A DNA stretch of 63,823 nt, filler included, from Collodictyon triciliatum (taxonomy: Eukaryota): assembly GCA_043381765.1 (NCBI GenBank). It is 15 parts of 15 records of this genome, joined end to end, with 100 filler letters (N's around TTAATTAATTAA, not from the genome) between each part and the next. Parts side by side here need not be neighbours in the genome. Positions count along the whole stretch, not along the records: positions 18,762 to 23,346 come from JBHJMP010005949.1; 14 more parts are not named here. One strand, given 5' to 3'. Positions within the stretch are counted from its first letter, which is position 1; every line of letters begins with the position of its first letter. Below are positions 1 to 63,823 of the stretch, in pieces. The translations under genes were made by a program, and so were the position numbers. The notes below the pieces were generated by a model. The model ran no database searches and was not told where the DNA came from. It saw only the letters and a program-made list of their open reading frames with translations.

Positions 1-10807: not shown

Positions 10808-13340
10808 ATGACAGATCGAAGAGCGCAACTGAAAGAGCTCAAGAGAATAAGCCCGCTTTACGAACCAAAGGGCTTTTTCGACTTTTTTGAAAAATACACT
10901 CGGCTAGTTCTCGAGAACAAAAAACTGACGTCTGTGCCTGTGGGGATTTTTGAGTTGAATCGACTGATTGAACTCAATATATCCAATAACCAATTCCCAT
11001 CACTGCACGGTGAAGTTTCTAGGCTAAGTCGGATTCAAGTGTTGAATATTTCGTATAATCAGTTGTTACAGTTACCGGATGAAATCTCATTGCTAATAAA
11101 ACTTACGGTTCTTGATGTTACTTACAATAAGCTTCAAAGTCTACCCGATAGGATATCCAGGTTTTTGCAGTTGTGCAGTCTCAATGCGTGCTACAACCAG
11201 CTCTCGACTTTGCCAAATGGACTATCAGCCCTGAAAACACTCAGTATGTTGGACATATCGAATAATAGGATATCAATGTTACCAGAAGAAGTCTCTGGAC
11301 TCCTGAAGCTGACCTTTTTGAACACCAGCAACAATGAAATTGTATCTCTGCCGGGTGGTATATCCTTTTTGTCATGCCTTGAATATCTGAATGTTTCACA
11401 CAACATGATTTCTTCAGTTCCTGTCCAGGTGTCAGCGCTTACCAGCCTCAAAAAACTTCACATTTCTGGGCTCAAACTTGCAGATTTGCCACTTGAAACA
11501 TTATCCATTATCGGTCTTTTGGAGCTTCATGCTTCAGTGAATAAGCTCCCCTCTCTACCCAATCAAGTATCGATGCTGACCTGTCTAACAAAACTGAATC
11601 TGAGAAACAACCTCATCTCGTTACTCCCAAAAGAGATATTCAACCTAAAAAACCTCATGTCGCTCGACCTTGGAAAGAATCAACTCCCATGCCTGCCTGA
11701 TGAAATCAAGGGCTTGGTTGCGCTCAGAGAACTCTGGATTTTCGACAATACGGTATGCATAAGGAGGCAATATATTTCCTTGCAGTTTCATAGTTTGAAG
11801 CTGAAAAAAAACTTTTATTATTAATTGGAGCAGATGCAAGAGCTTCCACAAGAAATAACAGCGCTAGCGAACCTCATGGAGCTCTATGTCAACAGCGGAG
11901 ATTTAAAAATCAAACGAGCGCCTCGCGGAATCACAGCTCTGCCATGTTGGAGAAACTACACCGACAACTGGAACGGTCTCTCAGTTTCTAGTGCTCTTAA
12001 GAAACTTCAGCTGTATGACTCGGTAATTCATAAAAAAAGTTTTTATCAAGATTACCACTCTTGACAGTCGAAGCTGGTTTAACACATAACATGCATAGGT
12101 CGACGTAAGGTCGTTGCCGTAGGAGGGTAAAAGAAAGATGAATTTGATTTTATAATTCAGAAGAAATGAATGAAAATAACGTGAATTATTAAAATAAAAA
12201 AGTGTTTCATCATCAATTCATTACTAAAAACCGTGATATCTCATGTATTTGTAAAAAGAAAAAAGAGATAGATATAAAATTCGTAAAACTCTAGGCGGTC
12301 GTCTTATCAAGAGTGGAGCATATGCCGATGTTGTCTCTAAAGACTTTGAAGCAAAAGATAATGTTATTGGAAAGGGAAAAGTCGGGCTCCTTTTCAAAGT
12401 GGAACTTCAGGCTGGAGTATTCGCAGTAGAATATATTTCAAAAATAAAATCGCACACAGCAACCGACGCCTCTGAACTCGAGAAAGAAGGTAGCCAAAGT
12501 ATGAAACAGAAGCATCCAAATATCATATCTCTGGTCGACTATGGCTTCCATGGGCAAGAGATTTTCTTCATCACAGAATATGCCGATGGAGGTGACCTTT
12601 GTTCTCTCATCAGATCGAACAAAGCCCTGAGTAATGAAGCTGCCATGACCTACGGTCATCAAATCATCCAGGGCATACGATATCTTCATTCTCAAACCCC
12701 ACCCATCCAACACTGTGAGCTGAGGACAGAAAACATCCTACTTGTAAACGGTGTTGCGAAACTTAAAAGTCCTCGGTTCTCGAAAAGCTCCACTTTCAAA
12801 GGCTCCAAAAAATGGTCTCCACCAGAGGCATTCGAGTCATGGAAAAACACTGGGCTGCCTGCGGATCTGTACTCTTTCGGTCTGATTGTATGGTCGATGC
12901 TGACTGGCGAATACCCGTACGAAAACAAGCTTGCTGCTGAGATAGCCGTGATTGTTTCAAACGGGGTTTTACCCGCCCTGCCACACACATGCCCGGCAGG
13001 CCTAACGCACTTGATTCACAGGTGTTGGGAGAGAAACCCGCTCAAGAGAATCGATGCCCCGTCGGCTGAATCGAAGCTTCGCGATATGGTTAGTAATCCT
13101 ATGACGCCTGTGACTTTTCCGACCAAGCGTGTGAAGGAGATGAAGAATGAGGAATTAGTCACGTATCTCGAAGGCAAAGATGCACCGTCGTCCTTTCTGT
13201 CGGCCATTAGGGAGAAGGCAATCAAAGGAGACGCCTTTCTTGCACTGACAGAGGACAATCTGCTCGCGGCTCCTTTCAAGCTGAAGGAAGCCAGCGTTGC
13301 GAGTATTCTGAGCCTCATTGAGGAAGCCAGACGTGCCTGA
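10808..13340 (+). CDS. LRR (about 13-14 repeats) + TKL-like pseudokinase + C-terminal SAM-like domain
   Basis: Exons 10808-11752 and 11834-12022 encode LxxLxLSxNxLxxLP repeats. Exon 12295-13340 has a kinase fold (IGKGKVG, HPNII, TEYADGGDL, WSPPE, DLYSFG, CWxxxPxxR) with degenerate catalytic motifs. The tail IREKAIKGDAFLALTEDNL is SAM-like. The junction at 12023-12294 is unresolved. Confidence 0.8.
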
Positions 13341-13612
13341 GCATTTCCTCCGCAAAGTCTTCCTCGATGCCTGCCTTTTGCTGCTTCTTTCGAAATGAAG
13401 TCGTCTCCAAAAGAAAATAAAAATAAAAGGGAAAAAAAATAAAAGGAATAAAATCTCTTAAAAATGGAAGAATACCGACAACAACAACAAAAAAAACCTC
13501 GCCAAATTCACGACAGATAAATGAAAAAAATGACAAGAAAAGAACAGAAAAACTAACTGACTCACGTGATGAGGAAGCAGAGGCTGCAGCCAGCGGAGAC
13601 GGCAACAGAAGA

Positions 13613-13831
13613 ATGAGTAAGTGGGTTTAGCCGTTCTGTGGCTGCTTCTTTCTCTGGTTTTTTTTTTTTGGTGGCGACGCTCACGCAAAGCCAACCAGGT
13701 CAACCAAGCACGCTGGAGAAAAGAATGTCACTGATTCGGCACAAGATCCTCGTTCTGTCTGGAAAGGGCGGCGTGGGCAAAAGCACGGTCTCAGCCCAAC
13801 TCGCTCTCGCATTAGCGGCTGCCAAGCACAA
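13613..13831 (+). CDS. NUBP2: Cytosolic Fe-S assembly P-loop NTPase (Mrp/Nbp35 family, Cfd1/NUBP2-like), 5' fragment
   Basis: [27 protein letters not shown] contains the deviant Walker A motif. Probable first exon ATGA|gtaagt spliced to ccag|GTCAACC. No N-terminal Cys cluster of Nbp35 is visible. Truncated by the scaffold end. Confidence 0.75.
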
Positions 13832-14074
13832 GGTCTTTACTTAATACATTCATTTATTTTCATTTATTTTATACATTCATTCATTTTCATTCATTTTCAT
13901 TCATTTTCATTCATTTTCATTCATTTTCATTCATTTTCATTCATTTTCATTCATTTTCATTCATTTTCATTCATNNNNNNNNNNNNNNNNNNNNNNNNNN
14001 NNNNNNNNNNNNNNNNNNTTAATTAATTAANNNNNNNNNNNNNNNNNNNNNNNNNNNNNNNNNNNNNNNNNNNN

Positions 14075-14126
<52 letters not shown>

Positions 14127-14385
14127 AAATGAACCTCATAAACGGCTCGACACAGTAGCCAACCAGAAAGAGCGTCAAACCATGCACACACGAGTTACTG
14201 TAGTTGCGGAAAGGCCAACCACGCAGTCTTTTTTTCCCTTTATTTATTTATTTATTTATTTTAGTTCTTGAATATATATACTGAGTATGTCTTCGTTTCT
14301 TTGCCTTTCCGTCCTCTTCTTTTCCTTAATTACTCAAGATGGTCCTTTGCTTTGTTGAAGGGGCAGCATTTTCAAAGTCGCCCAG

Positions 14386-17300
14386 ATGATCAGCCTTCCA
14401 AAGTTGCACTCAAAGGCGTGTCTGTTCGTGGGTGCTGTGCTCTTTGGCCTTTGCCGCGCCTTCTATCTTCCCGGCGTGGCCCCGGTCGATTACGCTGAGG
14501 GCGAACCCGTGGAGCTGAAGGCAAACAAACTGACGTCTGTGATTACACAGCTCCCGTACGAGTACTATTCTCTTCCTTTCTGCAGGCCTACGCGCGTCGT
14601 GGAGACGACCGAGAATCTAGGCGAAGTCCTTACAGGCGACCGCATTGTTAACACAGACTACAAGGTATATCATCACATCTTCCACGATTTTTTAGCCAAT
14701 TCATTATCTATTGTACTTGTGTTTGCTCTCTACCATTTGGACCTCTCTTGCCCCCTCGTTGTACAGCTTCACCCTCTTGCACTTTGAATCGAATAGAGAA
14801 AGAAGAAAAAGAATTAAAAGAAGCTAAACTTCATATATATATATTCATATATTTATGTTGGTAATACGAGGGAAATGTTTCAACAACATGAAACCAACAT
14901 GTAGATTCTCATGGCTAAAAGCGAGGAATGTCGGGTATTGTGCCACAAAAAATATTCAAAGAATGAGATAAAGATGTTCATTCAGTACATTAAGAATCAA
15001 TATAGAGTGAATTGGTATAAACATTTATCGAGTTTCCTGTACGAATTCGTTAACTGCTCCTCATTTTGAAGAGTTGATGCCATTATGATTATGTATATAA
15101 TATATATCCCCATCCAAATAATTGCTTTAGTTATATGTAATGCCTCAGTAAGCAAAACTCTGCCACTAGGATTTTAGATAATCTCCCAGCAGCTACACCG
15201 AAATATAGAGCTAGTTCAGAATCGAATGATCAAATCAAAACATATGAGCTAGGGTTTGCCCTTGGGGACCGAGCTGAGGTATTAAACAGCGCTTCAAAGG
15301 AAGATGTATGTAACTAGATACAAAAATAAAAATAAAGTCTGTTTCATACATTTAAGAGATATGCTATTCCAATTAATCGATTATTTTCAATATTTACATT
15401 CGACCTTGGAAAAATCCCCCCATAAAATTCCTTGAATACCTCAATAGGAGAATACACTTCAATATTACATTCACAACCACGTAAAAATGACAATATATTA
15501 TCACCGAGACGTACAAGATAAGGCTTTTTCTCGAGTAGTTGGTTTCGAGATTGAACCTCACAGCATCCAACACGATATACCTGATAATGGAGGCAAACCG
15601 AAAAGCTGTGGTAACCTAGGTGAAGGAGCTACAATGTTCCTAGATGAATCAGAACCGTTAACCATAGTGTGGACTTACGATACTGAATGGAAGGTTGATT
15701 AGATGGATAATCAGCTAATTTAAATTGTCTCCTTTTTTCTTTTGCGTGTTTTACAATCTCAAGCATCAATGATTGGCAGATATAATAGTTTTTTTCTTGG
15801 AAAAATTATTTGATATTATGAATATTTGATTACTATAGGAATCTGACATCAAGTGGGCTTATCGATGGGATGTATATTTGTTCATTACTGATGGTCAAGT
15901 ACACTGGATATCAATTATAAACTCGCTGTTTGTGGTAGTATTCCTAACTGGCATGATTGCCTTGATTATAATCAAGAACTTACGCCAAGTATGATTCTTT
16001 ATCACAGTCACCCTTTCTTTTTTTTTTCTGTCTATATGCCTATTTTATTGGTACAATAATGATATAAAAACGATAGGACATAATGAGATACGCAGAGCTT
16101 GAAAGATCTGATCAGCAAACTGACGAAAGTGGCTGGAAGCCTATTTGTGGAGATGTTTTTAGGCCTCCAAAAGATCGCTTGTGGTTGCCTGTTCTCGTAG
16201 GGTCAGGATCCCAACTATTGGCTATGGCTGTTGTCTCTCTAGGTAAACCGAAAGTCAAAATAAGAAGAAATGCATCGGTAAATATTTACTGAATGTATTA
16301 TGTCTTGAGAGCAACTAGATGCTGAATATGTTTTTTCCCTTATTTAATTCTTTGCAAATATTCGTACAATTGTACAAAAAAAAAAAAAAAAACAACGATT
16401 AAGCCCAAACATTTATCAGGATTTGGCGTTTTTGGATTCCTGTCGCCAGCCAATAGGGGCGCGCTACTTACATCTATGCTTGTTATATTCGTATTCATGG
16501 GGTATGTTAAGTGTCTACATATTTTGGACATATGTTACAAACCTTCAACTAAAATATGCAGCCAAATAAGCTCATTAGATTACCTTGCCTTTTTTTTTAA
16601 TGCCTTTCTTTCAGTATCACATGACATAAATGCGGCTCTCGCAAACAAGTTTATTGAATAGAATTCATCAAGATGGTCGTTCTTCTTTTTCTTTCCGTTT
16701 TCTCTTTTTCTCATCTGCTTTCTCTTTCTTTTCTTTTTCTTTTCTTTTTTCTTTTCTTTTTTTCTTTTCTTTTCTTTTTTCTTTTTTCTTTTTTCTTTTC
16801 TTTTTTCTTTTCTTTTTTCTTTTCTTTTTTCTTTTCTTTTTTCTTTTTTTTTTTCTTTTCTTTTTTTCTTTTCTTTTTTCTTTTCTTTTTTTCTTTTCTT
16901 TTTTCTTTTCTTTTTTCTTTTCTTTTTTCTTTTCTTTTTTCTTTTCTTTTTTCTTTTCTTTTTTCTTTTCTTTTTTCTTTTCTTTTTTCTTTTCTTCTGC
17001 TTTGATCAAAAATATTCATAGCCTCCTAGCTGGATATGTGGCTTCAAGAATTTACAAAATGATACAAGGACCATCTTGGAAACAATGCACAATTACTACC
17101 GCAGTGTTTGCTCCTGGCATCATTTTTTCCATTTTCTTCGTTATCAATTTCTTTATTTGGGGAAAAAAATCTTCAGGGGCGGTTCCTTTTACCACGCTGA
17201 TTGCCCTTCTGGCGTTGTGGTTTGGTATTTCCGTTCCCCTTGTGTTTATCGGCAGTTACTTTGGGTATATGAAAGCCGATATCCGGCATCCATGCCGCAC

Positions 17301-18112
17301 CTACCAGATTCCTCGACCAATACCAGAGAGGCCATGGTACATGAAGCCCTGGCTGGTTTATCTTCTTGGTGGGGTTTTGCCTTTTGGTGCTGTCGTCATC
17401 GAGCTTTCGTTCATACTTTCATCCATCTGGTTGCACCATTTTTATTACGTCTTTGGATTTCTCTTCCTCGTCCTTGTAATCATGGCGATTACATCGGGCG
17501 AGGTTGCTATCGTTCTTTGCTATGTGCATCTATGTCATGAGGTAAACCACACATTGTCTATCTATATCTTTTTCTATCACTTCTTTCTTTCTTTCTATCA
17601 CTTCTTTTCTTTTCTTTTCTTTTCTTTTCTTTTCTTTTCTTTTCTTTTCTTTTCTTTTCTTTTCTTTTCTTTTCTTTTCTTTTCTTTTCTTTTCTTTTCT
17701 TTTCTTTTCTTTCTTATGTGTTTCGCGATATGTATATCTGTGTGTAACCATACACTCAACCTCCTTCCATACGTGTCAATAAATTTACCGACAACAATTT
17801 GATGTATTCAATACCACGTTAATGGTTTTCTCTTCTTTTTTCTTTTTTCTTTATGTATATACCAAATATCAGGACTATGAATGGTGGTGGCTGTCATTCT
17901 TGGCTCCAGGCGCGTCTGCTGTCTATGTTTTTCTCTACTCTATTTACTACTTCATAGCCAAACTCGAAATCCACTCTCTTGTTTCAGGCCTCCTCTTCTT
18001 CGGCTACAGCGGAATCATGTCCTTTGTGATATTCCTCATGACTGGGACAATCGGATTCATTTCCTGTCTCAATTTCCTTCACAGGATATACTCCTCCATC
18101 AAAGTAGACTGA
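14386..18112 (+). CDS. TM9SF4: Transmembrane 9 superfamily protein (TM9SF2/4, EMP70-like), complete, about 9 exons
   Basis: Signal peptide, then [100 protein letters not shown] and DYEWWW, ending in the KxD motif YSSIKVD. Confidence 0.95.
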
Positions 18113-18557
18113 TAAAGTGGTGAAGCAACAGCACCCTCACCAGAAGAAAATAAACTTGCATCATTGTTTTGTTTATTTATTTGCCGACACGGTCTTGTTA
18201 GTTGTACATGTTTATTCTCGCTACTATTTGCAATAAAGGCTGCCAAAGCACCCTTTTATCTTTCGTTTCTGTTACTTTGAATCGAATAAAGGAAAAAAAA
18301 ATCTTTCGTTTCTGTTTGTCAAATAGATGTGCATACTTGTTTGTTGTCTTCTTTGACACTCGCCTCGCGGCTCATGGTCAGAACTTCATATCCGCGGCCG
18401 GGTCGGGCTTTGGAATAAACCCTGCCGAAAACAATCAGCACACCGAAATAAGAATGATCCCACCTTCAAGTATTGAACATGTTTACAGCCCGCGGCGCTC
18501 TGGGCACTTTGAGGCAGAAGCGGCGGTCGTGTAAGGGCGGCGACGGACGCTAACTTT

Positions 18558-18661
<104 letters not shown>

Positions 18662-18939
18662 NNNNNNNNNNNNNNNNNNNNNNNNNNNNNNNNNNNNNNN
18701 NNNNNTTAATTAATTAANNNNNNNNNNNNNNNNNNNNNNNNNNNNNNNNNNNNNNNNNNNNAGCTGGAAGGCATTACTCAATAAGCTCTTTTGCGCTCCT
18801 TCTCCAGAATTGGAATGCGTTTGGTCATTGTGGGTGTTTCTCTAATTGTGGAATACATGGCGATTTTATGTCTTCAGGTATTCCTGGGCACTATGTCATA
18901 TACATATCAGTTGTTCTAACCATATAAAATCAGCTATAG

Positions 18940-19341
18940 GAAATGGGTGATGTTAAGAAGAGAAGCATGGCACTCACCGCGCAACAATTGCGTCCAGACG
19001 CGAAGACATTCTGGGCTGACGCGAGGCCATTTGCTATGGACTATGTGGGTGGATGCATATACTCACGCAAAGCAAGATTCAACAACCAGCCACTCACTCC
19101 TGATTTTTTTTTTCCTTTATTCGATTCAAAGTAGCCACTCACTCATGTTAATAGGCTGGATGACATCATACAAATATCTTTCCTCAACAGCTTCCTTCGC
19201 CACCCGCATATTATCTATTACCCAGACCCTGTAAGAAGAGACATGTGGAAAGAGGCTAAGAAAGACGTTAAACCTCGCCTTGTATCTCTCATGCAAGCAC
19301 AAGACCAGGCTACAGGCCAAAGCGCAGGATGCAATTACTGA
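18940..19341 (+). CDS. 3' exons of an unidentified gene (tentative)
   Basis: AG/GT-flanked segments EMGDVKKRSMALTAQQLRPDAKTFWADARPFAMDY and LDDIIQISFLNSFLRHPHIIYYPDP...CNY*. No family recognised. Confidence 0.3.
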
Positions 19342-19779
19342 TTATCGACTTCTCCGCCACCCAACCACCCAAGTAGCGTCCGTGCAAACGATGATTAGCG
19401 AATTAAAACCAAAACCTCCGCCATCTTGCACAAAATTGAATGGAATATTAAATAAATAAATTAAAATGGTATGAAGAGATGCATGGCATCTAATACGCAA
19501 CATCCACATCAAGGGACGTTTCGTGGCTTTACAAACGATGCATGTTTTCAAATAGGAAGGGGTTCACGAAGGGCTGAATCTCAAGCACTCTATAATAGAC
19601 CGCTGGTGCAACCATTCATCGTGGGTTTATGTGTATTTTGTNNNNNNNNNNNNNNNNNNNNNNNNNNNNNNNNNNNNNNNNNNNNNNNNNNNNNNNNNNN
19701 NNNNNNNNNNNNNNNNNNNNNNNNNNCAGCGGGAGAAACTGCATTAACTGTGAGCGAGAGGCGACCGACAGAAAGAGCA

Positions 19780-20985
19780 CTAGCTGTCTCCAGGCAAGGG
19801 AGGGAGTGTGGTTGGATCGATCATGAAGGCCGAGAAATCATAAAATTGAGGAACTTCGGCAAAGTTGAGGAAATCCCCGATGTGGTTGGTCACAAGATGG
19901 CAGTCAGGCCCCGGAGCAGCATTTGGGTTGCTGTCTTCATTGTGCTTGAAAGCCAGGCATTCCTTGTTGGCAAAGTTGGCGTAGATGGAGAAGCGTCCCT
20001 GATCATGAGCCCAGCGAATAATCCATTGCTCCCAAATATCGTCACCTAGCTTCAGATATTGCTCATTGGTTTTAAGGTTATCCACCGTGGGTTTGAATCC
20101 TGTCACTAGTCGGTGCTCGCGGAACCAGGTGCGGAAATCACGCCACGGTCCAGGAAACATTACTTGTCCAGAGCTACCCATCAATTGATAAGCCACTGGC
20201 ATGTTCCAATTCAGGATGGGGAGGCTTCCTTGCGGCTGGATTGAGGATGGAATCGTATTCAACATCTGTAATGAGACTCCAAAAATGCGCCGAAGGATTG
20301 GGTGCGATGGGCGGCAATAGTGGCTTGTTGCTATTTTCAGCCAGCGATAGAAGTAGGGCGAGACCTCGACGTTGTCTTCCACAAACAAGGCATACTCGTG
20401 AGGACTTAATGGAGTCCATGCTTCGAGCCACTGTCCCAGCCGACCGACGTTGAAAATGCGTTCGTGTACTTTCTTTGTTCCGTGGGGCCATTTCAGCTCT
20501 TCAATTGTAGACATGGTCGCCTCGTGGAGAGGCCAAAGGGATTCGATTTTGGACGTATCACTCTTTTCCTTGTTGGTGAAGGTATCCATGTCGCGAGGAA
20601 GGTCCAAATAAATATCAACGTCGACAGAATCCCCTTGGTAATCTACAGCAGTCAAGGATTTAAAGAGGCGGACGAGCGCGTCGGGTCTCTTGCTAGCAAA
20701 GACTTTGATCTTCAGTCGGAAAAGGTTCAGATCCACATCAGACTGAGCTGTTAGTTTGTAATGTGTCGCTTCGATCAAGTCCTTTCTGGTTCGCGTTAGC
20801 TCCCGATTCAGATGTAGGTCGAATTCATAGTTTTCCTTGAAGTCAAGCTCTGGATCTAAAATTCCTGCGCCGTTGCTATTTACAAGGCCGCCGTCGGGTG
20901 CCTGCCTGTCTGCAAGGCAAAGGGTTGCGCTGAGTACAGCCCACAGCAGTAGAAGTAAGGGAAGGCCTTTGAAGCTGGCCTTCAT
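19780..20985 (-). CDS. Secretory-pathway GT-A fold (GT2-like) glycosyltransferase-like protein, intronless
   Basis: 401-aa ORF with an N-terminal hydrophobic signal. Motifs VFASKRPDALVRLFKSL..DY.GD, WPHGTK, GQWLEAW, ALFVEDNVEVSPYFYRWL and G..MFPGPWRDF match an uncharacterised GT2-like family seen in plants, fungi and protists. Confidence 0.75.
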   Translation of the reverse strand: MKASFKGLPLLLLLWAVLSATLCLADRQAPDGGLVNSNGAGILDPELDFKENYEFDLHLNRELTRTRKDLIEATHYKLTAQSDVDLNLFRLKIKVFASKRPDALVRLFKSLTAVDYQGDSVDVDIYLDLPRDMDTFTNKEKSDTSKIESLWPLHEATMSTIEELKWPHGTKKVHERIFNVGRLGQWLEAWTPLSPHEYALFVEDNVEVSPYFYRWLKIATSHYCRPSHPILRRIFGVSLQMLNTIPSSIQPQGSLPILNWNMPVAYQLMGSSGQVMFPGPWRDFRTWFREHRLVTGFKPTVDNLKTNEQYLKLGDDIWEQWIIRWAHDQGRFSIYANFANKECLAFKHNEDSNPNAAPGPDCHLVTNHIGDFLNFAEVPQFYDFSAFMIDPTTLPPLPGDS

Positions 20986-21954
20986 CGTGGTCTATGAACT
21001 ACGGTGAATAGGTCAGTAGTTGTCCGTTTTAGCCCCACGTGTGCTTGTCTGGCCCTTTCTTCAGCATAACGAGCGATGGGGTTGGTTTTTGATTACGCTT
21101 CAGCCCGTACGCTAACTAAACTTACACGAGCATACTTTGAATCGAAGATAGAATGTGGGAAAGAAAAACAACCTTTCACAGGCATAACTCAAACAAGATT
21201 ATTTGAAGGCGGAAAAGACTCGCTCTTTGGTTGCATCCACCAAGCACCAAATATTCAACAGAACACAGAAAGAAAGGAAAGAATACTTGGGGAAGGAGAA
21301 AAGATTGATATTGTGGGTGATCCTTCCGTTGTAGATTAGTGCCGATCACAGGGAAAAGCCTTGTGGCGCTCTGTTGCTCTCAAAGAAGAGGACGAAATGC
21401 AGGCAGGACTTCCTCTTGGTCTAGAGTCCTACAACCTCACCCAATGCACACTAACCAACGTGAACTAGAGGCTGCTCCATATATATTCCCGCGCCCATAC
21501 ACACACGTAGTATGTAACAGCGGAGAACAAGATCAAGGCAGACGTGGCCCATATGTTTTCAAACAGTGTGAATAGCATAGGGAGGGGTGGCACAGTCTCG
21601 CCTTACCTTGTGTTATTTTTCCTGTGGGGACATAACAACATAGCAGGTTGATTACAAGGGCATGGGCAGGCCTAGGTTTGCCACACAACAGGGAATCAGC
21701 TTCCCCAAGTCTACCGCGCCTGGCTGCTGGGTGCACTCTGTGCCTTTGACTTTGTTTGAATAGAACCAGTTTGGCCACGAGACAGTTTCGCTATGCCCGA
21801 GCCACGAACAAGAACCAAAANNNNNNNNNNNNNNNNNNNNNNNNNNNNNNNNNNNNNNNNNNNNNNNNNNNNNNNNNNNNNNNNNNNNNNNNNNNNNNNN
21901 NNNNNNNNNNNNNNNNCAAAGGGAAACTGGATATTCATTGAATATATACTAAAG

Positions 21955-22164
21955 TGGATTTATCCAAATGGGACAAACATGGCGCATTGGTAGGGAATTG
22001 TTGCTAGGGGGCGTAATGGACGAGAGAGCTTTCACATTTATTAACGAAGTAGTATATCAATCAAAAGATTGGTAAACATGGTCCGCTAGTATCCAAGTTC
22101 CCACCACTTTTTTTCACTATGGCCATGTAGTGGTGAAGACTGCCAGGAAAGACCCGACAGCCTA
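21955..22164 (-). ncRNA. Candidate Fanzor omegaRNA (fRNA) scaffold
   Basis: Starts right after the Fanzor stop. Hairpin GGCUGUCGGG-ucuuu-CCUGGCAGUC (22162-22138; 10 bp with 3 G-U pairs, forms fully only on the minus strand), stem CACCACU/AGUGGUG (22135-22102), and CAAUC-uuuu-GAUUG (22071-22058). Confidence 0.5.
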
Positions 22165-22815
22165 TTATTTAGAGGACGGTGTATGCATTTTTTGAAGGAT
22201 TGAAAGAACTTTCTTGAGTATATCATTATCGCTGTTAAAGTCCCTTGTCAAGAGTATACTTTGTTTGCTTTCTGAGCGATTGCATTCTTTACATGTGAGA
22301 CATCTATATATTTTTTTTGAATTTCCATTCGGTTTCATACAATCCAGTTCTTTTTCGCAGCTACAGCACATCTTGAATGTTCTAAATTCATCTACACTAA
22401 CTGTTTCAAAACGTTTGGATAGTATTTTTCGTAATCCTCTTCCGATTGTTGGCATCAAATGCTTCATCGGAGATTTTCTGCTCCAGTCTCCATACGCCAG
22501 TACAACATCCTTCACAAATGTCTTTTCGATTCGGTCCATAAACAACTCTTCACTTCTTTTTGTGTTAACATACTGTATCCATCTCATCTTTCGAAAAGTT
22601 ACGTGTTCATAAAATCTGCAAAATTCTATCTGATATCATGGTTTCATAGATACATATTTTCGAAATTTTCCATAATCGAACATGCATGAATTATGCTTAC
22701 TCATTTCTGCCTCTAAATCGATTAAAGATGCTCTAGATGTCTCAAACTACTGATTCTCTTCAAAAGTCCTGGCACCAAAAGAAACAACACTTTGTAAATC
22801 TGCTGCCATGTATAC
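22165..22815 (-). pseudogene. Fanzor1 (TnpB-family RNA-guided RuvC nuclease), degenerate C-terminal half
   Basis: Translation LIDLEAEMSKHNS..DYGKFRKYV..*..FYEHVTFRKMRWIQYVNTKRSEELFMDRIEKTF..VVLAYGDWSRKSPMKHLMPTIGRGLRKILSKRFETVSVDEFRTFKMCCSC..IYRCLTCKEC..TRDFNS shows RuvC-II (DE), a CxxC..CxxC zinc ribbon and RuvC-III (RDxN). In-frame TGA at 22636-22638 and TAG at 22747-22749. RuvC-I and the N-terminal half are not visible. Confidence 0.88.
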
Positions 22816-23452
22816 CCCTGACGAATTGTACTTTTCTTTTTTTTTTCTTGCGCAAGAGTATTTTGTGATTTTTTTTATACTGTTCCTCTCAACTCTGTAT
22901 TTGTCTCAGTGTGATAACTACATTTAATCACATTGCGACATATAGAATATATTAAACTAGGAAGTTTCCATTCACGCCAACAAACAAACCTTGCAAATTT
23001 CGCATTTATTATTTGAACTGAAAGGATATCAGAGAAATGAAAATGAAAGAAAAAATGCAGATTCTGGGTGTGGTGTCTATATAATCTTTTGTTCTTGTAG
23101 TTGCTGGTATCGCGATTTCTTGGGGGATGTGTGACTCGCACGATAGAGGCGCGAGTTGGTTGTGAGGGTCAACCAAGTGACTGTTCCACCTGAAACGAAG
23201 AAAGAAGAGGAAAAGCACCATTAATTGTATATTGTTTATACTCCAACCCTCATTAGTCTACCTGTTAACACTATTTTTCCACTTTTTTTTTTTTTTTGTA
23301 AGTATCACAAGCTCTCACCAACACAGGTCGACCAAAGGCGGGCACCNNNNNNNNNNNNNNNNNNNNNNNNNNNNNNNNNNNNNNNNNNNNTTAATTAATT
23401 AANNNNNNNNNNNNNNNNNNNNNNNNNNNNNNNNNNNNNNNNNNNNGAGAGA

Positions 23453-23502
<50 letters not shown>

Positions 23503-24039
23503 AAGGAAAAGCACAATACAACTGAGACCAAGGCTGGGATGATATCTGTGATAGTTGGGATAGAAGAGCTCATGCTTTTGCTACTACGGGAATTTTTCCA
23601 AGTCTTGCTGACAGGGACTGCCCTATGATCAGTGGAGAGACCTGCACCGCGATGGGTCACAACGCGATGGAGGCCAACCAAACTTGTGCTGTTCGGGCTT
23701 GAGTGTAAATATAGCTTTGACCCGAAGCAGCGCAATTTTCCTCCCAATAGAAAGATTAGGATAAAAAAAATTGTTTGGAGCTTTATTCCAGATTAAGAAT
23801 AGTGACCCCAAAGTAGATTAGCGCTTGATTTCCCAAGATGCGCACTTGATGTGGAAATTTTTGCAAAGTCTTACATATAGCATCAGTAATTTACATATAA
23901 GATAGCGATATATACAATATGATTGCATTTTAAAGTATTATTGAATGAATAAATGCAATTTGATTATATTTTCCATGTTCAGTTTATATGCGGAAATACT
24001 GTCTGTGGTTATGACAGCCGTGAGTAGACCCAGTTCATT

Positions 24040-24260
24040 GAATTTGCTTTGGGCTGCTGGGGTGTCAGCGACGGAGGCAAGGATCCCCGCACTCTGCCCG
24101 GCAGGCTGGAGAGGAGGGTATTCCCAGAGTGTGTTCTGCAGGCAAATACGCCCGTGTTGGCAGCTGCCTCTTGAAGCAGCCCCCCTCAAAGTTGCGTCGA
24201 TCTTGGGCAGTCCAGGCGATCACTTTTTCTATTTTTTTTCTATACTCGTCCAACGCTCGC
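24040..24260 (-). mobile_element. Possible non-LTR retrotransposon ORF2 C-terminal remnant
   Basis: KRQLPTRAYL..HTLGIPSSPACRAEC resembles the LPT..L...SP.C..C start of the zf-RVT region. Decayed. Confidence 0.35.
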
Positions 24261-24321
24261 CCCCCTTTCCCAACAGGGTTGGCAGGCATGAAGAGAGTTG
24301 TGACAGTGAAATACCAGTATA

Positions 24322-24391
<70 letters not shown>

Positions 24392-24442
24392 CAAAATTGG
24401 TTCTTCGTTTTACGAAAGGAATATTGAGAAACATGGCTACAG

Positions 24443-27400
24443 ATGTCGCAGCTGTTTTTATGGTCTGCAGTCGCTATGCTCTTGATCTTGCAGAATTCTG
24501 CGGCTGTTCCAATGTAAGAGTTTTCTTTCATTCTGCTCGTTTCAAAGCTGGCTACTTGAGCCGCACCAGACCATCGTTAAGGATGAGATCTAAGCAAAGG
24601 CTTTAACCTAATGACAAAGCAACACACCTGGGGCAGAGTGTGCAGTGAATTCTCTCGGTCCAGGCAGATACAACAGAACAATATATCATGACGGGTTGCT
24701 GCGTCCTTACATCCTCTACGTCCCCACAAGATACAACCCTTCTGTGCCAACGCCACTTCTTTTCGTGGTAAGTCCATTATTACTCACTTTAGGGTGGGTG
24801 CAGAGAAGGCGAGCAAATCTCACTTCAAATGTTGATTTTTTTTCTCTTGAACTTTAACGTCTCATGCTATATGCCAATTTGTGAGCGAACCAAATACTAA
24901 GCGAAAACCACGCCTCGTTTTATTATATTATATTTATTGTCACTATTTCATAAATGACTGGCTCAAAAGCTTGCATATCGTTTAGTTTCATGGGGTCGTC
25001 GCAACGGGCGATCAAGCATTCATTAACTTTGCGGTTCCAGACATCAGCGAAGATAATAATGTCATCACCATCACGCCGACGGCTGATAACCTCGCTTGGA
25101 ATGGCGGGGACTGTTGCGCCCCTTCAGTATAGAATTCATATCATGCATAGCATTCCCTATCCTCGTTTATTTTCATTTTCATTTTCATTTTTCTCTTTGT
25201 CTATATGATAAATCAATGCCACAATGTTAAATATAAATGTGGGAGTATACTCACAATTTTTGTTTTACTGCTCTATTGACAAATACATTTTTTGTTGCTC
25301 TGAAAATACCTAAACTATGATCGCATAAATGCCGCCTGTATTTCTCCTAAAAATACCTGAAAAAGGAGCCTATTTCGATGAATTAAAGCCGTTTTATACT
25401 TTAATGAGCATGAACAATATCTAATCTGGCGTGCAGAATAAAACAGGTATCGATGACGTTGGCTTTGTAAGAGCCATGGCCGCAGAGGCTTCGCGCCTTG
25501 TAAGCAAATAATAAATAAATTAGTGCTCATATAAATTGTGATATTAATAAAAAAATAAAAAAATGGAAGATTTAAGTGACTATCAAGCACTTTCAATTTT
25601 ATTCAATTTGAATATTATGTTTTTCTATTTGATAATCCTACACCATTTTTCTTGGGTATATCTACACACTTACATTGTCCTTATTGTAATTTATGTATGC
25701 CTGTTCATCCAAATTCCATATTAACAGGTCTGTGTCGACCAAAGAAGGATCTATGCTAGTGGTTACTCGAATGGTGGCTATCTCTCAAATAGATTGGCTT
25801 GTGAGGCATCTGATTTGGTATGACGTCGACATATTTTGGATTTTGTATAAATCTACAAATGCAAAAATAAAATAAATGATAACGATAGTGATAAAAGAAA
25901 AGAAGAAGAGGAAACTCTTTGTTCGTGCATGGCTGACATTATCCAAAAAAAAACTTTAAACTCAAACGGGACTTTTCAGAGCATATTTATTTCAGAAAAA
26001 AATCATAAAAATTTGATAGTATAAAAATGTTATGAGTATAATGAAACCATTTGAATGAGCTGCCCATTTATCGTAGACTGCATCCAATTATCTAGATGGG
26101 TGTCTAAATGTACACATATTAGATTCGCGCGATAGGGACAGTTGCTGGGCCCTTGTCGAAGGAATCAACAATTCCGTGTCGTCCCTCCAGACCAGTATCA
26201 GTTTTGGTAAGCCACTCACGATTTTTTTTCCTGCCTCCGATTTCTATTTTCACCTGAATGAAATGCTTTTTTTTTTAACACCAATCAAAAGGGGATATAT
26301 TTGTGATGGATTCTGATTAATGTTTGTAAAATAAATATTCTTGGAGACTATTTATAATATTACGTGCGTATACCCTATCGAATTTAAATCGAATAAAGAG
26401 GGAAAAAGCGAATGTATTATATTCTCCATACGAACGAGTTTAAGCCCAGGAACTTATTTGATATAAACTATTCAAATTAGCATATTCACGGTGATGCAGA
26501 CGAGGTAGTCCCTTATAGCCATGGAGTAGATGGGATTCAAAGATGGAAAACTATGAATCAGTGCTCTGGGGCCCCTGAGGTGATAAATCATACTTAATAA
26601 CATTTTTATGAATAAATTAAAAAGTTTGTCAGCCTTACTCTATATTTAAAATTTTTTCGTAGATGTTTGATAAACTCCTAAACAAGCAGTATATCGCCAT
26701 TCAATATGTTCATCCTTGATAGTTTGAACCATACGTCTCTGTCTAATACATATATTCTATAATGATTCATTGTATACCAATAGGTGACCTTCCGTAATGG
26801 CACAGCTGTCTGTGAGACTTACAATAATTGCAGTGGAGGTGTGCAAACAACTCTGTGCACTGTTTTTGGAGGGATTCACTCATGGCCTGTGAGTTATCAT
26901 TTGATTAAGACGCATTTTGACATAATTTGTTGCATACTTTATCCTTGTAGTTAGGTATTCTATCTCTTTGTTCGATGTAATTTTTTTTAATACATACACA
27001 TATGTATATATTGTAGTATGGTGCCCTTATACACCCTGTTTAAAGGAGATAGCTGACACCTGTACGTATCTATCAATAGGGATGCAGTTTTTATGGTGCT
27101 GGTATCTATGGATCCGACTGCGGTTGCGAGAAACCAACTCCTGATTTGATCGCCACAAAGACAATATGGTCCGTTTTTAAATAACAAAAAGAAAAAGATA
27201 GCATAAATATTCATGTAATCCTATGAAAAGGCCATAACCAACAAAATGCGATGTTTCCATATGAAATGGGTACTAAACCACCCTGCTCATTTTTTCTTTT
27301 AAGTTATATGAAATTTTCAAGGAATTATGAATCACGTGATTGTTCCAATACCATCTTTATTATGACTCCTTTTTTTTTCTTTTCTTATTTGTCATAAAAA

Positions 27401-27449
27401 TAAAAACAGGAACTTTGTGTCTCGATGGACTGTTTCAAGGGACCTCTAA
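24443..27449 (+). CDS. Secreted alpha/beta-hydrolase of the LpqC / PHB-depolymerase-like esterase family; complete, 10 exons
   Basis: Signal peptide MSQLFLWSAVAMLLILQNSAA, then RPYILYVP..PTPLLFVFHG, AWNGGDCC, DDVGFV, VDQRRIYASGYSNGG (nucleophile Ser), RLACEASD, HIHGDADEVVPY (Asp), GGIHSWPG (His) and IWNFVSRW..*. All exons are GT-AG bounded and phase-consistent. Confidence 0.9.
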
Positions 27450-27527
27450 GGCAACTTGACACCCCTCGACAGAGAAACAGAATAAACCAACAAATGCTTA
27501 TGAAATATTTGGTAAATGAAAGTATCA

Positions 27528-28029
27528 GAATGCACCATGTGCCATAGTGGAGATGACTCTATCGAATACACATTTGTGAAGTGCTCTCTTGCTCAAAAAT
27601 TCACAGAATCTACCCACAAGATGCTCTTGAGCTTGTCTATGCTTCCAACCGACCCAGCGCGTCTGACATTCTGTTTGGCCCACAATACCAAATGACCCAT
27701 GACTCTAGAATACTCTGGACAGTCACAAGGGGACATATGCTGTGGTCCTTATGGAGTGTGTGCGCATTCTCTCACTCTGATGATTCATCCGAACGAGAAA
27801 TCAATGTATCCATGCTGGAAAGCCTCGTGCAATACAGCTTCCTGAACAGCCTGCTGAAACACGCTCGCATTCTTCGCTACTCTGACCGCAAGCGAAGAGG
27901 GATGTGGGAATGTGTCGTGCGATATCTCCTACGACATATCCAACCCCTGCTACCCACGCAGCCAATCAACCAGTTGGGACGCCCACCTGACCAACTCGCT
28001 ATCACTGATTTCTCTCCAGTGCTAGCCTC
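27528..28029 (+). mobile_element. L1/Tx1-like non-LTR retrotransposon ORF2 C-terminal remnant
   Basis: ECTMCHSGDDSIEYTFVKCSLAQKF is a degenerate CCHC knuckle (H to Y). After a frameshift comes DILFG..MLWSLWS, which matches the L1/Tx1 ORF2 tail. Confidence 0.6.
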
Positions 28030-28369
28030 NNNNNNNNNNNNNNNNNNNNNNNNNNNNNNNNNNNNNNNNNNNNTTAATTAATTAANNNNNNNNNNNNNNN
28101 NNNNNNNNNNNNNNNNNNNNNNNNNNNNNACAATTCTCGTCCCTTTTTTTGTTTATAATAAAGAACAATGCAAGAAAAAACTTTATGTGACTCGTCTCCG
28201 CCCCCCCCCCCCCCCCCCCCCAAACTAGTCTTTTTTTTTTTATGTATTTTAAAATTAAAATTTTATTGATATTTTATATAAAGATAAGCAAAAAGAGAAA
28301 ATGTCAAAAGTGATTATATTTTTGAATCGCACGCATCTCCCACCTAAGATTCGATTACTCTGGATATAG

Positions 28370-29896
28370 TTCTGTCATCATGCAGGAATTCAGCCACTTG
28401 AAGTATCGACTGACCACTACACAGAGCCGAGCATCACTACGTTTATCCTTACAGGATTAGAGGATTCTAGCCGGCTTTATGCAACGAAGCTGACTTTCTT
28501 AATACCTTATGATGGGGATTCTCAACAATCACCAAGTCCATCCACAAGGTAGCTATTTCCATAATCATTCCCTTTCTTATTTTTAGGAAATTTTACATAT
28601 ATAATTGAATACAGCGACTTTGGCACACTAAAAAATGCAATTCTAACCACTCATATTATAATAATTCGTCTGGGGATAAAACAAAAAAACAAACAATTGC
28701 TTTCTTTTCCTAAACCAGGTCGAAGTAAGTGATTTATTATTCTGAATCCACATCGGTAACACCTAAAATTCACACTGAAGGGGCTTGTATGCTTTTTCTT
28801 TTCTTTCGTTATTTTCCATCTAAAAGTCCTCATATACACCACAACTTTGTATAGGCATGTCCGATCTTCCTCAACGAATAGCAATGTAAGCTTCCATTCC
28901 TTTTTTTCTCCTTTTTTCTTTCTTTCGTTTTTCCCGATTTCTTTTTCGTTTCCCTTGTCCATCCCCTGGCTGGGAAGGCTGATATGCACTATTACAATAA
29001 ATATACATAATAGCCAAACAATAAAGCCACCATCCTCTATTTCTATCTTTTGATCTTTTCTTTTATCTTTATGTGAGATTGTTCTTGACATTTTATTTCA
29101 TCAGCATATTCGCAAACAGGGATAGTCATTTATTATCATAACTATTCTTATTTTATTACAAAAGAGAAGCTAGTTAATTAATGCGATATATTTTTGCCTC
29201 ATAGTGTTCAACCACCTCCGAATCATCAACTTCATCAGTCATATCATCTCCAGCATCACCCGCTGTTGCATCTGAAACCACATCTGAAGTTAAAATCAGG
29301 AAACATAATTCCTTTCGAAAAATGACTATGGCTCTCCGAAAAGTTGCAGAAAGGGTCCCTGTATGCTTTTGTTTGCTGTCTCGCTATCCATTATTTGACC
29401 TTCAGGCAAAAGTTCTGCGTTCGCTTCACCAAAAATTCCAGGAGGGACTCCAAAATGCTCCCCCAGTCGTTAAAGTATGCAGTAATCCAAATAAATCGAT
29501 GTTTTAAATGCGCTTTTTTTTTCCTTTCTTCCCTACCAACATATATCCGAGTAACGATGTATCGTTTTTCCCAAATAGATCACCATTTTTCTTCTTTCTT
29601 CTTCTTTTTTTTCGAAATAGTTTTCTGAAACATTAGAATTTGTTGTCCTGAAAGACATCATCCCAATCATCGGGGAATACATAAGAAAAGGAATCTTTCC
29701 AAACACATTCCGTTCCCAAGTTGTTTTCGACCGTTCAAAAGATATATCTGGAGAGTTTATTTCGTACACAGCTTCACCCATCCTTGATTTCCCAGTTGCC
29801 GATGTGAGTAATTTGCTGGATAAAATTATATTTACATATAAAATAATTTTGGGGTTTATTTTTCTTTTCCGATATCCTATGTCCCTTTCCGCTAAT

Positions 29897-29993
<97 letters not shown>

Positions 29994-31676
29994 GTTTTCA
30001 TTGCGCACGATCTTCAATCACATATCAGAACTGGACATTATACTCATACTCCAGTGCCTCTTGCTCGAAAGATCTGTTCTATTGTATTCTCAAAAGTACC
30101 AGCACTTAACTATTGTGGCTCAAACACTAACAACCCTGATGGTATTTCCAAATATTTACACTACATAGTTTATAATAATTTTATCCAAGAAAGATAGGAA
30201 ATCTGCAGTGTTTCATAATGGCTTAACATCTAAAGGAAATTATCACATACTTTTCGTATCTTTGAATCAGTCGCTTATATAAAATATATATACCAAGTAT
30301 CCGTTCAAGTTCCCTTTTGTATACGCACCATGTCTCCCTGCCAGTTTTGTCGATTTCATTTATGCACCCACTCCTTTTTTTATGGGGATACATGCATCTG
30401 CAATTGGGTAACCTAAATCATGCAAAGCACAGTTCATACAAACACATGCAATACTTTTCATATAGAAATTGTTATAGATGATTGTTTATCATAGCATTTA
30501 TTATTTTTTTTTTTTTTACCATCACACCTCGCCATACTAATAGCGAGATTGTATGAGTGTATGCAAATATACTAATAATGAAGCAAAACAATATCGCATC
30601 ACTGTGGGTTAGTGATGTGAATCAGAAACTACTCGAGCTCCCAGACGTTTGCATGGTTGATTTGGATAGCCGGAAAGTGCATGCATCTAAGTCGTTTTGG
30701 ATTCCAGAATTCCCTCAAAAGCCGAGAGAAGATGTATTTCAATATTGATAAAATTAAGAAAAGAATAAGGAATATTATACATTATGATGATACTTGAATG
30801 TGGCCCTCTAACCTTCTTACTTTCTCTCAAAACATTCAGCTTATAAACGACATCAGACAAATATATGACCATGAAGAAGATGGATTCGGAGATGATATGT
30901 TGTTTTCCCTTCGTCTTAGACGTGCCTTTCTCGACTTTTTTGCATCTATATTTCGAAGTTATCGAGATTTTGTCACTTGGTGCCGTGAGGATCCCACATT
31001 GTAATATTAAATATTGTATTGTTCGATGTTTCATGTCACAAAATTTTTATCTAAGTGGTTTCAATTCATTAATGATTCTATTCATTAATCTTGAATTACT
31101 CTGGTATCAGAAATACTTTCAACAATGAATTGTTTCTCACGAGCTGCCTTGAAGGCCAACACGTACGTTACGGAGCCTTTCCCGATAGAATTTTACTATT
31201 ATTATTTGTTAAATTATTTACACTTTTATATATGAATATTGATGTATGTCGAGGTGAAGGTTGATTTACATATACATTCTAATGGACAGGAGTTCCTTTC
31301 TGCTTTTGTCGAAACGACAACTTTTACGGATTTTATTTGTGTCTACCATCCTGATTCTTTGTCCATCTTCAACGATTACCTGGACCTATCTCGCAACAAT
31401 GACGAGCAAAATGTTTCTTCTTATTCAGCCTCATATAATATAAATTGGCGATATTTAATCATACATTTCTGCACTGACTCATCAAATATCCTACTTGACA
31501 CACAGATGCCTATTTTCTACCAATACTTTCAAAGAGTTTCAGATGTTCACGCACTTTCTAGATCTCCAGACCGACCAGTTCCTAGCCAGATGGGTGAAAC
31601 CCGTATTTTTTATTTTTAATTTGGAAAATGTGATGTATTATCCAAACGAAAGTTCCAAATACATCAATATTTTTAA

Positions 31677-31770
<94 letters not shown>

Positions 31771-32478
31771 TGGAAGTGTACGCAAAGAGACAAGTCCGCA
31801 TCGAAAATGATGGGTTTCTAACAAAAAAGGAATAATCTTAAAACTAGACTGCACTCCTGGAAACAACATAAAAACGGCTAGCAGCAAGCGAGACGATGTT
31901 TCTTTGTTTGTGAATAAGATCACGAGCGAAAACTTTTCAACATCCCTCAACTTTGCCATCACTCGGCTGCCGATAGGGTGCGACAGCGAAAAATTAATTA
32001 ATTCTCTAAAACTATTGAAACCCAAGTTTGAGCAAGCTCTCAGAAATCCTACTTCAGGTATGATTTCCTTATTGTTTTTTATACTGTTTGTTAAGCCCTA
32101 TTACAGTGATGTATAATTTATGCTTTCAAATTATGGTATACATCTATTGCCATTTCTCTGGAGTTTTCTAATCCCGAATCAATTAAAAAAAAAAAAAAGG
32201 TCAAGACATTCCTCAGACTATGAGTCTTCTGGAGCAAAGAGAATCACGTGTTGCTTTGACTATACTTATTGTTGAACATTTTCGCGATAAGGTATATACA
32301 AAATTTAAAATTTCACATTGTTTTTAACTTTAGAATAATTTTTTTTTGGTTGCTGTTTATAAACACTTTATACATCTCTCAATGCCTCATCCAAAGGGAT
32401 GGCAACTTCCCTCCTCAACATCAGACCTTATATCATTTTATTACAACTGCCTTCTTGATCGGTCATACAAAGACAATG
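28370..32478 (+). CDS. DENN-domain Rab GEF, internal fragment, multi-exon
   Basis: uDENN FCH..G..TFILTG..RLYA; cDENN PVCFCLLSRYP, CLLLERSVLLYS, YPFKFPFVYAPCLP..IYAPTPFFMGIH, PDVCMVDLD; dDENN RRAFLDFFASIFRSYRDF, FLSAFVETTTFTDFI. Confidence 0.9.
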
Positions 32479-32811
32479 GTAATTCCTGTCGAATTTGCTG
32501 GAAGTTTGACGTGACTTCCATAAATTAGCATGTTTTCTCCTCTCAAGTTATCCCTGATTTTCGTTATTATTATTATTATTATTACTTGCTATTTGGAGTG
32601 GCTTACGACTCTTGTTCGTTTTTTTTTTTTTTTTTTTTTTTAAAAAAAATAGATTTAAAGTTTCCAGCTTTTGTGTGGGGTTGATGTTTGAAAAAAAAAT
32701 TTAAAAAGAACNNNNNNNNNNNNNNNNNNNNNNNNNNNNNNNNNNNNNNNNNNNNTTAATTAATTAANNNNNNNNNNNNNNNNNNNNNNNNNNNNNNNNN
32801 NNNNNNNNNNN

Positions 32812-35800
32812 AGACTGAGACTGAGACTGAGACTGAGACTGAGTCTGATATTGGGATTGGGATTGGGATTGGGATTGGGATTGGGATTGGGATTGGGATT
32901 GGGATTGGGATTGGGATTGGGATTGGGATTGGGATTGGGATTGGGATTGAAAGCTGGATATTGAATAAACCGATGTGTTTTGCTGGGTGTCGGTATGTCT
33001 GTACTGGCTGGATTCGGAATGCACTTGTGTCTTTTGTTGAGTATTAGTTTGACCATATTTGTTGGATTCGGAATATACCGGTGTCTTCTGCTGAGTATCG
33101 GTATGACCATTCTTGTTGGATTCAGAATTAACGTGTGTCTTTTGCTGTGTATCAGTATGATCAAATTGGTCGGATTCAGAATGCATTGATGTCTTTTGCT
33201 GGGTATTAGTATTACCATATTGGTTAGATTCGGAATAAACTGGTGTCTTTTGCTGGGTATCAGTGTATCCATACTTGTTGGATTTAGAATACAATAATGT
33301 CTTTTGCTGTGTATTAGTATGACCATAATTGTCGGATTCAGAATACGCTGATGTCTTTTGCTGGGTGTCGGTATGGACATATTGGTTGAATTTAGAATAC
33401 ACTGATGTCTTTTGCCGAGTATCAGTATGCCCGTACTTGTTAGATTCGGAATTCACTGATGTCTTTTGATGGGTATCAGTGTATCCATATTGGTTGGATT
33501 CAGAATTCATTGATGTCTTTTGCTGGGTATCAGTATGTCCATACTTGTTGGATTCGGAATTAACGGGTGTCTTTTGTTGGGTATCAGTATGACCATATTT
33601 GTTGGATTCAGAATTCACTGGTGTCTTTTCCAGGGTATCAGTATGACCATATTTGTTGGATTTGGAATAAACTGATGTCTTCTGTTGAGTATCAGTGTGT
33701 CCATATTTGTTGGATTCAATATTCACTGGTGTCCTTTGTTGGGTATCAGTATGACCATATTTTTTGGATTCAGAATAAACGGGTGTCTTTTGTTGGGTAT
33801 CAGTATGACCATACTGATTGGATTCCGAATAAACGGGTGTCTTTTGTTGGGTATCAGTGTGTCCATATTTGTTGGATTCGGAATTCACTGATGTCTTTTG
33901 CAGGGTATCAGTATGACCGTACTTGTTGGATTCGGAATTCATTGATGTCTTCAGTTGAGTGTCAGTATGACCATATTTGTTGGATTCAGAATTCACTGGT
34001 GTCCTTTGTTGGGTATCAGTATGTCCGTACTTGTTAGATTCGGAATACAAGGGTGTCTTTTGTTGAGTGTCAGTATGTCCATATTTTTTGGATTCGGAAT
34101 ACACTGATGTCTTTTGCTGGGTATCAGTATGACCATATTGGTTAGATTCGGAATATACCGGTGTCTTTTGTTGAGTATCAGTATGACCATACTGGTTAGA
34201 TTCGGAATTCACTGGTGTTTTTTGCTGAGTATCAGTATGGCCAAATCGGTTGGATTCGGAATACACTGGTGTCTTTTGCTGAGTATCAGTGTGTCCATAC
34301 TGGTTGGATTCAGAATATGCCGGTGTCTTTTGTTGGGTATCAGTGTATCCATACTTGTTGGATTTAGAATACAATGATGTCTTTTGTTGGGTATCAGTTT
34401 GTCCATATTTGATGGATTCGGAATAAACCAATGTCTTTTGTTGAGTATCAGTATGACCATATTTATTGGATTCGGAATAAACTGGTGTCTTTTGTTGGGT
34501 ATCAGTTTGTCCATACTTGTTAGATTCGGAATGCATTGATGTCTTTTGTTGGCTATCAGTATGACCATATTGGTTGGATTCGGAATACAATGATGTCTTT
34601 TGTTGAGTGTCAGTGTATCCATACTTGATGGATTCAGAATACAATGGTGTCTTTTGTTGAGTATCAGTATGACCATATTTATTGGATTTAGAATAAACTG
34701 GTGTCTTTTGTTGAGTATCAGTATGACCATATTTATTGGATTTGGAATGCACTGGTGTCTTTTGTTGGGTATCAGTATGTCCATATTTGTTGGATTCGGA
34801 ATAAACTGGTGTCTTTTGTTGGGTATCAGTTTGTCCATATTGGTTGGATTCAGAATGCATTGATGTCTTTTGCAGGGTATCAGTATAACCATATTTGATG
34901 GATTCGGAATAAACCAATGTTTTTTGTTGAGTATCAGTATGACCATATTTGTTGGATTTGGAATGCACTGATGTCCTCTGATGGGTGTCAGTATGACTAT
35001 ATTTATCAGATTCGGAATAAACTGGTGTCTTTTGTTGGGTACCAGTGTTTCCATATTTGTTGGATTCGGAATAAACTGGTGTCTTTTGTTGGGTATCAGT
35101 TTGTCCATATTTATTGGATTCGGAATAAACCAATGTCTTTTGTTGAGTATCAGTATGACCATATTTATTGGATTCAGAATAAACTGGTGTCTTTTGTTGG
35201 GTATCAGTGTATCCATACTTGTTAGATTTAGAATAAACTGGTGTCTTTTGTTGGGTATCAGTATGTCCATACTTATCAGAATCAGAATGCACTTGTGTCT
35301 TTTGGTGAGATTCAGTATGTCCATATTGGTTGGATTCAGAATACAAGGGTGTCTTTTGTTGGGTGTCAGTATGTCCATATTGGTTCGATTCGGAATAAAC
35401 TGGTGTCTTTTGTTGAGTATCAGTATGACCATATTTATTGGATTTGGAATGCACTGGTGTCTTTTGTTGGGTATCAGTATGTCCATATTTGTTGGATTCG
35501 GAATAAACCGGTGTCTTTTGCAGGGTATCAGTTTGTCCATATTTATTGGATTTGGAATGCACTGGTGTCTTTTGTTGGGTACCAGTGTTTCCATATTTGT
35601 TCGATTCATAATACACTGGTGTCTTTTGCTGTGTATTAGTTTGTCCATATTTGTTGGATTCGGAATAAACTGGTGTCTTTTGTTGGGTATCAGTATGACC
35701 ATATTGGTTGGATTCGGAATGCACTAGTGTCTTTTTCTGTGTATTAGTATTACCATATTGGTTGGATTCGGAATAAACTAGTGTCTTTTGATGGGTATCA

Positions 35801-50453: not shown

Positions 50454-51030
50454 CGTATATCTTTGCGATTAATAGACAGAGAATGCTTTGATGCCTCCAT
50501 GCTAGCCATATTCAAGTCAGTCTGAATGGGTAGTTTGAGGGGGGATTTCTTTCGGGGTTTGGAGATGAGCTGCTCTTGGGTCTTGCGATGTGTGGCCTTA
50601 TCCGGTGTTGGTGTTGGAGGGCTCGAGTGCGAAGATTCTGAAGAGGAACCGAGATTTCCTTTCCATGTCATCGTCGCTGTCGCTGTATGCGCGTAACTGC
50701 TGTATGTCTTGCGGACTCTGTTGTTGCCTGGCCTTGGCTTCCTTGAACCCGTTGCTGCTTGTCTGCTTGGTAGGTGTATTCTTTTGCGGGATTTTACTTG
50801 TCGTTCGTTGTTCGCGGCTGGTGGGCGCTCTTTGAGGATGCGCTTTGGACACTTTTTGCCCATGACTGTAAACTTTGCAGGGAGCTGGTTCTTGTGAAAG
50901 AGAAGATTCACCACGGCCGTGTCTGTGAAGAAGCCTTTGTCCTTTTTTATATCCACATGGGTTGGCCTGAACGGCTTCAGCTCCTCGCGAAGGAGTTGCG
51001 GCCACACGTCCAGCGTAGTTGGTAGAGTGT
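50454..51030 (-). mobile_element. Possible non-LTR retrotransposon ORF1 (gag-like) remnant
   Basis: Intron-free, GC-richer segment: WPQLLREELKPF..IKKDKGFFTDTAVVNLLF..LPAKFTVMGK followed by a basic low-complexity tail with a frameshift. It abuts an RT fragment. Confidence 0.4.
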
Positions 51031-51039
51031 TAATGAAGT

Positions 51040-51358
51040 CTTAAAGACCCATGCATCATGATATTCTACGACCTTGAGAAAGCATATGACTATGTGAACC
51101 ATGAAACCCTAGAAATCATCCTAAAAAAGCGAGGATTCTGCTCAAAGTTCACCACACTCATCAAGAAGCTACACGACAACGCCGCAACTAGGGTTCTGAC
51201 TACACACGGCCCTACTGACATAATCCAGACACAAAGCGGCGTCTACCAAGGGTGCCCTCTGGCGCCGCTTCTCTTTAACTTTGTAGCCGACTGCCTTGCA
51301 ATCCACTTCAGAAACAACAACAAAATCCACAACCAGTTCCTCCTGCAATATGCCGACG
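51040..51358 (+). mobile_element. Non-LTR (LINE) reverse transcriptase fragment
   Basis: FYDLEKAYDYVNH..L...GF..GVYQGCPLAPLLFN..LQYAD(D) corresponds to RT motifs 3-5. It starts abruptly and is cut by the scaffold end. Confidence 0.93.
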
Positions 51359-51584
51359 NNNNNNNNNNNNNNNNNNNNNNNNNNNNNNNNNNNNNNNNNN
51401 NNTTAATTAATTAANNNNNNNNNNNNNNNNNNNNNNNNNNNNNNNNNNNNNNNNNNNNAAAGACAAAGACAAAGACAAAGACAAAGACAAAGACAAAGAC
51501 AAAGACAAAGACAAAGACAAAGACAAAGACAAAGACAAAGACAAAGACAAAGACAAAGACAAAGACAAAGAGGATTGGAGTAGG

Positions 51585-52556
51585 ATGATGAGAGAAGTGC
51601 CTTTTAAAGCCTACCGAAAACCTTTCGAAAAGCCAAGACCAAAAGTCGCACAGGAGAGCCGCATGTCACAAGCAAAAAAGCCGACCGGTAAAGGCTCGGG
51701 ACCAGGAACCACTGGCTCGCCTTTGATGAAAGACGATCCCAAAAAGAGTGCAAACTCAGCCGGTCACAAGCGTGAGTCGCAAAGCCCCTCTGCGCCCCGT
51801 GGCCAACCCAGTAATCTTGCTGCCGCACCAAATGCCCATGGAGTGGCCTCCGTCTCACCCCGCCTGGATCAGGTGAGTTCTGCGCAATCTACCCCTACTT
51901 TACTTTCTATTGAACCGCCAGCTTCTTTTTTTTTTTTTTTTTTGCTTGTATGTGCTGCTCGTTTGATCATGTGCTGAGTTGAAGCGCTAACTATTCATTT
52001 TCGTTGCGGTTTGAGAGTTGGAAACATAAGACTTGAAAAATAAAGACAGACTAGCTTCGCAATGACTTTACGTTTTTTTTTTATGATAGACGCATATATT
52101 TTATTATATTATACTGGAGTATAGTGTACAATAACGTACTGTACTGTACTGTATTTATTTATTCTTCCTTTCAATTTGTGCAAGATGATAGAGGTTTTTA
52201 TTGTATTGTATTGTATTGTATTGTATTGTATTGTATTGTATTGTATTGTATTGTATTGTATTGTATTGTATTGTATTGTATTGTATTGTGTTGTATTGTA
52301 TTGTATTGTATTGTATTGTATTGTATTGTATTGTATTGTATTGTATTGTATTGTATTGTATTGTGTTGAATTGTATTGTATATCCGTGAATTCATGGATA
52401 AATATTTATAGAATCCGACACCTGTAGAAGAGGATCGGGATCAAAAGCTCCACGCTGTGGAGGATGATCTTCTTGGGGGCGGATATGAAAGTGAAAATTC
52501 CTCTGCAACTGATATGACAGACCTAGAAATCAAAGGTTTATACTTTTCCCATCGCC

Positions 52557-52648
<92 letters not shown>

Positions 52649-52658
52649 NNNNNNNNNN

Positions 52659-52706
<48 letters not shown>

Positions 52707-54190
52707 TCCTTGACTTTCTTGAATCAAACAGTAAATCATTTATGAGTGCATCAATCGTATAGTATAATCGATCCATTCACTGTCTTTCATACCCTATTTT
52801 CATGTTTTCTTCTTTTTCGAATGGCTACTCACAAATAATGATCCTGGCTGGGAATTGTGTACAGACAATAGTTTCATACTGAAAAATGTATTGCTTCCCC
52901 TCTAATTTCTCATGTCTTGCAGAAATAATGGAAGAGATGGACTCTACCGGGCGATTGTCGTACACGAATAAGTGCGAGCAACTCCACATTGTCCCTGTCT
53001 CTGCATTCTTGTCCCAATTATCTTCCAATCACGTAAATCTGAAACATCACGGATTAGGACCTAAAGGGGCAATAGCTATAGCCGAGGCTTTAAAGGTCAG
53101 TAATTTAATGTCTTTGGATACTCAGTGTGCATATTCATCAATCTTCATTGAGGTCTTTATCTAAGACACTGCTCCATGCGTGATAGGTAAATAGCACTAT
53201 CACCTCTATCGACGTAAGCGATAATTCAATCGAGGACGAAGGATGCATGTCGATGGCAGAGACTTTATTGACAAATTCGCAAATTACACACATTGACATA
53301 TCACAAAATAGAATATCTGGGAAAGGTTGTGCTGCTTTAGCCAAAATGCTAGAGAGCAATCTCACTCTTTCTTCATTATCTCTCTCTTCTAATAAGCTCA
53401 GAGAGAAAGATATCAAAGACTTTTGTAACGCACTTCGATTTAACACTACATTAAACAAGGTCCGAATCAACTTTTTTTTTTAACCCCCTATTATTTATAT
53501 TGTAGTTTATTTTTTCCCTCCTCATCTTATTTCTTCAAATATTCACTGCTCGATGTCCATTTTTTTTCAAACAAAGAATATGGGGATGAGATGATATCCT
53601 TAACTAATTTTTTTAAAATGGAATCCACTTATGCAGCTACGTTGCTCAAGATACATCCCCCTTGACAATAGGTAGACGTCAGCCATAACGACTTTAACGA
53701 GAATTGTGGACTCTTATGGGGTGACGTAGTTGGGGTGAATAATGACGTCAGCGAACTTAACTTGAGTTGGAATTGTATTCGAGCAAGAGGATTTGAGTCG
53801 TTTGGGAAGGCGCTGCGCCAGAACAGAGGATTGGTAATGTTAGATCTGAGTTGGAACGGTCTAGACGATGGGTATATCGACGATTTTGCACTGGCAATAT
53901 CAAATCACCCGCATCTCAAAGTCCTCAAACTAGCACACAACCGGATTGGACCGGCTGGAGCCAAGAAAATATCTGATGCTCTCAAGCACAACAACGTCCT
54001 GGTGCAGTTTGTAATATCTAATAATCCGCTGCAGAAAGATGGAGTTGCTGCACTCATAGATGTCTTTTCATCAAACGCAACAATCAAAGTCATGGATCTA
54101 CAAACAGCGCACATCAGTGATGGAGAAGCGAAAGAGTTTCGTGCCCTCATAACCCAAAAGAACTTATTGAAGCAAGTGATATTCCCATGA
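51585..54190 (+). CDS. LRRC74: LRRC74-like RNI-type leucine-rich repeat protein, about 5 exons
   Basis: TDLEIK..Y..KCEQLHIVPVSAFL..VNLKHHGLGPKGAIAIAEALKVN matches the LRRC74A/B N-terminal signature. It is followed by 28-aa LRRs (LNLSWNCI, LDLSWNGL, LKLAHNRIG). Confidence 0.8.
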
Positions 54191-55949
54191 ACCGACGAAT
54201 TGACCCATACAGCAAGTATAAACCAAGAAGAAAAATAGCAAGAATAGCCTACTAAGGACACAGGAGCCACTGTGTATCAAAAAAAAAATTTTTTTTCTTG
54301 AAACTGTCTCAGCATTTGTGTGGCCTGGTAATTTTCGCAGTAGATAGAAGAAAAAAACATGGGAGGGGAAGAAATATTTACAGAATGTAGTTTCTTTAGA
54401 CAAACACCAAACAATCAAATAAGCTTTGAAAAGGGTTGGCAATATTGTTCCTCACTTCACAACAATTCCTTTCTTTTCTTTTTTTTTTTAACCGAATTGA
54501 GAATATATAGTGAAATCTTTGCTTACCAGGGTCTAGCCTTCATAATTTACAATACTCATTTCCTTGTTATGAGAAGCCGAATAAGAAATAAGAAGAAAAA
54601 AGAAATTGGAAAACAAAAAGAGTCTGCTCTTCAGGGGGTTTAAGGGGATGTTTTTTTTTTTTCATTTTTAAAAAATCCTTTAAAACATGTCGGACTGCGA
54701 ACTACTGTTGCATATATCGTCAGAGTCTAGAAGGGCAGACAGAAAATCTCCCAAATCAGGCTTGGCTTCAGCTACCTCGCTTAGAGGCTTTAGAGCTTAT
54801 CGAAATGTTTCGCATTAGAACGAATAGCGTCGGTATTATTGGATGTGATACAAACACGTTTATATAAATACCAATATAAGAAAAATGTCAACAGACAGAT
54901 ATTGCCATGTATTGTTATACCTCTGGTTGTGCGGTCTTCTCCGATACGAGAGTCTGATTACAAAAAAATGTTATATTTATTTATGCATACCCTTAGTCTT
55001 TCTTTCTTACTTTCTTTACTACACATCTTAACTATGTTGATATATTCAGCGAGACATAAAAATGGATATACTGAATCATCATAATGTGCAACGCGACTGA
55101 AAATTTTTGTTTAAATTTCATAATTTTCAAATCAATTTTTTTTTTTTTAAAAAAAAACAAATATTTACATCAATAGAAATATGAATAATGTAACAAAAAT
55201 GTAAAGTGATACAATAAGCCAAAAAAAAAAACTCCAAAATAAAATGAAGTAAACAAAGACAATAAATAATAAAAGATCTACTTGACTTTGGCCTATCCAA
55301 ATGAATCTGAGTATTGCTGTGTTCCGAGGCTATCCGGGTCTCGGCATCTAATACAGTTAAGTCAGAGAGGATTTTTTTTTTTTGGGAGTTAAGATAATAA
55401 ATTATATATGATTTCTCTCAAAGGGTATGACGACAAATATTTTAATACCAAAACTCCTTGCAACAGTTGGCGTATGGGTTGCACTGGATGGTCCAGATGC
55501 CATAGCTTAAAAAAAAAAGTGGTATTTTTTATGGAGAAATTCTTAATGTTCAAATAATTGGTAGCTTTAAGTCAAACTTTCGAAGAAACTCACGAAACAT
55601 ATTAGATAAAGTTGGGATGCAAAGTTAATCGCATGGTGTTAAAAAGAAATGACTATAGCATCAACAGGGTAGAGTGTGAGAGGGGAGGGGGGGGGGGGGG
55701 GGGGGGAAAAAAAAAAGAAAAAAAATACAAAAAAAAAACACAAACACACAAAAAAAAAAAGAAAAAAATTATTTTTGCAAAAAAAAANNNNNNNNNNNNN
55801 NNNNNNNNNNNNNNNNNNNNNNNNNNNNNNNTTAATTAATTAANNNNNNNNNNNNNNNNNNNNNNNNNNNNNNNNNNNNNNNNNNNNCCTCCCTCCAAGT
55901 AGTAGATCGAAACAGTTCCCTTTCCCACGGATTTTGTCTTTTCTCCCTT

Positions 55950-58900
55950 CCATTTTCAACTGTATCAGAGTTTTTCCATGACTTTAGTTTGGACAGTTTC
56001 CCATTCAAAATGAATAATTAATACTTAATATGGTAGATTGAATAAAATAAAGCGATTTTTCAGCTGGTCCATGAAGTAGCCAGGTTGAACCATTCATCGA
56101 AAAAAAGGGCATTGGCACGGAATGAAGTTTGTTTGATTCTCATTTTGTTATATTTTTGCTAGGCGAATTGAAACTCAGTGTGTGCGTATTTTGTGTTCTA
56201 TTGTTGAGTATCAAACATGTGACCAATTTTCTGTCATTAAATTTATATTCTAATCATATTTTTGTTTTTAGAAGTAAAACATACCAGATTTGTTGTATGA
56301 TAAAATTTGATCAGATCCACACTGTTCTACTATCAGAATGCTTGTGCATTCTGGCCTAAAGATTCCACTGTCTTGTAAAATGTGCGTTGAATATGTTAAT
56401 TATAGAGTTTTCTATGTATTGAGATAATTCAATATATGTTATAAATAAATAAAAATATTCCTTATAAAAATGAAACGAACAAATCTCACAATATGGCTTG
56501 CATATGACCTAAAATCGCGAGCGCAAAGGCCCATGTGCGGTGAGATAGGGGAAAATGAGCCTATTTGGCTAGTTCGTCAGGTGCTACTATAAAGAGCTTT
56601 TGTTAGATTCCACTGAGAAAGCATTAAAATTACTCTATCCATAACTTTGGATATCTGAAATGATTAATTTTTTGTTCCTTAATTCGATTCAAAAAGCAGC
56701 ACGGTTTTGCCATACAAAGGGACGAGAAAAGTGCGCGTGGTAGAAAACAAACGCGAGTAGAAGACACCACCGTAGAAAGGCTAGCAATATCTATAATGTT
56801 TGTTTTAAAATATTTTCATGTCGTAAAATTCAACACCTTTGTTTTTCGAACATCTATTCTTATAATTTATCCATCATCCAATCTCATTTGTGCCCATGTG
56901 AGAAATAAAGAAAATTTTGTAATGATAACAAAGAAGCAGAGTCTACTACTTTCTTAGAATTATATAATCAAAGGACTTATGTATTAAGTCATGTAAAGTG
57001 TATCATACTTAAATACGACTAATTGAAGTGTAATTTTGCGACTAAAGGTGCCGCGTTGAAAGGACGACTTTCTCCGGACTATTTGGGATGTATAATTGTT
57101 TGTTTAAGTTTCCAAAATATTGAGGTTTAATGTAGTACTTAATTCAACTATAAATATATGTATGTTTTTTTGGAGTCTATCCGACAATTCAAGAGCATTA
57201 TTCTTACGAATCCACTATTGCCTTTGTTGCAGGAGTTGTGCAGTATGTCAGCTATTGCTCGTAATCTGCTGGATACTAAATGTGAATTGATCAATAAAAA
57301 CGGTCTCTATAATTTAAGAATTCAATAAAAAAAAAGTATGTGATAGTAAGTATCAAAACAGTAAATAGAGTAACCGCTTCTTCATCACGCATATTTCTTC
57401 CTCTTCGATGGTTGCAAATGTTCGAACGAACAATTAATGTTGCGAATTGTCTTATTATTTAAAAATTATGTCATCTCGCGTGTACAAAAAATCGATTCTT
57501 TGATATAATTTGTTATTATAAAGTTACATTATTACATTTCTGGTGCCAAATGATCAGCTTCAGTCGCAAGGATGCAGTCATTATAGATGATCTTTTCCTC
57601 CCTTTTTGGCCATAGCTCAACCATTTTCTCTATCCTATGGACAGTGAGGTTCATTTAAGGTATTGTTTATAATAGCATGACTAATAGAAGTAAATATTGT
57701 CATATATTTTGATACGGCATGCGGTTAACAAAACTTGACAATGGTAATAAAAAATAATGATAAATGACTCATCACTTACCCTTAATCATAGCGATTCCCC
57801 GAGCACAATAAACGATGAGTTGCTGAGTCTTTATCCTGATAGTAAACTTCCAGGCATGTTAAATTGACTGCAGCTCCGCTTGATTGGAAAAATAAAAATA
57901 TAGAGGGAGGAAGGCATATAATTATTATATAGATCAGAATATGTTATATTTTTCACTAGTACGTGAATCCCATAAAAAAAAAAAGCCTGAGTTGAGAAGA
58001 ACTAGGAAAAAAGATCAAAATAACCGAAATGATGGCAAGTATGTGGCTAAATGAGATGTACTTGATGGCTGCGTCTCTGGAAAAATCCGTCCGAGTGAGT
58101 GCGATGTGGACAACAGAGCAACTAATGTCTCAGTCGCCGTCATGCCCGTGAAAATTATCCCAAGCTGCACGTGATGGGATTAGAGTTCAATATACACCAT
58201 AAATAATAATAAAACTAAAGCTATATCTATGAAGATAAAAGAATAAAGTGTATATGGAGATTTGAGTAGCTCAGGAAGTGTGGATGCATGGCCAAAAATT
58301 CTCTGCTACAGGATGCTCATAACTTGAATAGTCCCGCTTCTTCTTGGCTTACAGATTGCTGTATAAATGAGAGCCCTGACAAATTGGCACATAAAATTAG
58401 AAAACTTGAATTCTTTATCATATGGATACGCAATTGAGTTTTCATGAGTTTTTTGAGTTGTGGGATGATGAGTAATGGTAGAACCAGATATTAAACAAGG
58501 CAAGGACTAAGCCAAACACATTTAGGTTTGCTGGAAGAAATCGTTTTCTGTCCTTGCTTGTATCTTTTAGAGTTTGTATTATTTCCCAGCATCCGATAGA
58601 CTACCCCTCTCTCGATAAAGTCTTTTGGCTTTTTGAAATAAGATGTCAATTTGAAATAAAATATCAAACTTTCTTAGGTTAAACATTTGCCTTTATAAAA
58701 AAAATAAAGTATGATTTCATGTTGGTTTCTTCCGTTTGCTTGGCATACGTTGATATTGTTGTTTGTGTGGTAAAAAGAATGAGTGTCCCGCCATAGGGAT
58801 TCTATGAATTATCTCTGTTCTGTTCTCCTGATCTTTGGCTTTTGTTCTTGGCTGTCTGTGTGCTTTCGTTGGTGGAAATGCGTTTGTGAGTTGATCTGCT

Positions 58901-60300
58901 ATATACACAAGTGAGCTATTTTTCTCGTTATGGAATTGATAATATTTTACATTTTATAAGTACAAAGACATAAGTAAATGTTTTTCTAATAATAAATTTG
59001 CTTGCAAAGATATCTAAAGCATAAAAATTATAGGAAAGTGATGGACGGAGCAAATGTGGAAAAAATGGGGCTAGTGTCTTGGATATCTGAATAAGCGGGT
59101 TAGTGACTATTTGAAAGTGAATATAGCTAGGAATATGTATTATTTTCTAATACTACAAACCAATCCATCTCTTCCATCCCACTACCAATTCTTCATCGAT
59201 TTCTCATATTTTTTTTGTGAGATGCAACATAGATTTGAGAGATTTGACTGGTTTTGCCGCGAAATGAAGAAAGATTCATTGATTATGTCTTAACATGTAC
59301 AATTTTTTATGAATTATACATAATCTGTCGCGAAAATAAATCAATTCTTGGTCGATTCTTTTTTTTAGTAACGGCCTATGAACAGAGGGAAATATTACAA
59401 CTGCACATAATAAAATGCGAACCTATGGAAAGAATACTCGCATTAACATTAACATTAATTTTCACATAGCAAAAAACAAAAGCACCAGAGTATCGCATTG
59501 TATTAGTTGAAGAGAAAAGCACATTGTGCGCATCAAATGGCCCACATATCGACCTTATCCATTCAGATATCTGATGGAAAGGGGTGCAGTCCGTGATCTA
59601 AAAAACCAGTAAATCAAAGCACTTTGATACATTTCACTGCTGATTGTTGCTCTTGAAAGCACTGCAGGCGCATCTCGCTATTGGAATCCAAAGTCTAGTT
59701 TGCTAGCTTGTTAACTTCCTTCTTTTCTTTCTTTTCTTCAATAGTTTATTGATCAAACACATCGCCAACGATGAATACCGTTCTATTTGAATCTATTTTT
59801 TTTTTGAAAAGGCTGATATTTGATGGGGGCTTTGGTTACGGGCACCACCTTTCGAGTATCTTTATTGACCCATTATAATAGCTTATAAAACCACACAAAG
59901 CAAAGGTTTATGCTATAATATTGCTTTTTTTTTAACTTTTCAAAAGGTATACATGATATTATTGGATATTCTGTAAAAATAAGAACTTATTAGATCACTG
60001 CTACGAATTTTTTTTTTTTGTAAGTTACTGATCTCACACTGTCGTTGAGGTCTATGAGGCACATTAATTTTTTCCGTTTATATTTTGTTAAAAGAAAGTG
60101 TTTTATTATGATTCTACGCCCGCCATAGTTGTTGCACCTTGGTTGAAAGCACGAACGCCTTTTGGATTCATATGCAGGTCGTTGTAGTATAGAAACCAAA
60201 TTCAAGACTCATCTAATATATATATATCTGTTGTGGGTCGAGCTTCATACAATCCTTAAAAGCTGTAACTACCAAAGCCCTGACTTGGATTCAAGCCTAG
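55950..60300 (-). CDS. Unidentified multi-exon gene fragment (one segment weakly C2-like)
   Basis: A series of minus-strand GT donors (near 56284, 57206, 57535, 57778, 58024, 58748) bound short open exons, e.g. ARGIAMIK|GIEKMVELWPKGRKRSSIMTASLRLKLIIW. No family firmly recognised; boundaries approximate. Confidence 0.35.
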
Positions 60301-60741
60301 GCTAAACTTCCGGCAAAGTCCAAGTGTCGCGACTGATTTAAATCAGACAATGAATGCGTAACCAGTAGACGCAACATGTGAAAGTCGCTGATTTTAATTC
60401 AAAAAAAAAAGAATATTCAATTTGGATATAATGCTGTATTTGATTTTTTTTTTNNNNNNNNNNNNNNNNNNNNNNNNNNNNNNNNNNNNNNNNNNNNTTA
60501 ATTAATTAANNNNNNNNNNNNNNNNNNNNNNNNNNNNNNNNNNNNNNNNNNNNCGGAAGCATCGTGGTAGAGGGGGCGGGGGGGGGGATTGAGCCACTGG
60601 GGGTGGGGGGGGGGGGTGGGGGGGGGGGGGGGGGGGGGGGCGCAGCACAAAAATATGTCAATACCTCAAATCCAAATCTAACGTGCAAAGCAATGAATAT
60701 GTGAATAGGGGATTGGCAACTGATAATAAAATGATAGATTA

Positions 60742-61896
60742 CTTTCCCGAGTATATCTTCTGGGGTAAAGGAATGGCATGCTCCTCCTCAATAACTAAGT
60801 TGTATTCGCCATCTACGTATGTATCTTCGACAGTTTTTTCGGTCTCGTTTGTCTTTTGCTCCTCAGCTACAGACACAACTTCACTAGTGCTATCGTATGA
60901 CTCCGAGTCTGTATCCTGCTTCATCGTCTAAAATCGGACCAAGTTAGTGTTGCGACAATTCAAAGAAATACAACTTAAAGGTACGCTTTTGTACCAGAGC
61001 GATGTTTGTTTGCATACCTTAATTATGTTTTCATCTCCATCGAAAAGAGAAACACCATCGTGGACCATGTTTGTACGCCCCAAATATCCTTTGAACTCGC
61101 CTGTTTTCTCCCATACCCCAATCTCTCCATGCGCGGAACCAGTTAAGAAGAGTGCGCTCTCAAAGTCATAACATGCTCTATACTTATCAACAAACGAATC
61201 AGTGACAAGATGTTCAAGTAGGAAAAGAAACCTGCTATGCACTGAAAAACATTGAGGGAATTCTTTTGTATGCCTGCAGTATATCATATTTGAATTATTT
61301 CGTATTTGGTAAACTAATCACAGTCTCACGATATTATTTTATGTTGGTGTGCTCTCCAAAATCGAATTGGTTTTGGATTACTCTCAAAATCTAGAAGAGT
61401 ATTCACTTTCCAAATCTGAATACATTTTATGATAGAGAAAATTTAGCAATTTCTGGTTCATGATTTTAGAGCCTTTTTTAATTAGTATATAATCACAATG
61501 CATGAATGAAGGCCTGTACTGCCGCGATACAAATCTCATTTAACCCGAGTGTTTATATTTTCAGATTTTAAGACGAATCAAATCAATTGAATTTCAGAAT
61601 ATATTTAATTTCTTATACAAACTTTTGCAAATCCGCCTGCATCTGTGATGAGGGCGTGCATTTCATCCGTGTCCAATATTATATTTGTTATCTGCCGATG
61701 TAGTTAGGAGAGGAATACATGTATACCATAAGTTAAAGAGAGAAAATTGTTTTATTAGTAGTGATTATGGAAACCTGATGAGGAAATGATGTGATACTGG
61801 ATGATAATATTTTTCCTCTATTTGGATCAATAATGAAGAGTCCGCCATTGTGCGTCCCTGCCAGCAAACATCCTCTTTTTTTGACAAATGACATCT
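60742..61896 (-). CDS. WD40-repeat protein fragment
   Basis: Exons LLAGTHNGGLFIIDP, ITNIILDTDEMHALITDAGGFAK and LFLTGSAHGEIGVWEKTGEFKGYLG, followed by an acidic segment. Confidence 0.6.
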
Positions 61897-62205
61897 GTAT
61901 GTTTGTAATGACTTTAATGTCTTTTGGACAGTAGAGGATTATTTTATTTCATTTTATTTCATTTTATTTCATTTTCATTTTATTTCATTTTATTTCATTT
62001 ATTTTCATTTTATTTCATTTTATTTCATTTTATTTCATTTTATTTCATTTTATTTCATTTTATTTCATTTTATTTCATTTTATTTCATTTTATTTCATTT
62101 TCATTNNNNNNNNNNNNNNNNNNNNNNNNNNNNNNNNNNNNNNNNNNNNTTAATTAATTAANNNNNNNNNNNNNNNNNNNNNNNNNNNNNNNNNNNNNNN
62201 NNNNN

Positions 62206-62993
62206 GGGCCAACCCGTTTGCTATGTAGCCAGCTCCAACGTCAGTAATTTCATTTCCTTGCAAGTTGATTTCTACTAATGACTTGGTCACTCTTAGAAAT
62301 CTCTCCACTTGCTTACAGCCTTCATCCGAAACTTCGTTTCCACCAATGTGGAGGGTTCTGAGAGAAAATAATGTGTATTTTTTGTATGAGTTCGTCATAT
62401 GGGTTTTGTTTCTTATCCAAAAAAAAAAATTAGTCGAACAAAGGATGTAAACCATGATAAATGATTCAACACAGTGCCCTGAAACCATGTTTGCAAAAAG
62501 GGATATTAAAAAAATGATATATTAATGTGAGGAGGAAATACGTATACCAGCCAAAGAAGTATAAGGAGAAAGAACATGGATAGAAAAAATCTTCAAAAAA
62601 AAATAATAATCATTAGTCTGCTTTTATAATGAAGGAAATTGGTAAATAAACTAAAACTTGTAAGGAATACAAACAGTAAGAAATAGTTAAGAAGTTTATA
62701 CTCTATTTACTTCATAAGATTAGTATAAGTATAGAATGGATTAATTTGAGCAAAATCAATCATATTTTAAGACCAATAACGCATGATCAAAATGAAAACA
62801 AAGAATAAGATATACGTATATCCTTACTCAATATTCGGGTAGAAAGACAAAACTTGAAGAATGTGTGAAAATCCAGCATGAGTAATAACGTTGTTTTTTA
62901 AAATAATGTCCTTGATGAATTTGAATTGGTTTCCTTTCAAGGCCTAGATATAAATGAAAGTCTAAAATCAATAAAATAAAGACAGAAGAATAT

Positions 62994-63087
<94 letters not shown>

Positions 63088-63520
63088 AAAAGGAAAAGGA
63101 AAAGGAAAAGGAAAAGGACAAGGAAAAGAAAGGACGCGTTTCATACCGCTTCAAGTAAAAATAAAAGACTAATGGAAGGATTATTGTAGATATACTTTTA
63201 AAAGAAAAGGAATACCCTTATGAAGCTAAGGGGAAGAAATACATAAAGTTACAGATTTATCATACTGTTTTTTTTTTGTTTTTTGTTTTTTTTGCATTCA
63301 TAAAAACGTTAGCGCTTAAAAGATACACAGAGTGATATAGATGGTATAATAAAACAAGGAAAATATAACCATAATATTTGGAAATAAGGAAAGGAAAAAG
63401 GATAAATGGTTGTGTTTTTATTGTTGCATGGGGTTTCATTCACCTGTGAAAGAACGATCGCACCATCGTCTCCTATTTCGTTGCCCTCAAGATTGATTGT
63501 TGTCCATGTTTTGCTTTGTG
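62206..63520 (-). CDS. RNI/NLRC3-type leucine-rich repeat protein fragment
   Basis: Exons TINLEGNEIGDDGAIVLSQ|ALKGN..IILKNNVITHAG and TLHIGGNEVSDEGCKQV..EINLQGNEITDVGAGYIANGL. Confidence 0.8.
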
Positions 63521-63823
63521 TGATATAAGGGGCAAGAATCTTATACGTGCCAAGGTTTAAAAAAAAAATAGCGAAGAAAAAAAAAACGGATGATTCAAGG
63601 CATAGGTTGCATGTCTTTCTGTCTTATTTTCTCGCACACCCAGAGTTAACAGTGTCCAGTGAAGGCCATCTGAGAGGGAGAATAAAAGGCGAAAATGCGA
63701 AAAGGCGCAAACAACAACAGAGATGGAAAACAAATAAAAGAAACAAAAAAAAAAAAAAAAAGAGAGGGGGGGGAGAAAGGGGGCCGGGGATACACGGCCT
63801 CTTTGTTCCCCAAAGCAAAGAAA

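Follow-up and report, generated by a model that had tools for sequence, protein, structure and literature searches.

The window analyzed here, a 63,823-nucleotide stretch of DNA from Collodictyon triciliatum, is a chain of ~4.6-kb contigs linked by N44-TTAATTAATTAA-N44, and because the contigs are joined by such linkers, neighbors across them are not true neighbors. One contig carries on its minus strand a dead copy of a Fanzor1 element, ~954 bp long, in which a left end (22997-22874) is joined to the final 830 bp of the element, and whose decayed right end forms a cluster of hairpins. The copy is flanked by a probable 14-bp target-site duplication with 13 of 14 letters shared between 22998-23011 and 22043-22030, both of which abut element ends. 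The 5' copy of the duplication (22998-23011, minus strand) holds AATAAA at 23010-23005, and the 3' copy (22030-22043, minus strand) would supply the start of a guide. The left end (22874-22997, minus strand; ~124 bp) has a GTTT-rich start and matches the 5' ends of other family members. It is followed by an internal deletion junction within an A-run (22872-22875, minus strand), at which ~2.5 kb including the gene start and the RuvC-I aspartate was lost, and the sequence upstream of this junction continues in all 29 other copies compared. The copy was also considered as a 5'-truncated element, and this description was rejected because both ends are present together with an internal deletion. 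A 403-aa host open reading frame with a signal-peptide-like start occupies 19780-20991 on the minus strand; it had no match in Pfam, and its product is presumably glycosyltransferase-like.

The C-terminal part of the broken gene extends over 22114-22873 on the minus strand and is interrupted by in-frame stops. A 156-aa frame preceding the hairpins matched PpFz1, GtFz1 and SpuFz1 and no other Fanzor, Fanzor2 included, and a profile built from 56 relatives recovered the same three proteins with E values of 1e-47 or better. The RuvC-II glutamate, the C4 zinc finger and the RuvC-III RD are retained, with an E six residues before a CxxC and an RDFN motif in frame. From its RuvC domain with a late glutamate, C4 zinc finger and RD, the gene adjoining the hairpins is assigned to Fanzor1. 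This copy lacks the gene start and RuvC-I and cannot make the protein, and its own scaffold is eroded; its divergence from the family majority is 9.4%, against 6-9.5% for other copies.

The element belongs to a Fanzor1 family of ~3.4 kb with hundreds of decayed copies in this genome. A DNA search returned 386 candidate copies, of which the best 40 were scored and were 86-89% identical, and a protein search returned 624 candidates, of which 150 were scored. Copies with two ends mostly measured 3.1-4.2 kb and contained internal microsatellites. All copies were broken, the longest stop-free aligned piece among 124 loci being 311 aa. A tree of 90 copies was star-like, which suggests one burst followed by decay. 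The RuvC-I motif read DAG in 36 of 48 family matches and not the usual DPG, with the aspartate kept. An intact 648-aa relative sharing 65% identity, P0001, has DPG at residue 364, and the match of the window copy to it begins at residue 403. Two sequencing runs, taken by guess as RNA and available as contigs, contain many copies of the family. In family copies a AAAATTGA motif was found ~50 nt before the Fanzor start (e.g. L033, near 105), where the window copy is deleted; its letters presumably coincide with those of the mimivirus early promoter. Several Fanzor pieces (L393, L394 and L420; flanks of L006 and L044) are immediately preceded by a different repeat, which ends in AATAAAGG and an A-run and looks like a SINE-type element.

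Directly beyond the 156-aa frame, the initial annotation had described three hairpins in the Fanzor sense orientation, and all three are present there on the minus strand. Stem-loop 1 (22137-22163, minus strand) has the contiguous 10-bp stem that had been reported (22162-22153 with 22147-22138; loop 22152-22148), extended to 11 bp by the pair 22163-22137, and includes the three G-U pairs 22161/22139, 22157/22143 and 22155/22145; across 116 family copies, in which it is coding, 93% of its cells were paired. Stem-loop 2 (22102-22136, minus strand) consists of an outer stem, in which CACCACU (22135-22129) pairs with AGUGGUG (22108-22102), an inner stem that is altered in the window copy, and an A-rich bulge. 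The middle segment (22077-22100, minus strand) may form a weak third stem-loop or, via ACUAG at 22090-22086, the 5' arm of a closing stem. The terminal hairpin (22055-22074, minus strand) includes the pairing of CAAUC (22071-22067) with GAUUG (22062-22058) and has eight Watson-Crick pairs in the family. The right terminus (22044-22054, minus strand), at which the family ends in CTAG with T as the next base, is decayed in the window copy. Accordingly, the 3' limit originally set at 22058 was too short, as the conserved block continues for 14 nt to ~22044. Decay has broken two of six third-stem pairs, one terminal-hairpin pair and four of five closing-stem pairs in this copy. The middle segment also reads TTGG-ATAC-TAG (22096-22086), resembling the terminus TTGG-TATAC...CTAG (22060-22044), and is perhaps an old duplicated end.

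Folding of this stretch is strand-specific. In the sense orientation, 22058-22164 had a folding energy of -35.5 kcal/mol (z -2.85), matched by 2 of 200 shuffled sequences, whereas the opposite strand gave z -0.01 (92 of 200); a z of -2.85 or lower was reached by 2 of 173 other 107-nt stretches within the window. The wider interval 22200-21940, as initially proposed for folding, gave z -2.11 on the sense strand and z -1.44 on the antisense strand. Stem-loop 1 alone gave z -5.85 versus -1.17 on the other strand as RNA, and -4.59 versus -0.13 as single-stranded DNA. Since single-stranded DNA energies show the same strand asymmetry (-5.4 versus -1.0), the asymmetry identifies the strand and not the molecule. 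An Rfam search of the hairpin stretch gave no match up to E 5.

Comparison across the family revised the end of the gene. The TAA TAG at 22167-22162, previously taken as the stop, is a product of decay: position 22167 is A in 107 of 115 copies and 22164 is C in 69 and T in 30; roughly one copy in four (30 of 115) has the TAG at 22164. In most copies the reading frame runs 16 codons further than in the window copy, to 22116-22114, and the protein of the intact relative P0001 also reads through. Stem-loop 1 and half of stem-loop 2 are therefore coding in the family. Alignment of 115 ends showed conservation up to CTAG|T (~22044) and then a sharp loss, the scaffold being conserved and the flank beyond it, the putative guide, variable. 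CTAG was present in 68 of 129 right ends, and the following base was T in 90 of 97 clean ends. Five pairs of copies (L008/L127, L125/L140, L132/L162, L168/L169 and L022/L129) are alike over 15-40 nt of 3' flank and diverge beyond it, which may reflect fuzzy right ends, or duplication or recombination.

The family majority sequence of this 120-nt stretch folded with z -5.3 in the sense and -3.5 in the antisense orientation, and single copies had mean z values of -2.4 and -1.35, respectively, with the sense strand better in 90 of 115. The predicted fold contains stem-loop 1, stem-loop 2 with its A-rich bulge, the 8-bp terminal hairpin, and either the third stem or a closing stem of 5 bp in which ACUAG (22090-22086) pairs with the terminal CTAG and the T that comes next. 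In less decayed copies the minimum-energy fold closes this stem at the element end. Of all the helices it is the one least often maintained (80% paired). Resemblance to most of the viral relatives suggested a GGUCU/AGACC helix in competition with stem 1; the analysis did not discriminate between this helix and two other registers. In P0001, two amino-acid changes fall within the 3' arm of stem 1, and from the protein both are deduced to suit pairing: the Ala-to-Thr change with certainty, as it puts A opposite U of the stem, and the Leu-to-Ser change if the codon is TCN.

The initial annotation had further proposed that the G-U asymmetry reflects selection on RNA structure, for which support is weak. 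Two G-U pairs of hairpin 1 are ancestral and family-wide (111 and 97 of 116 copies), whereas the third, found in 13 of 116, arose by C-to-T decay. Another pair falls on a synonymous codon position and reads U-G in 56 copies and C-G in 50. Transitions in hairpin 1 that make G-U pairs numbered 45 against 34 making A-C, and the asymmetry is shared by single-stranded DNA. Over five helices the corresponding counts were 239 and 177 (p 0.003), among copies that are not independent; the excess stems from a few shared variants and is reversed in two helices. The proposed covariation test, run on 116 family copies, found none (score 0.110 versus 0.112 shuffled), as is expected of dead copies. RNAalifold returned no consensus structure for the aligned sequences, and paired sites were hardly better kept than unpaired ones (median change 0.069 versus 0.073). 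These results bear on whether a GC-rich coding tail folds by accident and C-to-T decay made its G-U pairs. Such an origin would fit the one decay-derived pair, the lack of covariation and the two background stretches that fold as well, but two of the G-U pairs are ancestral, and the final 120 nt are covered by four helices as far as the element end. Moreover, the family majority folds far better than the window copy, which means that decay has worn the fold down and is not its source. We consider an accidental fold very unlikely.

Taken together, these data make it quite probable that the stretch is where a Fanzor1 transposon encoded its omegaRNA scaffold, here preserved in a dead copy. The original scaffold proposal is supported by position, namely the last 120 nt of the element, overlapping the 3' end of the reading frame by 16 codons and reaching the right end of the element, and by sense-strand folding; it gains nothing from covariation within the family, and the scaffold stays a candidate. 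In the accounts available in part, Fanzor1 proteins bind RNA from the right end of the element, and for every Fanzor tested the protein-bound RNA maps to this site. In an active ancestor, a transcript would cover the last part of the Fanzor gene and extend beyond the right end of the element. The RNA produced would comprise a scaffold of ~120 nt (stem-loop 1, stem-loop 2 and the terminal hairpin) and then a flank-encoded guide. The scaffold would be closed by the 5-bp ACUAG/CUAGU stem using the fixed T after the element end, which would place the guide start at +2; without this stem, the guide would open with 8-10 fixed element bases. Fanzor would bind the scaffold RNA and cleave DNA that matches, for instance at empty sites. 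Should the third stem form as well, the closing stem would be a pseudoknot; Fanzor1 is reported, in sources accessible in part, to be without a pseudoknot, and a fixed flanking base within the scaffold is described for IS607 TnpB in similarly partial sources.

The candidate most likely represents one more Fanzor1 omegaRNA, a known kind of feature, and resembles that of GtFz1. According to the accessible parts of PMC10432273 and PMC11423790, GtFz1 RNA is 150 nt long with four stem-loops and overlaps 17 codons, close to the 16 codons here. Both scaffolds have four helices in 120-135 nt and a terminal stem followed by a flank-encoded guide, an order also seen in the three solved Fz1 RNAs as given in Table S3 of PMC11423790. 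Neither element has clear inverted repeats or a transposase, as far as the GtFz1 element is described there. They differ in that the first stem is 10-11 bp in the family and 7 in the available GtFz1 structure, with no sequence likeness by eye, and in that the scaffold in the window is known from sequence alone, in a dead copy.

The possible distribution of comparable 3' ends was explored with the 56-protein alignment, which found 80 viral and 80 metagenome loci with 103 distinct 3' ends; a viral scan with the 156-aa fragment had found no relative, and a gapped pattern search for stem 1 gave one unrelated match only. The closest proteins with available DNA were giant-virus relatives with 38-47% identity to P0001. 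Like the family, these Tc1/mariner (IS630-like) Fanzor1 elements (L232-L391; class as given in the accessible text of PMC3627910) have a structured 3' end overlapping the reading frame, and in both an A-rich bulge ends in AAAGU. Unlike the family, they end in mariner-type terminal inverted repeats with TA, and L232 has a DDE transposase; the family lacks inverted repeats and ends in CTAG|T, and its left and right ends are not inverted copies, in contrast to L232, L234 and L313. The viral 3' end, unlike that of the family, covaries: 7 of 9 pairs of a two-helix core had double changes in 24 sequences, with 92% paired and 0 of 500 shuffles as good, the structure having been read off the same 24 sequences, which fall in two main clades. 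This shows that a selected RNA fold exists at the same place, the gene 3' end, in the lineage, a point in favor of the omegaRNA reading. The core of L232-L391 comprises two helices, an invariant CA/AAAGU internal loop, an AUC/GAU hairpin, UUUAC and optional hairpin inserts; L236 is its minimal form. A covariance model from 14 viral cores gave no match on the window copy and 19 weak matches in the window. Among 39 other loci it gave one match (E 0.0003), in an unexpected register, and ~13 of 28 weak matches at other loci fell on the scaffold sense strand. Sequence profiles (nhmmer) of viral 3' ends and the family scaffold did not match in either direction. Homology of the viral core to the scaffold in the window is thus not established, its statistical signal being below significance.

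The terminal hairpin showed an unusual polymorphism. Its UUUU loop, as annotated, is present in the window copy but is a derived, inverted form of the GAAA loop of the family: the loop is CGAAAG-like in 89 of 116 copies and the reverse complement in 27, including the window copy (22067-22062). Loop orientation showed no linkage with 18 of the 19 further variable sites examined and required 20 changes on the 90-row tree, no fewer than with shuffled labels, six of them forced by well-supported branches. The sister copies L009 and L186 (support 100/99) share a 3' flank and carry opposite loops. Flipped loops occurred in 13 of 26 short copies versus 19 of 85 others (p 0.012, pooled and post hoc), and within each of the two ways of finding copies p was 0.08 and 0.14, giving only a hint that the flip is commoner in shortened copies. 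Micro-inversions between inverted repeats are known (in the accessible part of PMC8755829), and recombination among copies could have scattered one old flip. The literature searched, with most subscription papers outside the search, held no account of loop inversion in a Helitron hairpin.

This hairpin also bears on the class of the transposon. The hairpins might function as single-stranded DNA structures when the element is copied by a rolling-circle, Helitron-like process. In that case CTAG|T and the last hairpin would serve as terminator or origin, hairpins 1-2 would be coding by-products or also DNA signals, and no guide RNA would be needed. The 3' end fits the Helitron1 pattern given in the available text of PMC3627910, with a hairpin ~11 nt before CTRR and T as the next base. 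The last hairpin is purely Watson-Crick, folds on both strands and has an invertible loop; copies hold the 3' end while the 5' part is lost down to ~20-70 nt; and the genome encodes a Helitron Rep/helicase. The latter is a 1194-aa open frame running off its contig (L081/L112; G000:C6377), with decayed pieces in L113, L114, L159 and L160. However, the 5' TC after A of Helitron1 was absent from the 43 left ends viewed, which start TTTGCA-like or blurred. Neither family end was found at any of eight Rep/helicase loci, several of which are short contigs, and a scan for a hairpin plus CTRR downstream of these loci gave no convincing end. Some copies have target duplications: a broad test on 41 copies found no excess, and among 15 two-ended copies true flank pairs beat permuted ones (p 0.004; 0.026 without the window copy). 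A purely rolling-circle role would also leave stems 1-2 unexplained at the site where all tested Fanzor1 keep their RNA, and such a role of the last hairpin is compatible with an omegaRNA; we regard it as unlikely to account for the hairpins. The terminal inverted repeats and TA duplication of Tc1/mariner elements were absent from the family. Given the missing 5' TC, the missing shared-end partner and the signs of duplication, the class is not fixed by the 3' end of Helitron1 form.

The nearest described cases, in publications accessible in part, are CRe-1 and MCi-2. CRe-1/2/3, Helitron2 elements of Chlamydomonas reinhardtii (PMC3627910, PMC10530073), likewise contain Fanzor1 only and show kept 3' ends, 5' truncations, internal deletions, a subterminal hairpin and variable target duplications in only some copies. 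As described there, the ends of the CRe elements agree with those of verified Helitrons and their insertions follow TTTT, whereas the family ends in CTAG|T and has ATAAA in its flanks. MCi-2A/2D of Mucor circinelloides, in the same partial text of PMC3627910, also carry Fanzor1 without inverted repeats, with fuzzy 5' ends and 11-12-bp AT-rich target duplications, but the duplication pattern differs from that of the family and MCi-2A carries a partial Crypton transposase. Replitron-1, as far as its available description goes, has similarly fuzzy ends.

The 12 bases after the element end were A/T-rich. ATAAA occurred there in 39 of 97 copies versus 6 and 7 further out, AATAAA in 25 of 97 versus 2-4 further out, and the reverse complement of AATAAA in one; ATAAA also followed the end in 9 of 17 further copies, and TAAA preceded 6 of 15 left ends. 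In run X1, taken by guess as RNA, one contig terminates at 22991 with 21 loose T's, 13 nt after the AATAAA at 23010-23005. As a single weak hint, this end could be a poly(A) tail and the AATAAA insertion site a host poly(A) signal, suggesting that a host transcript from upstream terminates a few nucleotides within the left end of the element. The literature covered, most subscription papers being outside the search, gave no relevant account of transposon target preference at AATAAA. The frequent AATAAA beyond the end, together with the overlap of stems 1-2 with the last codons and stop, would also suit a 3'-end element of the Fanzor message acting in stability, processing or translation control in place of a guide scaffold. 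Against this, the region is protein-bound RNA in the Fanzors tested in the partly accessible reports; the two roles could coexist, and a message element as the sole role seems highly improbable.

Returning to the omegaRNA scaffold, a broader scenario can be drawn, which we hold to be doubtful. Fanzor1 from a mariner-type lineage would reside in an element without terminal inverted repeats, the last 30 nt of which would double as guide-RNA stem and DNA replication terminus. Copying would flip the loop in roughly one insertion out of four, at a higher rate among shortened copies. Insertion would take place in one orientation, target host poly(A) signals and duplicate 11-14 bp; each guide would then contain an AAUAAA, which could set the RNA 3' end.

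A scaffold in a dead copy is of modest use in itself, though the precise ends of the element can be read from the family, which also leads to the intact relative P0001. How Fanzor-only elements without inverted repeats move is an open question in the accessible text of PMC3627910 and PMC10288648. If they hold, the recurrent loop inversion and the oriented preference for poly(A)-signal-like sites would be measurable footprints of the mechanism of movement, and these side observations would matter more than the scaffold.

What the first reader, a model, noticed from the sequence alone, without database searches (positions are those of the whole stretch)
22165..22815. Degenerate Fanzor1 RNA-guided nuclease of apparent giant-virus type in a protist scaffold
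Seen in the sequence: a minus-strand frame with FYE..FRKMRW.QY, YGDWS..MKH.MPT..GLRK, VDEFRT.K.CC.C, CLTC.EC and TRD.NS, extending upstream through an in-frame TGA (22636) into IDLEAEMSKHNS..DY.KF. Established: this RuvC-II / zinc ribbon / RuvC-III layout defines the TnpB/Fanzor OMEGA nucleases. Inference: from memory the wording is closest to Fanzor1 of Mimiviridae-type viruses, suggesting virus-host transposon exchange. This copy has no introns, lacks RuvC-I and the N-terminal half, has substitutions at conserved sites (RTFK, NSDNDI) and probably a frameshift before the terminal RP motif. It is therefore likely dead, but it points to a possibly uncharacterised Fanzor family in this lineage.
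Basis: partly seen in the sequence, partly recalled or inferred. Interest (0 to 1): 0.85.

Follow-up and report, generated by a model that had tools for sequence, protein, structure and literature searches.

The report
Dead Fanzor1 transposon relic, giant-virus-type
This is the broken back third of a Fanzor1 gene (a transposon-borne RNA-guided DNA cutter) left in a microbial eukaryote's genome; its nearest identifiable relatives sit in giant viruses, which fits an already published pattern, so it is a real but ordinary relic.

Summary
Window 22126-22873 (minus strand) encodes the C-terminal ~250 residues of a Fanzor1 nuclease. The match to a 648-aa relative, P0001, has E=3e-62, and the fragment alone hits three solved Fanzor1 structures (E 1.6e-9 to 2.9e-6). 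The copy is dead. It lacks everything before about P0001 residue 395, including RuvC-I. It has a +1 frame slip in an A-run, three in-frame stops before the family's C-terminus, and missense changes at conserved sites. Laid contigs from other samples show that most other copies keep sense codons and canonical residues at all these sites, so the defects are private to this copy. Its differences from them run 26 non-synonymous to 8 synonymous, about the neutral ratio. The giant-virus affinity holds: 272 viral contigs encode full-length relatives, 2 of 2 testable records carry NCLDV capsid genes, and trees nest the window lineage in a virus-rich clade. The direction of transfer and a "Mimiviridae" label are not shown. 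The viral relatives are ~2.4-kb TIR elements with a covarying omega-RNA-like 3' end, often beside a DDE_3 transposase; none of this is detectable in the window. The "scaffold" is about 15 short pieces joined by linkers. Virus-host sharing of Fanzor1 elements is already published.

The parts
22126..22873 (-). Fanzor1 pseudogene fragment, equivalent to about P0001 residues 395-642 (end of the RuvC-I/II linker, RuvC-II, zinc ribbon, RuvC-III, C-terminal tail)
   Evidence: tblastn of P0001 aa 403-642 matches 22845-22126, 57% identity, E=1.9e-84. The extension to 22873 in a shifted frame is.
22837..22850 (-). A-run holding a frame slip: the window has 4 extra bases at about 22837-22840 compared with other copies
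   Evidence: table 4 reports '22837 left out 4' in 2 contigs each of X1 and X2. One search shows that the frame upstream is shifted by one. The link between the two is my inference.
22747..22749 (-). In-frame TAG; other copies read CAG (Gln)
   Evidence: 22749 A>G in all laid depth of X1, X2 and X4; codon arithmetic.
22636..22638 (-). In-frame TGA; other copies read AGA (Arg), as does P0001
   Evidence: 22638 A>T, share 0.93 in X1 and 0.97 in X2.
22480..22494 (-). YGDWS: the canonical RuvC-II position, which in Fanzors holds Gly rather than the catalytic Glu
   Evidence: Invariant in alignment A1. It aligns to GDWS/GNWS of SpuFz1 and PpFz1. The rearranged catalytic site is described in PMC10530073.
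22378..22395 (-). VDEFRT: holds the shifted catalytic Glu (equivalent to SpuFz1 E541). The following F (22375-22377) replaces the family's Ser (RTSK).
   Evidence: Alignment to chain 8gkh_P combined with E541; the tag offset of 394 is inferred. F<-S is shown (22376 A>G).
22282..22368 (-). C4 zinc ribbon (CCSC ... CLTCKEC)
   Evidence: Cysteines are invariant in A1. There is a weak Pfam PF07282 hit, E=0.098, on residues 77-116 of the 156-aa frame.
22219..22248 (-). RuvC-III: TRD is retained, followed by NSDNDI where other copies and P0001 read NSANNI
   Evidence: T, R, D, N, S and I are invariant in A1.
22162..22167 (-). TAA TAA. The first is AAA (Lys) in most other copies, and similarity to P0001 continues beyond.
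   Evidence: (22167 A>T, share 0.84 in X1 and 1.00 in X2). The state of the second TAA in other copies was not resolved.
22052..22125 (-). 3' tail of the repeated unit, where an omega-RNA or right end would be expected; neither is detectable here
   Evidence: Depth of laid contigs falls away between 22097 and 22052 (table 2). The covariance model finds nothing here. The fold has z=-1.84.
22991..23346 (-). 3' end of a spliced, polyadenylated cellular transcript on the same gap-free block: exons 23346-23319 and 23189-22991, a GT..AG intron 23318-23190, AATAAA at 23010-23005, and a poly(A) site at 22991
   Evidence: X1 contig record 8 matches 22991-23188 exactly, with a 21-nt homopolymer tail and a continuation that matches 23319-23346. 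The splice sites and the signal are confirmed.
18762..23346 (.). The short assembly piece that actually holds the relic. It is bounded by N44-TTAATTAATTAA-N44 linkers and has inner gaps at 19642-19726 and 21821-21916.

Best explanation
Window 22126-22873 (minus strand) is a dead, 5'-truncated copy of a Fanzor1 gene. In intact form, Fanzor1 is the RNA-guided RuvC nuclease carried by a small cut-and-paste transposon. Its guide (the omega-RNA) is transcribed from the 3' end of the gene and the transposon's right end. This copy was left in the nuclear genome of a microbial eukaryote and has since drifted neutrally. It has lost the WED/REC half and RuvC-I, and it gained a frame slip, three premature stops and missense changes at conserved sites. 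It therefore makes no nuclease. It is one member of a many-copy family seen in related samples, and most copies there keep the open, canonical sequence. The family belongs to a Fanzor1 clade whose identifiable members are TIR-bounded, mariner-type elements of giant viruses. Shown here: the identity, the truncation, the private defects, the multi-copy family, the viral relatives and how those relatives are built. Inferred: that this family reached the host from the giant-virus pool or shares a recent pool with it, and that intact copies still exist in the host.
For: Identity. P0001 (648 aa) is 65% identical to the 156-aa frame, E=3.1e-62. P0001 hits GtFz1, PpFz1 and SpuFz1 at 2.1e-28 to 3.7e-23. 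The fragment alone hits them at 1.6e-9, 4.2e-7 and 2.9e-6, and no other real hit appears.

Truncation. Nothing in the window matches P0001 aa 1-394. In X1 and X2, 4 contigs each continue past 22873 with other sequence; translated by hand, it reads like P0001's HQRRFESKS.

Decay. I examined 34 majority differences in the coding range. These came from the 40 rows the tool listed: I dropped 2 minority or single-run rows and 4 rows outside the frame, and 185 further rows were not shown by the tool. Of the 34, 26 are non-synonymous and 8 synonymous. At 20 of the 26, the majority residue equals P0001's. All three stops, the F in RTFK and both D in NSDNDI are private to the window copy.

Family. 140, 122, 3 and 67 contigs from four runs (three studies) lay on 22052-22879 at 85% identity or better, and almost nowhere else.

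Host context. A spliced, polyadenylated transcript end lies 118 bp away on the same gap-free block.

Viral kin. 272 of 313 candidate stretches in IMG/VR encode relatives, full length at 38-47% identity. Capsid genes are present on 2 of 2 searchable records; 3 of the 5 records asked for were not held. In the careful tree, window+P0001 has 100/100 support and joins a clade holding viral L006/L009 at 97/94, with viral L001/3/4/5 outside. In the wide tree the lineage lies inside a 47-row clade (support 99) that holds both viral groups.

Mechanism in the relatives. They have 33-34-nt TIRs. An HTH+DDE_3 neighbour occurs in 24 of 64 loci with enough upstream DNA. The 3' RNA structure has 7 of 16 pairs with compensatory changes, and the model finds it again in 11 of 17 loci from other clades.
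Against: No member of the window/P0001/P0286 sub-lineage lies on a recognised viral contig. The best viral identity to P0001 is 47%, and its nearest relatives are unnamed short metagenome contigs. So 'viral type' rests on clade membership, not on a close viral sister. The two trees disagree on the sister group. The outgroup used for the first tree (P0003/P0004/L115) moves next to the window lineage in the second, at a weak 68. Most rows carry no origin label, so the direction of transfer is open. No omega-RNA, TIR or transposase remnant is detectable in the window, so the transposon context of this particular family is unproven. The relic's piece is only 4.6 kb and has internal gaps. The runs X1 and X2 are only guessed to be RNA, and summed contig depth is not a copy number.
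Confidence: 0.85

Rival explanations
1. The fragment is part of a decayed integrated giant-virus genome (an endogenous viral element), not a relic of a transposon family living in the host genome.
For: The relatives are abundant on giant-virus contigs. The neighbouring 403-aa glycosyltransferase-like ORF (19783-20991) is intronless and lies in a higher-GC stretch, 0.456 against about 0.35. Endogenous giant viruses that carry Fanzor1 elements are published.
Against: Many diverged copies (85-99% identity) of just this about 0.8-kb segment occur in four runs, and depth stops at its edges. That is the pattern of a dispersed repeat. A GT..AG-spliced, polyadenylated transcript ends 118 bp away on the same block. 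The glycosyltransferase-like ORF has no close viral relative, and its nearest feature clusters are eukaryotic. Hallmark viral genes were not searched for across the whole window.
Confidence: 0.08
2. The block is a contaminant or a misassembled repeat and does not belong to this organism's nuclear genome.
For: The window is a chain of about 4.6-kb pieces joined by artificial linkers. The relic's gap-free block is only 1.43 kb (21917-23346). Repeats are prone to misplacement. No run holds more than 15% of the sampled words of the stretch.
Against: Run X1 holds a contig identical to 22991-23188 that carries a splice and a poly(A) tail, and X2 shows the same junction. The unique flank and the relic are contiguous, with no N between them.
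Confidence: 0.04
3. The frame is still functional, either read with a non-standard genetic code or as a truncated zinc-ribbon/RuvC protein that the host has domesticated.
For: A 156-aa frame is open. The shifted catalytic Glu, the RD motif and the four cysteines are retained.
Against: The three stops are of three different kinds, and each is a sense codon in most other copies. The changes relative to the family run 26 non-synonymous to 8 synonymous. RuvC-I, one of the three catalytic motifs, is absent. Long standard-code ORFs elsewhere in the window end at ordinary stops.
Confidence: 0.02

Closest known systems
Mariner/Tc1-type Fanzor1 elements of giant viruses and eukaryotes (PGv-1, PUl-1 and PUl-4 of Bao & Jurka 2013, PMC3627910; passages read)
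   Same: A Fanzor1 protein with the [TS][TS]-C4-RD layout. The viral relatives found here pair it with an HTH+DDE_3 transposase, have inverted ends and have TA next to both ends. The paper already proposes viruses as spreaders of Fanzors.
   Different: The window copy has none of the element's parts beyond the last third of the gene. Sequence identity of this clade to PGv-1 was not tested, because no named sequence was at hand.
Fanzor1 families A-C of the Chlamydomonas reinhardtii endogenous giant virus, and the host chromosome-17 Fanzor fragment 80% identical to viral family C (bioRxiv 10.1101/2024.09.03.611062; passages read)
   Same: A Fanzor fragment in a host genome whose relatives sit in giant viruses. 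The full elements carry an IS630/Tc1/mariner transposase, and Fanzor-only and fragment forms also exist.
   Different: There the viral and host copies are 80% identical in DNA. Here the closest viral protein is only about 46-50% identical to the fragment, so any exchange is old or its partner is unsampled. Here the host side is a many-copy family.
SpuFz1, GtFz1 and PpFz1, the biochemically and structurally characterised Fanzor1 nucleases (PDB 8gkh, 9cer, 9cf0; PMC10432273, passages read)
   Same: Significant sequence similarity over RuvC-II, the zinc ribbon and the linker. GDW stands at the canonical RuvC-II site and the catalytic Glu is shifted into DE[FY][RK]T.
   Different: These are distant relatives (E 1e-6 to 1e-9 for the fragment). 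They are intact proteins of 600 aa or more with omega-RNAs; the window copy is a broken third.
Spodoptera frugiperda ascovirus Fanzor1 element (bioRxiv 10.1101/2023.08.09.552727; passages read)
   Same: A Fanzor-only, TIR-bounded non-autonomous element in a large DNA virus, with a multi-stem reRNA ending at the right end. The about 2.4-kb viral units found here are built the same way.
   Different: It comes from a different host range (insects), and its relation to this clade was not tested. The window itself shows no such RNA.

Membership tests
Fanzor1 (eukaryotic/viral TnpB-like RNA-guided nuclease) | Significant sequence similarity to experimentally characterised Fanzor1 proteins | tested here: met
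   The fragment scores 1.6e-9 against PpFz1, 4.2e-7 against GtFz1 and 2.9e-6 against SpuFz1. The full-length relative P0001 scores 2.1e-28 to 3.7e-23.
Fanzor1 (eukaryotic/viral TnpB-like RNA-guided nuclease) | Motif D-X(125,275)-[TS]-[TS]-X-X-[C4 zinc finger]-X(5,50)-RD (Bao & Jurka 2013) | tested here: not met
   The leading RuvC-I Asp is absent because of the truncation. [TS][TS] reads T-F. The C4 and RD parts are present. Most other copies of the family read T-S, and the relatives carry GVDPGK. The lineage therefore meets the motif; this copy does not.
Fanzor1 (eukaryotic/viral TnpB-like RNA-guided nuclease) | Rearranged active site: a non-acidic residue at the canonical RuvC-II site and a compensating Glu further C-terminal (PMC10530073; SpuFz1 E541) | tested here: met
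   YGDWS stands at the canonical site. The E of VDEFRT aligns with chain residue 935 of 8gkh_P, which equals E541 if the tag offset is 394 (the offset is inferred).
Fanzor1 (eukaryotic/viral TnpB-like RNA-guided nuclease) | N-terminal WED/REC half and the RuvC-I motif | tested here: not met
   tblastn finds nothing in the window for P0001 aa 1-394. Other copies continue upstream where the window copy breaks off at 22873.
Fanzor1 (eukaryotic/viral TnpB-like RNA-guided nuclease) | Omega-RNA encoded at the 3' end of the gene and the right end of the element | tested here: inconclusive
   It is present with covariation in the viral relatives. The model built from them finds nothing at 22040-22200 with filters off. 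The local fold has z=-1.84. A diverged RNA could escape this model.
Tc1/mariner-type (IS630-like) Fanzor1 transposon | Terminal inverted repeats, a TA target duplication and an associated DDE transposase | tested here: not met
   In the window there is no transposase remnant and the left end is missing. In the viral relatives the TIRs are 33-34 nt and a DDE_3 ORF lies nearby in 24 of 64 loci.
Fanzor2 / IS607-type element | Close similarity to IS607 TnpB and an adjacent serine-recombinase TnpA | tested here: not met
   The only real matches among solved structures are Fanzor1 entries. The neighbours of the viral relatives are DDE_3, not serine recombinases. Fanzor2 profiles were not run directly.
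Endogenous giant-virus element (GEVE) | Flanking genes of viral origin, including hallmark genes | tested here: inconclusive
   On the same piece lie a spliced cellular transcript and a glycosyltransferase-like ORF with no close viral relative. The piece is only 4.6 kb, and hallmark genes were not searched for across the window.

The most novel reading that the evidence does not exclude
The relic marks a high-copy, transcribed Fanzor1 family (the sub-lineage of the window copy, P0001/P0393, P0286 and P0243, defined by a shared ~33-residue insertion). This family branched from within the giant-virus mariner-type Fanzor1 clade and colonised the nuclear genome of a poorly sequenced freshwater protist lineage. 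It evolved fast there (stem length 1.19), replaced or remodelled its omega-RNA, and still has intact, possibly active members. That would be a cellular radiation seeded from a viral Fanzor pool.
Probability: 0.3. Interest if true: 0.45.

Novelty: new member of a known kind. Interest (0 to 1): 0.2.

Why it matters
On its own the fragment matters little. It is a dead third of a gene from a family with thousands of known members, and Fanzor sharing between giant viruses and hosts has been proposed since 2013 and shown in Chlamydomonas in 2024. Its modest value is as a pointer. It shows that a clade of Fanzor1 very abundant in giant-virus metagenome bins (272 viral contigs in one scan) also has a diverged, many-copy offshoot in a cellular eukaryote with no close sequenced relative. 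The viral clade has a compact, well-defined architecture: a 2.4-kb TIR unit with a covarying 3' RNA. That could be of use to people mining compact RNA-guided nucleases.

Tried and rejected
- A search of the window's own genome was not possible; none is held.
- Direct Pfam and NCBIfam scans of the 156-aa frame gave only sub-threshold hits: PF07282 at E=0.098 and an irrelevant TIGR03642 at 0.15.
- PF26935, the precomputed label on all relatives, is not in the local Pfam copy, so I cannot say what it denotes.
- A metagenome scan with exact words from the window copy found no relative. The second scan found 39, none closer than about 51%.
- No RNA holder is listed for the stretch, and no run holds more than 0.15 of its sampled words.
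- In one search, bins 22880-22971 and 23202-23330 had no or almost no cover.
- By eye, the window's 3' tail seemed to share ordered motifs with the viral omega-RNA region. The covariance model built from the viral copies rejects this: nothing appears at the expected place, and the best hit elsewhere has E=0.95. The single-sequence fold is not significant (z=-1.84; 9 of 200 shuffles fold as well).
- There is no transposase remnant in the window. The one tblastn hit came from a Fanzor-like ORF (L046) that had been swept into the transposase cluster.
- The glycosyltransferase-like neighbour has no Pfam hit and no close viral relative.
- P0003/P0004/L115 were used as the outgroup. I abandoned this after the wider tree placed them next to the window lineage.
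- The exhaustive search lists only the best 150 proteins (down to E=5e-48), so named or solved cellular Fanzor1s did not appear and could not be used to root the tree.
- The cluster look-up gave no names for the nearest relatives.
- Earlier notes of this scan, looked up by place and by sequence, held nothing.
- A non-standard genetic code was considered and rejected.

Full report
**What is there.** On the minus strand a 156-aa frame is open from 22635 to 22165. Family libraries alone say little: Pfam gives PF07282 (Cas12f1-like TNB / OrfB zinc ribbon) at E=0.098, below its cut-off, and NCBIfam gives nothing relevant.

A search for longer relatives settles it. P0001, a 648-aa protein, is 65% identical over 97% of the frame (E=3.1e-62). 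Three more relatives follow at 39-51%. They carry the full layout: GVDPGK, YGDWS, EFRTSKLCC.C, CL.C.EC, TRD.NS..NI. P0001 matches the solved Fanzor1 proteins of Guillardia theta, Parasitella parasitica and Spizellomyces punctatus at E 2.1e-28 to 3.7e-23. The window fragment alone, with X at its stops, matches the same three at 1.6e-9, 4.2e-7 and 2.9e-6 and has no other real match. The gene is a Fanzor1.

**Extent and state of the copy.**
- tblastn of P0001 aligns its residues 403-642 to 22845-22126 in a single frame (57% identity, E=1.9e-84). It finds nothing in the window for the first about 400 residues.
- In a frame shifted by one, 22873-22838 reads KNHKILLRKKKK against P0001's RNHKIFLKEKKK; upstream of 22873 the similarity stops.
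- The copy therefore keeps only the last about 250 residues. It lacks the WED/REC half and RuvC-I.
- It has in-frame stops at 22747-22749 (TAG), 22636-22638 (TGA) and 22162-22167 (TAA TAA). Similarity to P0001 continues past the last pair.
- Saito et al. (PMC10432273, passages read) give the SpuFz1 metal ligands as D383, N385, E541 and D606. In the alignment, assuming a tag offset of 394 for chain 8gkh_P, E541 is the Glu of DE[FY][RK]T.
- So the window's VDEFRT holds the catalytic RuvC-II Glu, and TRD holds the RuvC-III Asp.

**The defects are private to this copy.**
- No public run holds more than 0.15 of the sampled words of 21960-23330.
- I laid the four best runs at 85% identity or better (X1 and X2 from one study, X3 and X4 from two others). 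This put 140, 122, 3 and 67 contigs on the stretch, nearly all on 22052-22879. That segment is therefore a dispersed, diverged repeat.
- I converted the tool's best-supported majority differences into codon changes. Of the 40 rows listed, I dropped two minority or single-run rows and four outside the frame, leaving 34. A further 185 rows were not shown by the tool.
- Most other copies read CAG for the TAG, AGA for the TGA and AAA for the first TAA. They read Ser where the window has Phe (RTSK), and Ala and Asn where it has Asp (NSANNI).
- Of the 34 sites, 26 are non-synonymous and 8 synonymous, about what unselected mutation gives (general knowledge, roughly 3:1). At 20 of the 26, the majority residue is the one P0001 has.
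- Four contigs each in X1 and X2 run past 22873 into different sequence. Translated by hand, it resembles P0001's HQRRFESKS.
- Two contigs each lack 4 bases at 22837, which would remove the window's frame slip.
- This locus is therefore a truncated, neutrally decayed copy of a family whose typical sequence is open and canonical.
The P0001 sub-lineage lacks that motif, and the frame simply runs on.

**Where it sits.**
- The window is not one scaffold. Fourteen N44-TTAATTAATTAA-N44 linkers (0.11 expected by chance) cut it into pieces of about 4.6 kb.
- The relic's piece is 18762-23346, with inner gaps at 19642-19726 and 21821-21916. Only the 1.43-kb block 21917-23346 is gap-free.
- On that block an X1 contig matches 22991-23188 exactly. 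It ends in a 21-nt homopolymer tail, and on the other side it jumps to sequence matching 23319-23346.
- The window has GT at 23318, AG at 23190 and AATAAA at 23010. A spliced, polyadenylated transcript therefore ends 118 bp from the relic. This argues for a nuclear location and suggests that X1 and X2, listed only as 'RNA?', are RNA.
- If they are, the Fanzor family is transcribed. That is an inference.
- Other pieces of the window carry intron-split LRR, kinase, EMP70 and Kelch genes.
- A TM9SF exon is at best 70-72% identical to unnamed protist transcriptome entries and 62-65% identical to plants and haptophytes. The source is a eukaryote with no close sequenced relative; 'protist' is plausible but unresolved.

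**Giant-virus affinity.**
- A scan of IMG/VR with the family alignment found 313 candidate stretches, and 272 of them encode relatives. The 80 loci kept are full length (38-47% identical to P0001). Many are giant-virus bins, on contigs up to 289 kb.
- Of five records I asked about, two were held. Both carry NCLDV major capsid genes over Pfam's cut-off, three and two matches.
- The JGI metagenome scan gave 39 relatives. None is closer than about 51% to the fragment, and they include the same capsid-bearing contigs.
- In a careful tree (35 rows, 643 columns), window+P0001 is a firm pair (100/100) on a long stem (1.19). It joins, at 97/94, a clade holding the viral clusters L006 and L009. L009 stands for 72 IMG/VR loci. 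The viral L001/L003/L004/L005 lie outside.
- In a wider FastTree (163 rows, midpoint root) the pair gains P0286 (98). It lies inside a 47-row clade (99) that contains both viral groups, but its immediate neighbours change. My earlier outgroup joins it weakly at 68.
- Nesting in a virus-rich clade is thus robust. The exact sister and the direction of transfer are not. No member of the window's own sub-lineage is on a recognised viral contig, and its relatives are unnamed short contigs.
- 'Mimiviridae-type' was not tested.
- The family is large: 3,147 representative clusters at E of 1e-3 or better, and 537 at 1e-30 or better.

**How intact relatives work.**
- Between viral loci in different contexts, DNA similarity ends about 85-90 bp after the stop codon and about 420-440 bp upstream.
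- The unit is bounded by 33-34-nt inverted repeats, TTTACACC... and ...GGTGTAAA, with TA beside both ends.
- An HTH_28+DDE_3 ORF lies nearby, mostly upstream and divergent, in 24 of the 64 loci with at least 1.8 kb of upstream DNA. One of the 24 is really a Fanzor fragment, and only the representative ORF was scanned in Pfam.
- The last about 50 nt of the ORF plus the 3' tail are more conserved than the coding sequence before them.
- They fold into stems with compensatory changes in 7 of 16 predicted pairs, for example CG 18, AU 7, UA 6 at one pair.
- I built a covariance model from 29 of the 32 tails, dropping L029, L031 and L043, which lack the right end. It finds the same RNA in 11 of 17 loci from other clades; ten matches are full length on the Fanzor strand, and those I checked lie at the 3' end of the Fanzor ORF.
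- This is the architecture published for Fanzor1: a mariner-type or Fanzor-only TIR element with an omega-RNA/reRNA ending at the right end.
- The model finds nothing in the window, and no transposase remnant is there. For the window's own family this mechanism is inferred from kinship, not shown.

**What is known, and the verdict.**
- Bao & Jurka 2013 described Fanzor1 in Tc1/mariner elements of giant viruses and proposed that viruses spread Fanzors.
- Saito et al. 2023 and Jiang et al. 2023 note Fanzor1 in giant viruses and multi-copy Fanzors in eukaryotes.
- Erazo-Garcia et al. 2024 report a host-genome Fanzor fragment 80% identical to a copy in an endogenous giant virus of Chlamydomonas.
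- I read passages of these papers, not their supplements, which were closed and may list members of this clade.
- My two literature searches were for Fanzor in giant viruses, not for this sub-lineage.
- Earlier notes of this scan describe similar giant-virus elements in other genomes; I treat them as leads only.
- The finding is real and correctly named, but it is a dead copy of a known kind of element in a known kind of situation: a new member of a known kind, of low interest in itself.

Noticed in passing
window 4634, 9332, 14019, 18706, 23391, 28074, 32756, 37379, 42055, 46729, 51403, 55832, 60498, 62150: Fourteen N44-TTAATTAATTAA-N44 junctions, about every 4.68 kb. The window is a chain of short, similar-sized assembly pieces joined by six-frame-stop linkers, so gene neighbourhood across these points is meaningless.
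   Followed up: yes
window 32764-37386 (-): A 1,540-codon open frame made almost wholly of a tandem unit of about 18 residues (...QQKTPVYSESNKYGHTDT...). It runs from one linker to the next, and long frames are also open on other strands and frames of the same repeat.
   Followed up: no
window 19783-20991 (-): An intronless 403-aa ORF with a signal-peptide-like start, in a higher-GC stretch (0.456), on the same piece as the relic. It has no Pfam hit. Language-model features place it nearest eukaryotic GT13/GNT-I-like clusters (score 0.97). No close viral relative was found.
   Followed up: partly
L001-L080 (IMG/VR loci), e.g. L035:4521-6914: A very abundant about 2.4-kb Fanzor1 TIR element in giant-virus bins. 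It has 33-34-nt inverted ends and a covarying 3' RNA that overlaps the stop codon. The hairpin GTAGG...CCTAC contains the TAG stop.
   Followed up: partly
L029:3729-3915 and L064:6763-6949: Two viral copies carry GC-rich insertions inside the omega-RNA-like stems. In L029 stem 1 is replaced by a long GC-rich hairpin; in L064 hairpin 2 is enlarged and its base is kept by compensatory changes.
   Followed up: no
window 22029-22046 (-): CGTTAATAAATGTGAAAG loosely resembles the viral right-end block CGTTTTAAATGAGAAAAGG, and it lies near where the depth of other copies ends. This may be chance in AT-rich DNA; the covariance model does not support it.
   Followed up: partly
window 21960-22113: A lake-water metagenome run (X3) holds a contig 98% identical to this flank (3 differences in 154 bases). 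It then continues into a more diverged version of the Fanzor 3' end. This is either the orthologous locus of a close relative or a sign that the flank is part of a larger repeat.
   Followed up: no
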